From Oscillospiraceae bacterium (GTDB lineage Bacteria > Bacillota > Clostridia > Oscillospirales > CAG-272): DNA of 64,000 bases. The notes under the pieces were generated by a model, which searched no databases, was not told the origin of the DNA, and saw only the letters and a list, made by a program, of their open reading frames with translations. Location of the stretch: the NCBI GenBank assembly GCA_015063305.1, contig SVUJ01000010.1:5028-69027 (forward strand), written 5' to 3'. The translations under genes and the position numbers were made by a program. Each line of letters opens with the position of its first letter. The first letter of the stretch is position 1. This document shows, piece by piece, positions 1 through 64,000 of the stretch.

Positions 1-1242
1 TACTCCCGTCTGCACGACGTTGGAGGCTGGATGGGTGGCGGACTTTATGTAGATATCCCCAACCTTTTCCCGGATTTTGACGCCGATGAAAACGATCCCG
101 CATCCTACAACTTCCCCTTCACCGATAAGATAATCGAGGGACTTATCAAGGCAGGCTGCGAACCCTATTTCCGCCTTGGTGTTACCATTGAAAACGCGCA
201 TATGATAAAGGCATTCCGTATATTCCCGCCCAAGGATTTTGAGAAGTGGGCGCGTATCTGCGAACACGTTATTCGTCACTACAACGAGGGTTGGGCAGAC
301 GGATATCATTTTAACATAACCTATTGGGAGATATGGAACGAGCCCGATGACTGCTACAAGGAAAAGACGGCGGCTATGTGGAAGGGTACTCCCGAGGAAT
401 ATTACCGCCTCTACTCTGTTACCGCAAAGCACCTCAAGAGCTGCTTTGGCGACACTATAAAGGTGGGCGGCTACGGTCATTGCGGAGTATACGAGTACGT
501 TCAGGACACCGAGCTTAAGGGAATAGGACACGAGGATACTTATATATATGAGTTCACTATATCCTTCCTTCACGGATTCTTGAAGTATCAGAGAGAAACA
601 GGCGCGCCCCTTGACTTCTTCTCGTGGCACGTATACGATAACTGCCATAAATCGACCGAAGAAGATTTCATCATTATAACAGAGCACGCAGATTACGTTC
701 GCCGTATACTTGACCATTACGGATATACGAATACCGAGCATCATCTTAATGAGTGGAATCTCTGGACCGACGCGCGCCACCGCGATCTTCCCAGATCGGC
801 GGCTAAAACACTTGGCTTTATGCTTATGATGCAGAATACAAGCACCGATATTATGTGCTTCTATGATGCGGGAATAGGATTTAGCGCTTATAAGTCGCTC
901 TTCAATCCCGACAACGGATATCCCTACCGCACATACTATTCGTTTATGATCTTCAACGCGCTCTATAAGCTTGGAAATTCTGCCGAAAGCAGCAGCTCTG
1001 ACGAGCACGTATTCGTTCAGGCGGGCGTGGACGGAAGAAAGTCGGTTATCGCTCTTGCGAACACCAATAACGAGCAGGTAAAGATAAACCTTGATCTTAG
1101 CGGATTTGAGGCAAGTGACGTTCAGATATACCGCATAGACGAAGAGAACCGTTACACTCTCACAGGCGAGGAGCTTAAGGATAACTCTATTATGATCCCC
1201 GCTAACTCTTGTATTGAGATAAAGATGTTTGATTTGAATTGA
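1..1242 (+). CDS. Glycoside hydrolase, GH39-like (clan GH-A, beta-xylosidase-like); 5'-truncated by window edge
   Basis: Frame is open from base 1 (YSRLHDVGGWM...). It has WEIWNEPD (acid/base), LDFFSWH and HHLNEWN (nucleophile) motifs and a C-terminal beta-sandwich-like region. Confidence 0.8.
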   Translation, partial: YSRLHDVGGWMGGGLYVDIPNLFPDFDADENDPASYNFPFTDKIIEGLIKAGCEPYFRLGVTIENAHMIKAFRIFPPKDFEKWARICEHVIRHYNEGWADGYHFNITYWEIWNEPDDCYKEKTAAMWKGTPEEYYRLYSVTAKHLKSCFGDTIKVGGYGHCGVYEYVQDTELKGIGHEDTYIYEFTISFLHGFLKYQRETGAPLDFFSWHVYDNCHKSTEEDFIIITEHADYVRRILDHYGYTNTEHHLNEWNLWTDARHRDLPRSAAKTLGFMLMMQNTSTDIMCFYDAGIGFSAYKSLFNPDNGYPYRTYYSFMIFNALYKLGNSAESSSSDEHVFVQAGVDGRKSVIALANTNNEQVKINLDLSGFEASDVQIYRIDEENRYTLTGEELKDNSIMIPANSCIEIKMFDLN

Positions 1243-1260
1243 TCTAAAATTACAAATGAT

Positions 1261-1305
1261 ATAATGAGATCCGCACACAAGATTCTTGTGTGCGGATCTC
1301 GTTAT
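1261..1305 (+). terminator. Long inverted repeat / probable terminator after GH39 gene
   Basis: ATAATGAGATCCGCACACAAG-ATT-CTTGTGTGCGGATCTCGTTAT. Confidence 0.6.
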
Positions 1306-1361
1306 AATATCGCAAAAAAGGTAAATACTATATAAAGAAATTTATATAGCAGGAGGATCTT

Positions 1362-1796
1362 ATGATCGAACAGGATACGATAAAATTGCTCCGCGAATGT
1401 GACGCGGGGGTAAAAATGGGTGTAGCTTCTATTGATGACGTGCTTGGCTACGTAAAGTCAAAGGAGCTTAAAGAAACCTTGAACAAATGTAAAGACGAGC
1501 ACGACAAATTAAACGATGAGATACAGGAGCTTCTTAACAAATACAAGGACGAGGGAAAAGACCCGAATCCCATAGCCAAGGGAATGTCGTGGATGAAGAC
1601 GAATATGAAGCTTGTTGTGAATGAGTCTGACCACACTATCGCGGACCTCATAACCGACGGCTGTAATATGGGTGTTAAATCCCTCAACAGATATCTCAAT
1701 CAGTATAAGGCGGCGGACGAGGTGTCTAAGGATATATGCAAGCGACTGATAAATCTTGAAGAGAAGCTGGCGATAGATATCCGCGATTATCTCTGA
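1362..1796 (+). CDS. Ferritin-like four-helix-bundle protein, probably sporulation-associated
   Basis: 144 aa, helical, with AGGAGG RBS. The upstream GTTATA-N14-GTAAATACTA resembles a sigF/sigG promoter. Confidence 0.6.
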   Translation: MIEQDTIKLLRECDAGVKMGVASIDDVLGYVKSKELKETLNKCKDEHDKLNDEIQELLNKYKDEGKDPNPIAKGMSWMKTNMKLVVNESDHTIADLITDGCNMGVKSLNRYLNQYKAADEVSKDICKRLINLEEKLAIDIRDYL

Positions 1797-1815
1797 GAGG
1801 AGAAATAGTAAATTT

Positions 1816-3108
1816 ATGGGGTCAAGCTGTTGGAACGGCAGGGATATTCCAAAATTCGAACGACTTAGCGGGGACAAAAAGACAGAGGTATTGATAATAG
1901 GCGGAGGAATGGCAGGTCTGCTTTGCGCTTATTGGTTGGAGAAGGCAGGGGTGGATTATATGCTCTGCGAAGCCGACAGGATATGCTCGGGAATCACAAA
2001 GAACACGACCGCAAAGATAAGCTCACAGCACGGCTTGATATACGCGAAGCTCGTGCGCGAGTTTGGGGTGGATAAAGCAAAGCTTTATCTTGAAGCAAAT
2101 GAAGAAGCCGTGAGAGAATATCGCAGAATATGTGAGAATATAGATTGCGGTTTTGAGAATAAGGATTCCTTCGTATATTCACGTAACAGCCTGAGAGAGA
2201 TAGAGAACGAGCTGGCGGCAATAGCTAAGCTTGGATATAGAGCCGAGTTTTGTGACAGTCTGTCACTCCCGTTCAAGGTGGAGGGCGCGGTAAAATTCCA
2301 CAACCAAGCTCAGTTTGACCCGCTGAAATTCGTGGCGAATATATCAAGGGGGCTTAATATATTTGAGCATACCAAGATAAAAGAGTTAATAGGGAATACC
2401 GCCATTACCGATAGAGGAAAGATAGAGGCAGAAAAAATAATAGTTACAACTCATTTTCCCTTCATAAATAAGCACGGATGTTATTTTGTGAAGATGTATC
2501 AGCACCGCTCATATGTCATAGCGCTTGAGGGGGCGGAAGATGTGAACGGTATCTACGTTGACGCCTCGCAAAACGGACTTTCCTTCAGGAATTACGGAAA
2601 ATATCTGCTTTTGGGGGGCGGTTCGCACAGAACAGGCAAGAAGGGCGGATGTTGGCAGGAGCTTGAAGATCTCGCGAGAAAATATTATCCTCACTCGCAG
2701 ATAAAATACCGTTTTGCAACCCAGGATTGTATGAGCCTTGACGGTGTTCCGTATATAGGTCAATATTCAAAAAACACGCCAAATATGTTTGTCGCCACGG
2801 GATTTAATAAGTGGGGAATGAGTTCATCAATGGTGGCGGGAAAGCTTCTTTCCGATATGGTTCTCGGAAAGGAAAATAAATACGCCACAGTATTTGATCC
2901 CTCAAGAACTATACTTCGGGCACAGCTTGGCGCAAATCTTTTTGAAACGGCAGTCAATTTTGCCACGCCTACCACTAAGCGTTGTCCGCATCTCGGGTGC
3001 GCCTTGAAGTGGAACGCGCAGGAGCGCTCTTGGGATTGCCCCTGCCACGGCTCTCGCTTTAATGAGCACGGTCAGCTTATAGATAACCCTGCTACCGATG
3101 ATATCTAA
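1816..3108 (+). CDS. FAD-dependent oxidoreductase with C-terminal Rieske [2Fe-2S] domain (YhfW-like)
   Basis: GGGMAG dinucleotide-binding motif, ATGFNKWGM, and Rieske motifs CPHLGC and CPCHGSRF. Confidence 0.9.
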   Translation: MGSSCWNGRDIPKFERLSGDKKTEVLIIGGGMAGLLCAYWLEKAGVDYMLCEADRICSGITKNTTAKISSQHGLIYAKLVREFGVDKAKLYLEANEEAVREYRRICENIDCGFENKDSFVYSRNSLREIENELAAIAKLGYRAEFCDSLSLPFKVEGAVKFHNQAQFDPLKFVANISRGLNIFEHTKIKELIGNTAITDRGKIEAEKIIVTTHFPFINKHGCYFVKMYQHRSYVIALEGAEDVNGIYVDASQNGLSFRNYGKYLLLGGGSHRTGKKGGCWQELEDLARKYYPHSQIKYRFATQDCMSLDGVPYIGQYSKNTPNMFVATGFNKWGMSSSMVAGKLLSDMVLGKENKYATVFDPSRTILRAQLGANLFETAVNFATPTTKRCPHLGCALKWNAQERSWDCPCHGSRFNEHGQLIDNPATDDI

Positions 3109-3330
3109 AGGGCTGTTTCATTAAGATACAGAAGTCGTGATTTGGTTCTCGTCGGCGTACGATTGTACGCCAGAGAGCCAAAGCGCGGCTAAAAAACACA
3201 TATAAAAATTGAAATTCGTAAGAATTTCTACCTAAAAAACCGCTCTTGCTATCAGATTACGATAGTAAAAGCGGTTTCCTTTTTATTCTGTTTTTGTGTG
3301 TTTTTGTTCTGTGCTGAATGAAGCAGTCCT
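3109..3330. mobile_element. MITE-like structured element with ~24-bp imperfect terminal inverted repeats
   Basis: AGGGCTGTTTCATTAAGATACAGAA (3109-3133) pairs with TTCTGTGCTGAATGAAGCAGTCCT (3307-3330). Internal hairpins lie at 3141-3182 and 3237-3277. Confidence 0.5.
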
Positions 3331-3334
3331 GAAA

Positions 3335-5170
3335 TTATTTTGCTGCTTCGCGTCGAGCCTTCATTACCGCCTTCATACGAAGCTCGGTATTCAGTATCTT
3401 CTTGCGAATTCTTATAGACTTCGGTGTTACCTCGATAAGCTCGTCGTCGGTTATAAACTCGATAGCTTCCTCAAGCGAGAAGATCACAGGGGGAGTGAGC
3501 AAGAGCTTTTCGTCAGCGCCCGCAGAACGGATAGCCGTAAGCTGCTTCTTCTTACAGGGGTTGACCGATATATCCTCGTTCTTGGGTGTTTCTCCAACCA
3601 CCATTCCCTCGTAAACGGGGGTCTGAGGACCAACGAAGAGGTTTCCGCGCTCCTGAGTGTTGTAAAGACCGTATCTCGTCGTTTCTCCGTCCTCGGACGC
3701 AACAAGAGAGCCTGTAAATCTCATTACTATCTCACCTCTGTAGGGCTGATAGCCGTCGAATATCGTGTTCATAATACCCTCGCCGCGGGTCGCGGTGAGA
3801 AATTCCGAACGGTATCCGAAAAGACATCTTGAGGGGATAGAATATTCTATTCTCATTCTCGAACCGAGAGGATTCATTTCAAGAAGGTCGCCCTTGCGCT
3901 GACCAAGCTTCTCAACAACAGCGCCAACGTATTCCGAGGGGACGTCAAGCGTAACCCTCTCCATAGGCTCACACTTCACACCGTCTATCTCCTTGAAGAG
4001 AACACGGGGGTTGGAGCACATCATCTCATAGCCCTCGCGGCGCATAGTTTCGATAAGTATGGAAAGGTGCATCTCGCCGCGTCCCGCAACTCTGAATTCC
4101 TCGGTGGTCTCACCGTCCTGAACTCTGAGCGACACGTCCTTAAGAAGCTCCTTGTAAAGTCTGTCGCGGAGCTGTCTTGAGGTAACGAACTTGCCCTCCT
4201 TACCCGCAAAGGGACTGCTGTTTACAGAGAAGGTCATTTCCACGGTAGGCTCACTTACCTTTACAAATTCAAGAGGCTCGGGGGCATTAAGGCTGGTTAT
4301 GGTATCACCAATGGTGATATTCTCAGCGCCCGAGAAGCAAACGATGTCACCCATCTTGGCGTTCTCAACGGGAACTCTTACAAGTCCGTCTATCTGATAG
4401 AGCGAAACTATCTTAGTTCTCTTTGGAGCAGCGCCAGAGTGATAGTTACATATATAAGCGTCTTGATTGGTTCTGATAGAACCGCGCTCTATGCGTCCGA
4501 TACCTATTCTGCCAACGTATTCATTGTAGTCTATAGAAGAAACAAGAAGCTGGAGCTCTCCCTCCTCGTCGCCCTCGGGAGCGGGCATATAGTCGAGTAT
4601 CTTATCAAAGAGGGGAACAAGGTCAACCCCCTCGACATCGGGGTCTTCTGTAGCAGTTCCCGCTCTGCCCGAGCAGTAGAGCATAGGGCTGTCAAGCTGT
4701 TCGTCGGACGCGTTGAGGTCGATAAGCAGCTCAAGTATCTCGTCCTCTACCTCACCGAGTCTTGCGTCGGGCTTGTCTATCTTATTTATAACGATTATAA
4801 CTCTGTGGTTAAGCTCAAGAGCTCGCTGAAGCACGAATCTTGTCTGAGGCATAGGACCTTCCGCAGCATCGACCAGCAAAATAACGCCGTTTACCATTTT
4901 GAGGATTCTCTCAACCTCGCCGCCGAAATCCGCGTGTCCTGGGGTGTCGATGATATTTATCTTCACGTCCTTATAGTGTACGGCAGTGTTCTTTGCGAGT
5001 ATAGTGATACCTCTTTCCTTTTCGAGGTCACCCGAGTCCATAACGCGTGTAACGGTCTCCTGGTTGTCGCGGTAGATTCCGCCCTGCTTGAGCATCTCAT
5101 CAACAAGGGTAGTTTTTCCGTGGTCAACGTGCGCTATTATAGCAACGTTTCTCAAGTCATTTCTTATCAC
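3335..5170 (-). CDS. typA: Translational GTPase TypA/BipA
   Basis: [51 protein letters not shown] and [13 protein letters not shown] motifs; GTG start with AGGAG RBS. Confidence 0.98.
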
Positions 5171-5368
5171 AGGTCAATCTCCTTTTAAAAATTTACTTCC
5201 AAAATAATATTATATCACAAAACTTTCCGATATAAAAGACCATATTTTTATAATTTTTGAAAATTTCTGAAATAATTTATTGTGTATTTTGACATTCAGG
5301 GCGCAATATTGACACATAGGGGTATATGTGTTATAATTATTCGGATAAATCAAGAACAGAGGAACACT

Positions 5369-6022
5369 ATGAAAAAGCTTTTGATATTTGACCTTGACGG
5401 CACACTTGCCGACACACTTCCGTCTATCACACGCGCAATAAACCTTGCATCAGAGAAGCTCGGATACCCCCAGCATAGCTGTGAGGAGGTAAGGGGAGCT
5501 ATAGGAAACGGGGCGCGAAATCTTGTGCGCCGACTTATGCCCGAAAGTGACGCTACAAATGAAGAAAAGGTAGACCGCTTTCTTAAAACTTATGAGGATA
5601 TGTATGACACCACCTATATGGAAGCCAACAAGTGTTACGACGGAATGAGCGAGGCTATCAGAGAGCTTCACAAGAGGGGATACGGTATAGCGGTCCTCTC
5701 AAACAAGCAGGACGCTTACGTAAAGCCTATCGCGGCGCAGTTGATACCCTCGGATATTCTCGCATACGCCGCAGGGCAGAGAAAGGAATACCCTAAAAAG
5801 CCCGACCCCACAGTGCCGCTTATGATAGCGGGTGAGCTTGGTGTTGCTCCCGAAAACACCGCATTTATAGGCGACAGTGACGTTGATATAATCACGGGCA
5901 AAAACGCGGGAATGTTCACCGTTGGCTGTGATTGGGGATATCGCGGCAGAGCCGAGCTTGAGAGTGTCGGCGCTGACAGAGTGATATCGCACCCCACAGA
6001 GCTGCTTGAAATATTCAAATAA
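5369..6022 (+). CDS. HAD-family hydrolase, phosphoglycolate phosphatase-like
   Basis: FDLDGTLADT motif I, LSNK, KKPDP and IGDSDVD; start set at the ATG after the GAGGA RBS. Confidence 0.9.
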   Translation: MKKLLIFDLDGTLADTLPSITRAINLASEKLGYPQHSCEEVRGAIGNGARNLVRRLMPESDATNEEKVDRFLKTYEDMYDTTYMEANKCYDGMSEAIRELHKRGYGIAVLSNKQDAYVKPIAAQLIPSDILAYAAGQRKEYPKKPDPTVPLMIAGELGVAPENTAFIGDSDVDIITGKNAGMFTVGCDWGYRGRAELESVGADRVISHPTELLEIFK

Positions 6023-6048
6023 AAAGATAAGGAGTCCAAATGGAGTCC

Positions 6049-7206
6049 TTATCTTTTTATTCTTACAAGTGTTTCTATTCCTTTAGCAAGGGCTTCGCTC
6101 AGAGCGTCTACGTCGGATTTCTGATTGTACTCCGAAAAGCTTATTCTCAGTGAGCAGTCTGCCTTGTGCGCGTCAAGCCCGAAGGCTATGAGCGAGGAGC
6201 TTGGACTGTGCGAGTGCGATGAGCACGCCGAGCCACTGGAGACGTATATGCCGTCCCTTGAGAGGAAGTGAAGCATAGTTTCGCTCTTTATATTCGGAAG
6301 CGTGATGTTGAGAATATGGGGCGCAAAAGTGCGGTTGGGAATGTTCAGCGTCACGTCAAGCTCCTGTAATTTTTCTATTGCGTAGGAGCGAAGCCCGAGC
6401 ATATGTGAAAGAGTTGCATCAAGGCGAGGATATATGTCTGCAACCGCCGCGCCGAACGCCGCTATTCCTATAACGTTCTCAGTTCCCGAACGCCAACCGT
6501 TCTCCTGTCCGCCGCCAAGCAAAAAGGGAACTATCTTCTTTGCCTTTATCATCTCGTTGGATATATAAAGCGCGCCAACTCCCTTGGGGGCGTGTAGCTT
6601 ATGACCGCTTATCGTAACGAGGTCGGCGTGTATACGAGCCGGGGTGAAGCGGGTCTTCAAAAATCCCTGAACGGCATCACAATGGGTTATTGCCGACGGA
6701 TATTTAGCCTTTATCATAGCGAACGCCTCGGCTACGTTATATAAAGCGCCCGTTTCGTTGTTTACCATCATAAACGACGCCATAAATATCTTTTTGTTCA
6801 AAAGAGAGGATATCTGCTCCAAGTCAAGCACACCGCCGCGTGTGGATATCCTCACCACCTCAAAGCCCTCCTTCTCAAGTCGGCGCATAGCGTTCTCTAC
6901 CGAGGGATGCTCGGAGTTGGTGGTCAATATGAGGTTTGCATCTCTGCGCTCCTTAGCAAAGGCAGAGCCGAATATGGCAAGAGAGGATGCCTCTGTTCCG
7001 CAAGACGTGAAGACTATCTCTCCGCTCCCCTTAGCGCCAAGCGCGGTAAGGATAGAGCGCCTTGCCTCGCTTATCAGCTTTTCTGCCCTCATACCCATAT
7101 CGTGCAGAGATGAGGGATTTCCGTAATTATCAGCCGCTTCAAGCATTTTTGCCCTTGCCGCCGCCGATATTGCCGTGGTGGCACTGTTGTCAAGATATAT
7201 TTCCAT
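6049..7206 (-). CDS. Cysteine desulfurase (IscS/NifS family)
   Basis: YLDNSATT, EHPSV, HCDAVQ, SGHKLHAPKGVG (PLP Lys) and SSGSACSS (catalytic Cys). Confidence 0.95.
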   Translation of the reverse strand: MEIYLDNSATTAISAAARAKMLEAADNYGNPSSLHDMGMRAEKLISEARRSILTALGAKGSGEIVFTSCGTEASSLAIFGSAFAKERRDANLILTTNSEHPSVENAMRRLEKEGFEVVRISTRGGVLDLEQISSLLNKKIFMASFMMVNNETGALYNVAEAFAMIKAKYPSAITHCDAVQGFLKTRFTPARIHADLVTISGHKLHAPKGVGALYISNEMIKAKKIVPFLLGGGQENGWRSGTENVIGIAAFGAAVADIYPRLDATLSHMLGLRSYAIEKLQELDVTLNIPNRTFAPHILNITLPNIKSETMLHFLSRDGIYVSSGSACSSHSHSPSSSLIAFGLDAHKADCSLRISFSEYNQKSDVDALSEALAKGIETLVRIKR

Positions 7207-7267
7207 TTTCAATTCCTTCTATAATGGGGAAGGAAATTTTTCCTTCCCCAAAAAGTTATTCAGTATC

Positions 7268-8269
7268 TTATCTGAAGGTGAAGACCGATATCATACGGTC
7301 AACGTCCTCAATATGAAGTCCAAAGTTGTTTGCTGTTGCGGTGTAGGTTATGCTGTAGAACATATCCGAGTAGAGAACCACTACCTGTTTTATGTGATAT
7401 TCCACACCGTCGTAGTTAGCTTTGAATGTAAGGGATATCGCCGAACGTCCCGCAACGAAAATGTCGCCCTTTTCCTCAATAAGCTCATATCCCGATATGC
7501 TTGCGGCATAGCTTTCCTTGATAGACGCAATATAGTCGCCAAGTGAGGTAGCCGTGTCGGGCGAGTATGAGGTCACCGTGACGTTTGAGCGTTCGCTCTC
7601 CGAGTAAAATGCCTCGGATCTTCCGCTCTCGGAATCGCATATCCAATTCTTCGGAACGTAAAATCTGTATTCAAGATTTTTGTGTGAAGCTATCTTCATT
7701 CCGTCGGGTGTCTTCTTGTCAACAAATTCGTCGCCCCCATGCTCGGCTCTGTCGCAAAGCACGAATACGTCGCTTACAGAGGTTATGGTCGAGGCGTGAT
7801 TTTCTACCGACTCGGTAGGAATATAGAAGTTGAGCGACACCATATCGCCCTTGTGAAGAACGGATATCTGTGTGCAGGTATAATCTGTATCGTCTATCTT
7901 CGCGGTGTAGGTCATCTTAATAGCATCGAGCCCCGCAAGTACAGCGGCATCGCGCGATTTAAGCTCAAAGGAAGCGAGAGAGGATGCATAGCCCTGCGCG
8001 CAGTAGTCGATATACTCCGCGAGAGTCATATCCGCAGAGGGTGTGAAGTATCTTGCCGATATTATCATTTTCTCGGGTACGTAAGCAAAAGCGCTTGATA
8101 TACCGCTTTCGGTATTCACGGTCATCTGCTCGGGAACGTAGAGCTTAAAGGGTTCGCCGCTCACAGATGCGAGGAGCATTCCTTTCGGCACTTCCTCACG
8201 GTCACCGCAGGATGATAAAAGCAAAGTACACAGCATAAGAGCCAGTACCAAAGCTATAAATTTTTTCAT
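7268..8269 (-). CDS. Lipoprotein with two tandem PsbP/DcrB-like domains
   Basis: Lipobox LSSC. Internal duplication: PKGMLLAS..FKLYVPE.. versus PDGMKIAS..YRFYVPK.. Confidence 0.6.
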   Translation of the reverse strand: MKKFIALVLALMLCTLLLSSCGDREEVPKGMLLASVSGEPFKLYVPEQMTVNTESGISSAFAYVPEKMIISARYFTPSADMTLAEYIDYCAQGYASSLASFELKSRDAAVLAGLDAIKMTYTAKIDDTDYTCTQISVLHKGDMVSLNFYIPTESVENHASTITSVSDVFVLCDRAEHGGDEFVDKKTPDGMKIASHKNLEYRFYVPKNWICDSESGRSEAFYSESERSNVTVTSYSPDTATSLGDYIASIKESYAASISGYELIEEKGDIFVAGRSAISLTFKANYDGVEYHIKQVVVLYSDMFYSITYTATANNFGLHIEDVDRMISVFTFR

Positions 8270-8357
8270 TTCAAAGTAGCCTTTCCTTGATATTTCAACT
8301 TATATTATAGCAGATATTTACCCGCATATCAAGAACCATTTGTTAATTTTTACTCTT

Positions 8358-9776
8358 TCAGAGCTCATTTACAAGCTTTTTGAAAAATCTTCCGCGCTCC
8401 TCAAAGTCCGCGAAGGCATCAAAGCTCGCACAGGCAGGGGAGAGGATAACACTATCGCCCGCGCACGCAGCATCGTGCGCGGTGGTAACCGCCTCGGCAA
8501 AATCGGTTCTCTCGATTATGAGCAGCTTTTCGGGAGAATATTTTTTACAGCCGAGTATAGCGTCCTTTATCTTTTTTGCGGTAGCTCCCGTGAGAACGGC
8601 GCATTTTGCGCTCTCGCAAAGAGATCTGGCAAGGGGCTCAAAGGATATGTTTTTGTCGTATCCGCCGCATATCACCACCTTACTGCCGCTAACGGCCGTG
8701 AGTGCGGCGGCGGTGCGTGTGGGGGTAGAATCGATGGAGCTGTTGTAATATTTCACGCCGTCAAGCTCACGTACAAGCTCAAGACGGTGTTCTACACCGC
8801 CAAAGCTTCGGGCTATCTCGGTGTATATATCGGTATCAACAAGACCGTAGGTCAGCGCTATAGCGGTCATATAATTTTCGATATTGTGTTTCCCGGGTAA
8901 TTTTATATCCGATATCTTCAAGAGAAGCTTTTCTGACCTGCCGTCGGAGTATATGATATCGTCGCCCCTTGCAAAAATGGCGAAAGTATTTTCCATCGAG
9001 GGAGAAACTATATCCTCATATGAGCTTTTACTTGAAGAAAACAGCACCATATCTTTTCCGCGTTCACGCGCGATATCGGCGGTGACAGAGTTGTCGGCAT
9101 TCAGAACTAAAAGCCCCGCGCCCACGGAAATTTTTCGCTTTGCAGCTATATATTCTTCCATATCGGTGTGCCAATTCAGGTGGTTTGGCGTGATGTTGGT
9201 TATCGCGGCTCGCAGAGCAGAGAAATCCATAGTCATAAGCTGAAAGCTTGATAGCTCGATGACCGCGGTGTCTTTCTCCGACATCTCGGCGCACTTTGAG
9301 AGCAACGGAGTACCGATGTTTCCGCCAACGTATGCGCGCCCGCGCGCATATCTCTCGGTCATAGACTTCATAAAAAGATGTGTGAGTGTCGTGGTGGTAG
9401 TCTTTCCGTCGCTACCCGTGATGGCGAGTATGTCCGCCTTTGTAAGGGATACGAAAAGCTCCATTTCCGAGGAGAGCAGAGCGCCATTCTTCACAGCTTC
9501 GGGTATAGAGCCCGCGTCGGGACGTATCCCCGGGGAGCGGAAGATAACCGGGGTGTCTATACCGTCAAGGTAGCGCTCCCCAAGTATAAAGCTTACGCCT
9601 TTTTGCTCAAGGATGTCGCATATACCGCCAAAGGCATCTCGCGTTTTTTTATCGCGCACAGTCACCAAAGCCCCAGCGCCTATAAGTATATCTATGAGGG
9701 GCAGGTTGGATTTTCCCATACCCAATACGTCGCATTTTACGCCCCTTAGTTCTTCAATACCGTTTATCTTTTGCAC
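8358..9776 (-). CDS. murD: UDP-N-acetylmuramoyl-L-alanine--D-glutamate ligase
   Basis: ITGSDGKTTTT, GGNIG, ELSSFQL, GVEHRLE and ILSPACASFD motifs; probable GTG start at 9776. Confidence 0.96.
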   Translation of the reverse strand: MQKINGIEELRGVKCDVLGMGKSNLPLIDILIGAGALVTVRDKKTRDAFGGICDILEQKGVSFILGERYLDGIDTPVIFRSPGIRPDAGSIPEAVKNGALLSSEMELFVSLTKADILAITGSDGKTTTTTLTHLFMKSMTERYARGRAYVGGNIGTPLLSKCAEMSEKDTAVIELSSFQLMTMDFSALRAAITNITPNHLNWHTDMEEYIAAKRKISVGAGLLVLNADNSVTADIARERGKDMVLFSSSKSSYEDIVSPSMENTFAIFARGDDIIYSDGRSEKLLLKISDIKLPGKHNIENYMTAIALTYGLVDTDIYTEIARSFGGVEHRLELVRELDGVKYYNSSIDSTPTRTAAALTAVSGSKVVICGGYDKNISFEPLARSLCESAKCAVLTGATAKKIKDAILGCKKYSPEKLLIIERTDFAEAVTTAHDAACAGDSVILSPACASFDAFADFEERGRFFKKLVNEL

Positions 9777-9947
9777 TCTTCGACACCGCCCTTTCCTGTA
9801 TACTATCATTATATACTCAAAAACCCCCTATTGCAAGTAAAATGATGCTAAATTTGTGAAAATAATTGAAAAATCCTCTTTGCAAAATCAAAAAAATTTG
9901 ATATAATGTAAGTTGATGATAATTTGTGGAACGGAGAAAAAATAGAT

Positions 9948-10421
9948 ATGTCTATAGAAAAGGTAAAAAAATACTTTGAATCCTACGGAGTGCAGGATAG
10001 AGTGCTTGAATTTGACGTTTCAAGCGCAACCGTGGAGCTCGCTGCCGCAGCGCTCGGAACAGAAGGTGCGAGGATCGCGAAGACGATATCCCTCGCTAAA
10101 AAAGAAGGCGGCTGTATGCTCGTTGTCTGCGCGGGTGACTACAAAATAGATAACAGAAAGTTTAAGGATAAATTCGGATTTAAGGCATCTATGCTCTCCC
10201 ACGATGATGCCCTCGCTATGACGGGACACGCCGTTGGCGGCGTTTGTCCTTTTGCGCTTCCCGAGGACGTTGAGGTGTATCTGGACGAGTCGCTCAAGCG
10301 CTTTGACACTGTATTTCCCGCGGCGGGATCTTCAAACAGCGCGATAGAGCTCAGCTGTGACGAGCTTTTTGAGTTCTCGCGCGCGGTATCCTGGGAAGAC
10401 CTCTGCAAGCCCAGAGAATAA
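9948..10421 (+). CDS. YbaK/EbsC family aminoacyl-tRNA deacylase
   Basis: SSATVELAA, IAKT, TGHAVGGVCPF and PAAGS motifs. Confidence 0.92.
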   Translation: MSIEKVKKYFESYGVQDRVLEFDVSSATVELAAAALGTEGARIAKTISLAKKEGGCMLVVCAGDYKIDNRKFKDKFGFKASMLSHDDALAMTGHAVGGVCPFALPEDVEVYLDESLKRFDTVFPAAGSSNSAIELSCDELFEFSRAVSWEDLCKPRE

Positions 10422-10493
10422 TCCCGTGGGCGCTCTTCTTTTGGCGATTTTCTTGGGTGTAAGAAAAGCGTACAAAAAATGGGAAGGTTAAAG

Positions 10494-12497
10494 ATGGCGG
10501 ATAAGAAAACAACTGTTAAAAATGATTATAACGACCAAAGCATAAAGGCGCTCAAGGGAGCTGACCGAGTAAGAAAAAGACCTGCCGTAATATTTGGCTC
10601 TGACGGTCTTGAGGGCTGTGAGCATTCATTTTTCGAGATACTCTCGAACTCTGTGGACGAGGCAAGAGAGGGAAATGGCTCGGAGATAAAGGTAACGGCG
10701 TATCTCGACAACTCGATATGCGTTGACGACCACGGACGCGGAGTGCCGCTTGGATATAACGAGGCAGAGGGACGCTGGAACTGGGATCTTATATACTGTG
10801 AGCTTTATGCGGGCGGTAAGTATGATAACAACAAGGGCGGCTCGGCATACGAATATTCTCTCGGACTTAACGGTCTTGGCGCGTGCGCCACGCAGTACAG
10901 CTCGGAGTATATGGACGTATTCTCATACGACGGCACTAATGAATATAAGATAAGCTTCAAGAAGGGCGAGCCCGCAAGCGAGCTTATCACAAGAGAGCTT
11001 GAGAGAAACGAGAGAAGAACGGGTACTGTGGTGCATTGGAAGCCCGACCTTGAGGTCTTCACCGATATAAGTATTCCGAGTGAATTTTTCGTTGAAACGA
11101 TGAGAAGACAGTCGGTGGTCAACCCCGGCATCAGCTTTGTGCTCAGAATTGAGACCGAAAAGGGAAAATTCAGTGAGCAGAAATTCGTCTATGAAAACGG
11201 AATAATAGATTATCTGACTGAGATGGTAGGCGACACCGCTATGACAGCTCCCGTGCTCTGGCATATGGAAACACAGGGACGTGACAGAGAGGATAAGGAC
11301 GAATATAAGGTCAAGGCAGACTTTTCGTTCTGTGTGTCGAACACGGTAAACACGCTTGAATATTACCATAACTCAAGCTTTCTCGAGCACGGCGGCGCGC
11401 CCGACAAGGCGGTAAAGGTCGCGTTCGTCTATGCCGTTGATAAATATCTGAAAACGGCAGGGAAGTACAATAAGAACGAGTCCAAGATAACATTCTCGGA
11501 TATATCCGACTGCCTGGCGCTCGTCATCAACAGCTTCTCGACGATGACCTCTTATGAGAACCAGACCAAAAAGGCTATCACAAACACCTTTATCTATGAG
11601 GCGATGACCGATTTCCTCAAGAAAAATCTTGAGATATATTTCGTGGAAAATCCCACGGCGGCAGAGATACTCGCAAATCAGGTGCTTGTAAACAAGAGAA
11701 GCCGCGAGAACGCCGAGGCTACAAGACTTAATATAAAGAAAAAGCTTACAGGCTCTATCGATATCGCCAATAAGGTTGAAAAGTTCGTAAACTGCCGCTC
11801 CAAGGACCCCGAGGTGCGCGAGCTTTATATAGTTGAGGGAGATTCAGCTCTCACGTCCTGTAAGCTCGGAAGAAACGCCGATTTTCAGGCGATAATCCCC
11901 GTAAGAGGAAAAACGCTCAACTGTATGAAGAGCAGCTATGAGAAGATTTTTAAGAGCGAGATAATCACCGACCTCTTGCGCGTCATCGGCTGCGGAGTTG
12001 AAATAAACGGCAAGATAAAGGGAGATTTCAACCACTTTGATCTGGGTGCGCTTCGTTGGTCAAAGATAATTATATGTACCGATGCCGACGAGGACGGCTT
12101 CCAGATAAGAACACTTCTCCTGACGCTGTTCTACCGTCTTCTCCCCACGCTTCTTAAGGAATCCAAGGTGTTTATTGCCGAGTCGCCGCTCTTTGAGATA
12201 ACGGCAAAGGACAAGATATACTTTGCCTACAACGAGTTTGAGAAGGCGGATATACTTAAAAAGCTTGCGGGACAGAAATATACCCTCCAGCGTTCAAAGG
12301 GACTTGGTGAAAATGAGCCCGAGATGATGTGGCAGACCACTATGAATCCCGCTACAAGACGTCTTATCGCTGTAACGCCCACCGACGCGGCAAAGACAGA
12401 AGAGATATTCGATACTCTGCTTGGAGATAATCTCGCCGCGCGTAAGCAGTTTATTGCCGAGCACGGAACGGAGTATATAAAAGACGCAGATATATAA
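10494..12497 (+). CDS. Type IIA topoisomerase B subunit (GyrB/ParE family)
   Basis: VRKRPA, EILSNSVDE, DDHGRGVP, GLNGLG (GHKL), VEGDSA, PVRGK, CTDADEDG (TOPRIM) and QRSKGLGEN. Confidence 0.93.
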   Translation: MADKKTTVKNDYNDQSIKALKGADRVRKRPAVIFGSDGLEGCEHSFFEILSNSVDEAREGNGSEIKVTAYLDNSICVDDHGRGVPLGYNEAEGRWNWDLIYCELYAGGKYDNNKGGSAYEYSLGLNGLGACATQYSSEYMDVFSYDGTNEYKISFKKGEPASELITRELERNERRTGTVVHWKPDLEVFTDISIPSEFFVETMRRQSVVNPGISFVLRIETEKGKFSEQKFVYENGIIDYLTEMVGDTAMTAPVLWHMETQGRDREDKDEYKVKADFSFCVSNTVNTLEYYHNSSFLEHGGAPDKAVKVAFVYAVDKYLKTAGKYNKNESKITFSDISDCLALVINSFSTMTSYENQTKKAITNTFIYEAMTDFLKKNLEIYFVENPTAAEILANQVLVNKRSRENAEATRLNIKKKLTGSIDIANKVEKFVNCRSKDPEVRELYIVEGDSALTSCKLGRNADFQAIIPVRGKTLNCMKSSYEKIFKSEIITDLLRVIGCGVEINGKIKGDFNHFDLGALRWSKIIICTDADEDGFQIRTLLLTLFYRLLPTLLKESKVFIAESPLFEITAKDKIYFAYNEFEKADILKKLAGQKYTLQRSKGLGENEPEMMWQTTMNPATRRLIAVTPTDAAKTEEIFDTLLGDNLAARKQFIAEHGTEYIKDADI

Positions 12498-12501
12498 AAA
12501 C

Positions 12502-12540
12502 AAAAGAGCTTATGGCAAGTGCCATAAGCTCTTTTTGTTT
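12502..12540. terminator. Bidirectional intrinsic terminator
   Basis: AAAAGAGCTTATGGCA-AG-TGCCATAAGCTCTTTT between convergent genes. Confidence 0.85.
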
Positions 12541-12545
12541 TTAGA

Positions 12546-14030
12546 TTATTTAAACATCTCGTTTATCTCGGTAAGTGTCTTGCGAACAAGAAGGTCGCCG
12601 CCCTCGTGTCCGGCAGTACCGCTTGAAACGTAAGCCGAGTAGTGGCTTCCGCGCTCAGCCTTTTCGGTGGGGAGATATCCGTACGATCCGCAGGAGAGCT
12701 GAATAAGGAAGGTCTGAGCCGCCTTACTTCTCGCGCGTATCTGATTTCCGTAATCAAGGAAGAGCTCGTAGGGGCTAGTGGCGAAAGCTACGTCGCCAAG
12801 GCGCAATACGTGGAACTCTATCGGGATGGCGTCCATTCTCTCCTGAGTCTTGCTTCTTGCAACAACACCCGCGTGGACGTGCATTCTGGCGTTGTCCTTA
12901 AAGTTGATCGACTTACCCGCATTTTCCTTTGCAAAGTCGGTGATAGCCTTTATCGCAGCTTCGGTTTCCTTGGGAGTAACTCGGCGGATCGGCATATCAA
13001 GAGTAATGACCTTGTGCTTGAATTCTGCCTCGCTTACGTACTCTTCTATATCCTCATAAGCGTAAACTATCTCATTCGTTATTCTGCGAGCGATCAGGTT
13101 ACAGCCCTTAATGTCGAACATAGAGGGATCGGCTCTATGGTTACTTGCGTTTTCACGAACGATATTGGGGTCGTTGATAGGAGCCTCGGGGTCTACCCAT
13201 CTTACCAGGTCACGAGGACATTGGTCGCCTGCGGGCGAGCATATAGAGAGAAGGAATATGTCATCTCCAAACTTTTCGCGAAGCATACCTCTCACCTTTC
13301 CGAAATAGTCGGAGGATATGAAGCTTCTATGCTCAAGAACCTGAGCGGGGCAGGCAACGTTAGCTATTACACCTGTAAGCTTCTTATCGGGCGTAAATGT
13401 GAAGAGAAGCTCTATACCGCTGTCATTTCCGCCCTCAAGCTCTGTGAAGGTAGCGGTGTTGGTGTCGCCCCACATCTTTGCGGAGCCGTCGTTATAGCAA
13501 ACTCTTCTGCACATACCTACAGCCGCGCGCCCAAAGCCTGCGGCATACATACCCTCGGTGCGGTTGTCCCAAGCCAGCTTAGCAGCCTTAGCGATTCTGT
13601 CGGCTACAAAGTTGAAGGCCTCCTCTCCCTGTAAAAGATCATCGCCGTCGTAGGGAGCGAGAGATTCATATTTAACGCCGGGCATCAATTTTTCAAGCTC
13701 TTTGAGGGACGAGTCGGGAGAATCGGATTTAGTAAGATATGATAACGAGGTATGTGTGTGAATAGCGCTTGTGATCACCTTATCAACGGGGAAACCGGGG
13801 ATAGTAGCAAGACGCTCTCTTACCGCCAGTAAAAGCCAATGATTTGTGGAAACCAGGTCGCAGGAGCAGAAGATAGCCTGATCGTCACCCGACTCTATAG
13901 CGAGAGCGGTAACAGAAATGGGTGTTTCTAGCTCGTCGGATATTCTTTCATAGAACTGACCGCTAAGACTTACCTTTTTCCCCTCGGGAACAAGGCTGAC
14001 CTCGCCCCAGCCTATTTTTATGTTATTCAT
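12546..14030 (-). CDS. Neutral/alkaline ceramidase-like metallo-amidohydrolase (uncharacterised)
   Basis: SAIHTHTS motif, ACPAQV/ISSDYFG, PAGDQCP, LRLGDVAFATSPYELFLDYG and GYLPT are typical of this superfamily. Confidence 0.6.
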   Translation of the reverse strand: MNNIKIGWGEVSLVPEGKKVSLSGQFYERISDELETPISVTALAIESGDDQAIFCSCDLVSTNHWLLLAVRERLATIPGFPVDKVITSAIHTHTSLSYLTKSDSPDSSLKELEKLMPGVKYESLAPYDGDDLLQGEEAFNFVADRIAKAAKLAWDNRTEGMYAAGFGRAAVGMCRRVCYNDGSAKMWGDTNTATFTELEGGNDSGIELLFTFTPDKKLTGVIANVACPAQVLEHRSFISSDYFGKVRGMLREKFGDDIFLLSICSPAGDQCPRDLVRWVDPEAPINDPNIVRENASNHRADPSMFDIKGCNLIARRITNEIVYAYEDIEEYVSEAEFKHKVITLDMPIRRVTPKETEAAIKAITDFAKENAGKSINFKDNARMHVHAGVVARSKTQERMDAIPIEFHVLRLGDVAFATSPYELFLDYGNQIRARSKAAQTFLIQLSCGSYGYLPTEKAERGSHYSAYVSSGTAGHEGGDLLVRKTLTEINEMFK

Positions 14031-14057
14031 AATATTTTATCTCCTTTTGATTAAGGG

Positions 14058-15317
14058 TTATTGGGTTTGTGTTTTAGAATCCTCTTTAAAATGATTCCAT
14101 ATTGGAGTTTCTACAGAGGACAGGACCATCGCGATGACTAAAAGTAAAACAACGAAGAGCCAGGTTATCGTCCAATTGCCAAATTCCGCTATCGCCGTAA
14201 GTCCAAAGAGAACGGCTACGAATCCTAAGGATGAAAGAGCGTTCAAAAGACCCGCTACAGTTCCGTCCTTTCCCCATTGTGCAAAGGATACGGCAATGTA
14301 GGTAGTTGTGAAAAATCCCGCGGCGCTTGCCAGAAGAATGACCACAGAGATCGAGGCGACTATTATCCAATAGTTTATCTTTCCCACCCACAGCGGAACG
14401 AGAGCAAAGGGAAAGGCGCAGGTAAGGAGCGTTGTCATAGCAACAAATTCACTTTTGAATATTTTTCTCAGTGTATTTCCAAGAAGCGGACCCAATGCGG
14501 CGCAGACCAAAACTATTATGTTAAGCGCAGTCGCAAAAATAGGACTTACCTCTGCATAGGATTCCTTTATCATCGTGGGTATAAGGCTCTTGGTCTGCTC
14601 TATTGACGTACGGCAAAAAGCAACTATCAGGATCAATATAAGTCCCGATGTAAGCGAGAGCCTAAAGAATGATATGTGGGTGCGAGCTCTGTGCGAAAAG
14701 GAATCGTAAGTTGGCTCGTGTATCTCTTCCTCGCTGATGTTTTTCTTTACAGAACGGAAGGCTATCTCCCATATCAAGGCGAGAACTATCAGACCTATAC
14801 CCGACACAAGGAAGTTGTGCTGCCACTTTCCAACGAGCGCGGCAACGATATAACCCGCCGTAACTCCCATAGGATTGGAAAGTGTAACGATGGTAAGGGC
14901 TCTGTATCGGTGCTCGGTCGCGAGGAAGGTAGATATCAGCTTAAATGTGGCGGGCCATACGCAAAATTGCGCCAAAGCATTGAGCACCCAGATCGCGAGT
15001 GTCAGCGCATAATTTTCATAGCAGAAATAGACGCCTATATTTGCAAGCGCCGCGCCGAGCATTCCAAAGGTGATGAATCTTTCGGGATGCCAGCGGTCAA
15101 CCGCAACTCCGCCGAATATCTGCATAATGGCGTATACGATGTAAAAGCATCCCGATATGATACCGGTCTCAAGCTTTGTCATATACCCCTCGTTAACTAT
15201 AAATACCATAGCTGCCGAGAAGCAGTTTTTGGTCATACATACGAAGGCGTATGCAGATATCAGCGAAATAGCTATCAGTAAACTTGCGTGTTTATTAGTT
15301 AAAAAACGAGTTTTCAT
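14058..15317 (-). CDS. MFS transporter (OPA/sugar-phosphate-like)
   Basis: About 12 hydrophobic segments; GGVAVDRWHPERF motif A; QFCVWPA. Confidence 0.85.
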   Translation of the reverse strand: MKTRFLTNKHASLLIAISLISAYAFVCMTKNCFSAAMVFIVNEGYMTKLETGIISGCFYIVYAIMQIFGGVAVDRWHPERFITFGMLGAALANIGVYFCYENYALTLAIWVLNALAQFCVWPATFKLISTFLATEHRYRALTIVTLSNPMGVTAGYIVAALVGKWQHNFLVSGIGLIVLALIWEIAFRSVKKNISEEEIHEPTYDSFSHRARTHISFFRLSLTSGLILILIVAFCRTSIEQTKSLIPTMIKESYAEVSPIFATALNIIVLVCAALGPLLGNTLRKIFKSEFVAMTTLLTCAFPFALVPLWVGKINYWIIVASISVVILLASAAGFFTTTYIAVSFAQWGKDGTVAGLLNALSSLGFVAVLFGLTAIAEFGNWTITWLFVVLLLVIAMVLSSVETPIWNHFKEDSKTQTQ

Positions 15318-15358
15318 GATGATTTAAAGCACTTTGCGATGTGTGTTCAAGTCCTCCG

Positions 15359-16711
15359 TCAGATAACCTCTATGCCGAGAATGTCGCAGAGATCCTCGAT
15401 AAGAGCTCTGTTCTCACCATAGCAGATTATATAGTGCTGACACATTATGTTCTGAGCAAAGTCCTCAACGTCCTCAAGCTCTACCTCAAGTCCGGGGAGC
15501 TGGGGCGCGGGCTGAGTCCAACCTGCCTCCTCCCACTTCTGAGGAGTTTTGCCGAAGCCGTCTACCATGTGCATGTAGTATTCACCGTCAATAGCAACAA
15601 GACGGCACATAGTGAGCTTTCCGCCCTTTACCTTACTTACGTTGAGTATACCCTCGGAAAGCTCTCCGAATGCCGCGGGCATAACGGTGACCTCTCCGTC
15701 AACAACTGCTGCGGGAACGTAGTCGGGAACACCTGCAAGAACGCTGTTCTCGAAGAACTCATAGAACTCGAGGTAGTGCGCAGCCTGACCTGTAAGGTAT
15801 CTTATCATAAGCTGTGTTACGTTTCCAAGACAGTCGTTCTCGGGAATTGTAGCAAGTCCCGCCTCGTCAGCAAGGAGCATAAATATGGGAGCCGGGGGGA
15901 AGCCGCAAAGCTTCTTCATTCCGTCAACGTCCTTAAGGGAGATAGCTTCGTATCCGCGCTCGTCGCAGATAGCCTTAGCCGCGAGATAGTATCCAGCAGC
16001 CATTTCAAGGCTTTCTCTCTTGGGCTCTTTGAGGAACTTCCACTTGGAGAGCATACAGTTGTCTATAACTGCCTGCTTTTCCTCGGCGGTCACCTTATTG
16101 TAGCGCTGCTCAAGCTCAAGCATCTCAAAGGTCTCGATCTCTGTTCCAACAACTCTCTTGAGAGAGGGGCCGTCGCACTGAGTACCGTAAAGGTTCATAT
16201 CGCGGTAACCCGCCATACCTGTTCTGGAGTGACGGAGCTTTGCAGCGGCACTTGCAGCGGTTATGTACTGAGCCACCTTAGCAGCGCCCGAGGGCTTGCC
16301 GATTATGTCGTATACGTATTTGAATGTATAGCCGAGATCGAAGAAGGTCTTGCGGATAGCCGAAGTACCTGCCTGATCTGCGGTGGTAACGAGTCTGCCG
16401 TCGGATTCTATCCAACCGCAAAGACCCCAAAGAACGATAGGCTTTTCTCTGAAATGCTCGGTTACCTTTACAACGGCGTGAGTGGGGATCCAACCTGCTA
16501 TGCAAACTACCAAGCAGTCAAAATCCTGACCCTTGAGAGCGGCAACAGCCTTCTTGATATCCTTCTCTTCATAGTCGTCGGTAACGGGATAGACCTTCAC
16601 AAGCTCAACACCCTGAGCCTCGAGATCCTTTGCGGCATTCTCGCACTTTTTGATAATGATGTCGATAGGTGTGTTTACCTCACCAAATCCAACAAAAGCA
16701 GCTTTTTTCAT
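15359..16711 (-). CDS. L-fucose/L-arabinose isomerase family protein
   Basis: 450 aa with a FucI-like organisation (VVCIAGW, KPIVLWG, PENDCLG, GKLTMCRL, QHYIICYG). Confidence 0.75.
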   Translation of the reverse strand: MKKAAFVGFGEVNTPIDIIIKKCENAAKDLEAQGVELVKVYPVTDDYEEKDIKKAVAALKGQDFDCLVVCIAGWIPTHAVVKVTEHFREKPIVLWGLCGWIESDGRLVTTADQAGTSAIRKTFFDLGYTFKYVYDIIGKPSGAAKVAQYITAASAAAKLRHSRTGMAGYRDMNLYGTQCDGPSLKRVVGTEIETFEMLELEQRYNKVTAEEKQAVIDNCMLSKWKFLKEPKRESLEMAAGYYLAAKAICDERGYEAISLKDVDGMKKLCGFPPAPIFMLLADEAGLATIPENDCLGNVTQLMIRYLTGQAAHYLEFYEFFENSVLAGVPDYVPAAVVDGEVTVMPAAFGELSEGILNVSKVKGGKLTMCRLVAIDGEYYMHMVDGFGKTPQKWEEAGWTQPAPQLPGLEVELEDVEDFAQNIMCQHYIICYGENRALIEDLCDILGIEVI

Positions 16712-16933
16712 AATAATAACCTCTCTGATTTTATATATTTTAGATATTAAAAAGTAAAATACTGTCTTTAAAGAATTTTACCATAAATATCTATCATTGT
16801 CAACGGTTTAACGATAAAATAGGGGGTGAATTTACAATAAATTTGGCCCACAGATAAGAAGTAAAAAGATTTACAAAGGGCTCTTGCTGTGTTATAATAT
16901 CAATAGGAATACAACTCGGGGAGGAGAAGACGT

Positions 16934-17656
16934 ATGAAATTCGCTATTGTAAAAAAATGGTATTTTATTTTGTTATGCGCCGTTGCGTTGGCGCTGATAG
17001 TGTTTGCTATTTATTATTTTGCTGTGATCCGTCCTCAAAAGATCGAACAGAAACGGTACGAGGAGATCTTTCAAGCATATCACGAGCAGAAATATGAGGA
17101 GTATGAAAAAGAAAATCAGAAATATGCTGATTATGAAGTAGATGTTGCCTTTATCGGAGACAGCTTGACGGATAGATATGATTTGGAAAATTACTACCCC
17201 CAATATATTACCGCAAATCGTGGTATCAACGGCGATACGACCTTTGATGTAGAGAAACGGCTGCAACTCTCTCTTTATGACCTCAAGCCCAAGGTTGTCG
17301 TTATGCTGATCGGAGCGAACAATTTGGACACGATGTTTCAAAATTATGAAGCTATCCTGCAAGGAATACAAGAAAACCTGCCTCAAACAAAGGTGGTTCT
17401 CCTTTCCTTAACTGCAATGAACGGGGAAGAATGGGGGCGTAACAATCCGCTTGCGGCGTATAACAATGTTAAGATCAAGCTCCTTGCCGAGCGATACGGA
17501 TATGAATTTATTGATCTGTTCAGTGCGCTCTACGATGTTTCGGCAGGCGAAGCTTACGCAGACTATACGCTGGACGGGGGACATTTGAGCCATCTCGGCT
17601 ATACCAAGGTGACAGAGCAGATCACCCCTGTTCTTAAAGAACTTTTAGGTAGATAA
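16934..17656 (+). CDS. Membrane-anchored SGNH/GDSL lipase/esterase
   Basis: N-terminal TM helix; FIGDSLT, NRGING, IGANN and DGGH blocks. Confidence 0.92.
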   Translation: MKFAIVKKWYFILLCAVALALIVFAIYYFAVIRPQKIEQKRYEEIFQAYHEQKYEEYEKENQKYADYEVDVAFIGDSLTDRYDLENYYPQYITANRGINGDTTFDVEKRLQLSLYDLKPKVVVMLIGANNLDTMFQNYEAILQGIQENLPQTKVVLLSLTAMNGEEWGRNNPLAAYNNVKIKLLAERYGYEFIDLFSALYDVSAGEAYADYTLDGGHLSHLGYTKVTEQITPVLKELLGR

Positions 17657-17727
17657 GATCATACAAAAATCTAACCACTTTAATTGTTTTTTACTAACAA
17701 TATCATTTGCCGAAGGCAAGCATCATT

Positions 17728-17768
17728 CAAAAAACGCACCTTTGTCGGTAGACAAAAGTGCGTTTTTT
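17728..17768. terminator. Terminator hairpin downstream of tRNA-Ser
   Basis: CAAAAAACGCACCTTTGTC-GGTA-GACAAAAGTGCGTTTTTT. Confidence 0.7.
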
Positions 17769-17770
17769 GC

Positions 17771-17861
17771 TGGCGGAGAAGGAGAGATTCGAACTCTCGA
17801 ACCCTGTTACAGGTTACACGATTTCCAATCGTGCGCCCTCGACCAACTAGGCGACTTCTCC
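17771..17861 (-). tRNA. tRNA-Ser(GGA)
   Basis: Minus strand GGAGAAGTCGCCTAGTTGGTCGAGGGCGCACGATTGGAAATCGTG...GTTCGAATCTCTCCTTCTCCGCCA, with long variable arm and encoded CCA. Confidence 0.97.
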
Positions 17862-18288
17862 AAATCTATTCGATTTTTTAACCGTCTGTATCTCAGACCT
17901 ATGTATTATATCACAAGTGTTTACAAAAATCAAGAGCTTTTTTGCATTTTTTAAAAAATATTTTTAACAAATACTCTCTCATTACATATGGATTTTATAA
18001 CAAAAGTGCTGTCGCTTTTGCGACAGCCCAAATTTCGCTCAATTATTTTCGGAGAGCAGCCTGTGCAGAAAGGATAAATTTTATGGTTTTTTTGTCGGGT
18101 TTTTCTTGACGATTCCGTTTGAAAAGCTCGAAATTTTACCTTTAAGCAAATAATAGGGGGATATTTGACAATTTATCGTGTCTGTATTATTATATTATAA
18201 TATAGATGAAATGAAGCGAAAGCCGACTTTATCACTACGAAAGTAGAAATAAGGTCGGCTTTTTCTTTTGGAAAAGGAGATGATTAAA

Positions 18289-19161
18289 TTGGATGATAAG
18301 GAAAAAATTGTTATCATTCCCATAAGCGCTATTGATGATTTTTTCGACCACCCATTTCAAGTGCGTGATGATGAGGAAATGGATCGGCTTGTAAATAGCA
18401 TCATTAACAACGGTGTTCTAACCCCCGTGATACTCCGTCCAAACGGAGAGCGTTATGAGATTATTTCAGGACACAGACGAAAGTACGCTTGTAAAAAAAT
18501 CGGAATTGTCGGTGTCCCCGCCATTGTTCGTGAACTAACTCGTGAGGAAGCAATCGTTGAAATGGTGGATTCCAATTTACACCGAGAGCATATACTGCCG
18601 AGCGAAAAGGCGAGAGCGTATAAAATGAAGATGGACGCGATGAAAAGGCAAGGAAAACGCACGGATCTAACTTCCAACCCAATGGGTGGGAAGTTAAAGA
18701 GTATGGAAACCGCCAAGCTTATCGGGGAGGAGGCGGGCGAAAGCGCAAATCAAGTACGCAGATATATCCGCTTGACCAAGCTTATTCTCGGACTGCTGAC
18801 AATGGTGGACGAGGGCAAAATTGCCTTACGCCCTGCCGTAGAGATATCTTATTTGACTGTTGAGGAGCAGACGGATTTGCTTGAAACGATCGAGAGCGAG
18901 GATTGCACTCCGTCCTACGCACAAGCTATTCGAATGAGAAATCTCAGCAAGGAAGGAAACCTTGATATTGACGCTATATTCGATATTATGACCGAGCAAA
19001 AGGGCAATCAAAAAGAAAAGATCAAAATCCCTATGGAGCGTCTTGATAAGTTCTTTCCGAGAGGTATGCCGCAGAAGCGGGTCGAGGACACGATTATCAA
19101 AGCACTTGCTTTTTACCAAAAACACTTGAATAAAAAGAGAGAGGGCAGAGAGGAAAGATGA
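18289..19161 (+). CDS. ParB/RepB/Spo0J family protein (mobile-element type, no ParA)
   Basis: HPFQVRDDEEM, GVLTPVILR, YEIISGHRR (CTP-binding GxRR), VDSNLHRE, and an HTH region QVRRYIRLT. TTG start 8 nt after AGGAGA (alternative ATG 18280). Confidence 0.92.
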   Translation: MDDKEKIVIIPISAIDDFFDHPFQVRDDEEMDRLVNSIINNGVLTPVILRPNGERYEIISGHRRKYACKKIGIVGVPAIVRELTREEAIVEMVDSNLHREHILPSEKARAYKMKMDAMKRQGKRTDLTSNPMGGKLKSMETAKLIGEEAGESANQVRRYIRLTKLILGLLTMVDEGKIALRPAVEISYLTVEEQTDLLETIESEDCTPSYAQAIRMRNLSKEGNLDIDAIFDIMTEQKGNQKEKIKIPMERLDKFFPRGMPQKRVEDTIIKALAFYQKHLNKKREGREER

Positions 19162-19410
19162 GGAGAAAGAGAGAAACATAACAAGCCCCCAATGTGCGGC
19201 GTTCTGCTTTGCCTTTACACGGATTTTTGGAACGGGGGAGAAGCGAATTGTACATATGTCGAAAACAGGCATTTTAAGTCGAGTGATATCCTTGGCAAAG
19301 CAAATTATAGTATTGGACGAACATATCTCACAAAAAAATACGTCTATGTGGAAAACTATGTATAAAATTTGCAGAAAAAACCATTCCACAACTTTTTTGT
19401 CTTAAAAATA

Positions 19411-19439
19411 TTGACTTTTAACAAAAAAAGTGATATACT
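19411..19439 (+). promoter_or_regulatory. sigma-A promoter of pilin operon
   Basis: TTGACT-17bp-TATACT with extended TG. Confidence 0.75.
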
Positions 19440-19590
19440 TATTAACACCAATTCGTCTGTTGCTATTTTAGGCGAACAAAACAACAAGTAAAAGGTTCGT
19501 CTAATAGTAATTGATGAGTTGCTTTGACGGTATTCTATGAAAGGCTTAAAAGCCAATGGGAAGATCAAATAAAAGGGAACGTTTACACTT

Positions 19591-19698
19591 ATGATCCCGT
19601 TGGTTTTGATTCCTATAGCTTTGCTTATTATAGGTATCGTTGTTTTGTTTGTAAATTTATACCCCAAAATTCTTTTTGAGAAAAGGAGAAAACAATGA
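19591..19698 (+). CDS. Putative 35-aa hydrophobic leader/small membrane peptide overlapping the pilin start (ATGA)
   Basis: MIPLVLIPIALLIIGIVVLFVNLYPKILFEKRRKQ*. AAGGGA lies 12 nt upstream. Below the ORF-track cutoff. Confidence 0.4.
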   Translation: MIPLVLIPIALLIIGIVVLFVNLYPKILFEKRRKQ

Positions 19699-20885
19699 AG
19701 AAAAATTTGAACAAAAAGGGTTTTACAATCGTTGAGCTTGTAATCGTTATTGTTGTAATTGCGATTCTCGCAGCGGTACTTATTCCTACGTTTGTAAGTC
19801 TTGTGAACAAGGCTAACCGCTCTGCAGATGAGCAGGCAGTAGTACAGATGAACAAGCTTCTAGAAGTTGAGGCTATTGATGGCCAAGGTCCTCAGAAGAT
19901 TCAGGACATCAAGAAAATTCTTACTGAAAACGGATACAACCATAAGCTCGATCCTCTCTTCAAGGGATATTCCTTCGCTTGGATCGCAGAAAAGAATGTT
20001 ATTGTTCTTGTTGAAAACAACAAGGTTGTTTACCCTAAGGAATACGCAGACTACGATTTTACTAAGGTTGAGCTCTTTAACGTTGTAAAGGTAGGATCTG
20101 CTAATGATATCAAGGATCTTGCCAACGGTACATTTGCTAATATCAACGGTTTGAACTCCATTGTTCTTGAAAAGGGAATGAATGTTCTTTCTGATGCAAG
20201 TGCAAATACTGCGGAAACGAAATACTTGACCTTCAACAACGCAGGCGATATTGAAATTGACGGTAACGGTAATACCATCCAAGGAAACATCGACGTAAGC
20301 AGCGGAACTACTCTTACTCTTACAAATGTAACCATAGATGCAACAAACAGTGCACACGAGGATTGCTCCGCTGTTAAGCCCACCGCTGGATCCGTTTATA
20401 TCACCGATACAACTATTAAGGGCCAAGTGTTTGGTCTTTGCCAGAATGTTGGTCAGGCTGCTGATGTAACCGATGACATCGATTGCACGGTTGAAAACAG
20501 CACTATGGATGCTGAGATCGCACTCTATATCGGACATGGTAACTGGACATTTGAAAACTGCACATTTGTTGGCACTGTTACTATAGCTGGTGGTGCAAAT
20601 GTGACGTTCAATAACTGTACCTTTAAGGCAAAAACTGGTGTTGAGTACACTGATGAATCAGAATACACAACCTCGGGCAGTGGTGCTTTCGTTAGCCAGA
20701 ATGCTATCGTTATTATAGAAGGTCGTAATGCTACTCAGTATGAGAGCGGCAAGGTAACCTTCACTGGTTGTACTGTGACCAATGCAGAAGGCGCCGACGT
20801 AAATACTACGGGCGGTGTAAACTATCGTTTCTGCACTTATACCGGATCTGTCAGCGGTAACGATATCACTGTTGAGTGGAACTAA
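19695..20885 (+). CDS. Large type IV prepilin with C-terminal putative beta-helix adhesin domain
   Basis: KKG|FTIVELVIVIVVIAILAAVLIP class III signal; repeats such as WTFENCTF, VTFNNCTF and VTFTGCTV. Confidence 0.88.
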   Translation: MKKNLNKKGFTIVELVIVIVVIAILAAVLIPTFVSLVNKANRSADEQAVVQMNKLLEVEAIDGQGPQKIQDIKKILTENGYNHKLDPLFKGYSFAWIAEKNVIVLVENNKVVYPKEYADYDFTKVELFNVVKVGSANDIKDLANGTFANINGLNSIVLEKGMNVLSDASANTAETKYLTFNNAGDIEIDGNGNTIQGNIDVSSGTTLTLTNVTIDATNSAHEDCSAVKPTAGSVYITDTTIKGQVFGLCQNVGQAADVTDDIDCTVENSTMDAEIALYIGHGNWTFENCTFVGTVTIAGGANVTFNNCTFKAKTGVEYTDESEYTTSGSGAFVSQNAIVIIEGRNATQYESGKVTFTGCTVTNAEGADVNTTGGVNYRFCTYTGSVSGNDITVEWN

Positions 20886-20926
20886 TTAATACGTTTCGTA
20901 TAGCTGGTTGAAAGGATTTAACGACC

Positions 20927-21313
20927 TTGAAAAAGCTTAACAGAAAAGGCTTTACCATCGTAGAACTTGTAATCGTTATTGCGGTTATCGCAATTCTCGC
21001 AGCCGTTATGATTCCTACTTTCAGCGGAATGATCAAAAAGGCAAATGAGTCCGCAGCATTACAGGAAGCAACAAATACATACAAGGCTTTGCTTACAGAA
21101 GATGAATACAAGGGCGATCTTGATTTGAATGATACGGCTAATGGTGCTGACCTTTATATCAAGGTGAATCAGTCGAACAAGAACTATTATTTCAAAGTGG
21201 TAGATGGAGATATTGCTCTTGATACCACAGTTACGGCTGATCCGGACGGCTACAACGCTCTTACGGGTGAATACACGAATGTTTTCGTGTTTACCGAGAA
21301 AACAGGAGCATAA
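20927..21313 (+). CDS. Type IV prepilin, probable major pilin
   Basis: RKG|FTIVELVIVIAVIAILAAVMIP; 128 aa; TTG start; followed by a terminator. Confidence 0.88.
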   Translation: MKKLNRKGFTIVELVIVIAVIAILAAVMIPTFSGMIKKANESAALQEATNTYKALLTEDEYKGDLDLNDTANGADLYIKVNQSNKNYYFKVVDGDIALDTTVTADPDGYNALTGEYTNVFVFTEKTGA

Positions 21314-21360
21314 TTCATTAATAACCTAAGCTAAGCATTTAGGAAAAATTGCTGAACAAA

Positions 21361-21410
21361 CGCAAGCACTCTGCACTCCTTGCGGGTGCGAGAGTGCTTG
21401 CGCCTTTTTT
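21361..21410 (+). terminator. Intrinsic terminator after the two pilin genes
   Basis: CGCAAGCACTCT...AGAGTGCTTGCG followed by CCTTTTTT. Confidence 0.8.
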
Positions 21411-21453
21411 AGAAAGAATGAGAACTATGTGCAGAAAAATGTGGAATATCAAA

Positions 21454-22038
21454 ATGCTAAAGGCTCATATCGGAAAGCGCGGCAAGGGCGGGTTTACCCT
21501 TGTCGAGCTTTCTGTTGTTTTGGCTCTTTTGGCTATCCTTATGACTATGATAACATCTTTTTCTGTACTTATGAACGGCGTTGCAACCGAAAACAAGGCA
21601 GAATACGATTTTTTAGAGGATCACGCTATGCTCAAAGAAACACTTGGAGTATGGGTGGCAGAGAACGATGTGGCGGGTAGCACGTTCAAGGTCAATGAGG
21701 ACGGAACACTGAGTGTGACCGAAAACGAAATCCCAAAAAACGTGAGCTTTAATGACGGTGTTCTCACGCTTGGCGGGGATCAGAAGGCGGGGCTTGATGC
21801 GATTGACGGTGTAATCTTTACCTCAAACGATAAGCTCATCAAGTGCGTGACCTACCGAATCGCAAGGAACGGAAAGCGGATCGAGCATAGCTTTGTGTTC
21901 TCGCTCCGATGCGGAACGATACAAAACGAGAAGGCTTCATATGAGCTTTGCCATCGTGTGATGTCTGAAAAAGCTGCAGCGACTTTATCCGATATTTGGG
22001 GGCAGGCACTGCCTGCGGAGGTAGCCGATGAAGAATAA
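21454..22038 (+). CDS. Minor type IV prepilin
   Basis: KGG|FTLVELSVVLALLAILMTMI; start uncertain (21427 or 21454). Confidence 0.85.
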   Translation: MLKAHIGKRGKGGFTLVELSVVLALLAILMTMITSFSVLMNGVATENKAEYDFLEDHAMLKETLGVWVAENDVAGSTFKVNEDGTLSVTENEIPKNVSFNDGVLTLGGDQKAGLDAIDGVIFTSNDKLIKCVTYRIARNGKRIEHSFVFSLRCGTIQNEKASYELCHRVMSEKAAATLSDIWGQALPAEVADEE

Positions 22039-22453
22039 AAACAAACGCGGCTATTCTCTTGTTGAGGTCGTGATTGCTCTTTCGGTGATAGTGATTGTGA
22101 GCATTAGCGCACTTTCCATTATGCTATCCTCTGTAGTGACAAAGGCAAACGCCATCAACAGATCCCACGCCCAGAGCTTTGCCGATAACGTGTGGGAGAG
22201 CTTTAAGGCGGCAGATACGCAGGACGAATTTCTTTCTCTCATTGCCTTTTCGGATGGCGTTTTGCTGACCGAAGGCGTAACCGATGAGAGCGGAAAAACA
22301 ATCTATACTTATAATTCCGTGGAAAATAAATTTACGGCAGAAATTGCCGTAAGCTATCAAGAAAACGCACGTCCCGAATTGGAGCTCATTGTGACCGATA
22401 AGAATGGGGACGAGATTATTTCGTTTTCCTACCGAAAGGGGGACGGAATATGA
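22028..22453 (+). CDS. Minor type IV prepilin (PilV/GspI-like)
   Basis: KRG|YSLVEVVIALSVIVIVS; GGAGG RBS; overlaps the previous gene. Confidence 0.85.
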   Translation: MKNKNKRGYSLVEVVIALSVIVIVSISALSIMLSSVVTKANAINRSHAQSFADNVWESFKAADTQDEFLSLIAFSDGVLLTEGVTDESGKTIYTYNSVENKFTAEIAVSYQENARPELELIVTDKNGDEIISFSYRKGDGI

Positions 22454-22839
22454 AATTAAACCAAATACTGAAAAGCAAACGGGGAATGGCTCTTGAAAAC
22501 GCTATCCTGTTTATGATAATTATCTTTATGCTTTGCGCTCTACTGACGAGTTTGACCTTGCTTGGACATTACCAAGTGAAAATTGAAAAAATGACCTTGC
22601 AGCAAGATATAGAGATAGATCAGATCGGAGAAGATTATCTTGCAAGCGTCAAAGCGAAAACACCTTTTACAGAGACCTATGACAATTACGCCTACGAGGT
22701 GAGCGAAAACGCACTCACCGTATGGCGAAAAACGGACGAAAACAAAAAGGCGGTGCTTTACGTGGAAGCGGAGCTTACCGCAGATGAAGAATTGAACGTC
22801 AACGTATGGCGTTATTCGCTTCCAACTCAGACAGAGTGA
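22450..22839 (+). CDS. Minor prepilin lacking Glu5 (PilX/GspK-like)
   Basis: KRG|MALENAILFMIIIFMLCALL; ATGA overlap with the previous gene. Confidence 0.7.
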   Translation: MKLNQILKSKRGMALENAILFMIIIFMLCALLTSLTLLGHYQVKIEKMTLQQDIEIDQIGEDYLASVKAKTPFTETYDNYAYEVSENALTVWRKTDENKKAVLYVEAELTADEELNVNVWRYSLPTQTE

Positions 22840-22868
22840 TCTGTTACGTTAAAAACGGAGAACAGAAT

Positions 22869-24164
22869 ATGAAAAAACAAACCTATTCGACAACAATCGC
22901 GATCGACTCGGAGCGTTCAGCCATTCATTTTTATTCAATGATCGGCAACGACAAAAGTACGATTGCACACCATATAAAAAGCTATGCGGGCGGTCGGCTT
23001 GACGAGCATTTCTTTGATCGCTTTAAGGAAGCCGTAAAGGAGTTTGCACAAAATACACCGTCCGAAACCGTGAGAAAGGTCACGGTCGTTCTGCCCGACA
23101 ACGCAGTTCTGACCGATACTGTGCGAATTCCCACGATGAAAGGGCTTGGACAAACAAAAAAGACGCTTGATATAACCCTCGGAGGACTTTACCGAAACTA
23201 TAACGATCTTCGTGTGGTATCTCACGTTGCTGAGCAGAACAAGCAGTATTCCACCTTTTCTATAGCGGCGGTGCAGAAGAACATCGTATCATCAATTTTC
23301 GCCGCTTGCTCGGAAAACAAGCTGCTTGTGGACACGCTGACCTATGCTTCAAGTGCGTCGGTTGGCGGTGCGGTACAGCTCAATCCCAAGCTGAAAAACG
23401 CATCATACTTATTCCTTGATATAAAAGACGTATATTCCCGTTTCGTGTTCGTGGCAAACGGCAAGACGGTTGGCTATTACACGCTCCCCTTTGGGCTTGA
23501 ATTTTTGAGAAAACCCAAGGTAACGCAGGAGGATATGTTGTTTGACCATTCTTATGCCGAGCTTACGGTGCTTAACGCAAGAGAACGGGCGAAATCCCAA
23601 AAGCTGACGGTTATGGCTCTTGGAGAAGAATTTGCCGATGCGATTATGGATAGCCAGAGCGATAAGCTTTCGGAGGAAAGGGCAATCGAAGAGGAGATTT
23701 CCGAGGAGCTTACCACCGATGAGGAAGCTCCTGCGGATGAAGAAACCTTAACCGAGGAAGAAGATGAGGGCGAAGCCGAGGAAATCGCGCCTCTGCGTCC
23801 TCAAATCAATCAGAAGATTTTTACAAGAAAATCTCCCCGTAAGCTGCCTAAGTTTATGCAGAGGGGAATTCCCGAAACCGAAGAGGGAATTGCCTATGAG
23901 AATTTCCGTGTATTCGTGAAATGGGCATTGACCTTGATACACGGAAACGAAAAACTCACCGAGATTGGAAAGCCCGAATTTGTGTGCGTTAATCTTCCGC
24001 TTGACCTTGCGAGTGTACTTGATACGGCAAACGAGGAAGCAGAGGAAAACGGAATCACCTTTACCCGTTTGCCGAGTGAGGGGGAGGGGGCATCGGTAAT
24101 TTCAAATCTCGAACTGTACGGCGGTTTGTTCCCCAAGCAGATTGCAACGACGGGCAAGTTCTGA
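22869..24164 (+). CDS. Divergent PilM/GspL-like actin-fold alignment protein with acidic insertion
   Basis: TTIAIDSE.., VTVVLPDN, YLFLDIKDVYSRFVF and YTLPFG match the PilM pattern; it sits in the pilus operon and has an E/D-rich segment. Confidence 0.55.
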   Translation: MKKQTYSTTIAIDSERSAIHFYSMIGNDKSTIAHHIKSYAGGRLDEHFFDRFKEAVKEFAQNTPSETVRKVTVVLPDNAVLTDTVRIPTMKGLGQTKKTLDITLGGLYRNYNDLRVVSHVAEQNKQYSTFSIAAVQKNIVSSIFAACSENKLLVDTLTYASSASVGGAVQLNPKLKNASYLFLDIKDVYSRFVFVANGKTVGYYTLPFGLEFLRKPKVTQEDMLFDHSYAELTVLNARERAKSQKLTVMALGEEFADAIMDSQSDKLSEERAIEEEISEELTTDEEAPADEETLTEEEDEGEAEEIAPLRPQINQKIFTRKSPRKLPKFMQRGIPETEEGIAYENFRVFVKWALTLIHGNEKLTEIGKPEFVCVNLPLDLASVLDTANEEAEENGITFTRLPSEGEGASVISNLELYGGLFPKQIATTGKF

Positions 24165-24174
24165 GGGCGGAACA

Positions 24175-24963
24175 ATGGAAAAATTCTATTTGATTTGCGC
24201 CTACGTTCTTTCGGGAATATTCGGATTGTGCGTCGGCAGCTTTCTCAATGTGGTCATATACCGTCTGCCGAACAAAATGAGTCTTGCAAAGCCAAATTCC
24301 CATTGCCCGACCTGCAAGTATGAGCTGCGGTGGTACGATAATATTCCCGTTCTTTCCTACGTGATGCTTGGCGGTAAATGCCGCAGTTGCAAAACGCACA
24401 TTTCCTTTCGCTATACGGCGGTGGAGCTTGCCAACACGGTCTTGTGGCTCTTGTGTGCTTTTATCTTTTGGGAGAGAAGTATTCCGCTTGCTTGTATCTA
24501 TATGGTCGCCTTTTCGGTCTTTCTTTGTGTGTTCTTTATCGACCTTGAACACCAAATTATCTTTGACCGATTTCAGATCATTCTGCTCGTTCTCGGCGTG
24601 GCAAGTATTTTCTTTGACAAGGACTATGGGTGGCTTTCCCACGTAATTGGCGGTGTTTCGGGCTTTGCGGTGTTCTATCTTATTTCGTGGGGGTTTGAAA
24701 AGCTATGCGGCAAAGAGGGACTTGGCGGCGGCGATGTGAAACTTGCAGGAGTGGTCGGCTTGTTGCTCGGTTGGGAACGCTTGTTGCTCGGACTTCTGAT
24801 AGCGACTATTCCCGCAGCCGTGATTATGTTGATTCTTTCAAAGGGTAAAAAGGGAGAGAGCAGACAGTTTCCCTTTGCCCCGTTCCTTGTGGTCGGTTTC
24901 GGAGCTTCTATGCTTTTTGGAACACAGATCATAAGTTGGTATTTATCTTTGCTCGGATTATGA
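24175..24963 (+). CDS. pilD: Prepilin peptidase/N-methyltransferase (A24)
   Basis: GSFLNVVIYRLP, SHCPTC..GKCRSC, FIDLEH, LGGGDVKL and PFAPFL. Confidence 0.95.
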   Translation: MEKFYLICAYVLSGIFGLCVGSFLNVVIYRLPNKMSLAKPNSHCPTCKYELRWYDNIPVLSYVMLGGKCRSCKTHISFRYTAVELANTVLWLLCAFIFWERSIPLACIYMVAFSVFLCVFFIDLEHQIIFDRFQIILLVLGVASIFFDKDYGWLSHVIGGVSGFAVFYLISWGFEKLCGKEGLGGGDVKLAGVVGLLLGWERLLLGLLIATIPAAVIMLILSKGKKGESRQFPFAPFLVVGFGASMLFGTQIISWYLSLLGL

Positions 24964-24984
24964 AAGAAAGTGAGGTGAGAGCTT

Positions 24985-26196
24985 ATGCCAACGTATAAAT
25001 ATGTGGCGGTAAATTTGCAGAAGAAAAAATACAAGGGCATATTTATTGCCGAGGACGAAAAAGATCTTGCGGTGCAGCTTACAAAGCAAAATTTGTATTT
25101 GGTTTCTGCTTCGCTCTATAAGGGTGGCACTCCGTCGGCTTTCTTTACGCTTGGTACGGGAAAGGTCAAGCTTTCGGAGCTTACTACCTTTTGCCGACAG
25201 TTTTCCATAATGATTTCAACGGGTATTCCGTTGCTTGGTTGTATTGATAGCTTGAAGCAACAGCCCTATTCGGGATATTTCAAATCGATTTTGCAAGTCA
25301 TCAGCGAGGATTTAAAGGGCGGCGCAATGCTTTCCGAATCCCTTGATAAGCACAAAAAAGTCTTTCCCGATTTCTTTCGCAGTATGGTACACGTAGGTGA
25401 AGCAAGCGGAAAGCTCGATAGTGTATTTATCTCTCTTGCTGATTATTACGAATCCGATGCGAAAATAAAGCGAAAGGTTAAAGGTGCGCTTGCATATCCG
25501 TTGATGCTTGCTATGATGACGCTTGGTATCGTTATCATAATGTTGGCTTTCGTCGTACCGACATTTAGAGAAACGCTCTCCACGCTTGATGTAAAGCCCG
25601 AAGGCATTACGTTAGCGGTATATAACGTATCGGATTTTATTTTGAATTGGTGGCAACTCCTTGTTGCCGGAGCAATTATTCTTGGTGGCGGCATTTTTCT
25701 CTTTTCTCGCACCAAAACGGGGAAAAAAGTATTCGACATTATCAAAATCAAATGCCCCCTAATTGGGCGAATTCAGATCAATTTGATTACCGCACGTTTC
25801 GCCCGTGCGTTCAGTTTGCTTCTGGAGAGCGGAATGGATTTGGCAACAGCACTTGATACCATATCCATTATTTTGGGCAACAGTTATATTGAAGAACGGT
25901 TTAACGAGGCGGCGGAGGATGTTCGACACGGTGTTTCGCTGACAAATGCGTTCCAAAAGCAAAATTTATTTCCGCAAATGCTTCTGCAAATGATCTCGGT
26001 TGGTGAAAAAACGGCTTCTTTGGAGGAAGTGCTGGGACGCTCTTGCGTATTCTTTGACGAGCAAGTGGAGTCCTCATTGTCCTCGCTTACCTCTAAAATT
26101 CAGCCCACGATGCTGATTATTATGGGCGTAGTGATCGGAACTTTGTTTATTGCGGTTTATTCGCCAATGCTTTCCATTATGAATGGACTTGGTTGA
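24985..26196 (+). CDS. pilC: Type IV pilus platform protein PilC/GspF
   Basis: FCRQFSIMISTGIPL, VGEASGKL, ALAYP, VGEKTASL and IQPTMLIIMG. Confidence 0.95.
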   Translation: MPTYKYVAVNLQKKKYKGIFIAEDEKDLAVQLTKQNLYLVSASLYKGGTPSAFFTLGTGKVKLSELTTFCRQFSIMISTGIPLLGCIDSLKQQPYSGYFKSILQVISEDLKGGAMLSESLDKHKKVFPDFFRSMVHVGEASGKLDSVFISLADYYESDAKIKRKVKGALAYPLMLAMMTLGIVIIMLAFVVPTFRETLSTLDVKPEGITLAVYNVSDFILNWWQLLVAGAIILGGGIFLFSRTKTGKKVFDIIKIKCPLIGRIQINLITARFARAFSLLLESGMDLATALDTISIILGNSYIEERFNEAAEDVRHGVSLTNAFQKQNLFPQMLLQMISVGEKTASLEEVLGRSCVFFDEQVESSLSSLTSKIQPTMLIIMGVVIGTLFIAVYSPMLSIMNGLG

Positions 26197-26211
26197 TTTC
26201 GGAGGTGGAAG

Positions 26212-27900
26212 ATGAATATAAACAGAGAGCTTTTACAGTTTTACATATACAAAAAGATAATCAAGAAAAAGCAAGCGGAAAAGATACTTGAAGATTGTGA
26301 GCGCTTGGGTGTTTCCGTGAGAGATTATATGCTTGCAAAAGAGTACACTACGGAAGCAAGGGAACTGCCCGTTTTGGGTGAGTATTACTGTATGCCGTAT
26401 GTGGAGATTGATATGCTCGATATAGACAAGTCGCTATTTGACTTGTTTACGTTTGAGTTTATGAAGCGGTACAAGGTCATTCCCGTATCAATGAGTATGG
26501 AGGGAAAGTTGCTGATTGCAACCGCAAAGCCGCTTGATTGCTCGTCTATGTCGGCGATCAATTCGCAGATCGTTTCTCCCGTAGATTACGTTCTCGTTCC
26601 CCCCGTTCAGATTGACCGCTATATTGATTCGATAGCCGCAGTAATGTCAACCTCGGCAGCCCTTGACGATTTGAATACCGAAGGCGATGCCGCTTTGTTC
26701 TCAAACCAAAAGGTGCAGACCGATGACGAGATCGTGGAAAACGATGTGCTCAATAACCCGTCCGTGCGATTGGTGGATTCCATCATCAAGGAAGCCGTAC
26801 CGTATAGAGCGAGTGATATTCATATTGAGCCATTTGAAAAAGTGGTCAAGGTGCGTTACCGTATTGACGGTGACTTGCAAGAGAGAGCAGAGTTCCCGAT
26901 TAACTCTTATTCCGCTATATGCGCCCGTATCAAGATAATGGCGGGACTTAACATAGCGGAGCGGAGAGTCCCGCAGGATGGACGAATCAATATGATCGTA
27001 GGAGGTAAAGAGTTTGATTTCCGTGTTTCCTCGCTTCCCACGGTGTTCGGAGAAAAATTTGTTATCCGTGTGCTTGATAAAACCTCATTCAAATTTACGA
27101 GAAGCGACCTCGGATTTACAGAAGATGAAAATGTCTTGATTGATAAGATGCTTGCGAAACCTCACGGGATAATCCTACTTACCGGTCCAACGGGGTGCGG
27201 TAAGTCAACCACCTTGTATTCGTTCTTAAAAGAGGTCAACACCTCTGCCGTGAATATCGTTACTGTCGAAGATCCCGTTGAGTATATTATGCCGGGTGTA
27301 AATCAGACGCAGGTAAACACAAAAGCCAATATGACTTTCTCGGCGGCGCTCCGTTCCATTCTCCGACAAGATCCCGATGTTATAATGATTGGAGAAATGC
27401 GTGACGAGGAAACGGCAGAGATAGCCGTTAGAGCGGCAATTACGGGACACATTGTGTTCAGCACCTTGCATACCAATGATGCAACGGGAGCAATTACCCG
27501 TTTGGAGGATATGGGCGTGGCAGATTACCTTGTGGCAGACGCATTGGTTGGTGTTATTGCTCAAAGACTTGTCAAGAGGTTGTGTCCTGAATGTAAGAAG
27601 AAAGGCAAGACAAACGCAAAGGAAATGGAGATACTCGGTATTAACGAGCCTATCGGAATTTACCGTCCGCAGGGCTGCCAATTCTGCAACGGAACGGGCT
27701 ACAAGGGCAGAATTGCCGTACACGAAATTATGTATATGAACGAAAATATGCGTAACGCCGTTATCCGTGAGAAGAATTTGGAGGTGCTTCGTGACCTCGC
27801 AAAGCAAAACGGAATGGTGACTCTTTGGACTTCTTGCAAGAATCTTGTGGAAAAAGGTGTAACAAGTATTCAAGAGCTTGTGACCTTAAATGTTGAATAA
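26212..27900 (+). CDS. pilB: Type IV pilus assembly ATPase PilB/GspE
   Basis: ASDIHIEP, ERRVPQDG, GPTGCGKST (Walker A), TVEDPVE, LRQDPDVIMIGEMRD, STLHTND, and a CPEC..CQFC zinc site. Confidence 0.96.
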   Translation: MNINRELLQFYIYKKIIKKKQAEKILEDCERLGVSVRDYMLAKEYTTEARELPVLGEYYCMPYVEIDMLDIDKSLFDLFTFEFMKRYKVIPVSMSMEGKLLIATAKPLDCSSMSAINSQIVSPVDYVLVPPVQIDRYIDSIAAVMSTSAALDDLNTEGDAALFSNQKVQTDDEIVENDVLNNPSVRLVDSIIKEAVPYRASDIHIEPFEKVVKVRYRIDGDLQERAEFPINSYSAICARIKIMAGLNIAERRVPQDGRINMIVGGKEFDFRVSSLPTVFGEKFVIRVLDKTSFKFTRSDLGFTEDENVLIDKMLAKPHGIILLTGPTGCGKSTTLYSFLKEVNTSAVNIVTVEDPVEYIMPGVNQTQVNTKANMTFSAALRSILRQDPDVIMIGEMRDEETAEIAVRAAITGHIVFSTLHTNDATGAITRLEDMGVADYLVADALVGVIAQRLVKRLCPECKKKGKTNAKEMEILGINEPIGIYRPQGCQFCNGTGYKGRIAVHEIMYMNENMRNAVIREKNLEVLRDLAKQNGMVTLWTSCKNLVEKGVTSIQELVTLNVE

Positions 27901-28012
27901 ATCAAAAGCACGCTCGGCTTTAAGACGTTGTTTTGGCTATTGCGATTGCTTTAATTGTTATTTTACCTCTTGCGTAATGCGCATAGGTAAATAACATAGG
28001 TTTTACAGAATT

Positions 28013-28047
28013 AGAAAAAGCGGCAGAGTAATCTGCCGCTTTTTTCT
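28013..28047. terminator. Intrinsic terminator at end of pilus operon
   Basis: AGAAAAAGCGGCAGA-GTAA-TCTGCCGCTTTTTTCT. Confidence 0.85.
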
Positions 28048-28157
28048 ATGAATAGAGATGAATACAACGTAGACATTCAATTGGGTGTAAAAAATATATT
28101 GGCAAAGCACTCAGATCAAACAATTATTGCTAAGAAACAAGATTTTGGAGGTAAAAC

Positions 28158-28201
28158 AAAAAAAGACGACTCCGATGAGGATTTTCCTCGTCGGAATCGT
28201 C
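28158..28201 (-). terminator. ppdK terminator
   Basis: GACGACTCCGATGAGG-ATTTT-CCTCGTCGGAATCGTC, with an A-tract on its left that gives a U-tract on the minus strand. Confidence 0.75.
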
Positions 28202-28258
28202 AAATTATACATATAAATCAGTATCGGTCGCTCTTTTGTGAAAAGTTAACCCGTTGAT

Positions 28259-30880
28259 TTATTTCAGGGCTGCCTGTGCAGCAGCAAGACGTGCTATCGG
28301 AACACGGAAGGGAGAGCAGGATACGTAGTCAAGACCAAGCTTGTGGCAGAACTCAACAGATGTGGGGTCACCGCCGTGCTCGCCGCAGATACCTACGTGG
28401 AGGTTCTTGTTTGCGGGTCTGCCGAGTGAGATTGCCATCTGCATAAGCTTACCTACGCCGTTCTGGTCAAGTCTTGCGAAGGGATCGTTCTCGAATATCT
28501 TTGCATCATAGTATGCATCGAGGAACTTACCTGCGTCATCACGGGAGAATCCGAAAGTCATCTGGGTGAGGTCGTTTGTACCGAAGCAGAAGAAGTCTGC
28601 GTTCTGTGCGATCTCATCAGCAGTCAGACAAGCTCTGGGAATCTCGATCATAGTACCTACTTCGTATGCAAGCTCAACACCTGCAGCAGCGATCTCAGCA
28701 TCGGCTGTAGCAACAACTACGCTCTTAACGTACTTAAGCTCCTTAACGTCGCCAACCAGAGGAATCATGATCTCGGGTCTTACGTTCCAATCGGGATGAG
28801 CCTTCTGAGTGTTTATAGCTGCGCGGATAACAGCGGTTGTCTGCATCTTAGCTATCTCGGGATAGGTAACTGCAAGACGGCATCCTCTGTGACCCATCAT
28901 GGGGTTGAACTCGTGGAGAGATGCGATGATAGCCTTGATGTCCTCAACGCTCTTTTTCTGTGCCTTAGCAAGGAGAGCGATGTCTTCCTCGGTGGTAGGA
29001 ACGAACTCGTGGAGCGGGGGGTCAAGGAATCTGATACAAACGGGTGTTCCCTCGAGAGCCTCGTAGAGAGCCTCGAAGTCGTTCTGCTGGTAGGGAAGGA
29101 TCTTAGCAAGAGCTGCCTCTCTCTCCTCCGCAGTATCAGCACAGATCATCTCTCTGAATGCTGCAATTCTGTCAGCCTCAAAGAACATGTGCTCTGTACG
29201 GCAAAGACCGATACCCTCAGCGCCGAGCTCACGAGCCTTCTTAGCGTCTGTGGGAGTATCAGCGTTGGTTCTAACCTTGAGCGTACGGAACTCGTCAGCC
29301 CAGCCCATAATAGTGCCGAAGTTGCCCGAGATCTCGGCGTCAACGGTAGGAATGATACCGTCGTAGATAGCGCCTGTAGAACCGTCTATAGAAATGAAGT
29401 CGCCTTCTGCGAATGTCTTACCTGCGAGAGTGAACTTCTTGTTCTCCTCGTCCATATTAATGTCGCCGCAACCGGAAACGCAGCACTTACCCATACCACG
29501 AGCAACAACTGCTGCGTGAGATGTCATACCGCCGCGAACGGTGAGTATACCCTGAGCAGCCTTCATACCTGTGATATCCTCAGGAGAGGTCTCAAGTCTT
29601 ACAAGAACTACCTTCTTGCCTGCGTTGTTCCAAGCCTCTGCGTCCTCAGCGGTGAATACTACCTGACCGCAAGCAGCACCGGGGGATGCGCCAAGACCTC
29701 TACCCATAGGAGTAGCAGCCTTAAGAGCCTTTGCGTCGAACTGGGGATGGAGAAGTGTGTCAAGGTTTCTGGGGTCGATCATAAGAACGGCCTCTTCCTT
29801 GGTCTTGTGACCCTCAGCAACGAGGTCAACAGCTATCTGGAGAGCTGCGGGGGCAGTTCTCTTACCGTTACGGGTCTGGAGCATGTAGAGCTTCTTATTC
29901 TCTATAGTGAACTCCATATCCTGCATGTCGTGGTAGTGGTTCTCGAGGATGCCGCAAACCTTCTGGAATTCAGCAAAAGCCTCGGGGAACTTGTCTGCCA
30001 TCTCAGCGATGGGCATAGGAGTACGAACGCCTGCAACAACGTCCTCACCCTGAGCGTTTACAAGGAACTCACCCATAAGCTTCTTCTCGCCGGTAGCAGG
30101 GTCACGTGTGAATGCAACACCTGTTCCGCAGTCGTCACCCATATTACCGAATGCCATTGCCTGTACGTTTACAGCAGTACCCCAGCTGTAGGGAATATCG
30201 TTGTCACGGCGGTAAACGTTAGCGCGGGGGTTATCCCAGCTGCGGAATACTGCCTTAACAGCGCCGATGAGCTGCTCCTTGGGGTCGGAGGGGAAGTCAG
30301 AGCCGATCTTAGACTTGTATTCAGCCTTGAACTGCTCAGCGAGCTCCTTGAGGTCGTCAGCGGTAAGGTCAACGTCGTAAACAACTCCCTTAGCCTCTTT
30401 CATCTTATCGATGAGCTCCTCAAAGTACTTCTTTCCAACTTCCATAACGACGTCGGAGTACATCTGTATAAATCTTCTATAGCAGTCGTAAGCCCAACGA
30501 GCGTTGCCGGACTTCTTAGCCATAACCTCAACAACTTCCTCGTTAAGACCGAGGTTAAGAATGGTATCCATCATACCGGGCATGGATGCACGAGCACCGG
30601 AACGAACCGAAACGAGAAGGGGATTCTCGAGGTCGCCGAACTTCTTGCCTGTAACGCCCTCCATCTTTACGATGTAGTCCATGATCTCAGCCATTATTTC
30701 GGGGTTGATCTGTCTGCCGTCCTCATAGTACTGAGTACAAGCTTCGGTAGAGATGGTGAATCCCTGAGGAACAGGAAGACCGATCTTGGTCATCTCTGCA
30801 AGGTTAGCACCCTTACCGCCGAGGAGCTCACGCATGCTTGCGTCGCCTTCGGAAAAGAGATAGCAATACTTCTTTGCCAT
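28259..30880 (-). CDS. ppdK: Pyruvate, phosphate dikinase
   Basis: LGGKGANL, SVRSGARASMPGMMDT, GGMTSHAAVVARG (phospho-His), GLCRTEHMF, FGTNDLTQ and GICGEHGG. Confidence 0.99.
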   Translation of the reverse strand: MAKKYCYLFSEGDASMRELLGGKGANLAEMTKIGLPVPQGFTISTEACTQYYEDGRQINPEIMAEIMDYIVKMEGVTGKKFGDLENPLLVSVRSGARASMPGMMDTILNLGLNEEVVEVMAKKSGNARWAYDCYRRFIQMYSDVVMEVGKKYFEELIDKMKEAKGVVYDVDLTADDLKELAEQFKAEYKSKIGSDFPSDPKEQLIGAVKAVFRSWDNPRANVYRRDNDIPYSWGTAVNVQAMAFGNMGDDCGTGVAFTRDPATGEKKLMGEFLVNAQGEDVVAGVRTPMPIAEMADKFPEAFAEFQKVCGILENHYHDMQDMEFTIENKKLYMLQTRNGKRTAPAALQIAVDLVAEGHKTKEEAVLMIDPRNLDTLLHPQFDAKALKAATPMGRGLGASPGAACGQVVFTAEDAEAWNNAGKKVVLVRLETSPEDITGMKAAQGILTVRGGMTSHAAVVARGMGKCCVSGCGDINMDEENKKFTLAGKTFAEGDFISIDGSTGAIYDGIIPTVDAEISGNFGTIMGWADEFRTLKVRTNADTPTDAKKARELGAEGIGLCRTEHMFFEADRIAAFREMICADTAEEREAALAKILPYQQNDFEALYEALEGTPVCIRFLDPPLHEFVPTTEEDIALLAKAQKKSVEDIKAIIASLHEFNPMMGHRGCRLAVTYPEIAKMQTTAVIRAAINTQKAHPDWNVRPEIMIPLVGDVKELKYVKSVVVATADAEIAAAGVELAYEVGTMIEIPRACLTADEIAQNADFFCFGTNDLTQMTFGFSRDDAGKFLDAYYDAKIFENDPFARLDQNGVGKLMQMAISLGRPANKNLHVGICGEHGGDPTSVEFCHKLGLDYVSCSPFRVPIARLAAAQAALK

Positions 30881-31190
30881 TTGGTAATACCTCCAAAAAA
30901 ATATAAAATTTTTGACAAAAGTTAAGAAGCTGTACGACGAAATAACAACTCGTCAAAAACAGCACCACATATTATATCATATAATCGTACAAAACACCAC
31001 CCTGTTTAACCATTTTTAACCACAAAAATTGTAAATTTTTTGTTAAGGCGCTCTAAAATGGATATCGTTTGTTGATTTTTTTACGCAAGTGTAATATAAT
31101 TTATACGTTGGTGATAAGCCGAAAAATAGACTTTGAAGCGGGGGCGCAAATGCGAAACCCGCCTATTGTCGTATAAATAAGAGGATAGAA

Positions 31191-31829
31191 ATGGCAGACA
31201 TATTTGAGCTTTTCAAGAAGATATCAAGCGGCGAGGATAAAAAGCGCGCCCCCGTAACTCATATCGTGGCGGGACTTGGAAACCCCGGAGATAAGTATTA
31301 TCTTACAAGACATAACGCGGGATTTCTGGCGATGGATTATATATCGCAGAAATACGGCGCGAAAATAGACAGAGTAAAATATAAGTCGCTCTGCGGCGAA
31401 GCGACCGTAGGCGGCGTGAGCGTTCTGCTTATGAAGCCGCAGACCTTTATGAATAACTCGGGAGAGGCTATAGCCGAGGCGGCTAACTTTTATAAGATAC
31501 CGCCCGAGAACATAATCATAATATGTGATGACGTCAATCTCGACGTTGCAAGACTTCGCGTTAGACGAAAGGGAAGCGACGGCGGACAGAACGGACTTAA
31601 GAGCATAGTCAACCACCTTGGAAGCGATGCTTTTCCGAGAATAAGGATAGGAGTGGGTCAGAAGCCGCATCCCGATTACGACCTTGCCTCCTGGGTGCTC
31701 TCGGAGTTCAAAGCAGAGGATAAGGAAAAGCTTTTTGATTGCTTCGGACGCGTTTGCGACGGGCTTGAGAAGGTCATCGCGGGGGACGTTGACGGCGCGA
31801 TGCAGATATGCAATAGCGCAAAAAATTGA
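31191..31829 (+). CDS. pth: Peptidyl-tRNA hydrolase
   Basis: GLGNPG, TRHNAGF, KPQTFMNNSG and GSDGGQNGLKS. Confidence 0.97.
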   Translation: MADIFELFKKISSGEDKKRAPVTHIVAGLGNPGDKYYLTRHNAGFLAMDYISQKYGAKIDRVKYKSLCGEATVGGVSVLLMKPQTFMNNSGEAIAEAANFYKIPPENIIIICDDVNLDVARLRVRRKGSDGGQNGLKSIVNHLGSDAFPRIRIGVGQKPHPDYDLASWVLSEFKAEDKEKLFDCFGRVCDGLEKVIAGDVDGAMQICNSAKN

Positions 31830-31875
31830 GCGCATTAGTTTGGAGAGGAACGGAGCTTCCGTTTGAGAGAAAACA

Positions 31876-34800
31876 ATGAATATACTAACCGATTGCATAA
31901 GGTCGGACGGGGAATATAAACACCTTCTGAAGACTATAGCCGAGCAAAGGGCGGCTCGCAATCCTCTGCCGATAGCGGCGGCGGGACTTTGCGAGGGGGC
32001 GGTCGATGCCGCGTACGCCGCGCTATCCGAGGATATCGCGAGGGTGGCGTGCGGAAAGCACCCCGTTGTGCTTGTCTGCCCTGAGGAAAAGGAGTGTGTG
32101 CGCCTTGCAAATCTTCTTAAGAGATTTGATATACGCGCGGGGTTCTTCGTCACAAGAGATCTTAATTTTTATAACATAGTTGCCTCCCATGAGTACGAGC
32201 ATGAGAGGCTTAAAGTGTTGTCCGAGATACTTTGCGGGGAGATAGACGTGGTCATTACCACGCCCGATGCCGCGCTCAGCTACACCATACCGCCCGAGAG
32301 ATTTATCTCGGCTATGATAAAGGTCGAATACGACAGCACCACTATAGATATGGGAGAGTTTGCGAATAAGCTCTTGGCGGCGGGATACGTCCGCACCGAG
32401 CTTGTTGACGCGCCCGGACAGTTTGCTATCCGAGGGGGAATAGTCGATATCTATCCGCCCTGCGCGAGATATACCGATATCAACGGCAAGCTCAGCGTAG
32501 GCTCATTTCCTATGCGAATAGAGCTTTTCGGCGAGGATATAGACCGAATGGAGCTTTTCGACCCGAACACCCAGAGAATGACGGTATCTCTTAACAGCGC
32601 CGAGATAATTCCCGCGCGCGAGCTTCTCGTTGACGCCCAGATGAGGAGCAAGATACGGGAGGCGATACAGGCGCAGTTCAAAAAGAGCAAGGACGAGAGA
32701 GCCTGTGCTGAGATGGTGTCCGAGATAGCGGCTATCGACGGCGGACTTGATATAAACTTTGCCGATAAATATTTCACGCTCGTTTATCCCGAGCGTATGT
32801 CACTTATAGACTATCTTTCGGGTATAACCTGTGTGCTGATGAGGAATACCTCTGCCTGCTACGACAGGATAAAGGCATCAGAGTGGCATCTTGAGCAGAG
32901 CATAGAGGAGCTTCTTGAGAACGGCACTATAGCGCCCAAATACACCGATTACACAAAGCCCACGTCGGCGTTTGACATATTCCTTGAGAAGAATCCCACC
33001 GTTCACTTTGACGCCTTCGGTCAGGGACTTTCGGGCAAAAAGCTTGCGGCTATGTTCACCTTCAGAACGAAGCACATGGTGTCGTACAGCGAAAATTACG
33101 AGCTGCTCTGCGAGGATCTTGAGGGGTACAGAAGAGCGGGATACCGCATCATAGTTATGGCGGAGAATGAGAATTCCGCCAAGAATCTGCGCGGATATCT
33201 TTGTGATAAGGGATTTTCGGCTATGATAGAGGTAGAGTCGGGAGATTTTGCCATAGAAGACCTGCCTAAGAATACAGTTATGATAAAATGGCGGCAGTCG
33301 CTCCGCGGATACGAGCTGACCTCGCCTAAGATAGTTGTGCTCTCCACCAATTCCGAGGGCAGAGATATGGGATATTCAAGCGCGGGGCGCTTGCGTACCT
33401 CAAGAAAGAAAAAGAGCGCGGCTGAACGCATAATGTCCTATAACGACCTCAACGTGGGAGATTTCGTGGTGCACGAGATACACGGAATAGGTCAGTATAT
33501 GGGCATTGAAAATCTGACGGTCGACGGCGTGAGCCGAGATTATATCAATATAAAATACGCGGGAAGCGACAGGCTTTTCCTGCCCACCGATAAGCTCGAT
33601 ATGATATCCAAATATATCGGCGCTCATTCCGACGACGGGCTTGTAAAGCTCTCCAAGTTCGGCGGCGGTGAGTGGACACGCGCAAAGAGTCGGGCTAAAG
33701 CGGCGGTCAAGGAGATGGCGAAGGAGCTTATAAAGCTTTATGCCGAGAGAATGAGAAGACCCGGCTTTGCCTTTCCCGAGGATGACGACCTGCAAAGAGA
33801 TTTTGAGGCGGCGTTTGAATACGATGAGACCGCGGGACAGCTTGAAGCTATCGAGGATATAAAGAAGGATATGATGTCAAGCGTTCCGATGGACAGACTT
33901 CTTTGTGGGGACGTTGGCTTTGGCAAGACCGAGGTGGCGCTCAGAGCCGCATATAAGGCGGTGCTTGGTGGCAAACAGGTGGCGATATTAGTTCCCACCA
34001 CGATACTCGCGCTCCAGCATTATCAGACGATAAGCAGCCGAACTCGAGGATTCTCGGTGAACGTCGATATGATATCGAGATTCCGCACTCCCAAGCAACA
34101 GGCGCAAACACTAAGACGGCTGAAGCGAGGCGAGGTCGACATAATAATAGGAACGCACCGACTTATAGGCAAGGATATAGAGTTCAAGGATCTTGGACTT
34201 CTTATCGTTGACGAGGAACAGCGTTTTGGCGTTGCTCAGAAGGAAAAGCTCAAGCAGATAGCGGGGAACGTGGACGTTCTCACGCTCAGCGCGACCCCTA
34301 TCCCCAGAACGCTCAATATGGCGATGGGCGGTATCAGGGACGTGTCGGTGCTTGATGAAGCTCCGGGCGACAGACTTCCCGTTCAGACTTACGTGCTTGA
34401 GCACGACGAGCTTATAATAATAGAAGCGATAAAGAGAGAGCTTCGCCGAGGCGGGCAGGTCTTCTATCTGTATAATTTCGTTGAGAGTATAGACAGCTGC
34501 GCCGCAAGACTTGCAAGGGCTATACCCGAGGCAAGGATAACGGTGGCTCACGGAAAGATGGACAAGGAAAGGCTTGAGGATATCTGGGCGGATATGCTGA
34601 GCGGACAGATAGATATCCTCGTTTCCACCACTATAATCGAAACGGGAGTGGATATTCCGAACGCGAACACTCTTATCGTAGAGCACGCGCACCGTCTTGG
34701 ACTTTCTCAGCTACACCAGATAAGGGGACGCGTGGGACGCTCCTCGCGCCGCGCGTACGCCTACTTCACCTTCCCCAAGGATAAGACGGTGAGCGAGATA

Positions 34801-35466
34801 GCCACCAAGCGCCTTGAGGCGATAAGAGAGTACGCCGAGTTCGGAGCGGGATTTAAGATAGCTATGCGCGACCTTGAGATAAGGGGAGCGGGTAATATTC
34901 TCGGGGCTGAGCAGCACGGACATCTTGACGCGGTGGGATACGACCTTTATATCAAGCTGCTCAACGAAGCGGTGCTTGAGGAAAAGGGAGAAAAGCTGCC
35001 CGAGAAGATAGAGACTACGATATCGCTCAAATGCGACGCTTATATCCCCGAAAAATACGTCAGCTATTCCTCTCAGAGAATGGAGCTTTATAAGAAGATA
35101 GCGAATATAGAAACTCCCGAGGACAGAGATGATATCATTGACGAGATGATAGACCGCTACGGAGATATCCCCGCGCAAACACAAAATCTTCTCACGGTGG
35201 CTCTTGTCCGCGCGGCGGCGATAAGATGCGCCATCACCTCTGTGGTAGAGGACGCGAGCGAGGTAAAGATATATCCCTCTGCCTTTAACATAGAGATATG
35301 GTCGGACCTTGCGTTTGAGTATAAGGGAAGAATGAGGGTCATAATGACCGACAATCCCGGCATCAGAGTTCGCAAACAGAGCGGCGAGAATGTTCCCGAT
35401 ATGCTGTATAAGCTCTTCTCGAGATATGGTGAGCTTGAAAAAGCGCTGAAGGAGAGCGAGAGCTAA
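31876..35466 (+). CDS. mfd: Transcription-repair coupling factor
   Basis: CarD/RID domain (VVHEIHGIG), CGDVGFGKTEVA, VDEEQRFG, SATPIPRTL, QIRGRVGR and DLEIRGAGN. Confidence 0.98.
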   Translation: MNILTDCIRSDGEYKHLLKTIAEQRAARNPLPIAAAGLCEGAVDAAYAALSEDIARVACGKHPVVLVCPEEKECVRLANLLKRFDIRAGFFVTRDLNFYNIVASHEYEHERLKVLSEILCGEIDVVITTPDAALSYTIPPERFISAMIKVEYDSTTIDMGEFANKLLAAGYVRTELVDAPGQFAIRGGIVDIYPPCARYTDINGKLSVGSFPMRIELFGEDIDRMELFDPNTQRMTVSLNSAEIIPARELLVDAQMRSKIREAIQAQFKKSKDERACAEMVSEIAAIDGGLDINFADKYFTLVYPERMSLIDYLSGITCVLMRNTSACYDRIKASEWHLEQSIEELLENGTIAPKYTDYTKPTSAFDIFLEKNPTVHFDAFGQGLSGKKLAAMFTFRTKHMVSYSENYELLCEDLEGYRRAGYRIIVMAENENSAKNLRGYLCDKGFSAMIEVESGDFAIEDLPKNTVMIKWRQSLRGYELTSPKIVVLSTNSEGRDMGYSSAGRLRTSRKKKSAAERIMSYNDLNVGDFVVHEIHGIGQYMGIENLTVDGVSRDYINIKYAGSDRLFLPTDKLDMISKYIGAHSDDGLVKLSKFGGGEWTRAKSRAKAAVKEMAKELIKLYAERMRRPGFAFPEDDDLQRDFEAAFEYDETAGQLEAIEDIKKDMMSSVPMDRLLCGDVGFGKTEVALRAAYKAVLGGKQVAILVPTTILALQHYQTISSRTRGFSVNVDMISRFRTPKQQAQTLRRLKRGEVDIIIGTHRLIGKDIEFKDLGLLIVDEEQRFGVAQKEKLKQIAGNVDVLTLSATPIPRTLNMAMGGIRDVSVLDEAPGDRLPVQTYVLEHDELIIIEAIKRELRRGGQVFYLYNFVESIDSCAARLARAIPEARITVAHGKMDKERLEDIWADMLSGQIDILVSTTIIETGVDIPNANTLIVEHAHRLGLSQLHQIRGRVGRSSRRAYAYFTFPKDKTVSEIATKRLEAIREYAEFGAGFKIAMRDLEIRGAGNILGAEQHGHLDAVGYDLYIKLLNEAVLEEKGEKLPEKIETTISLKCDAYIPEKYVSYSSQRMELYKKIANIETPEDRDDIIDEMIDRYGDIPAQTQNLLTVALVRAAAIRCAITSVVEDASEVKIYPSAFNIEIWSDLAFEYKGRMRVIMTDNPGIRVRKQSGENVPDMLYKLFSRYGELEKALKESES

Positions 35467-35563
35467 ATGTTAATAAAAAGGGAATTTTGTGTTACGGCTA
35501 TAGACAAAAGGGTATTCGTGTTATATAATGTCGGTAGTCAGATATGAAAGGAATTTTATATAG

Positions 35564-36862
35564 ATGAAAAAGATATTCAAAAAGCTGGTAGCTACCGTGC
35601 TTGTATTGGCAGTGTTGGCGCTTTGCCTTGTGGGATGCTCGGGGGGCGGAAATAAAGCCATGAAGCTTGAGGGCGAGAGCCTTTCGGTCAATATGATACA
35701 GCTCTTTCTTTCGAGAATGAAGGGAACGCTTGCTTCCTCTTACGCCTACGGTGAGTCGGCGCTTGCCGATTCCTTCTGGGATACGGTGGTCAGCGCGGAC
35801 GGAACTACCTACAACGATCTTTATACAAGCGAGGTCATACAGGACGCCAAGACCTATCTTGCCGCGCTCTACGCCTTTGAAGAAGAAGGACTTGAGCTTC
35901 CCAAGGCAACTATAGATGAGATCGACGAAGAGATAGATAGAATGATAGAGGACGATGCGGACGGCTCGAAGAACACCTTTAACTCGATGCTTAAGGCATA
36001 CGGCGTAAACCACAAGATGCTCCGCGAGGCTTACATTATGGAAGCCAAGATAGCGATGCTGAACGACCATCTTTTCTCCTCGCTTGATAATTCTCTTATA
36101 GAGGAATATTATCAGAACAATTACGTGCGCTTCAAGCAGGTATTTATCTATACCTATGACCTTGTGTATTATACCGATGAGAACGGTGACGAGATATATT
36201 ACGACACCACCGACTCAAAGAGGATATCCTATGATGAGAATGCTATCGTAAAGAAGGATTCCGACGGAAAGACCGTTAAGGATGCGAACGATGACGTGGT
36301 ATACGTTACCGAGGACGGAAAGATAGCCTACGATAAGCAGAACGGAAAGCGTAGCCCCGTGCTTGACGAGAACGGATATCAGCAGAAGAGAGAGTATACA
36401 AAGGCAGAGCTTATTGAGGCAAGTGATCGCGCTCAGCTTATACTTGAGGAATGTGAAGAAAAGAATTACACCCTCTTTGACCGTCTTGTTGATGATTACG
36501 GCGAGGACGAGGGAATGGTGCAGTACCCGAACGGATATTATATGACCGAGAGCTCCGAGTATGACGTAAAGGAAGTTTTGCAGAGCGTCTTTGAGATGAA
36601 ACCCGGAGAGGTAAAGCGTATAGATTCGGATTACGGTATACACATCGTTATGAAGTACGAGCTTGATGAGGGCGCGTATGATAATAAAGAGAATGCCGAT
36701 TTCTTTGTGAATAACACAACGGGAAAATACGTTTTCGAGCAGGAGCTTAAAAATGAGCTTTTGGCTAAATATCTTGAAAAATATATGAATATGATAGTAA
36801 TTGACGAAAAGGCGCTCGAGGGTGTTGACATAAAGAGCGTTGGAGTGAATTTTTATTATTAA
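35564..36862 (+). CDS. PrsA-like foldase lipoprotein (parvulin-type) with insertion
   Basis: Lipobox LVGC; EEYYQNNYVRFKQVFI and VFEMKPGEV..SDYGIHIVMK; located after mfd, the usual prsA position. Confidence 0.7.
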   Translation: MKKIFKKLVATVLVLAVLALCLVGCSGGGNKAMKLEGESLSVNMIQLFLSRMKGTLASSYAYGESALADSFWDTVVSADGTTYNDLYTSEVIQDAKTYLAALYAFEEEGLELPKATIDEIDEEIDRMIEDDADGSKNTFNSMLKAYGVNHKMLREAYIMEAKIAMLNDHLFSSLDNSLIEEYYQNNYVRFKQVFIYTYDLVYYTDENGDEIYYDTTDSKRISYDENAIVKKDSDGKTVKDANDDVVYVTEDGKIAYDKQNGKRSPVLDENGYQQKREYTKAELIEASDRAQLILEECEEKNYTLFDRLVDDYGEDEGMVQYPNGYYMTESSEYDVKEVLQSVFEMKPGEVKRIDSDYGIHIVMKYELDEGAYDNKENADFFVNNTTGKYVFEQELKNELLAKYLEKYMNMIVIDEKALEGVDIKSVGVNFYY

Positions 36863-36916
36863 GTATTGACAAATTTATTTTTATGTGATAAAATGTGACA
36901 GTAAACAACCGCATAG

Positions 36917-36999
36917 AAATCAGGGGTGCCTATTACGGCTGAGATGGACATAGTCCGAACCCTTTAACCTGATACGGATAATGCCGGCGTAGGGAGATG
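36917..36999 (+). promoter_or_regulatory. TPP riboswitch
   Basis: AGGGGTGC..GGCTGAGA..ACCCTTTAACCTGATACGGATAATGCCGGCGTAGGGA consensus, followed by a terminator at 37025-37064 and by thiT. Confidence 0.95.
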
Positions 37000-37024
37000 G
37001 TGAATTTCGACATTCGAAATTATA

Positions 37025-37064
37025 TTGACCGCACGGGAGATTTCCGTGCGGTCAAATTTTTTTC
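37025..37064 (+). terminator. Riboswitch expression-platform terminator
   Basis: TTGACCGCACGG-GAGATTT-CCGTGCGGTCAA followed by a T-tract. Confidence 0.85.
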
Positions 37065-37077
37065 AGGAGGTCGGAAA

Positions 37078-37764
37078 ATGAACCGAACATTAAAAACTCA
37101 AAGGCTGACGATGTCAGCCGTAATGATCGCGCTGTCGGCAGGATTGGCGATAGTCTGCGCGCTCATTCCTTTTCTCAATCTGCCATTTGGTGGAAGCTTT
37201 ACTATCGCGAGTATGCTGCCGATAGTTCTCATTTCCTATATGTATGGGATAAAGTGGGGACTTTTCGTGTCTGCGACATATTCTGTTTTGCAGATACTTA
37301 TGGATCTCGCGCTCGGTACGAGCTCGTCTGTAGTAATGGCGCTCTTTATGCCTACGAGCGACGGATATATGGGCGGATTTGCGGCGGTGGCTATAATCCT
37401 TATCGACTACCTTGTGGCATATACCGTTCTCGGACTTGGCGGAATATTCAGAAACCGTTTTAAGAGTAAGTCCGCGGCGCTCTGTGTCGGAAGTGTTTTT
37501 GCGCTCTCGCTCAGATATATCGCTCATATTATATCGGGCGCGATATTTTACGGCGCTTGGGCAGAGTGGTTCTTCTCTCAGGAGGGCTTTTACGCTGTCG
37601 GCGGCTGGATACTCGAGCATACGAGCGGAGGAGCGCTGGCTCTGATATACTCTGTATTCTATAACGGACTTTATATGATACCCGAGATAATAATAACCGC
37701 GATAGCGGCTGTGGTGGTGTCGAGAATACCGCATATTAAGAAGACGGATATTGATATAAAATAA
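37078..37764 (+). CDS. thiT: ECF-type thiamine transporter S component ThiT
   Basis: LPFGGSFTIASMLP, LIDYLVAY, HIISGAIFY and YSVFYNG; downstream of the TPP riboswitch; AGGAGG RBS. Confidence 0.92.
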   Translation: MNRTLKTQRLTMSAVMIALSAGLAIVCALIPFLNLPFGGSFTIASMLPIVLISYMYGIKWGLFVSATYSVLQILMDLALGTSSSVVMALFMPTSDGYMGGFAAVAIILIDYLVAYTVLGLGGIFRNRFKSKSAALCVGSVFALSLRYIAHIISGAIFYGAWAEWFFSQEGFYAVGGWILEHTSGGALALIYSVFYNGLYMIPEIIITAIAAVVVSRIPHIKKTDIDIK

Positions 37765-37804
37765 GCATAACTCCGCTATCGGGTGGTGTACAATCACTAA
37801 AACG

Positions 37805-37831
37805 GTAGGGGTCGGCGCTCTCGACGACCCG
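37805..37831 (+). repeat. GTAG-type REP-like palindrome
   Basis: GTAGGGGTCGGCGCTCTCGACGACCCG; near copy at 38663-38689. Confidence 0.7.
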
Positions 37832-37842
37832 TAATACTCGTA

Positions 37843-37871
37843 TTGACAAAACTTTATTAATATGCTATAAT
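37843..37871 (+). promoter_or_regulatory. sigma-A promoter of rnpB
   Basis: TTGACA-17bp-TATAAT with extended TG. Confidence 0.85.
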
Positions 37872-37877
37872 TCAAAG

Positions 37878-38228
37878 GTAACTCCGCCGAACGGCCGCGC
37901 GGTATGGTGCCGAAAGGTATTACCGTGAGGAAAGTCCGGGCTTCATAGGGCACGATAGCTGATAACGTCAGCCGGAGGCGACTCTCGGGAAAGTGCAACA
38001 GAAATAAACCGCCCGCAAGGGTAAGGATGGAAAGGCGAGGTAAGAGCTCACCCACTCCTATGGTAACATAGGTTTGCTGTAAACCCTATCGGAAGCAACA
38101 CCGCAGTCGGACAGTCTGCCCGACACACGTCCGCAGGTGGCACGAGGCATTGCCTCGGAGCTGAATGGTGACATTCAGCAAAGATAGATGGCCGTTTAAG
38201 ACAGAACCCGGCTTATAGACGGGGTTAT
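37878..38228 (+). ncRNA. rnpB: RNase P RNA, class A
   Basis: GAGGAAAGTCCGGGC, GAAAGTGCAACAGAA and AGATAGATGGCCG..ACAGAACCCGGCTTA conserved regions; P1 helix TAACTCCG/CGGGGTTA. Confidence 0.96.
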
Positions 38229-38275
38229 AAAAAACACGCCGTTGGATAGTGTATATCCACGGCGTGTTTTTTTAT
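38228..38275 (+). terminator. rnpB terminator
   Basis: AAAAAACACGCCGT...ACGGCGTGTTTTTTT. Confidence 0.8.
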
Positions 38276-38374
38276 TGTAAGACGAAAACCACGCGATAGT
38301 GGCGTGGTTCAAAAGAGGCTATTGCAGGTGAGAAAAAGTTAAATAAAAAGATGAGTAAAAATGCTTTTGTGAGG

Positions 38375-38689
38375 AAGGCTCCCTCCGGGAGGTAGCGAAG
38401 CGGCGTGAGCGGAATGAATGACACCACAGTGTGGTGTCAGAACGCGAGCGTGACCGAACCGCAGTGAGACGCTCCCGACGAAGTCGGGTGAGGGAGAGGG
38501 CGTTACAATAAAATTAGCTTAAATTTAACGTTACGCGGGCTCCTTCCACCGCTATGCGGTCCCCCTTCCTCCCGGAGGAAGGCTTTGGTTAAATCCCGCT
38601 CAAGCGGGTTAACGTAATAAATGCATGGCTGACAGGCCAATAAAAAGCGCACTTGTGCGGTGGTAGGGGGCGGCGCCTTTCGACGACCC
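38375..38689. repeat. Cluster of nested palindromic intergenic repeats plus a REP
   Basis: AAGGCTCCCTCCGGGAGG...CCTTCCTCCCGGAGGAAGGCTTT with an internal GACACCACAGTGTGGTGTC module; REP at 38663-38689. Confidence 0.65.
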
Positions 38690-38739
38690 ATCTGCTATGC
38701 CCGAAACTGAAATATCCCTCGTTTTACGGGGGATATTTA

Positions 38740-39861
38740 CTATCTTTTTTTGAAATATTGATATAGATTGCAGGGTATCATTCCGTTGTACAGCTTACGA
38801 ACCTTGTCGGCGCGTCTGCTGTAAAGCGACTGAAAATTCTCACAGGACGTGAGAATATATATCTGCCAAGGCTCAAAGGTGGCAAAAAGCTTTCCCATTT
38901 TGCGATACAGGGCCTCGACCTCGGATACCGTCATAAGGCGCTCTCCGTAGGGCGGGTTGCAGACTATAGTTCCTCTGCGGTCGGGCTTTGATATTGAGAG
39001 AGCATCGGAGTGGAAGAGCTTGATAGAGTCGGCAACGCCCGCGCGCTTTGCGCTCTGACGGGCTATTTTCAGAACCTCGGGGTCAATGTCCGAGCCCCAC
39101 GCCTCAAAGGCAGAGTGGGGGAGTATGTCCTCTTTTGCCCAATCTCTCGCTTCTTCCCATATGCTTGAGGGTATCTGAGGGAAGCTTTCGGCGGCAAAAC
39201 GTCGCTTGATACCTGGGGCGATGTTACGCATCATCATAGCAGATTCGATAAGTATAGTTCCCGAGCCGCAAAAGGGGTCCCAGAGAAGTACGTCCTCGCG
39301 GGGTCTTGAGGTCGCGGCTACAGCCGCGGCAAGCGTTTCGCGCAGAGGCGCTGCACCCGCCTCAGGACGGTATCCCCTCTTGTGAAGCGGAACGCCCGAT
39401 GTGTCTATCATAAGAGTTACCTTATCCTTGAGGATGAAAAATTCTATCTGATATTTAACTCCCTCTTCGGAGAACCATTTTATGCCGTATTTGTCGGAGA
39501 GCCTTGCCACAACAGCCTTTTTGATTATGCTCTGACAGTCGGGGATAGAGAAAAGCTTACTTTTTATAGAGTGTCCCTTTACGGGAAAGGCGTCGTTCTT
39601 ACCCACAAAGCATTCCCACGGCAGCGTCTTTGTGCCTTCAAAAAGCTCCTCAAAGCTCTCGGCAGGGAAGCTTCCCATATTTATAAACACCCTTTCGGCA
39701 AAACGAAGGCGGATATTGGCATCGGCAACGGTGTTCTCGTCACCCTCAAAATATACGCGCCCGTCTATCGTTTCGGTCCGTGTGCAGCCAAGCTCGTCTA
39801 TCTCCTCGCCCAAAAGCTTTTCAAGTCCGAAAAGACAGGTAGCGACCAATTGCAGTTTCAT
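38740..39861 (-). CDS. THUMP-domain class I SAM-dependent 23S rRNA methyltransferase (RlmL/YpsC-like)
   Basis: LHKRGYR, APLRETLAA, DPFCGSGT and CNPPYGER. Confidence 0.93.
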   Translation of the reverse strand: MKLQLVATCLFGLEKLLGEEIDELGCTRTETIDGRVYFEGDENTVADANIRLRFAERVFINMGSFPAESFEELFEGTKTLPWECFVGKNDAFPVKGHSIKSKLFSIPDCQSIIKKAVVARLSDKYGIKWFSEEGVKYQIEFFILKDKVTLMIDTSGVPLHKRGYRPEAGAAPLRETLAAAVAATSRPREDVLLWDPFCGSGTILIESAMMMRNIAPGIKRRFAAESFPQIPSSIWEEARDWAKEDILPHSAFEAWGSDIDPEVLKIARQSAKRAGVADSIKLFHSDALSISKPDRRGTIVCNPPYGERLMTVSEVEALYRKMGKLFATFEPWQIYILTSCENFQSLYSRRADKVRKLYNGMIPCNLYQYFKKR

Positions 39862-39928
39862 CGGCAGTTCCTCTCGCAAGTATATGATATCTTAGATATT
39901 ATATATCATATCCCGCAAAAAGTCAATA

Positions 39929-40438
39929 TCACGCACCGACTATAACTCCGCAGGCTATGCGTTTACCCGAATTTCCCGATGGGTCGGTCTTAAGATCGTC
40001 GGGAGCTGAGTGGACTATGACCGCTCTTCCCATTATATCCTCGGGAGAAAATCTTCCCGTGAGAAAGGCGCACCAGGCATACCCCTCGTTGCCAAAAAGC
40101 GGGGGAAGATCGCCCGAGTGCGAGGGGTGAGGACACTCATTCTTTGAAAAATGCGCTCCCGCGTCCGAGAAGGGTTCTTCGGCGCTTCCCGTGCATTTTC
40201 CCGCGTTGTGGATATGAAATCCGTATATCTGGGGGGCGCAAGGGGCGTCCTTGTCGTATGGCAGATCAGACACCTCGGCGCTCACCACCACACCCATAGG
40301 GGTAGAATAAAATTCAACTGTTCCTGATATTGTCGGGTACTCCGCCGATCCGCGAAGCTCTGCTCTTGCAAAGGGTCGTCTGCCTCGGAGTAAGGACGAG
40401 TACGAGCCGGTTCTGGCTTGGGAGTTTCTGTGATACAT
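39929..40438 (-). CDS. Cu/Zn superoxide dismutase family protein, no signal peptide
   Basis: GFHIH, GAHF..HPSHSGDLP, VIVH and GNSGKRIACGVI. Confidence 0.92.
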   Translation of the reverse strand: MYHRNSQARTGSYSSLLRGRRPFARAELRGSAEYPTISGTVEFYSTPMGVVVSAEVSDLPYDKDAPCAPQIYGFHIHNAGKCTGSAEEPFSDAGAHFSKNECPHPSHSGDLPPLFGNEGYAWCAFLTGRFSPEDIMGRAVIVHSAPDDLKTDPSGNSGKRIACGVIVGA

Positions 40439-40592
40439 ATAGTCTTCCTTTCTGTGTTTGTAAAAGTATGTCTTCTACAAATATATTCAGAGAAAGGCGT
40501 TATGTTTACAGTTTTGCTTGACAGAGAAAATAAAATTTGTTATAATTATTTTGTATGCTTGGATAAAATAAAATGCTCGAAAGGATAAGGAT

Positions 40593-41624
40593 ATGAAACA
40601 GTTTATGGAACAGATCATAGCAAACGATTCCCTTCGGCAAAGACTTTGTTCGGACATACTGAATGACAGATTGTCCCACGCTTATATAATCGAGGGAGTG
40701 AAGGGAAGCGGAAAGCATACGATAGCAAGGGCTGCCGCCGCCGCGCTCTCCTGTGAGAACAAAGGAAACGACATAATGCCTCTTCCTTGCGGTGAGTGCC
40801 GCTCGTGTAAAAAAATACTCGGCTCTATCTCGCCCGACGTTATCACGGTCGGGTGTGGCGACAGAGTTACGATGGGCGTTGACAGTATACGGTTTCTCCG
40901 CGAGGATATTTACGTTATTCCAAATGATCTTGATTATAAGGTCTATATTATTGAGGACGCCGACAAGATGACCGAGCAGGCGCAGAACGCCTTTCTCCTG
41001 TCGCTTGAAGAGCCGCCGTCATACGTGCTCTTCTTGCTGCTCTGCGAGGATTCAGGGGCGTTTCTTGAAACTATAAGAAGCCGCGCGCCCGTGCTCAGAA
41101 CAGAGCCTGTTTCAAGAGAACAGATAGATGCTTATATATGCGCTACGGACAGAAGAGCCGCGCAGATGAAGATGTCAGAGCCCCACAAATATGAGGAGCT
41201 TCTTATGTCGGCGGGGAACGGTATAGGTCAGGCGCTTGAGCTTCTTGAGCCCAAAAGCTTCGCTCCCGTGCTTGAGAGAAGAAAGCTGGTCAAGGATTTT
41301 GTAAGCTGCGCTTTGGATAATTCGTCAAGAGAGCAGGCGGTCGCTCTTATGAGAGCCTTTTCAACTAAACGTGAGGCGCTCTCGCAGGAGCTTGAGCTTA
41401 TATACTCCGCGCTCAGGGATATCCTTGCGGTCAAGAAAAGCGACACGGTAGAGCTTTGCTTCTATGAATCTATGGATACCGCGCTTGAGCTGTCCGAGAG
41501 AGTGTCGGCAACAAGGCTTGTTAAGCTGTGCGACGCTGTGTTCGAGATATGTGAGCGAGTGGAGAGAAACGCAAACGTAAGACTTACCTTACTGTCGCTT
41601 CTGTCAAACTTAGAAATGATATGA
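40593..41624 (+). CDS. holB: DNA polymerase III subunit delta'
   Basis: SHAYIIEG, PCGECRSC, ADKMTEQAQNAFL..LEEPP and TIRSR; upstream of ricT. Confidence 0.9.
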   Translation: MKQFMEQIIANDSLRQRLCSDILNDRLSHAYIIEGVKGSGKHTIARAAAAALSCENKGNDIMPLPCGECRSCKKILGSISPDVITVGCGDRVTMGVDSIRFLREDIYVIPNDLDYKVYIIEDADKMTEQAQNAFLLSLEEPPSYVLFLLLCEDSGAFLETIRSRAPVLRTEPVSREQIDAYICATDRRAAQMKMSEPHKYEELLMSAGNGIGQALELLEPKSFAPVLERRKLVKDFVSCALDNSSREQAVALMRAFSTKREALSQELELIYSALRDILAVKKSDTVELCFYESMDTALELSERVSATRLVKLCDAVFEICERVERNANVRLTLLSLLSNLEMI

Positions 41625-41674
41625 CATATATGACATAATAAATATATTTCGAAAGTCGAAAGAACGGAGAGAAA

Positions 41675-42865
41675 ATGGAAGAGGAAAAGAATATAAAAAA
41701 TAACCATAAAAAGTACCACCATCATCACCATCATCATAAGCCCTCTAACCCAAACGCTGTAAAAAATGAGCCTAAAGAGAATTCGGGCGAGCCGAGAGAG
41801 AATAACGGCGCTAAGAATAACGGCGAGAACAGATATCAGGGCAACAGAAACAAAAGACATCATCACAGATATCATAACGATCATAGAAAAAATAACCCCA
41901 CACAGCAAGAGAGTGCTCAGAAGCCTGTAGAGCCTACCGAGGAAAAGCTCCCCGTGACCGAGGAGATCGAGGCTGTAGAGGCTGTGGCAGAAGAGGTAGC
42001 TGTGGTCGAGGAGAAGGCAGAGGATACCGAAGCTGCCCAAAAGAGTGAGGTTCTGGTTGATGTGGTAGGAATACGCTTCAAATCATCGGGTAAGACCTAC
42101 TATTTTGACCCCGCGGGACACAAGCTCACAAAGGGAGCTTACGCTATAGTTGATACGGCGCGCGGACTTGAGTACGGCGAGGTGTCCTTGGCAAATACAC
42201 AGGTCAGCGAGAGCGATATAGTTCCCCCGCTCAGAGCAGTCATAAGGATAGCTACCGAGGCGGACAAGGAACATCATCTTGAAAACAAGAAAAAAGAGGA
42301 GCAGGCATTCGTCACCTGTAACGAGAGGATATTGGCGCACAAGCTTGATATGAAGCTTATAGAGGCGCAGTACACCTTTGACAACACAAAGCTTTTGTTC
42401 TACTTTACCTCATCGGGAAGAGTTGACTTCCGAGAGCTTGTCAAGGACCTTGCATCTGTCTTTAAGACGAGAATAGAGCTCAGACAGATAGGTATACGCG
42501 ACGAGGCAAAGCTGATCGGCGGCCTCGGACTTTGCGGACGTCCGCTTTGCTGCTCGGTATTCCTTTCGGATTTCGGTCAGGTGTCGATAAAGATGGCAAA
42601 GGAGCAGAATCTCTCGCTCAACTCAGCAAAGATATCGGGCGCTTGCGGCAGACTTATGTGCTGTCTGCGCTACGAGCACGAAACATATGATTATGAGATA
42701 AAGCGCACACCGCCTGTTGATTCGACGGTCAAGACCGACGACGGGATAGGAACTGTTACCGAGATAAGCCCTCTTGCGGGAACTCTCAAGGTAAGACTTG
42801 CGGATAAGCCCGACATTCCCCCGAAAACCTATCACAGAGATAACGTAAAGGTGATAGAGAAATAA
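41675..42865 (+). CDS. ricT: PSP1-domain stage 0 sporulation protein RicT/YaaT with His/Asn-rich N-terminal extension
   Basis: GKTYYFDP, RVDFRELVKDLA, RIELRQIGIRDEA, CGRPLCC and SGACGRLMCCLRYE. Confidence 0.92.
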   Translation: MEEEKNIKNNHKKYHHHHHHHKPSNPNAVKNEPKENSGEPRENNGAKNNGENRYQGNRNKRHHHRYHNDHRKNNPTQQESAQKPVEPTEEKLPVTEEIEAVEAVAEEVAVVEEKAEDTEAAQKSEVLVDVVGIRFKSSGKTYYFDPAGHKLTKGAYAIVDTARGLEYGEVSLANTQVSESDIVPPLRAVIRIATEADKEHHLENKKKEEQAFVTCNERILAHKLDMKLIEAQYTFDNTKLLFYFTSSGRVDFRELVKDLASVFKTRIELRQIGIRDEAKLIGGLGLCGRPLCCSVFLSDFGQVSIKMAKEQNLSLNSAKISGACGRLMCCLRYEHETYDYEIKRTPPVDSTVKTDDGIGTVTEISPLAGTLKVRLADKPDIPPKTYHRDNVKVIEK

Positions 42866-42881
42866 GAACGGAGCATACGGT

Positions 42882-43103
42882 ATGAAAAAATCAAGTTACC
42901 TGTTTACAGGTATCGCAATACTTTTGTCCCATATTATGTGCGCTGTCGTTGCCTATAACTACCGCGATATGCTTTGCGCTATCGAGCACGGCGGTTATAG
43001 CGCTCCCGCGCGAATGGCTTTTCTGTATGCGCTCCCGTTTGCGGTGGCTATTGCTGTGTGTATCGTTTTGGCTGTCAAATGTCATAAGAAGATAAAAAAG
43101 TAA
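42882..43103 (+). CDS. Small two-TM hypothetical membrane protein
   Basis: 73 aa; GGAG RBS; two hydrophobic segments and a basic C-terminus. Confidence 0.7.
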   Translation: MKKSSYLFTGIAILLSHIMCAVVAYNYRDMLCAIEHGGYSAPARMAFLYALPFAVAIAVCIVLAVKCHKKIKK

Positions 43104-43156
43104 TATTTTATAAAAGCTCCCCGACAGATTTTCAAAATCTGTCGGGGATAATTGTT

Positions 43157-44008
43157 TTATATTATTATATTTTCCGCGATGTCCCTTGCCATTACCGAAT
43201 ATTCTCCGCGGGATTCTGCGGCGCGGTCACCGGCTCTCGAGTGGATATAAACGCCGAGCGCGGCGGCATCAAAGTTTGGGAGGGAAAGGTGAGATTGAGC
43301 AAGGAGCGCGCCGATAATACCCACAAGTACGTCGCCCGAGCCACCCGTTGCCATACCGCTGTTTCCCCCTTGGTTTATATAAACCTTTTCCGAGCCGTCG
43401 CTAACGACCGTTCGGTGGTCTTTAAGAACGCAGACAAGCGAATTGTCGGCGGCGAAGCGCTGGGCTGTGACGGCTGTATTTTCAAGAATATATTCTATGG
43501 GCAGACCGCTCAGCCTCGAAAATTCTTTTATATGAGGGGTGATTATCTTCCCACCGAGATATTTATACAGAACGGGGTGCTCGGATATCAGATTGAGCGC
43601 GTCGGCATCGACCACCGTGGGTACGGTGGAGTTTCTGAGAACTGTTTTCAAAATATCAAGCGATAGAGATGTGCGCCCAAGCCCACAGCCTATCACCACC
43701 GAATCACAGCGCTCGAGAGCGCAGAGAAGCTTGTTTTCATAGGACGAGCTTTCATCGTACACGGTAAGCACAGCCTCGGGAATGAGTGTCTGCAAAATAA
43801 TTCTGTTTTCTTCGGGTGCGAAGATCTCAACAAGTCCCGCTCCCGTGCGGTATGCGCCAAGCGCTGAAAGATATGAAGCCCCCGCCATACCGTACGAGCC
43901 GCAAACACAAAGCACTCGCCCAAAATCTCCCTTATTTGAACGCTCGGGTCTTTTGGGAAGTATCAGTTTGCCGTCTGAAAAATAAGAAAAGTCTTCGATA
44001 TATCTCAT
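43157..44008 (-). CDS. nnrD: ADP-dependent NAD(P)H-hydrate dehydratase
   Basis: SNKGDFG, GAGLV, IGCGLG, VDADAL, TPHIKEF and GMATGGSGDVL. Confidence 0.93.
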   Translation of the reverse strand: MRYIEDFSYFSDGKLILPKRPERSNKGDFGRVLCVCGSYGMAGASYLSALGAYRTGAGLVEIFAPEENRIILQTLIPEAVLTVYDESSSYENKLLCALERCDSVVIGCGLGRTSLSLDILKTVLRNSTVPTVVDADALNLISEHPVLYKYLGGKIITPHIKEFSRLSGLPIEYILENTAVTAQRFAADNSLVCVLKDHRTVVSDGSEKVYINQGGNSGMATGGSGDVLVGIIGALLAQSHLSLPNFDAAALGVYIHSRAGDRAAESRGEYSVMARDIAENIII

Positions 44009-44194
44009 AAATCGCTCTCCTCAGATCAATAATTAAGTTAATTTTATCATATAATCATCAAAAAATAAAGAATTTTCTTTTAATTTATCCAAAGAAGAGA
44101 TAAATTTAAAAAATCTCTTGACAAGTGGACAGGAATATATTATAATATCTAATGTCGCATTTTATGTCAATCGAAAAAAGCTCGGGAGGTAGAT

Positions 44195-44713
44195 ATGGTT
44201 CTTGATGCAGGTCCTCTGCTAAGAGGTGAGGTCGGACGTATAGATATTGACTATATGCTCGCGCCCCAAACGCTTGACGGAATCGTTTTTGATACCGATG
44301 CTCACGTGGTCGGCAGTATCACAGATAATGCGGGTTATATGCGCCTGGTCCTCAGGGCAGACCTTCCTTATCGAGGCGAGTGCGCGAGATGTCTTGCTCC
44401 TGTTGACGGGGTTTTCTCTCTTGATTTTGAACGCACCGTGGTTGCTGAAGGAACACTTAGTGATGAGCAGCTCGAAGAGCATTTTGACGAGTACGCTGTG
44501 CTTAAGGGAAGTATGCTTGATATAGACGAGCAGCTTGTAGAAGAGCTTTGCTTGTGTTTCCCAAGTAAGCTTTTATGCAGCGAGGATTGCCCCGGACTTT
44601 GCCCCAAATGCGGTAAACCGCGCAGAGAGGGCGATTGCGGATGTCCCACCAAGGAGATAGACCCGCGTCTGGCTATCCTTAAAACATTTTTTGATGAAGA
44701 CAAAAATAATTAA
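44195..44713 (+). CDS. YceD/DUF177 family protein
   Basis: CARCL, LCSEDCPGLCPKCG and DPRLA; upstream of rpmF. Confidence 0.93.
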   Translation: MVLDAGPLLRGEVGRIDIDYMLAPQTLDGIVFDTDAHVVGSITDNAGYMRLVLRADLPYRGECARCLAPVDGVFSLDFERTVVAEGTLSDEQLEEHFDEYAVLKGSMLDIDEQLVEELCLCFPSKLLCSEDCPGLCPKCGKPRREGDCGCPTKEIDPRLAILKTFFDEDKNN

Positions 44714-44761
44714 TAATTATAAATAAAGTTGTGTTTTACACGTTTCAAGGAGGTGTAGAAA

Positions 44762-44947
44762 ATGGCAGTACCGAAGAGGAAAGTATCAAAAGCACGCAGA
44801 GATAAAAGACGTTCCAACGTATGGAAGCTCACGCTCCCCGGAATGACGAAGTGCCCCAAGTGCGGAGAGTTCGTTAAGACCCACCGCGTTTGCAAGGCTT
44901 GCGGATATTACAAGGGACAGGAAGTTGTCAAGGTTGAAAACAACTAA
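44762..44947 (+). CDS. rpmF: 50S ribosomal protein L32
   Basis: [17 protein letters not shown]; [14 protein letters not shown]. Confidence 0.98.
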
Positions 44948-45078
44948 TTCTCTAAAGTAGATAAAAGGCTTCAAGGAAGAGTTAAACTCTTTTTTGAGCC
45001 TTTTTTCTTTTTTTGAAAAAACACTTTAAATAAAGATAAAAGTATGTTATAATTAAAAAAATGGCTATGGGAGGAAAA

Positions 45079-45717
45079 ATGAAAAAGACAGTATTTTTTC
45101 TTGTTGCTATGCTTTTGATAAGCACAATGCTGTTTTCCTGTGGAGATAAAGATAATATACCGGGCGAAACGTCGGCGGATAACGCGCAGAGCTTAAGGAG
45201 ACCCGATATATCACAGCTTGAGTTGAGTGAATATATAACACTTGGAAATTATAGCGGACTCGTGATAGTCTGCGGCTCGGAATCCGAGCGGGGAAACGCC
45301 GTTTGGGATAAGGTTGTGGCTGATGCCGAGGTGAAGAAATACCCCGAGGAGCAGGTGAATTACTACTTCTTTCAGTCAAAGGCTAAATATGAATATCTCG
45401 CCAAAAACGGAAACGACAGCTATGAAAATATCATAGCGGCGCTTGGGGTCACCGAGGAGCAGATGCTTGAGGACGCGAGAGCGCTCGTTAAGGAAGACCT
45501 TTGCTTTTACGCTATAATAAAGGCAGAGGGCATATCGCTCTCCAAAGAGGAAAAATCGAAAAATTTTGATAGATACGTCAAAAAATATACCGAAGCCTAC
45601 GGCTACAGCGAGAGCTACGCGCGAGAGAATATGAAGGAGCAGATATATGAATCGATGCTCTTTGATAAGATGCTTGAAAAGCTGATAATCCTCAATGAAT
45701 TCAATATAGAAAATTAA
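45079..45717 (+). CDS. Lipoprotein resembling the trigger factor C-terminal chaperone domain
   Basis: Lipobox LFSC; YITLGNYSGL, then AVWDKVVADAEVKKYPE and VKEDLCFYAIIKAEGISLS; no FKBP domain. Confidence 0.6.
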   Translation: MKKTVFFLVAMLLISTMLFSCGDKDNIPGETSADNAQSLRRPDISQLELSEYITLGNYSGLVIVCGSESERGNAVWDKVVADAEVKKYPEEQVNYYFFQSKAKYEYLAKNGNDSYENIIAALGVTEEQMLEDARALVKEDLCFYAIIKAEGISLSKEEKSKNFDRYVKKYTEAYGYSESYARENMKEQIYESMLFDKMLEKLIILNEFNIEN

Positions 45718-45733
45718 ATAGTAGGAGATAGAT

Positions 45734-46174
45734 ATGAAGATAAAGGTGAATATAAAAAAGACAGACCCGAATGCGATACTTCCGAGCTACGGCTCTGAGT
45801 TTGCTGCGGGAGCAGACCTCTACTGTTGCTCCGAGGGAGTAGAGATAGAGGCGGGGAAGACGGTACTCATACATACGGGAGTTGCTATCGAGCTTCCCGA
45901 GGGCTACGTTGGACTTGTTTACGCGAGAAGCGGACTTGCCTCAAAGCGCGGACTTGCGCCCGCTAACAAGGTGGGGGTTATAGACTGCGACTATAGGGGC
46001 GAGATAATGGTGGCGCTCCACAACCACGGTACGGAGACTCAGAAGGTAGAGCAGGGAGAGAGAATAGCCCAGCTTGTGATAGCGCCCTATTTCACAGCAG
46101 ATTTTAACGAGGTCGATGAGCTTTCCGAAACGGTGCGCGGAGCGGGAGGTTTTGGCTCTACAGGTAGGAAGTAA
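45734..46174 (+). CDS. dut: dUTP diphosphatase
   Basis: AAGADL, ARSGLA, GVIDCDYRGE, RIAQL and RGAGGFGSTG. Confidence 0.98.
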   Translation: MKIKVNIKKTDPNAILPSYGSEFAAGADLYCCSEGVEIEAGKTVLIHTGVAIELPEGYVGLVYARSGLASKRGLAPANKVGVIDCDYRGEIMVALHNHGTETQKVEQGERIAQLVIAPYFTADFNEVDELSETVRGAGGFGSTGRK

Positions 46175-46187
46175 TATTTTAAAACAT

Positions 46188-46220
46188 ATAAGGCATACAG
46201 TTTTGGCTGTATGCCTTTTT
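46188..46220 (+). terminator. Terminator after dut
   Basis: AAGGCATACAG-TTTTGG-CTGTATGCCTTTTT. Confidence 0.75.
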
Positions 46221-46288
46221 ATATCCATATTAGTATATTTCCCGAGGAATACCGCAAAATATGAGTATAAGAAGAAGAGGGGGCGGTT

Positions 46289-47650
46289 ATGAGTACGGTT
46301 GTATCAAAAATGCAGACGGTCAAGGGGATAGGCGTTGGCAAGAGCGCGGCGATGGGAAAGCTTAGAAGGATATGGCGGCAAGAGGAGCTTGAGAGAGCAT
46401 ACAGAACTCAGAGTGAGGAGTGGGCGGAATTTTCAAGAGCCGTGGGGATAGCGATAAGCCGCATAGAGGAAAGCGTTGAATATCTCGGAGAGGCTATACC
46501 GCCCGAAGCGGCTGAGGAATTTTCTTTGATGCTCGGACTTATACGGAGCAGAGAATTCCTCTGTGAGATAAAGGATATGATCGAGGGCGGTATAAGCGTA
46601 TCCGATGCGGTCACACATCTTAGAACGGAATATAAGGACGACACCGCGGTAGCAGAGGTGAGTGCGCTTATTGTGGGTATACTGCAAGGCTTTGCAGAGA
46701 ACACCCCATATAGCGAGGGGGATATAGCAGTAATAGAGGGGAAGGTAGACATCAGCTCACTTGTTTTTCTTGCGCGTATGGGAGTGTCGGCGTTTGTTTG
46801 CTTTGGAGAGCTAAGCCGAGTATTTGTGCGATTGTGCGACACGCTTAATGTCTCTGTGCTTGTTATTCCCGAAGAGGAGTTATATAAATGCACAGAGGCC
46901 GAGAACGCCATACTGTACCCGGATAAGGGGGCGCTATTCGTTTCGCCCGAGATAGAGATAGTGAGTGATTTCAGCTCGAAATTGAGAGAGGATCAGGCGA
47001 GTGAGATATTCGCCTCATTTTGCAATGAAGGGATATATTCGACGTTTGAATACGGTACGAGAAAATTTTCGGGATTTATAATAGACGCAAAAAATATAGA
47101 CGACGAGGAAAAGCTGTTTATACTTTACAGACGTGTGGCGGAAGCATTTGGCGGTAAGAGCGTTACGGTGTGCCTTAATGAAAAGAATGAAGCGCTTTTG
47201 TGGGAACATCTGAGGGCGGTCTGCCGAGCGGCTGTTTACGGTGAGATCTCAATAGCGGCGCGGGTTAGAGGTGTTAGAGAGTACGAAAGGATAAAAAGTT
47301 GCCTTTGGGGTGTTTGCGATGAGCTGAGAGCAGAAAAAAGGGAATTTGAGGATTCTATATCGCTTGGAGTGATGATAGATAATATAGCCTCATTTTTGGT
47401 GTTTGATAGTCTGGCAAGGTGCGCGGAGCGAATAACGGTGGATATGAGAGAGATAACAGCGGGGGCGCTTGAAGAGGATAAGAGGGCTGTGTGCGAGAGC
47501 TTTTTGAGGTGGGTCTTAAAAGCGGCATCGCCCGACGTGAGATGTATATCTGTTTTGGGCGAGGCGTGTATAACAGAAAATATTCTTAGAGGTATGTGTG
47601 ACGAAAGAGATATATGGTTTGAAAGAATACAGTTGAGCGACACACAATAA
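46289..47650 (+). CDS. Degenerate PTS Enzyme I (PtsI)-like protein lacking catalytic motifs
   Basis: Colinear EI-like segments: KGIGVGKSAAMGK, DEEKLFILYRRVAEAFGGKSVTV, HLRAVCRAAVYGEI and ISLGVMIDNIAS. There is no TSH phospho-His motif and no GTNDL. Confidence 0.7.
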   Translation: MSTVVSKMQTVKGIGVGKSAAMGKLRRIWRQEELERAYRTQSEEWAEFSRAVGIAISRIEESVEYLGEAIPPEAAEEFSLMLGLIRSREFLCEIKDMIEGGISVSDAVTHLRTEYKDDTAVAEVSALIVGILQGFAENTPYSEGDIAVIEGKVDISSLVFLARMGVSAFVCFGELSRVFVRLCDTLNVSVLVIPEEELYKCTEAENAILYPDKGALFVSPEIEIVSDFSSKLREDQASEIFASFCNEGIYSTFEYGTRKFSGFIIDAKNIDDEEKLFILYRRVAEAFGGKSVTVCLNEKNEALLWEHLRAVCRAAVYGEISIAARVRGVREYERIKSCLWGVCDELRAEKREFEDSISLGVMIDNIASFLVFDSLARCAERITVDMREITAGALEEDKRAVCESFLRWVLKAASPDVRCISVLGEACITENILRGMCDERDIWFERIQLSDTQ

Positions 47651-47737
47651 TTAAAATTAAAAATAAAAAATGAAAAAAGGTATTGACAATAGTAATAAAT
47701 TGTGGTAATATATACAGGTACGCGAAAAGCGTAGTTT

Positions 47738-47814
47738 GCGGCGTTAGCTCAGCTGGATAGAGTGTTTGGCTACGAACCAAAAGGTCGGGGGTTCGAATCC
47801 CTTACGCCGTGCCA
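47738..47814 (+). tRNA. tRNA-Arg(ACG)
   Basis: GCGGCGTTAGCTCAGCTGGATAGAGTGTTTGGCTACGAACCAAAAGGTCGGGGGTTCGAATCCCTTACGCCGTGCCA. Confidence 0.97.
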
Positions 47815-47943
47815 ACAAAAAAGGTGGATGCAATAGCATCCACCTTTTTTGTTGGCACGGCATCATCAAAGGGATTCGAAGTAGCCCAAAAACGATCCTG
47901 TGAATCGGCGGGGAGCCCCCGCGGGCAAAGATCGGGGTAGTCA

Positions 47944-48208
47944 GCCTTAATCGTTTATTCCAACCCGATGGTGTGTTTTTTATATAAGCCTTCTCCTGTG
48001 GGAGAAGGGGGACCACGGAGTGGTGGATGAGGAGTTGTTTTACGTTTGGTGACACCTCATCCGTCGCCTAACGGCGCCACCTTCTCCCACTGGAGAAGGC
48101 TTCATTTTGTTCGCCTTAATCAGTTATTCCTACCCAATGGTGGGGTTTCGTTTACTTTGCGGACGATTCGTGAATCGCCCCTACGTTGTGGGAGGATAAT
48201 ATCCTCCG
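47944..48208. repeat. Composite palindromic repeat cluster (paired hairpin element, 30-bp direct repeats, REP)
   Basis: AAGCCTTCTCC..GGAGAAGG hairpin pair at 47986-48102; direct repeats at 47944-47973 and 48113-48142; minus-oriented GTAG REP at 48159-48184. Confidence 0.65.
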
Positions 48209-48486
48209 TTACAATTTGTGAGTGACGTTTGTTTTTCTATATTATATTTTACTTATTTGTTTGTTTCTCGGAGGCGTCCTCGACTCTCCGCAGCGTTCAG
48301 CAAGACAAACCGTCTATAGTTAAAAATAGCTTGAAAAGGTTTGGAGAGGGTCAAAGGGAGAACCTTTCCTTAAAAGGTTCTCCCTTATGAAAAAGCCCAC
48401 CGACAAATGTCGGTGGGCTTGATTGTTTAGATTAAGAAACCTTTTTGGCGAATTTATGGTCAATTTGATAATGAAAGTATAAAAAC

Positions 48487-48921
48487 TCAAAGACTGTCGG
48501 CAAAAGAGGTGGCAAGCTCATCGCATCTTTCGTTGTATTTATGTCCCGCGTGTCCCTGTACCCAAACGAAGCTCACTTCGTGTACCGAAAGCAGGGCGCA
48601 CAGCTCTTGCCACAGGTCGATATTAAGCACGGGCTTGCCGTCAGCCTTCTTCCAGCCCTTTTTCTGCCAGGAAGCAAGCCAGCCCTTTTCGATGGCGTCT
48701 ATGAGATATTTTGAGTCGGACGTAAGGGTTACAGAGCAGGGCTCTTTGAGAAGCTTCAGCGCCTCGATGGCGGCGGTAAGCTCCATTCTGTTATTGGTGG
48801 TCTCGCGTTCTCCGCCAGATATCTCGCGTTCAAATTCGCCGTATCTCAGCACAGCTCCCCAGCCCCCCTTGCCGGGATTTCCGCGGCACGCGCCGTCGGT
48901 GTATATTTCAACATTTTTCAT
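48487..48921 (-). CDS. rnhA: Ribonuclease HI
   Basis: [24 protein letters not shown] and [16 protein letters not shown]. Confidence 0.97.
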
Positions 48922-49101
48922 AATTACCTCGAATTTATGTGTTATACGATATTTCCATCATAATTATAACATAAAATAAGCATTTAAACAATCCCTTCTT
49001 CAAATTTCTTACGTACTGAAATCGAAATATATTTTTTCCTTGATTTTCCGAGAAAAGTATAGTATAATTATAAGGATAATTGTATTTCCCACGAGGTGCT
49101 T

Positions 49102-49674
49102 ATGGATATAGATAAATTTGAAGAAAAACAGGTGGCGTCCGAGCTTTTGTTCGACGGCAAGATACTGCACGTCTATCGCGACGATATAGAGCTTCCCGAT
49201 GGCAGAGGTGCTTTCAGGGAATATGTAAGGCATCTGGGGGCGGTATGCGTTGTCCCCGTAACGCGGGAGGACGAGGTGGTCTGCGTGAAGCAATACAGAT
49301 ACGCAATCGGCAAGGTAGTGCTTGAGATACCCGCGGGCAAGCTCGATTTTAAGGGAGAAGACCCCGAGGCGGCGGTCCGCAGAGAGCTGCGAGAGGAAAC
49401 GGGGGCTGTGTGCGGTAAGCTGACCTATATGGGCAAGTTTTATTCCTCACCCGCGATACTTGACGAGTGCATCTATATGTATCTTGCCGAGGAGCTTGAT
49501 TTCGGTGAGAACGACCTTGACGAGGACGAATTTATAGAGGTGGTACGTATCCCGATAGAGGAGCTTGCGGATATGATATGCCGCGGCGAGATAATCGACG
49601 GAAAAACTCAGGCGGGCGTTATGAAGGCACTGTATATAATGAATTCAGACAGGAGAAAGACAAATGAAGCTTAA
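49102..49674 (+). CDS. NUDIX hydrolase, ADP-ribose pyrophosphatase-like
   Basis: QYRY, EIPAGKL, Nudix box AVRRELREETG and DGKT. Confidence 0.92.
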   Translation: MDIDKFEEKQVASELLFDGKILHVYRDDIELPDGRGAFREYVRHLGAVCVVPVTREDEVVCVKQYRYAIGKVVLEIPAGKLDFKGEDPEAAVRRELREETGAVCGKLTYMGKFYSSPAILDECIYMYLAEELDFGENDLDEDEFIEVVRIPIEELADMICRGEIIDGKTQAGVMKALYIMNSDRRKTNEA

Positions 49675-51193
49675 TTACAAGAGAACCTTTTACGTAGGCG
49701 CGGCATTTTTCCTTATAACCCTTTTCTGGCAGACCTATGATGCAATAATCCCGAAGATACTTATCGACAAGTTTGGAATGTCACACTTCTGGTCGGGCGC
49801 GATAATGGCGGTCGACAACATACTCGCGCTCTTTATGCTCCCGCTTTTCGGAGCGATATCGGATAAGCACAAGGGCAAGCACGGCCGCCGTACTCCATTT
49901 ATAGTTGTCGGTGCGGTAGTGGCTGCAATTGCTTTTCTCGGTCTTTCGGCGGTGGACAGCGTTCAGCTCTCAAAGCTTGACAGCATATCTGCAGTCACCG
50001 ATTCGGAGTCGCCCGACTATGAGAGTGCTATGTCAACGCTTTATGATGCCGACCTCACGATAACTGTTGACGGCAAGAGTGCTCCGCTTTCGTCGTTTAT
50101 TCAAAAAGAAGAGTTTGTAAAGCTTTCTAACGACAGCGAGGAGTACATCAAATACGTAACGCCCGCAAGACAGGCGTATGCGGCAGACGTTACCTCGCAT
50201 AATAAGATAACCCTGATAGCCTTTGTGGGAGTTCTTTTGATAACTCTGATCGCCATGGCTACCTTCCGCTCGCCCGCGGTGGCGCTTATGCCAGACGTTA
50301 CGCCCAAGCCACTGCGCTCCAAAGCCAACGCCATAATAAATCTTATGGGCGCGATTGGAGGAACGATTATCCTCGTTGTGGGAACGGTTTTCGGAACGGG
50401 TGAGCCCGAAAACGCGCTGATGAATTACATACCCGTTTTCGCGTTTACCTCGGGACTTATGATATTGGCGCTCATCTTCTTCATTATCAAGGTCAAAGAG
50501 CCCAAATTCGTTGCCGAGATGGAGGAAACAAGCAAAAAGTACGGTATTGATGAGTCGGAGGACGACGTTGGCGGAGATAGAAAAATGTCGCGCGCCGAGA
50601 TGCGCTCGCTCATATTTATCCTTATGTCGGTCGTATTCTGGTTTATGGGATACAACGCTATAACGAGTAAATATTCGGTATACGCCTCAAACGTGCTTCA
50701 GATGGACTTCAATACGACGCTTATCATCGCTCAGGCGGCGGCGATAGTGGCATATATCCCCGTTGGATTTATCGCTTCTCGCGTCGGACGCAAGAAGACC
50801 ATACTCTTCGGCGTGGCGCTTCTGGGCTCTGCGTTCCTTATGGCTTCCTTTATGACGGCGGAAAGTAATGAGATATTCGTAAACGCCCTGTTTGTGATGG
50901 CGGGAATAGGCTGGGCAACGATAAACGTAAACAGCTATCCTATGGTGGTTGAGCTTTCGCGCGGAAGCAACGTTGGAAAATATACGGGTTACTATTACAC
51001 GGCAAGTATGGTGGCGCAGACTATCACTCCCATACTCAGCGGAAAGCTGCTTGACAGCGTTGGAATGCACGTATTTTTCCCGTACGGCGCGGTATTCGTT
51101 TTCCTTTCGTTCATAACTATGCTCTTTGTAAAGCACGGCGACAGCCGTCCGCAAAAGGCGCGCCCCACCATTGAAAGCTTTGACGTTGATTAA
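49664..51193 (+). CDS. MFS transporter (sugar/maltose-type)
   Basis: SDK..GRRTPF, FRSPAVALMPD and GKYTGYYY; multiple TM segments with one extracellular loop insertion. Confidence 0.9.
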   Translation: MKLNYKRTFYVGAAFFLITLFWQTYDAIIPKILIDKFGMSHFWSGAIMAVDNILALFMLPLFGAISDKHKGKHGRRTPFIVVGAVVAAIAFLGLSAVDSVQLSKLDSISAVTDSESPDYESAMSTLYDADLTITVDGKSAPLSSFIQKEEFVKLSNDSEEYIKYVTPARQAYAADVTSHNKITLIAFVGVLLITLIAMATFRSPAVALMPDVTPKPLRSKANAIINLMGAIGGTIILVVGTVFGTGEPENALMNYIPVFAFTSGLMILALIFFIIKVKEPKFVAEMEETSKKYGIDESEDDVGGDRKMSRAEMRSLIFILMSVVFWFMGYNAITSKYSVYASNVLQMDFNTTLIIAQAAAIVAYIPVGFIASRVGRKKTILFGVALLGSAFLMASFMTAESNEIFVNALFVMAGIGWATINVNSYPMVVELSRGSNVGKYTGYYYTASMVAQTITPILSGKLLDSVGMHVFFPYGAVFVFLSFITMLFVKHGDSRPQKARPTIESFDVD

Positions 51194-51206
51194 TAGGAGC
51201 TGAAAC

Positions 51207-52037
51207 ATGGGAACAGCTTTGATAATAATTGTCTTCGCGGCGCTTGCGGTTGCGGGGATATACGTATTTCTCATAATGCCGCGTGTCGTTGACAGGGCTG
51301 ACATGGATATGCTTACCGTCGATTACGCGCACAGAGGTCTGTGGGGGGATAAGATACCCGAAAATTCCTGTCCCGCCTTTGTCAGAGCGGTGAAGGGCGG
51401 ATACGGAATAGAGCTTGATATCCAGCTCTCTAAGGACAATAAGATAATGGTCTTTCACGATTATGACCTCAAGAGAATGTGCGGTATAGATAAAAAGCTC
51501 TCCGAACTTACTTGCGCCGAGCTGAAGAATATACGCCTTGGAAATAGCGAATACACAATTCCTACACTTGCCGAGGTGTTGAACCTTGTTGACGGCAGAG
51601 TGCCGCTGCTTATCGAGCTTAAGGGAGAGAGCGGCGACGTGCGCCTTTGCCGTATAGCGGCAGAAATGCTTGATAAATACCACGGTGCGTTTTGTGTTGA
51701 GTCGTTTAACCCGCTCCTTCTCAGATGGTTTAAAAAATACAGACCGAGATACGCCAGAGGTCAACTCGTAACAAAGCTGAACAAGAAGAACAGAAACGGA
51801 AGCGCGGCAGTATCCTTCGGACTTTCGCATATGCTCTTTAATCTGCTTTCACGCCCCGATTTTATAGCCGTTGACGGAAAGATACGCCGTTCGTTTATGA
51901 TAACGGTATGTAAAAAAGCTTTTGGAGCGAAGATATTTGTCTGGACGGTGAAAAATCAAAAGGATTACCAGATCTGCCGAAAAGACGGTATGCACACTAT
52001 ATTTGAAAAAATAATTCCACAGAGGACTTTTAAATGA
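51207..52037 (+). CDS. Glycerophosphodiester phosphodiesterase family protein
   Basis: AHRG, PENS, IELDIQ, FHD, IELK and ESFNP; N-terminal TM helix. Confidence 0.92.
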   Translation: MGTALIIIVFAALAVAGIYVFLIMPRVVDRADMDMLTVDYAHRGLWGDKIPENSCPAFVRAVKGGYGIELDIQLSKDNKIMVFHDYDLKRMCGIDKKLSELTCAELKNIRLGNSEYTIPTLAEVLNLVDGRVPLLIELKGESGDVRLCRIAAEMLDKYHGAFCVESFNPLLLRWFKKYRPRYARGQLVTKLNKKNRNGSAAVSFGLSHMLFNLLSRPDFIAVDGKIRRSFMITVCKKAFGAKIFVWTVKNQKDYQICRKDGMHTIFEKIIPQRTFK

Positions 52038-53293
52038 GAAAATCTTACTTTGAGGCAGATATACTCTTGCCCGATTTCAATAAATACTCCCCCGAAAAAT
52101 GGGCTGTCGTAGCCTGTGACCAGTTTACCAGCGAGCCCGAATATTGGGAGGGCGCGGAGAAGGTTGTGGGAGATGCCCCGTCCACACTCAGAATGATACT
52201 TCCCGAGGTCTATCTCTCGCAGAGCGAGGAGAGGATACCCGAAATAAACGCCGAGATGGAAAAGTATACAAGCGGCGTTCTTGAAAAACACGAGGACGCT
52301 ATGATATACGTCGAGCGTACTCAGTCGGACGGAAGTGTGCGCCGAGGAGTGGTACTTGCCATAGACCTTGAGTGTTACGATTACACAAAGGGGGCGGATA
52401 CGCTCATAAGAGCTACCGAGGCAACTGTTATCGAGCGAATTCCCCCAAGAGTTGCGATAAGAAGGGGAGCCTCGGTAGAGCTTCCGCACGTTATGCTTCT
52501 TATAGATGACCCGAAGAAGACGGTTATCGAGCCTCTGTCAAACACGGTAAATTCCGAGCTGCTGTACGATTTTGAACTTATGCTCGGCGGTGGGCATATC
52601 ACGGGAACGCTTATCGGTAAAGAGGATAAGGCAAGGATATCCAAGGCGCTTGATGCCCTTATCACACCCGAGGCTATGCAGGATAAATACAGCAACTCAG
52701 CTCTCGGTGCGCTTTTGTTTGCCGTTGGCGACGGAAATCATTCACTTGCCACCGCAAAGGCTCTTTACGAGGAGATAAAGGCGGAGATAGGAGAGGACAA
52801 GGCGGCAGACCACCCTGCGAGATACGCCCTCGTTGAGATCGTAAATATCCACGACGACGCGCTTAAATTTGAGCCCATATACAGAATTATGACGGGAGTA
52901 GAGCCGATGGCGGTTGTAAACGCTCTTTCGGAGTACGCCTCAAAGCTTTTGGGTGATGGCTCGGCTCAGACTGTGAACTATATCTTTGGAGATACCAAGG
53001 GAAGTATAGTTATCGAAAGACCCGAGCAGCAGTTGGCTGTTGGAACTCTGCAAAACTTCATTGACGAATATATATCACAGCACAAGGGCGCTGAGGTCGA
53101 TTATATCCACGGTGAGGAGTCGGTCGAGGCTCTTGCCAAAAAGGATAACAGCATAGGCTTTATCTTTGACGGTATGGAGAAATCCCAGCTTTTCAAAACG
53201 GTTATATTTGACGGCGCGCTCCCTAGAAAGACATTCTCTATGGGACACGCAGTAGATAAGCGCTACTACCTCGAGTGCAGAAAAATAAAATAA
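52034..53293 (+). CDS. DUF1015 family protein
   Basis: WAVVACDQFTS, ATEAT, VGDGNHSLATAK and LPRKTFSMG. Confidence 0.88.
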   Translation: MRKSYFEADILLPDFNKYSPEKWAVVACDQFTSEPEYWEGAEKVVGDAPSTLRMILPEVYLSQSEERIPEINAEMEKYTSGVLEKHEDAMIYVERTQSDGSVRRGVVLAIDLECYDYTKGADTLIRATEATVIERIPPRVAIRRGASVELPHVMLLIDDPKKTVIEPLSNTVNSELLYDFELMLGGGHITGTLIGKEDKARISKALDALITPEAMQDKYSNSALGALLFAVGDGNHSLATAKALYEEIKAEIGEDKAADHPARYALVEIVNIHDDALKFEPIYRIMTGVEPMAVVNALSEYASKLLGDGSAQTVNYIFGDTKGSIVIERPEQQLAVGTLQNFIDEYISQHKGAEVDYIHGEESVEALAKKDNSIGFIFDGMEKSQLFKTVIFDGALPRKTFSMGHAVDKRYYLECRKIK

Positions 53294-53295
53294 CA

Positions 53296-53333
53296 AAGAG
53301 CTCCGAGCGGTTCAAACCGCTCGGAGCTCTTTT
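53296..53333. terminator. Bidirectional terminator
   Basis: AAAGAGCTCCGAGCGGT..ACCGCTCGGAGCTCTTT between convergent genes. Confidence 0.85.
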
Positions 53334-53364
53334 ATCTATTATCTATTATCTTTTATCTTTTATC

Positions 53365-54582
53365 TTATTCCTGTACGTATCCGTCAAGGAATTCGCCCAT
53401 TCTTCTCATAGCGTCGCCGAGGATCTCAGGCTGAGGAAGCATTACTATTCTGAAGTGGTCGGGTTCCTTCCAGTCAAATCCGCTTCCGGGAACCATCAGG
53501 ATATTGGTTGCGTGCAAAAGATCTCTTGCAAACTTCTTGTCGTTGGTGATGTTGAATTTCTTGATGTCAAGCTTGGGGAAGAGATAGAATGCCGCGCTGT
53601 TCTTAACAAAGGATATTCCATCTATCTTGGAGAGGGCGTTTACAGTAGCCTCTCTCTGCTCGTATATACGTCCACCGGGAGATACCATCGACGTGGGAGT
53701 TTCCATATCCGCCATAGCTGCGGGGATAACGAGCTGTGCAAGGGCGTTCGCGCAAAGTCTCATAGAGGTGAGCTTAACGATACCCTGCTTATATTCCGCT
53801 GTAAGCTCCTTAGGTCCGCTTATAAGCATCCAACCGCAACGGTATCCGCACAGGCAGTGGGACTTTGAAAGACCGTTCATAGTTACGATGGGGAGATCGG
53901 GAGCGAGAGCGGCGATAGAGGTATGTACAAGACCGTCCATTACCAAGCGGTCGTATATCTCATCGGAGAAGATGAGAATACCAAACTCTCTTGCAAGATC
54001 TGCGATCTTGAGGAGGAGCTCATCGGGATAAAGAGCGCCTGTGGGGTTGTTGGGGTTTATCAAAACGATAGCGCGGGTCTTGGGGGTTATCTTCGAGCGT
54101 ATATCAGCAACGTCGGGATACCAATTCGAGCTTTCGTCACAGGTATAGAAAACGGGAGTTCCGCCCGCTATACGTACAGAGTTGCCCCAAAGCGAATAGC
54201 TGGGAGAGGGAACGAGCACCTCGTCACCGGGGTTTATGAGGGGCAGGAGCGCAAAGGAAACGACCTCGCTGACACCGTTACCGATGAAAACGTCATCGGG
54301 GTATATATTAACGATACCCTTGCTCTTATGGTACTCACAGATAGCCTCTCTTGCGTCGGGCATACCGCGGAAATCGCAGTATCCGACAGCCTTGTTCTCA
54401 TATCCCTCGATAGCCTTTCTTATGCTCTCGGGAAGACCGAAGCCGAACGCTGCGGGGTTACCTGTGTTGAGCTTGAGTACGTTTATACCGCGGCTCTGCA
54501 TCTCCATCGCTTCAACAAAAAGCGGACCTCTGATATCGGAATGGACCTTTTCCATTCTGTCTGCGCAAGTGATTATATTCAT
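53365..54582 (-). CDS. PLP-dependent class I/II aminotransferase (AlaA-like)
   Basis: KLNTGNPA, GNGVSE, INPNNPTG, DEIYD and NGLSKSH..GYRCGW. Confidence 0.92.
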   Translation of the reverse strand: MNIITCADRMEKVHSDIRGPLFVEAMEMQSRGINVLKLNTGNPAAFGFGLPESIRKAIEGYENKAVGYCDFRGMPDAREAICEYHKSKGIVNIYPDDVFIGNGVSEVVSFALLPLINPGDEVLVPSPSYSLWGNSVRIAGGTPVFYTCDESSNWYPDVADIRSKITPKTRAIVLINPNNPTGALYPDELLLKIADLAREFGILIFSDEIYDRLVMDGLVHTSIAALAPDLPIVTMNGLSKSHCLCGYRCGWMLISGPKELTAEYKQGIVKLTSMRLCANALAQLVIPAAMADMETPTSMVSPGGRIYEQREATVNALSKIDGISFVKNSAAFYLFPKLDIKKFNITNDKKFARDLLHATNILMVPGSGFDWKEPDHFRIVMLPQPEILGDAMRRMGEFLDGYVQE

Positions 54583-54743
54583 ATAGACACCGTCCTTTAA
54601 AAAAATTACTAAATAATTGTAACACAGGCGACAAAAAAAGTCAAGAACAACTATAAAATTATAAACACACTATATTGAATATTGGGGTGCTTGCATTTTT
54701 GATAAAACAGGGTCAAAATTTTAGTGTATAATTAAAGAAAAAA

Positions 54744-54778
54744 GCAATATCAAACCCGAGAGGGAATGATATTGCCTT
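54744..54778. repeat. 35-bp hairpin-forming direct repeat, copy 1
   Basis: GCAATATCAAACCCGAGAGGGAATGATATTGCCTT; 33/35 identical to 56677-56711. Confidence 0.85.
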
Positions 54779-54781
54779 GTT

Positions 54782-55024
54782 TTATTTTATTTCCTGTTCT
54801 AATTTTCTGAATTCCTCTGTATCAAAGAAGTCAATAAGCGAGATTCCAAATCCGTCACAAAGCATTTTTAGCGTGACTATGCCGGGATTTTGGCTCTTTC
54901 CGTAAAGAATATTTTTGATAGATGAAGGGGGAACTGCCGATTCCATAGCTAATCTGTGGATAGACATATTTCTTTCACCGAGTAATTGTAAAAGCCTGTT
55001 TTTTACCGCAGTACAAGTGTCCAT
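54782..55024 (-). CDS. XRE-family HTH transcriptional regulator
   Basis: 80 aa: ERNMSIHRLAMESAVPPSSIKNILYGKSQNPGIVTLKMLCDGFGISLIDFF; AAGGAGG RBS. Confidence 0.92.
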   Translation of the reverse strand: MDTCTAVKNRLLQLLGERNMSIHRLAMESAVPPSSIKNILYGKSQNPGIVTLKMLCDGFGISLIDFFDTEEFRKLEQEIK

Positions 55025-55054
55025 TTTGTCCTCCTTAAAAATATTTGGTCTAAT

Positions 55055-55098
55055 TATAGCCCATTTCTCTTGACAAAGTGGGCTATATATGATACAAT
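55055..55098 (+). promoter_or_regulatory. sigma-A promoter overlapped by an inverted-repeat operator (probable XRE site)
   Basis: TTGACA(55070)-17bp-TACAAT; TATAGCCCA-N15-TGGGCTATA straddles the -35. Confidence 0.65.
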
Positions 55099-55133
55099 AT
55101 AGGCTACAAATAGACTGTCCAAAGGAGTAAGTT

Positions 55134-56192
55134 ATGAAACAAAAAAACAAATTTTCAACTATTTTATACATATTCTTGCTTACGGTCGTGCCGCAGGCAG
55201 TAGTGCTTTGTGTAGTCGCGAGCGTCGGCTGCTGGGCATATTGGTGGTATAAAACTCAGAATTGGCTTCAGATGATGTTGAGCCTTGTTGGCTTTATCAC
55301 TATGATATTCTTTTTTATATGTGTATCCGTTTTTGTTCATTCCTACGGATTGTCGGTGTTTTCAAGCACGACAAAAGATCTGAACGCAAGCGATTACGAA
55401 GGAAAGCCCGTGAAAGAATATTCACTCCGCGTTGGAAGAAGAAACACGTTGACGGGAAAAACACCCATCTACGTAAAGGAGCGGGAGAGACGCCGCAACG
55501 GTTTACTTGTGATGGTGGGATTTCATGCCATCATTGTTGGTTTGACGGGTGTGTTCAAATTTGTCATTGAGTCATTGCGCGTTTCTTTTTCTCGGAGAAG
55601 ACAGGCGGATTGGGAGACTTGTCGGGAGGATATACAGGACAAGATACTTGGAGAGGGTGTTTTTGGTTTTTTCAAAATGCCGATCATTTGTACAATGATC
55701 TTTTGTATTCTGTGGGCTACGCTCGGTGGACTTACTTGGGGCTTTGAATCAAAGTATTCTCACGAGAACATCGACATTGAGATAACAGAGATTTCGCAGG
55801 GTGAGCTGAACGGTATGCGAGCTTCGGTATCACTCAAAGCAAAGGTTACGAACAACTCGAAGGAAAAGATAGATTATGCTAAGGGCACACTGTACATAAA
55901 GGATGCCAAAGGAGATCTTCTCTTCCAGTGTAAGCTCACAATACAGTTGCCATTTAATCACCCAAACGGTGAGTTTATGGAGAAGTCGCAAACCTATGAG
56001 CTTTCTTGGAATCTCAACGGAGATCCAAACAATGAAGGAATGATGACTTTATATAATTCGGAACTTGAGGATCTGGAAATAAGCTTTGCGTTCCAAGAAA
56101 TAAAATACGGTGAAAAGACCTTGCTGAGCGATCCCAAAGTCGTTGATCTTTTGGGAAGCGATCCGATAGTGATAAAAGAATCCGAAAAATAA
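55134..56192 (+). CDS. Hypothetical multi-pass membrane protein with C-terminal beta-rich (Ig-like) domain
   Basis: About 4 hydrophobic segments, then VSLKAKVTNNSKEKIDYAKGTLYIKDAKG; AAGGAG RBS. Confidence 0.75.
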   Translation: MKQKNKFSTILYIFLLTVVPQAVVLCVVASVGCWAYWWYKTQNWLQMMLSLVGFITMIFFFICVSVFVHSYGLSVFSSTTKDLNASDYEGKPVKEYSLRVGRRNTLTGKTPIYVKERERRRNGLLVMVGFHAIIVGLTGVFKFVIESLRVSFSRRRQADWETCREDIQDKILGEGVFGFFKMPIICTMIFCILWATLGGLTWGFESKYSHENIDIEITEISQGELNGMRASVSLKAKVTNNSKEKIDYAKGTLYIKDAKGDLLFQCKLTIQLPFNHPNGEFMEKSQTYELSWNLNGDPNNEGMMTLYNSELEDLEISFAFQEIKYGEKTLLSDPKVVDLLGSDPIVIKESEK

Positions 56193-56233
56193 CAAGACCC
56201 TAAAAAATTCATATAGATAAAAAGGAGACTAAA

Positions 56234-56668
56234 ATGGGAATTAAAGACTTTTTTAAGAAATTGAAAGAAGACAATCAAGGATTTTTGTCAACCATGTCAC
56301 GAATGAACGGCGCGGGACTTCTTGGTGAAGTAAACCACGGAATAAAGGACGGTGATTTTTGGGACGGCGCTTACGTGAACATAGAAAAAGACAAAAACGA
56401 TGGAAAGGAAAAGGGCGTTATCTACGGTTCAGCTCAAAAGGATTATTGGTTTACCAAAGAGGACGTTACCGACATCTCTTTGGTAGAAAAAGAAAAGCTT
56501 TACGATGAGCCCGTTATTAATCAAGGTCAAAGTAAGGTTGCAGCTTTCCGTTATCGCATAACCTTTGCAGACGGAAAGAAGGCTCAGTTCGATATTCTGA
56601 TGACAAAATTAGAGCGTTTTTCCGATTTCTTTGGCGCGGAGCTTCCTGACATGAGCAAGTATCAGTAA
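56234..56668 (+). CDS. Hypothetical protein
   Basis: 144 aa ORF with AAGGAG RBS, followed by a hairpin. Confidence 0.75.
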   Translation: MGIKDFFKKLKEDNQGFLSTMSRMNGAGLLGEVNHGIKDGDFWDGAYVNIEKDKNDGKEKGVIYGSAQKDYWFTKEDVTDISLVEKEKLYDEPVINQGQSKVAAFRYRITFADGKKAQFDILMTKLERFSDFFGAELPDMSKYQ

Positions 56669-56676
56669 ACAAAAAG

Positions 56677-56711
56677 GCAATGTCAAACCCAAGAGGGAAT
56701 GATATTGCCTT
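56677..56711. repeat. 35-bp hairpin-forming direct repeat, copy 2
   Basis: GCAATGTCAAACCCAAGAGGGAATGATATTGCCTT. Confidence 0.85.
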
Positions 56712-56831
56712 TTTTACGGATTATTTACAAATTGCGTTCAGTTGACATATACTCAAAATTTTGATATAATATAGTGACTATCAAAGGTAATTAAGAAGTT
56801 TATAGATAATAATTGACAAAAGGGATTTCAG

Positions 56832-57440
56832 ATGAAGGAATTAAAAGAAAAAGCACAAGCCTTAATTGATAAATATACTCCCGAGCTTTCGAGTAAAGGC
56901 TTAAAAATATTGCTTTCCAAGCGATATTTTGAGTCGGAGGTTGGAGAGAGATCGGGAGGACATGGTGTCTGCGCAATAATCTTTAATTCAATAGATCGTG
57001 CGCGAGATCATAAAGAAGAAAAGAAAAAAGGATATAACTACGAAAAAAACAAATATCATTATTTTATTCTTACGCTATGTCCGACTGAAAAAAATGCTTT
57101 TAGGCGGGAGGAATGCCGAGAATATGCTTTTATTCTGAAAAAGGTAGAGAGGGCGCATGTTGGACAAGAGCCACGCAGAGTTCTTTATCGCGAAGAAAAG
57201 ATTTTATCAAAAATTGAGAAACAGATACTAAAAATCTTGAAGAAGGCAGAAAAAAGTTCGGCTCAAAAGGTGTGTCAAAATAATATCATCGATGCTTTCC
57301 GATATGCAATGACTGCAAAGTATGAATATAAAGAAAGATTTTTAGGGAAAGAGAGTTTTTCATGGGAAATGATATTTATTTCTGCTTTTTGTGTTTTGGT
57401 TTTCGGAAGTATGTTTATAATATGGCTTTTTACAAAATAA
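56832..57440 (+). CDS. Hypothetical protein with C-terminal TM anchor
   Basis: 202 aa, AT-rich; has its own TTGACA-17-TATAAT promoter at 56742-56770. Confidence 0.7.
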   Translation: MKELKEKAQALIDKYTPELSSKGLKILLSKRYFESEVGERSGGHGVCAIIFNSIDRARDHKEEKKKGYNYEKNKYHYFILTLCPTEKNAFRREECREYAFILKKVERAHVGQEPRRVLYREEKILSKIEKQILKILKKAEKSSAQKVCQNNIIDAFRYAMTAKYEYKERFLGKESFSWEMIFISAFCVLVFGSMFIIWLFTK

Positions 57441-57540
57441 TTCACACCAATAGACAAACTTTTATTGGGATATAGATTACGGAAGATGCTCCGATTGTGC
57501 AAAACGGATGAACAGGTAACTCCAAGGAGGTAGAACGATA

Positions 57541-58404
57541 ATGCTCATACAAAAGCAAGATTGCAAAATGGATGTTGACGTGGATAAAACAATAGAATAT
57601 TATCGTGAACACGCTCTTTGCGATTGTCCCGCTTGCCGTAATTTTTATGTACAAGCGGAAACAGCTTTGCTGAAGCTCAAGGAGTTCTTTTCTGAACTTG
57701 GCGTAGATATTTCACGACCCGATGAAACAAGCTGGGATGTGGTGGACGGTATAGCTGACTATTTCTTTGTCGCTTATACCGTAAGCGGCAAGGTGTTGGA
57801 ATACGATAAATACGAGATCGATCTGCAAGACGGCGATTTGTTTTTAAATGTCGTTATCGATGATCATTACATTCCCAACGAGCAGAAGAATGAATATTTC
57901 GTTATCTCTGTTTACGGAATTAATCTGCCGTGGGTTTTAGATGAACCGCTTCCTGATGCAAAGCCATTTATGAAAACTGTTACAGAAGTAAAAAACAGTT
58001 TTTGGAGCAAACTCACAAAAATACTTTTCAAGAAAGCAGAAAAATCCAATAATATTCATCAACCTATACCATCTTGGGAAAATATTGTTGAATGGCTATA
58101 TGATAAGGATTTAGACGCGTTCAGAGATGAGGTGACACGGGTAATATATTCAAAAGACAAATCTATGCGATATGTGATATTAAAAGATGATAAGGGGTAT
58201 TTTACATATCAGCTTGAAGTAATATATCAATTTAACGAAGAAGAGTGGCAATACATTTGTAAAGACGATACTACTTTACCCGCAATGTGGGAAACCTATA
58301 GAGGCGCTGGGGGTAAATCGATTTTTAATAGTGAAAGAGAGTTGTTAAAAAGTCTTGCGTTTGAGCCTGAATACAAGAAGTATTTTTCGGGCGATGAAAT
58401 ATAG
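57541..58404 (+). CDS. Hypothetical protein, probable two-domain fusion with N-terminal CxCxxC
   Basis: 287 aa; AAGGAGG RBS; CDCPAC motif. Confidence 0.75.
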   Translation: MLIQKQDCKMDVDVDKTIEYYREHALCDCPACRNFYVQAETALLKLKEFFSELGVDISRPDETSWDVVDGIADYFFVAYTVSGKVLEYDKYEIDLQDGDLFLNVVIDDHYIPNEQKNEYFVISVYGINLPWVLDEPLPDAKPFMKTVTEVKNSFWSKLTKILFKKAEKSNNIHQPIPSWENIVEWLYDKDLDAFRDEVTRVIYSKDKSMRYVILKDDKGYFTYQLEVIYQFNEEEWQYICKDDTTLPAMWETYRGAGGKSIFNSERELLKSLAFEPEYKKYFSGDEI

Positions 58405-58526
58405 ACAGCCTTTTAGACTAAAATCAAATACTTTTCGGACAAAAGACTGTTGTCCCTTACCTGACACACTTGTGGTGAATGTTCTGTAAGGGACAACGGT
58501 TTTTTATTGAATTTTACATTTTGCCA

Positions 58527-58760
58527 GTAGGGGCGAACTGTGTTCGCCCGCGGGCGTTCAAAGAACGCCCCCTACGGGTTTGATAAATCATTTCTTGTAG
58601 GGCGGGAGTAAACTGTCAAGAGTAACATTGTAAACCCCCGCCCTACGATTTGCGACGCCGGATTGCATATCCGCCCGTGTCATCCTTGAGCAAGTCGCCC
58701 CACGGGATTCTTCGCTTGCGCTCAAGAATGACTGTCGTGTGGCGATGCCGCGAAGGATCT
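58527..58760. repeat. REP/REPIN-like cluster
   Basis: GTAGGGGCG..CGCCCCCTAC (58527-58575), GTAGGGCGG..CCGCCCTAC (58597-58646) and GTCATCCTTGAGC..GCTCAAGAATGAC..CGAAGGATCT (58679-58760). Confidence 0.7.
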
Positions 58761-58772
58761 CGGGCGGCGCGG

Positions 58773-59975
58773 TCAGGACGCCAGATCCCCCATTTGATTT
58801 AGCATATTCTCAATGAATATTCCGTACCCCGTGGTGGGGTCGTTGATCAGCACGTGGGTCACAGCGCCCACTATCTTACCGTCTTGGATTATCGGCGAGC
58901 CCGACATTCCTTGTATTATTCCGCCCGTTTTGTTTATCAGATCGGGGTCGGTTATCTTTACCGTGAAGCACTTGTTGCCCTTTGAATTGTAATTTATATC
59001 CGATATCTCTATATCGTATTTTTTAACTCCGCTTTCGTCAAGCGTTGAGTAGATATAGGCTTTGCCTTCCTTTAGCTCGTTCTTATATCCCACGGGCAAG
59101 GGCTCACAGTGGATATTTGCGGGCTTTGACGCGAACACGCCGTACACTCCGCATTCGGTGTTGCCTAAGAGAGAGCCTGTCTTGCCCGAGCTGAAATAGC
59201 CCTTTACCTCTCCGGGTGAACCCGCAAGTCCTTTTACAACTCCGCTGATGGTAACGCCCACCACCGAGCCGCGCTGCATCGGTATCAGCTTGCCTGTTCC
59301 CGCGTCGCATATTCCGTGGCCAAGACCCGCAAAGGCGTAGCTTTCGGGCACTATAAAGCTCACAGTTCCTATTCCCGCGCCGCTGTCGCGAACGTATATG
59401 CCTGTCTTGTACTTATTTTCTGCCACCGAATACGCGGGGGTCAGCTTTGCGGTATGCTCCTTTCCGTCGCGAAGGTAAGATATACTTATAGTACAACCCC
59501 CGCTTTCCTCAACGATACGCGTCAGCTCGGACGCGCCGTTTATCGTATTGCCGTTTATCTTTGTTATGATATCGTTTATCCTGATACCCGCCTCGCTCGA
59601 CGGATTTTTTGCGCCCGTGCTTGAATCTACGTCGCAAAATCCGACAACCAGCACGCCCTCGGTTATAAATTTAACTCCGAAGGGCATACCGCCGGGGTAG
59701 AGCATCAGCGGTTGCTGTTTACTTACCGCCAAGGAGTTCGGGGGTATTATCCCGTATAGCGAGTTACTTGTCTTTAGTGATAGCTGTTTACTGAGCTCTT
59801 CCTTGATGTGAGAGAGCTCATAAGCCGCCACCAAGGGATAGCTTGGCTGAGTGCCCTCGGCGTAACAGCTTACACTGGTGGGAGCTATAAGCCCGTAGCT
59901 TCCCGTAAGCGCCGCCGAGAATATTATAAACGCAAGAAGAAAAAACGATATTCCTCTGATGATCCTTTTAGTCAT
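58773..59975 (-). CDS. spoIVB: SpoIVB peptidase (S55) with PDZ domain
   Basis: PGGMPFGVK, VRDSGAGIGT, LGHGICD, GGIIQGMSGSPIIQ and THVLINDPTTGYGIFIENML. Confidence 0.95.
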   Translation of the reverse strand: MTKRIIRGISFFLLAFIIFSAALTGSYGLIAPTSVSCYAEGTQPSYPLVAAYELSHIKEELSKQLSLKTSNSLYGIIPPNSLAVSKQQPLMLYPGGMPFGVKFITEGVLVVGFCDVDSSTGAKNPSSEAGIRINDIITKINGNTINGASELTRIVEESGGCTISISYLRDGKEHTAKLTPAYSVAENKYKTGIYVRDSGAGIGTVSFIVPESYAFAGLGHGICDAGTGKLIPMQRGSVVGVTISGVVKGLAGSPGEVKGYFSSGKTGSLLGNTECGVYGVFASKPANIHCEPLPVGYKNELKEGKAYIYSTLDESGVKKYDIEISDINYNSKGNKCFTVKITDPDLINKTGGIIQGMSGSPIIQDGKIVGAVTHVLINDPTTGYGIFIENMLNQMGDLAS

Positions 59976-60307
59976 TTATCTGTCTTCCTTATTGTATAGC
60001 TTTCTTTGCGAAGGGAGCAGAGAAATATCGTCTGCTCTCGGATACGGTGGAGTATCTTTCTTTCGCATTATTATAGTGTGCAGAAAAGGTGATTCGATTA
60101 ATAACAAATTTGATGAAAAGAACAAATTTTTTTCTTTTGTGGAAAACTTGATTTTGAGCTTTGGCTCTACTTCACAGCTTACATTTTTGCCGTGGAATTA
60201 AATACATTTCGATCCGATTTTTACTTGTTTGTCCCAATATCATATAGTTATATTTATATGTAATTTTTTAATAAAAATACTTGACTTTTTTATCTTTTGT
60301 GATACAA

Positions 60308-60327
60308 TTAGTTAGGTAACTAACTAA
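60308..60327. promoter_or_regulatory. Probable MarR operator
   Basis: Perfect inverted repeat TTAGTTAG-GTAA-CTAACTAA adjoining the -10 of TTGACT-16-TACAAT. Confidence 0.7.
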
Positions 60328-60343
60328 AATGAGAGGAGAATTT

Positions 60344-60856
60344 ATGGATAAGCAATATATACAGCCCCCGAAGCGTCCCGAGCGCAAGGAGCTTAGCAAT
60401 AATCCTGTGAAAATGTGTCACGAGATATCTCATCTTTCGCGCGCTCACATGAGGGAGCTGCGCGACCTTGAGGATATCGCCGCACCGCACGGAACAAGGC
60501 TTGTTATATCCTTTTTGGCGGCGGGTGACGGCGTTACTCAGCTCGAGCTTGTGAACGCCACGCATCTGCGCGCGCCAAGCGTCAGCGGTATACTCAAAAA
60601 GCTTGAGGACAACGGCTTTGTTGAGCGCAAACGCGACGATAAGGATATGAGAGCCGTGAGGGTATATCTGACCGACAAGGGCAGGGATCTTGACAGACGC
60701 ACGATAGATAAGATACGTCAGGTAGACGCTATGGCGCTCGAGGGACTGACCGAGGCAGAAAAAGAACAAATGATGGCGCTTTTGGAAAAAATGCGAGATA
60801 ATCTTCTCGCCCCTAAAAGGGAAGCGAGAACGGCGGAGGACACAGATAAACAATGA
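60344..60856 (+). CDS. MarR family transcriptional regulator
   Basis: GVTQLEL..SVSGILKKLEDNGFVER..DKDMRAVRVYLTDKG. Confidence 0.93.
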   Translation: MDKQYIQPPKRPERKELSNNPVKMCHEISHLSRAHMRELRDLEDIAAPHGTRLVISFLAAGDGVTQLELVNATHLRAPSVSGILKKLEDNGFVERKRDDKDMRAVRVYLTDKGRDLDRRTIDKIRQVDAMALEGLTEAEKEQMMALLEKMRDNLLAPKREARTAEDTDKQ

Positions 60857-62661
60857 AGAGGATTTTCCAATATTTAAAACCCTATAAGGTGTTTGCGATA
60901 CTCTCACCTTTATTTATGATGCTCGAGGTACTTGCCGACCTTTGTCTGCCGCGTCTTATGACAGTTATAGTTGACTGCGGTATAGCGAAGAGCGGGGACG
61001 TTTCCGACGTGCCGTTTGCTTCGTTTATTATGAAGACTCTATTCGGAGAGGGAAGCTATACCTCTATGCAGGTCATAATAACCTTTGGGGTGCTGATGCT
61101 GCTTACTGTCATAGTAGGCGGAATGTTCGGCATATCCTGCGCGTTTACGGCGGCGAGGGCCTCGCAGGGACTTGGACACGACCTGCGCCGTGATGCTTAC
61201 AGCAGAGTTATGTCGCTCTCGATAGAGCAGACCGATAAATTCACCACGGGCTCACTCGTCACACGTATGACCAACGACGTGTCGATGATAGTTGACTTTA
61301 CTGAAATGATACTTCGAATGTTCGTTCGCGCGCCTATCTTTTTCGTTGGCGGCGCTATAATGCTGCTTACGCTTGACTTGTCGTTTGGGGCGATACTTTT
61401 GTGCGCTCTCCCGATAATGCTGCTTACCCTTTTCTTGGTAATGAGAAAGACCATACCGATATTTGCGGGTGTTCAAAAAAGGCTTGACAAGGTAAACTCG
61501 GTCGTGCAGGAGAACGTAAGCGGAGCGAGAGTTGTCAAGGCATACGTCAAAGAGGATTACGAGGTAAAGAGATTTGAGGAGGCTAACCGCGACCTCAGGG
61601 ATACCAATTACAGCGTTATGAAGATAATGGCGGTGCTTCACCCTGTGCTTCATATTGTTATGAACCTGTCGATACTCGTTATCATATACATAGGCGGATT
61701 TAAGATAGAGAATGTTGGCGGAAGCGGAATGACCGCGGGAACGATAATGGCGGCTATAACCTACGTTACACAGGTGCTTATGTCGATAATGATGGTAACT
61801 ATGATGACCAACTCCATCTCCCGCGCGATGGCGTCGCTCAAGAGAGTAAACGAGGTGCTTGACACAGAGCCTGCTATAAAGGGCGGTGCGGATAGTGCAG
61901 AGAGAGATGACGTTGCTATATCGCTCAAGGGAGTGTCCTTCCAATATCCGAACACCGTGGGACGTCCCGTGCTTCACGATATCGACCTTGAGGTCAAGAG
62001 GGGAGAAACGGTTGCGATAATCGGCGCAACAGGCTCGGGAAAGACCTCGCTCGTTAATCTTATCCCCCGTTTTTATGACGCTACCGAGGGAGAGGTGATG
62101 GTTGACGGTCTTAACGTAAAGGAATATGACCTTGAAAAGCTACGTTCGAAGATAAGCTTCGTTATGCAGAAGAGCGAGCTCTTTTCCGACACTATAGCCA
62201 ATAATATCCGTTGGGGTAAGCCCGATGCCGATGAGGATGAGATACGCTCGGCGATAGAGGTCGCACAGGCGCAGAGCTTTGTTGAAGGCTTTAACGATAG
62301 ATACGATACCTTTATAGCAGAGAAGGGAGCATCGCTCTCGGGAGGACAGAAGCAGAGAATGTCGATAGCAAGAGCTATCGTGCGTGAGCCCGAGATACTC
62401 ATACTCGACGACTCGACCTCGGCTCTCGACCTTGCCACAGAGGCAAAGCTGCGCGCGGCGCTTAACGAAAAATTCAAGGATACAACGGTTATAATGATAG
62501 CTCAGCGTATAGCGAGCGTCAGAGAGGCCGACAGAATAGCCGTTATTGAAAACGGAACTATAATCGCCTGCGCTCCTCACAGCGAGCTGATGCAGAGCTG
62601 TGAGACCTACCGAGATATTTACAATTCGCAGATGCAGAACGGAGGCGGTATAAATGAATAA
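60853..62661 (+). CDS. ABC exporter ATP-binding/permease subunit (heterodimer, degenerate-site half)
   Basis: TM domain, GATGSGKT, LSGGQKQR, ILILDDSTSALD and IAQR (D for E and Q for H). Confidence 0.95.
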   Translation: MKRIFQYLKPYKVFAILSPLFMMLEVLADLCLPRLMTVIVDCGIAKSGDVSDVPFASFIMKTLFGEGSYTSMQVIITFGVLMLLTVIVGGMFGISCAFTAARASQGLGHDLRRDAYSRVMSLSIEQTDKFTTGSLVTRMTNDVSMIVDFTEMILRMFVRAPIFFVGGAIMLLTLDLSFGAILLCALPIMLLTLFLVMRKTIPIFAGVQKRLDKVNSVVQENVSGARVVKAYVKEDYEVKRFEEANRDLRDTNYSVMKIMAVLHPVLHIVMNLSILVIIYIGGFKIENVGGSGMTAGTIMAAITYVTQVLMSIMMVTMMTNSISRAMASLKRVNEVLDTEPAIKGGADSAERDDVAISLKGVSFQYPNTVGRPVLHDIDLEVKRGETVAIIGATGSGKTSLVNLIPRFYDATEGEVMVDGLNVKEYDLEKLRSKISFVMQKSELFSDTIANNIRWGKPDADEDEIRSAIEVAQAQSFVEGFNDRYDTFIAEKGASLSGGQKQRMSIARAIVREPEILILDDSTSALDLATEAKLRAALNEKFKDTTVIMIAQRIASVREADRIAVIENGTIIACAPHSELMQSCETYRDIYNSQMQNGGGINE

Positions 62662-64000
62662 TCAGAGAACAAATCAAGGAAAAATGCCGCCCATGGGCCC
62701 CGGCGGAAGACCGGGCGGACACGGCGGCGGAGGGCCTCTTGGGGCGAGGGTGAACAGAGAGAAGCCGAAGAATACCGCAAGAACGCTTGGAAGATTGCTC
62801 AAATACATAGGAAAGAGCAAGATGCTTATAATTCTGCTTATAATCATAATGGTGGCGGTAACGGCATCCGACCTTGCGGGGCCGGCTCTACAGGGTGCGG
62901 CGATAGACACGATAAGCATAAAGAACGGTCAGCTTTCGGTCGACTTTTCGGCAATGCTCGGATATCTTGGAATTATGGCTGTGCTTTTCGTGGTAAGCGC
63001 ACTGCTCAGCTTTTTCCAAGGAATAATCGCGGCAAAGCTTTCGCAAAATACCGTTTACACACTGAGAAACGACCTTTTTGTCAAGATATCAAAGCTACCG
63101 ATAAAATACACCGACACTCATAAGCACGGCGATATAATGTCGAGAATGACCAATGACGTTGAAAATGTGTCAAACGCCGTGTCACAGTCGATAGCCTCGC
63201 TGATATCGAGCATACTCACACTTGTGGGCGCATTCTCAATGATGATGTATTACGGCTGGGTGATGGCGCTTATAGCCTGCATCACTATTCCGCTTACTAT
63301 ACTGATCTCGGGAAATCTGGCGAAGTTTATGAGAAAATATTTCGTTCGCCGCCAAAAGATACTCGGACAGATGAACGGTCAGGTCGAGGAGATGGTGACC
63401 TCGTATAAAACTGTCGTTGCCTACGGAAAAGAAAGGTCGGCGGTAGAAAATTTCGCCAAGACGAGTGAGGAATTCAAAAAGTGCAGTATAAGCGCGAGAG
63501 TATGGGGCTCTATTATGGGGCCGTGTATGAATTTCCTGGGAAATCTTCAGTATGTGCTTATAGCGGTATTCGGCGGATATTTCGTGCTCAACCCCGTAAG
63601 CTTTATGAGAACTTTGACTATAGGAAATATACAGTCGATGCTCCAGTACTCCAAAAAATTCACACGCCCTGTAAACGAGATCGCGAACCAGTATTCGTCG
63701 ATACTCACAGCGCTTGCGGGTGCGGAGAGAATTTTCGAGATAATGGACAGCGCCGATGAGATAGACGAGGGCGCATTGGATATCTCGGTCAGCGATATAA
63801 AGGGAAATATAGAGTTCGAGAATATGGACTTCTCCTACGAGGCGGGCGAGCCCGTACTCAAAAAGCTGAACCTTTCGGTAAAGGCGGGGCAGAAGGTCGC
63901 GATAGTTGGAGCAACGGGCTCGGGAAAGACCACGATAGTCAATCTGCTTACGAGATTTTACGAGCTTGACGGCGGAAGGATAATGATAGACGGAGTGGAT
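62654..64000 (+). CDS. ABC exporter ATP-binding/permease subunit, 3'-truncated by window edge
   Basis: ATG overlaps the previous stop; MNNQ..PMGPGGRPGGHGGG.., GDIMSRMTND, and Walker A GATGSGKTT near 63910. Confidence 0.92.
   Translation, partial: MNNQRTNQGKMPPMGPGGRPGGHGGGGPLGARVNREKPKNTARTLGRLLKYIGKSKMLIILLIIIMVAVTASDLAGPALQGAAIDTISIKNGQLSVDFSAMLGYLGIMAVLFVVSALLSFFQGIIAAKLSQNTVYTLRNDLFVKISKLPIKYTDTHKHGDIMSRMTNDVENVSNAVSQSIASLISSILTLVGAFSMMMYYGWVMALIACITIPLTILISGNLAKFMRKYFVRRQKILGQMNGQVEEMVTSYKTVVAYGKERSAVENFAKTSEEFKKCSISARVWGSIMGPCMNFLGNLQYVLIAVFGGYFVLNPVSFMRTLTIGNIQSMLQYSKKFTRPVNEIANQYSSILTALAGAERIFEIMDSADEIDEGALDISVSDIKGNIEFENMDFSYEAGEPVLKKLNLSVKAGQKVAIVGATGSGKTTIVNLLTRFYELDGGRIMIDGVD

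Follow-up and report, generated by a model that had tools for sequence, protein, structure and literature searches.

A probable mosaic genomic island placing an orphan mobile-element ParB gene ahead of a type IV pilus operon in a small-genome member of the gut Clostridia

A foreign island of about 10 kb places an intact ParB-family gene at the head of an operon holding the assembly genes for a type IV pilus. It runs from about position 18069 to about 28150 of the window (the whole 64,000-nucleotide stretch of DNA that we analysed), within a 1.58-Mb assembly (94.6% complete) of a small-genome member of the gut Clostridia. We favour, with moderate confidence, the view that it is a lineage-specific mosaic whose pilus operon and ParB gene have separate histories, ParB being an intact relic of a delivering vehicle. 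The operon type is found elsewhere without ParB, while ParB belongs to a clade that travels on mobile elements.

Results

The island lies beside a displaced gene end

The left landmark, a tRNA-Ser(GGA) gene, shares 84% identity with the relative G003 over the tRNA and 90 nt on its 5' side. In G003 the same tRNA-Ser lies 4.6 kb from ppdK, and the space between them holds a gene for a 1396-residue surface protein; comparing this interval in relatives, as an earlier sequence-only reading had proposed, finds it variable. The island is flanked on the left by a displaced 26-nt 3' fragment of ppdK, which marks an insertion, and on the right by intact ppdK. The displaced fragment matches the end of G003 ppdK at 25 of 27 nt (E 6e-5) and also aligns with the ppdK ends of genus relatives; compared with the window's own ppdK end alone the match is not significant, with 18 of 300 shuffles reaching it. 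On the right, the stretch 28152-28420 shares 81% identity with G010 DNA covering the end of ppdK and the region downstream of it. The insertion would have entered an ancestral ppdK 26 nt inside its 3' end, within the variable interval. The flanks hold no clear att pair, only this gene-end fragment, whose sequence and terminator are unlike those of the right-hand copy; recombination with donor DNA fits better than an att pair.

Table 1 Features of the island and its borders
Feature	Position	Strand	Remarks
tRNA-Ser(GGA)	17771..17861	-	ARAGORN; Rfam tRNA 57.4 bits; left landmark of variable interval
Displaced ppdK 3' end	18008..18068	-	last 26 nt including stop, 18043-18068; terminator-like hairpin 18008-18027
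Promoter-like site upstream of ParB	18165..18193	+	TTGACA-17-TATTAT, 11/12, consensus scan
Strong hairpin and U-run	18213..18268	+	between promoter-like site and ParB start
ParB-family gene	18280..19161	+	293 aa from ATG 18280; ORF opens at TTG 18268; GHRR box
Palindrome in ParB gene	18668..18696	.	14-nt arms, 13 pairs, 1-nt centre; candidate ParB loading site
Promoter-like site of pilin operon	19411..19439	+	TTGACT-17-TATACT with TG; consensus match only
Prepilin, 396 aa	19695..20885	+	large C-terminal module; N_methyl E 1.3e-6
Prepilin, 128 aa	20927..21313	+	N_methyl E 3.2e-7; NCBIfam pilin models
Prepilin, 229-aa ORF	21349..22038	+	N_methyl motif at residues 44-68
Minor prepilin, 141 aa	22028..22453	+	N_methyl E 3.4e-6
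Fifth pilin-like gene, 129 aa	22450..22839	+	non-canonical leader KRG|MALEN, Glu at +5
PilM-fold cytoplasmic protein	22806..24164	+	predicted structure; disordered acidic insert, residues 266-347
Prepilin peptidase PilD	24142..24963	+	A24_N_bact E 1.2e-35; Peptidase_A24 E 1e-18
Platform protein PilC	24985..26196	+	T2SSF E 8.9e-60
Assembly ATPase PilB	26212..27900	+	T2SSE E 7.4e-137; N-terminal MshEN E 1e-14
Intrinsic terminator closing operon	28012..28047	+	hairpin dG -22.7, z -6.8; 0/200 shuffles as good
Intact ppdK, native 3' UTR and terminator	28152..30880	-	Pfam; right island border

Composition sets the island apart from its surroundings. Across 556 long ORFs of the genome, isoleucine is encoded by ATA at 0.56 and ATT at 0.14, and glutamate by GAG at 0.68 (0.71 ATA and 0.79 GAG in mfd); for ParB and all but one of the nine pilus genes, ATT (or ATC, in pil396, pil128 and pil229) exceeds ATA, which is 0.00-0.27, and the GAA share of island genes is 0.40-0.71. 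The exception is the 129-aa gene (ATT 0.22, ATA 0.44). Counting bears out the contrast of ATT/GAA with neighbouring ATA/GAG that had been judged by eye. Tetranucleotide usage in 5-kb segments over 17474-27473 is likewise deviant, at the 95.5-98th percentile of 597 genome segments.

A single contig in X7 (depth 4.3; likeness threshold 85) joins 28282 back to 18099, near the island borders, with 29 other letters between.

Both ParB and the pilus operon are enclosed by one insertion scar and may have arrived as one unit, which counts against separate histories. The common scar would also agree with a whole 10-kb island that is still mobilisable, its ParB and palindrome (as partition site or oriT-like hairpin) serving to maintain or transfer an excised or tandem form, with other elements providing recombinase and relaxase in trans; the X7 joint and the relaxase genes that adjoin ParB in its relatives point the same way. 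We regard this as very improbable. The families of recombinase, relaxase, T4SS, integrase and ParA are absent among the island ORFs, which upholds the earlier remark that ParA, integrase and T4SS are missing, and the genome itself contains no relaxase, serine recombinase or NikA relative, its two tyrosine recombinases both lying on contigs other than the island's. The flanking 'repeat' is the gene-end fragment with its differing sequence and terminator, and the X7 joint, a single low-depth contig, has a simpler account in which the left ppdK fragment was aligned to the right copy and the sequences then diverge over 18069-18098.

The operon encodes a self-contained pilus assembly set

Family matches, with a leader motif for the fifth prepilin-like gene and a predicted fold for the PilM-like one, confirm the gene order first read from the sequence: five prepilins, a PilM-like gene, pilD, pilC and pilB, closed by a terminator (Table 1). 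A type IVa-like set is thereby present, with its assembly ATPase and platform protein, its prepilin peptidase, and pilins that bear class III leaders. The first prepilin has a beta-helix likeness over residues 120-396, which is an Atlas lead only; the 128-aa prepilin is likely to be the major pilin, judging from its size; and the 229-aa ORF probably starts in truth at Met 21439 or 21454. Models for PilV, GspI and ComGE match the minor prepilin under their cut-offs. The 129-aa gene matches no family in Pfam or NCBIfam, and homologues occupy the same position in related operons.

The gene that follows has no Pfam match either; its predicted structure (pLDDT 72.3, built on 12 aligned sequences) retrieved PilM structures as the top Foldseek hits (5eoy, E 4e-14, then 5eox, 5eq6, 2ych and 3jc8), with FtsA and GspL ranking after them, and an Atlas lead also names PilM_2. 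On these best matches the predicted fold is that of PilM of the alignment complex. PilB scores 568.8 bits against TIGR02538, under the cut-off of 675.65, and is the sole T2SSE match in the 94.6%-complete genome, leaving no PilT or TadA and agreeing with the earlier claim that a retraction ATPase is lacking. PilN (PF05137) and PilO (PF04350) have no match in the genome, a weak negative, since just 3 of the 14 control genomes give a match to either model.

The description of the module as self-contained is thus supported for assembly by PilB, PilC, PilD, the PilM-fold protein and the pilins. The operon would provide everything needed to assemble a non-retractile type IV pilus with five pilins, one of them bearing a large C-terminal module, and may build an adhesive fibre. 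Transcription would start from its own sigma-A-type promoter, the promoter-like site of Table 1. No Rfam family matches the 19162-19694 interval with an E of 1 or less. From the end of ParB to the first pilin the scan lists no terminator-like site on the + strand, and promoter-like sites in the region overall show no excess (21, against 18.4 in shuffles).

Homologous operons occur without ParB

PilB relatives are present in only 3 of 36 other genomes of the genus and in 3 of 24 other families of the order. Together with the deviant composition and the displaced ppdK fragment, this patchy distribution supports the proposal that the pilus operon is accessory and was horizontally acquired. The same order (pilins, 129-aa gene, PilM-like gene, PilD, PilC, PilB) recurs in L044-L051, whose PilB proteins are 70-89% identical to that of the window, and in G017, G018 and G010, with varied housekeeping genes at the flanks and neither ParB nor a recombinase. 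DNA likeness to these operons extends from the ribosome-binding site of the first pilin (about 19674-19683) to the PilB stop codon, and the operon type would appear to move as a unit among gut Clostridia, settling elsewhere between ordinary housekeeping genes.

ParB was not found with these operons. No ParB-like tblastn match occurs in 80 PilB-related loci, and none of the five same-type operons whose upstream DNA can be read for 0.95 kb or more (L046, L048, L050, L051 and G017) carries the gene; in G018, L044 and L045, the operons nearest to that of the window, a contig edge cuts off the DNA upstream, placing them outside this count. G018, whose PilB is 96% identical, has no ParB-like gene in its assembly (89% complete). 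Conversely, none of 80 ParB-related metagenome loci contains PilB or PilC. Among genus genomes, eight have a full-length ParB-like gene and three have PilB; both occur only in G010, on separate contigs. The sequence-only reading had called for a search for parB-pilus synteny and had held that its proposed pairing would fall if parB were unlinked at homologous loci; it is unlinked there, and the sequences do not support ParB and this pilus as a conserved system.

ParB is an intact member of a mobile-element clade

The ParB gene scores well above family cut-offs (PF02195, 62 bits, E 5.8e-17, cut-off 26.3; TIGR00180, 83.2 bits, cut-off 58.45), and its N-terminal domain aligns to Spo0J 1vz0 (E 2.4e-16). 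The GxRR nucleotide-binding box has His in place of the usual Glu: SGHRRKYA aligns with AGERRYRAA of 1vz0, and the family-wide G64, H65, R66 and R67 are retained. A candidate central HTH DNA-binding domain reaches 18.4 bits against PF17762, under the cut-off of 22.6, with relatives at E 1.7e-6 to 2.4e-7. Over 70 columns conserved at 90% or more in 79 family members there is no deviation. Homology to relatives stops tightly at the two ends of the gene (18220/18251 and 19168/19175), as expected if selection had kept just parB. By these sequence measures ParB is not decaying, gene and palindrome both being intact; this and the tight ends count against the relic reading that we favour.

No cognate ParA lies beside ParB on the island, and ORF and family matches confirm it as an orphan heading the same-strand pilus operon. 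The only ParA of the genome is on contig C4, where a further ParB_N gene lies on each side of it, and all four perfect genomic copies of the parS consensus stand beside it there, with none on the window's contig.

The relatives of this ParB lie in mobile contexts: between a relaxase and a large serine recombinase (L034, L035, L028 and L032); in the order NikA, relaxase, ParB, tyrosine integrase and tRNA (L031 and the L189 group); in ParA-ParB pairs; or ahead of Flp/Tad genes. A quick tree, with the careful search unfinished, places the window ParB within a 44-row clade (SH-aLRT 93), of which 17 rows are Tad-linked, three have an A24 peptidase only and one has ParA. L138 belongs to the nearest group and has a DUF6133 pilin-like gene, then an A24 peptidase, after its ParB. 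In L144, also of the clade, the genes after ParB encode small DUF6133 proteins, an A24 peptidase, CpaB/RcpC, TadZ-like and TadA-like proteins (the latter an ATPase) and two more products. A co-directional A24 peptidase lies within 4 kb at 19 of 46 ParB loci, and TadA within 8 kb at 18 of 30, in each case counting loci whose downstream sequence is long enough. These counts overstate independence, since a few elements, nearly copied, account for the Tad-linked loci. Contexts and clade placement together support the suggested mobile-element origin of ParB.

The clade is therefore mostly ParA-less and habitually heads a Flp/Tad-type pilus operon. Given that habit, the similar arrangement in the window may be more than coincidence, which again counts against a relic. 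No Flp/Tad part (TadA, CpaB, TadZ or Flp-type pilins) is found in the window or genome, nor DUF6133 in the window, and the ParB-to-pilin spacer does not resemble the DNA that separates ParB from Flp genes in relatives, every score lying within shuffles. We found no literature naming DUF6133 or DUF4320.

A co-varying palindrome inside parB

The palindrome inside the ParB gene is single-copy in the window and in the genome. At least 11 pairs are kept in 69 of 88 homologue segments, and across 40 distinct sequences 90.7% of cells are paired, compared with 72.9% after shuffling (0 of 500 shuffles as high). It is a candidate ParB loading site and lies 0.74 kb upstream of the pilin promoter-like site.

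These features invite a reading in which ParB is a ParA-independent clamp of the KorB, BisD and VirB kind that loads at the palindrome, reaches the pilin promoter about 0.74 kb away by sliding or spreading, and determines how strongly, or whether, the pilus is expressed; the island would then be a re-wired form of the clade's module of ParB followed by a Flp/Tad pilus, a PilB-type pilus having replaced Tad. An intact protein with every family-invariant position and its GHRR box conserved, a single co-varying site, no listed terminator on the way to the first pilin and a mostly ParA-less clade at the head of pilus operons all agree with it. Reported precedents are long-range silencing by KorB (PMC11790492), activation of ICEclc transfer genes by a BisD-CTP clamp (PMC12409273) and transcription regulation by the ParB-fold VirB of Shigella (PMC10770331). 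We nevertheless rate this reading as rather unlikely, since the pairing is absent from every homologous PilB-type operon examined, no second palindrome copy stands at the pilin promoter or elsewhere in the genome to act as operator, and no gene stands out as a clamp-locking partner. A strong terminator-like hairpin (dG -28.6, z -6.3, 0 of 200 shuffles equal), comparable to hairpins near ParB homologues, also separates the sole good promoter-like site from the ParB start. Counts of Tad-linked loci overstate independence here too, and module order on mobile elements need not imply regulation.

Discussion

On the mosaic reading, which we prefer, the second part of the island consists of one gene, parB, which is intact, contains a palindromic site of its own and comes from a ParB clade of mobile elements. 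In all other cases the clade appears to reside in integrative or conjugative elements, and ParB would be the remnant of one that brought the pilus operon or landed beside it, its recombinase and transfer genes now lost. ParB would have no dedicated role in pilus control. A broader proposal takes the whole clade, from mobile elements of gut Firmicutes, as KorB/BisD-like clamps, each loading at the palindrome in its own gene and governing the pilus downstream, with the window's head re-coupled from a Flp/Tad to a PilB-type pilus and now fixed in the chromosome; we think this unlikely.

A small-genome member of the gut Clostridia would, on our account, have gained a complete adhesion-type pilus in one step, when 10 kb entered a variable locus where a relative carries a large surface protein instead. 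If ParB is only a relic, this is an ordinary genomic island. The wider yield is a mostly ParA-less mobile-element ParB clade at the heads of pilus operons, with a co-varying palindrome within its own gene. Should that palindrome be the loading site, the clade would give many natural protein-site pairs for studies of ParB specificity, and a Gram-positive counterpart to the control of transfer genes by KorB and BisD.

Comparison with known systems

Some integrative mobilisable elements (IMEs) of Firmicutes that rely on serine recombinases carry genes for ParB relatives, the tet(O) fragment being an example; a review of IMEs lists RepA and ParB on a serine-recombinase IME and proposes that they partition the excised form (PMC5704250). 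Relatives of the window ParB similarly adjoin a relaxase and a serine recombinase, whereas in the window the gene is by itself, and recombinase, relaxase and replication genes are all missing; the ParB of the tet(O) fragment is likened to it by description only.

With Flp/Tad (type IVc) modules on Gram-positive mobile elements the island shares the layout of ParB followed by pilins, peptidase and ATPase, but its machine is of the PilB/PilC/PilM type, which 0 of 80 ParB loci carry. KorB of RK2, BisD of ICEclc and VirB of Shigella share with the window ParB a mobile-element ParB fold, a clade without a dedicated ParA, a place upstream of surface-filament genes and a single candidate loading site. 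The sequence relationship seen with them extends no further than the ParB_N domain, and the window offers no KorA/TrbA-like partner and no operator found at the target promoter.

The closest likeness of the pilus machinery is to the type IV pili of monoderms (Clostridia and the pil locus of Streptococcus sanguinis), which likewise encode in one operon an MshEN PilB-type ATPase, PilC, PilD, a PilM-fold protein, one small pilin and several minor ones. S. sanguinis loci are among the PilB relatives, at 45-46% identity, and a report on that species describes modular pilins with bulky C-terminal domains (10.1101/2021.01.27.428410). Compared with monoderm loci, the window genome differs in having no match to PilT or, with weak models, to PilN and PilO, and its operon is distinguished by an order that places the pilins first and the ATPase last.

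Gene content of the pilus island

Every gene between tRNA-Ser and ppdK lies on the plus strand, and the ParB-headed pilus operon described in the sequence-only reading was borne out in every item of its content and its absences. The operon closes with a hairpin and U-run (dG -22.7, z -6.8). The 452-aa protein, previously called PilM-like, holds that label by its predicted fold only: the structures closest to its model (pLDDT 72.3, from a 12-homologue alignment, with a disordered acidic insert at residues 266-347) were PilM of P. aeruginosa, T. thermophilus and M. xanthus, followed by FtsA and the cytoplasmic domain of GspL. The window corresponds to C22:5028-69027 in the source assembly (1.58 Mb, 22 contigs, 94.6% complete, 47% G+C), which encodes a single T2SSE-family ATPase and is thus without PilT and TadA; Pfam models of PilN and PilO, which are weak, had no match in the genome. 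Two tyrosine recombinases are encoded, each on a contig other than the window's, and contig C4 bears a chromosomal noc/soj/spo0J-like cluster along with the parS consensus in four perfect copies.

Features of the island and its borders (promoters and terminators are predictions from consensus or energy)
Feature	Position	Strand	Remarks
GDSL lipase-like gene	16934-17656		left of tRNA-Ser
tRNA-Ser(GGA)	17771-17861	minus	
AT-rich promoter-like stretch	17896-17966		beside tRNA-Ser
Terminator-like hairpin	18008-18027	minus	follows displaced ppdK end
Displaced ppdK end	18043-18068		final 26 nt with stop codon, oriented as in ppdK
Putative insertion	~18069 to ~28150		
Promoter-like site ahead of ParB	18165-18193		
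Terminator-like hairpin and U-run	18213-18268		dG -28.6, z -6.3
ParB_N protein	18280-19161	plus	
Palindrome	18668-18696		14-nt arms
Pilin promoter-like site	19411-19439		
First pilin	19695-20885		396 aa
Terminator-like hairpin and T-run	21381-21405		
129-aa ORF	22450-22839	plus	leader KRG|MALEN
Four ORFs		plus	prepilin N-methylation motif
452-aa ORF		plus	no family hits
PilD, PilC and PilB genes		plus	within tRNA-Ser to ppdK interval
Native downstream region of ppdK	28152-28258		
ppdK	28259-30880	minus	

By ESM Atlas comparison (TM by query 0.66-0.76; a lead only), residues 120-396 of the first pilin look like right-handed beta-helix proteins, which suggests a modular adhesin pilin; one longer homologue was seen, in G017, a genome of the same genus (34%). 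A predicted hairpin and T-run directly after the 128-aa pilin gene, within the 5' part of the following ORF, could attenuate transcription past this likely major pilin. Upstream of the pilins, at 19162-19694, Rfam returned no riboswitch or leader RNA at E up to 1.

A foreign island in a variable locus

Across 556 long ORFs, the genome uses ATA for Ile at 0.56 and ATT at 0.14, and GAG for Glu at 0.68. In ParB and all but one of the nine pilus genes, ATA makes up 0.00-0.27, less than ATT (or than ATC in pil396, pil128 and pil229); the exception is the 129-aa gene (ATT 0.22, ATA 0.44). GAA across the island genes is 0.40-0.71. Tetranucleotide deviation in 5-kb windows over 17474-27473 lies at the 95.5-98th percentile of 597 genome windows. 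The unusual codon style noticed earlier is therefore real, the island deviates on both measures, and by its composition it is foreign to the genome. The GDSL lipase-like gene has island-like codons too (ATT 0.31, ATA 0.12, GAA 0.60) and may be foreign as well.

The left border carries a second copy of the end of ppdK, 25/27 nt identical to the ppdK end of G003, another genome of the genus (E 6e-5), and followed by a terminator-like hairpin of its own; the right border is the native downstream region of ppdK, with 81% in common with the same-genus genome G010. Because a displaced ppdK end stands on the left and the native downstream region on the right, the borders place ParB and the pilus operon together within one insertion, 26 nt from the ancestral ppdK end. 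Since these two ends differ in both sequence and terminator, the scar would fit recombination with donor DNA carrying its own ppdK end better than a site-specific att pair. Att-type direct repeats were considered and set aside, the likeness of the left and right ppdK ends in the window alone not being significant (18/300 shuffles).

Continued mobility of the island seems very improbable: one low-depth contig from sequencing run X7 joins 28282 to 18099, but this joint is explained more simply by X7's left ppdK fragment having aligned to the right copy. Contigs from run X5, which is possibly from the source campaign and so not independent, bridge the ParB-pilin junction with no differences.

Comparison of the tRNA-Ser to ppdK interval with relatives, as the sequence-only reading had proposed, showed a variable interval and no empty site. 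Only in G003 does tRNA-Ser lie near ppdK, at 4.6 kb, and there the interval holds a gene for a 1396-aa GDPD/CBM6/InlB-repeat surface protein and no pilus island (L128; G003:C65, 2779-6969); with a surface-protein gene standing where the window has its island, the interval is, on this comparison, a variable (surface-structure) locus. Neither the 12 fetched ppdK loci nor a genus-wide DNA search with 17862-18110, whose matches were mostly to a multi-copy promoter-like stretch, revealed a true empty site. PpdK is 92-94% identical within the genus, and in 11/12 fetched loci the genes downstream of ppdK have no counterpart in the left flank of the window. The AT-rich stretch beside tRNA-Ser has many matches per genome across the genus (75-88% identity), and by this recurrence is a multi-copy promoter-type motif.

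Integration at tRNA-Ser was also rejected, because the tRNA is intact with its 5' side toward ParB, an unfit geometry. Among relatives, ParB-bearing elements adjoin tRNA 3' ends of the form TGGCGGAG...GATTCGAAC: metagenome locus L136 has an att-scar-like partial tRNA 3' end 1.2 kb ahead of ParB (L136:31-75), and the elements of the L189 group end at a tRNA ~100 nt past the integrase. Because ParB-bearing elements abut such 3' ends, tRNA genes of this type look like their common targets.

The pilus operon recurs without ParB

Relatives of PilB occur in 3/36 other genomes of the genus (G018 96%, G017 78%, G010 70%) and in 3/24 other families of the order, many of the genomes being incomplete. 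Scanning species-representative genomes gave 80 PilB loci, drawn in part from incomplete MAG assemblies with many short contigs; the best of these (L044-L051, MAGs with 70-89% PilB identity) keep the gene order of the window. A tblastn search (E up to 1e-5) detected no ParB-like sequence in these 80 loci, nor was ParB found upstream of the five same-type operons with at least 0.95 kb readable there (L046, L048, L050, L051 and G017), a count that leaves out L047, whose upstream is too short, and G018, L044, L045 and G010, which meet contig ends. Neighbours of these five operons are housekeeping genes that are unlike between loci (for example ffh/ylxM, H+-PPase, MscS and SpoIIIAH). In G018, which has the closest operon, the downstream neighbourhood is unlike the window's, and the whole 89%-complete assembly yielded no ParB-like gene.

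DNA likeness to the window's operon begins at the ribosome-binding site of the first pilin and ends at the PilB stop codon. Within the genus, full-length ParB-like genes are present in eight genomes and PilB in three, and the two coincide only in G010, on separate contigs; in the reverse survey, PilB or PilC was found in 0/80 metagenome loci with ParB relatives. The earlier proposal of a linked ParB-pilus system is not supported by these surveys; horizontal acquisition of the operon is upheld by its foreign composition, its rarity in the genus and the insertion scar. At L026:15919-18642 and L049:7084-9798, a ~900-aa gene with GAP1-N2/GAP1-M (GTPase-associated protein) domains directly follows the pilus operon.

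ParB as a mobile-element gene

Genes related to this ParB (45-75% identity) have a patchy distribution and are frequently present in several copies, with eight matches in G010. Where contigs are longer, some sit at the edge of an element, flanked by a relaxase and a large serine recombinase (L034, L035, L028, L032); others lie between NikA/relaxase and a tyrosine integrase abutting a tRNA (L031, L189 group), after ParA (L029, L030) or ahead of Tad-type genes. ParB relatives are also recorded on Firmicutes integrative mobilisable elements in a review of such elements (PMC5704250). The mobile-element origin suggested for ParB is supported by these contexts; judged by its relatives, it is a mobile-element gene. 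No remnants of the relatives' relaxase, recombinase or small ParB-flanking ORFs were detected in the window or genome (tblastn, tblastx).

The nearest relatives are in the same-genus genome G015 (75%) and at L136-L138 (69-72%), and homology to them ends a few bases beyond the ParB ORF on both sides; metagenomes held no near-identical ParB, the best match being 72% identical. At 70 columns at least 90% conserved in 79 family members, the window's ParB has no deviation. A strong terminator-like hairpin separates its start codon from the only good promoter-like site ahead of it; in the closest relatives a comparable hairpin lies ahead of ParB, and elsewhere ahead of a 240-aa ORF upstream of ParB (L136, L138, L140, L141, L008).

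On balance we lean towards a lineage-specific mosaic, in which a PilB-type pilus operon circulating on its own would have been joined with a single mobile-element gene in one insertion, ParB probably being what remains, intact, of the vehicle.

A candidate binding site and the habits of the ParB clade

The palindrome lies within the ParB gene at the linker coding DLTSNPMGGKL, and one of at least 11 pairs is found at the same place in 69/88 homologue segments. Across 40 distinct sequences, aligned codon by codon starting at the DLT motif (alignment A2; 48 rows without DLT or duplicate were left out), 90.7% of cells are paired, against 72.9% when shuffled (0/500 as high) and at most 45% with partners slid; cells changed on both sides number 93, where shuffles give 32.5. 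Near-fixed outer AACTT/AAGTT and inner CCA.TGG enclose five positions that co-vary, as expected of a dimer-binding site with diverging specificity, making this a candidate parS-like site; alternatively, it may act as an RNA or single-strand hairpin. The palindrome occurs once in the window's genome, and the pilin promoter-like site lies 0.74 kb downstream of it. Among relatives, 16 loci that span at least 6 kb showed no second full copy, five of them having stray half-site near-matches (2 mismatches). The ParB-pilin spacer shows no likeness above shuffles to relatives' ParB-Flp spacers.

The 80 metagenome loci that carry ParB relatives include near-copies, so that counts from them are not independent. 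Where 2.5 kb or more can be read downstream, a co-directional A24 prepilin peptidase lies within 4 kb in 19/46 loci; where 5.5 kb or more can be read, a TadA-like ATPase lies within 8 kb in 18/30. At L144 (437-11214), ParB is followed by four DUF6133 small proteins, which we read as Flp-like, an A24 peptidase, two unknown genes, CpaB/RcpC, TadZ-like, TadA, two further genes and DUF4320. ParA-less ParB ahead of DUF6133/A24/Tad-type genes was seen on metagenome mobile elements at L144, L147, L138:173-2651 and L139.

A quick maximum-likelihood tree was built from 76 proteins; it has SH-aLRT support only and several long branches. In it the window's ParB falls in a 44-row clade (support 93), of which 17 rows are Tad-linked, three carry just the A24 peptidase, 18 come from contigs too short to judge and one has ParA; relaxase/recombinase-linked and ParA-linked ParB genes fall in other clades. 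Its nearest group (support 99) includes L138, with ParB, then a DUF6133 gene, then an A24 peptidase. The habit of this clade, as far as gene order tells, is a ParA-less ParB heading a pilus operon, of a class other than the window's. No paper that names DUF6133 or DUF4320 came to light, and among the papers listed on ParB, KorB, CTP and transcriptional control none mentions type IV pili.

That ParB regulates the pilus operon strikes us as rather unlikely: neither a conserved ParB-pilus linkage nor an operator at the pilin promoter was found. In favour of such a role are ParB's full conservation at family-conserved columns, the abrupt end of homology at both gene borders, the scar shared with the pilus genes and the tendency of its clade to head pilus operons. 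The pilus operon itself was compared with the TANB77 pilin cluster and not matched to it: that cluster, described in PMC11680825, has its machinery genes first and is conserved across an order, whereas the present operon is rare. For ParB as a regulator, precedents by analogy would be KorB of RK2, BisD of ICEclc and VirB of Shigella, all of them ParB-fold transcription regulators.
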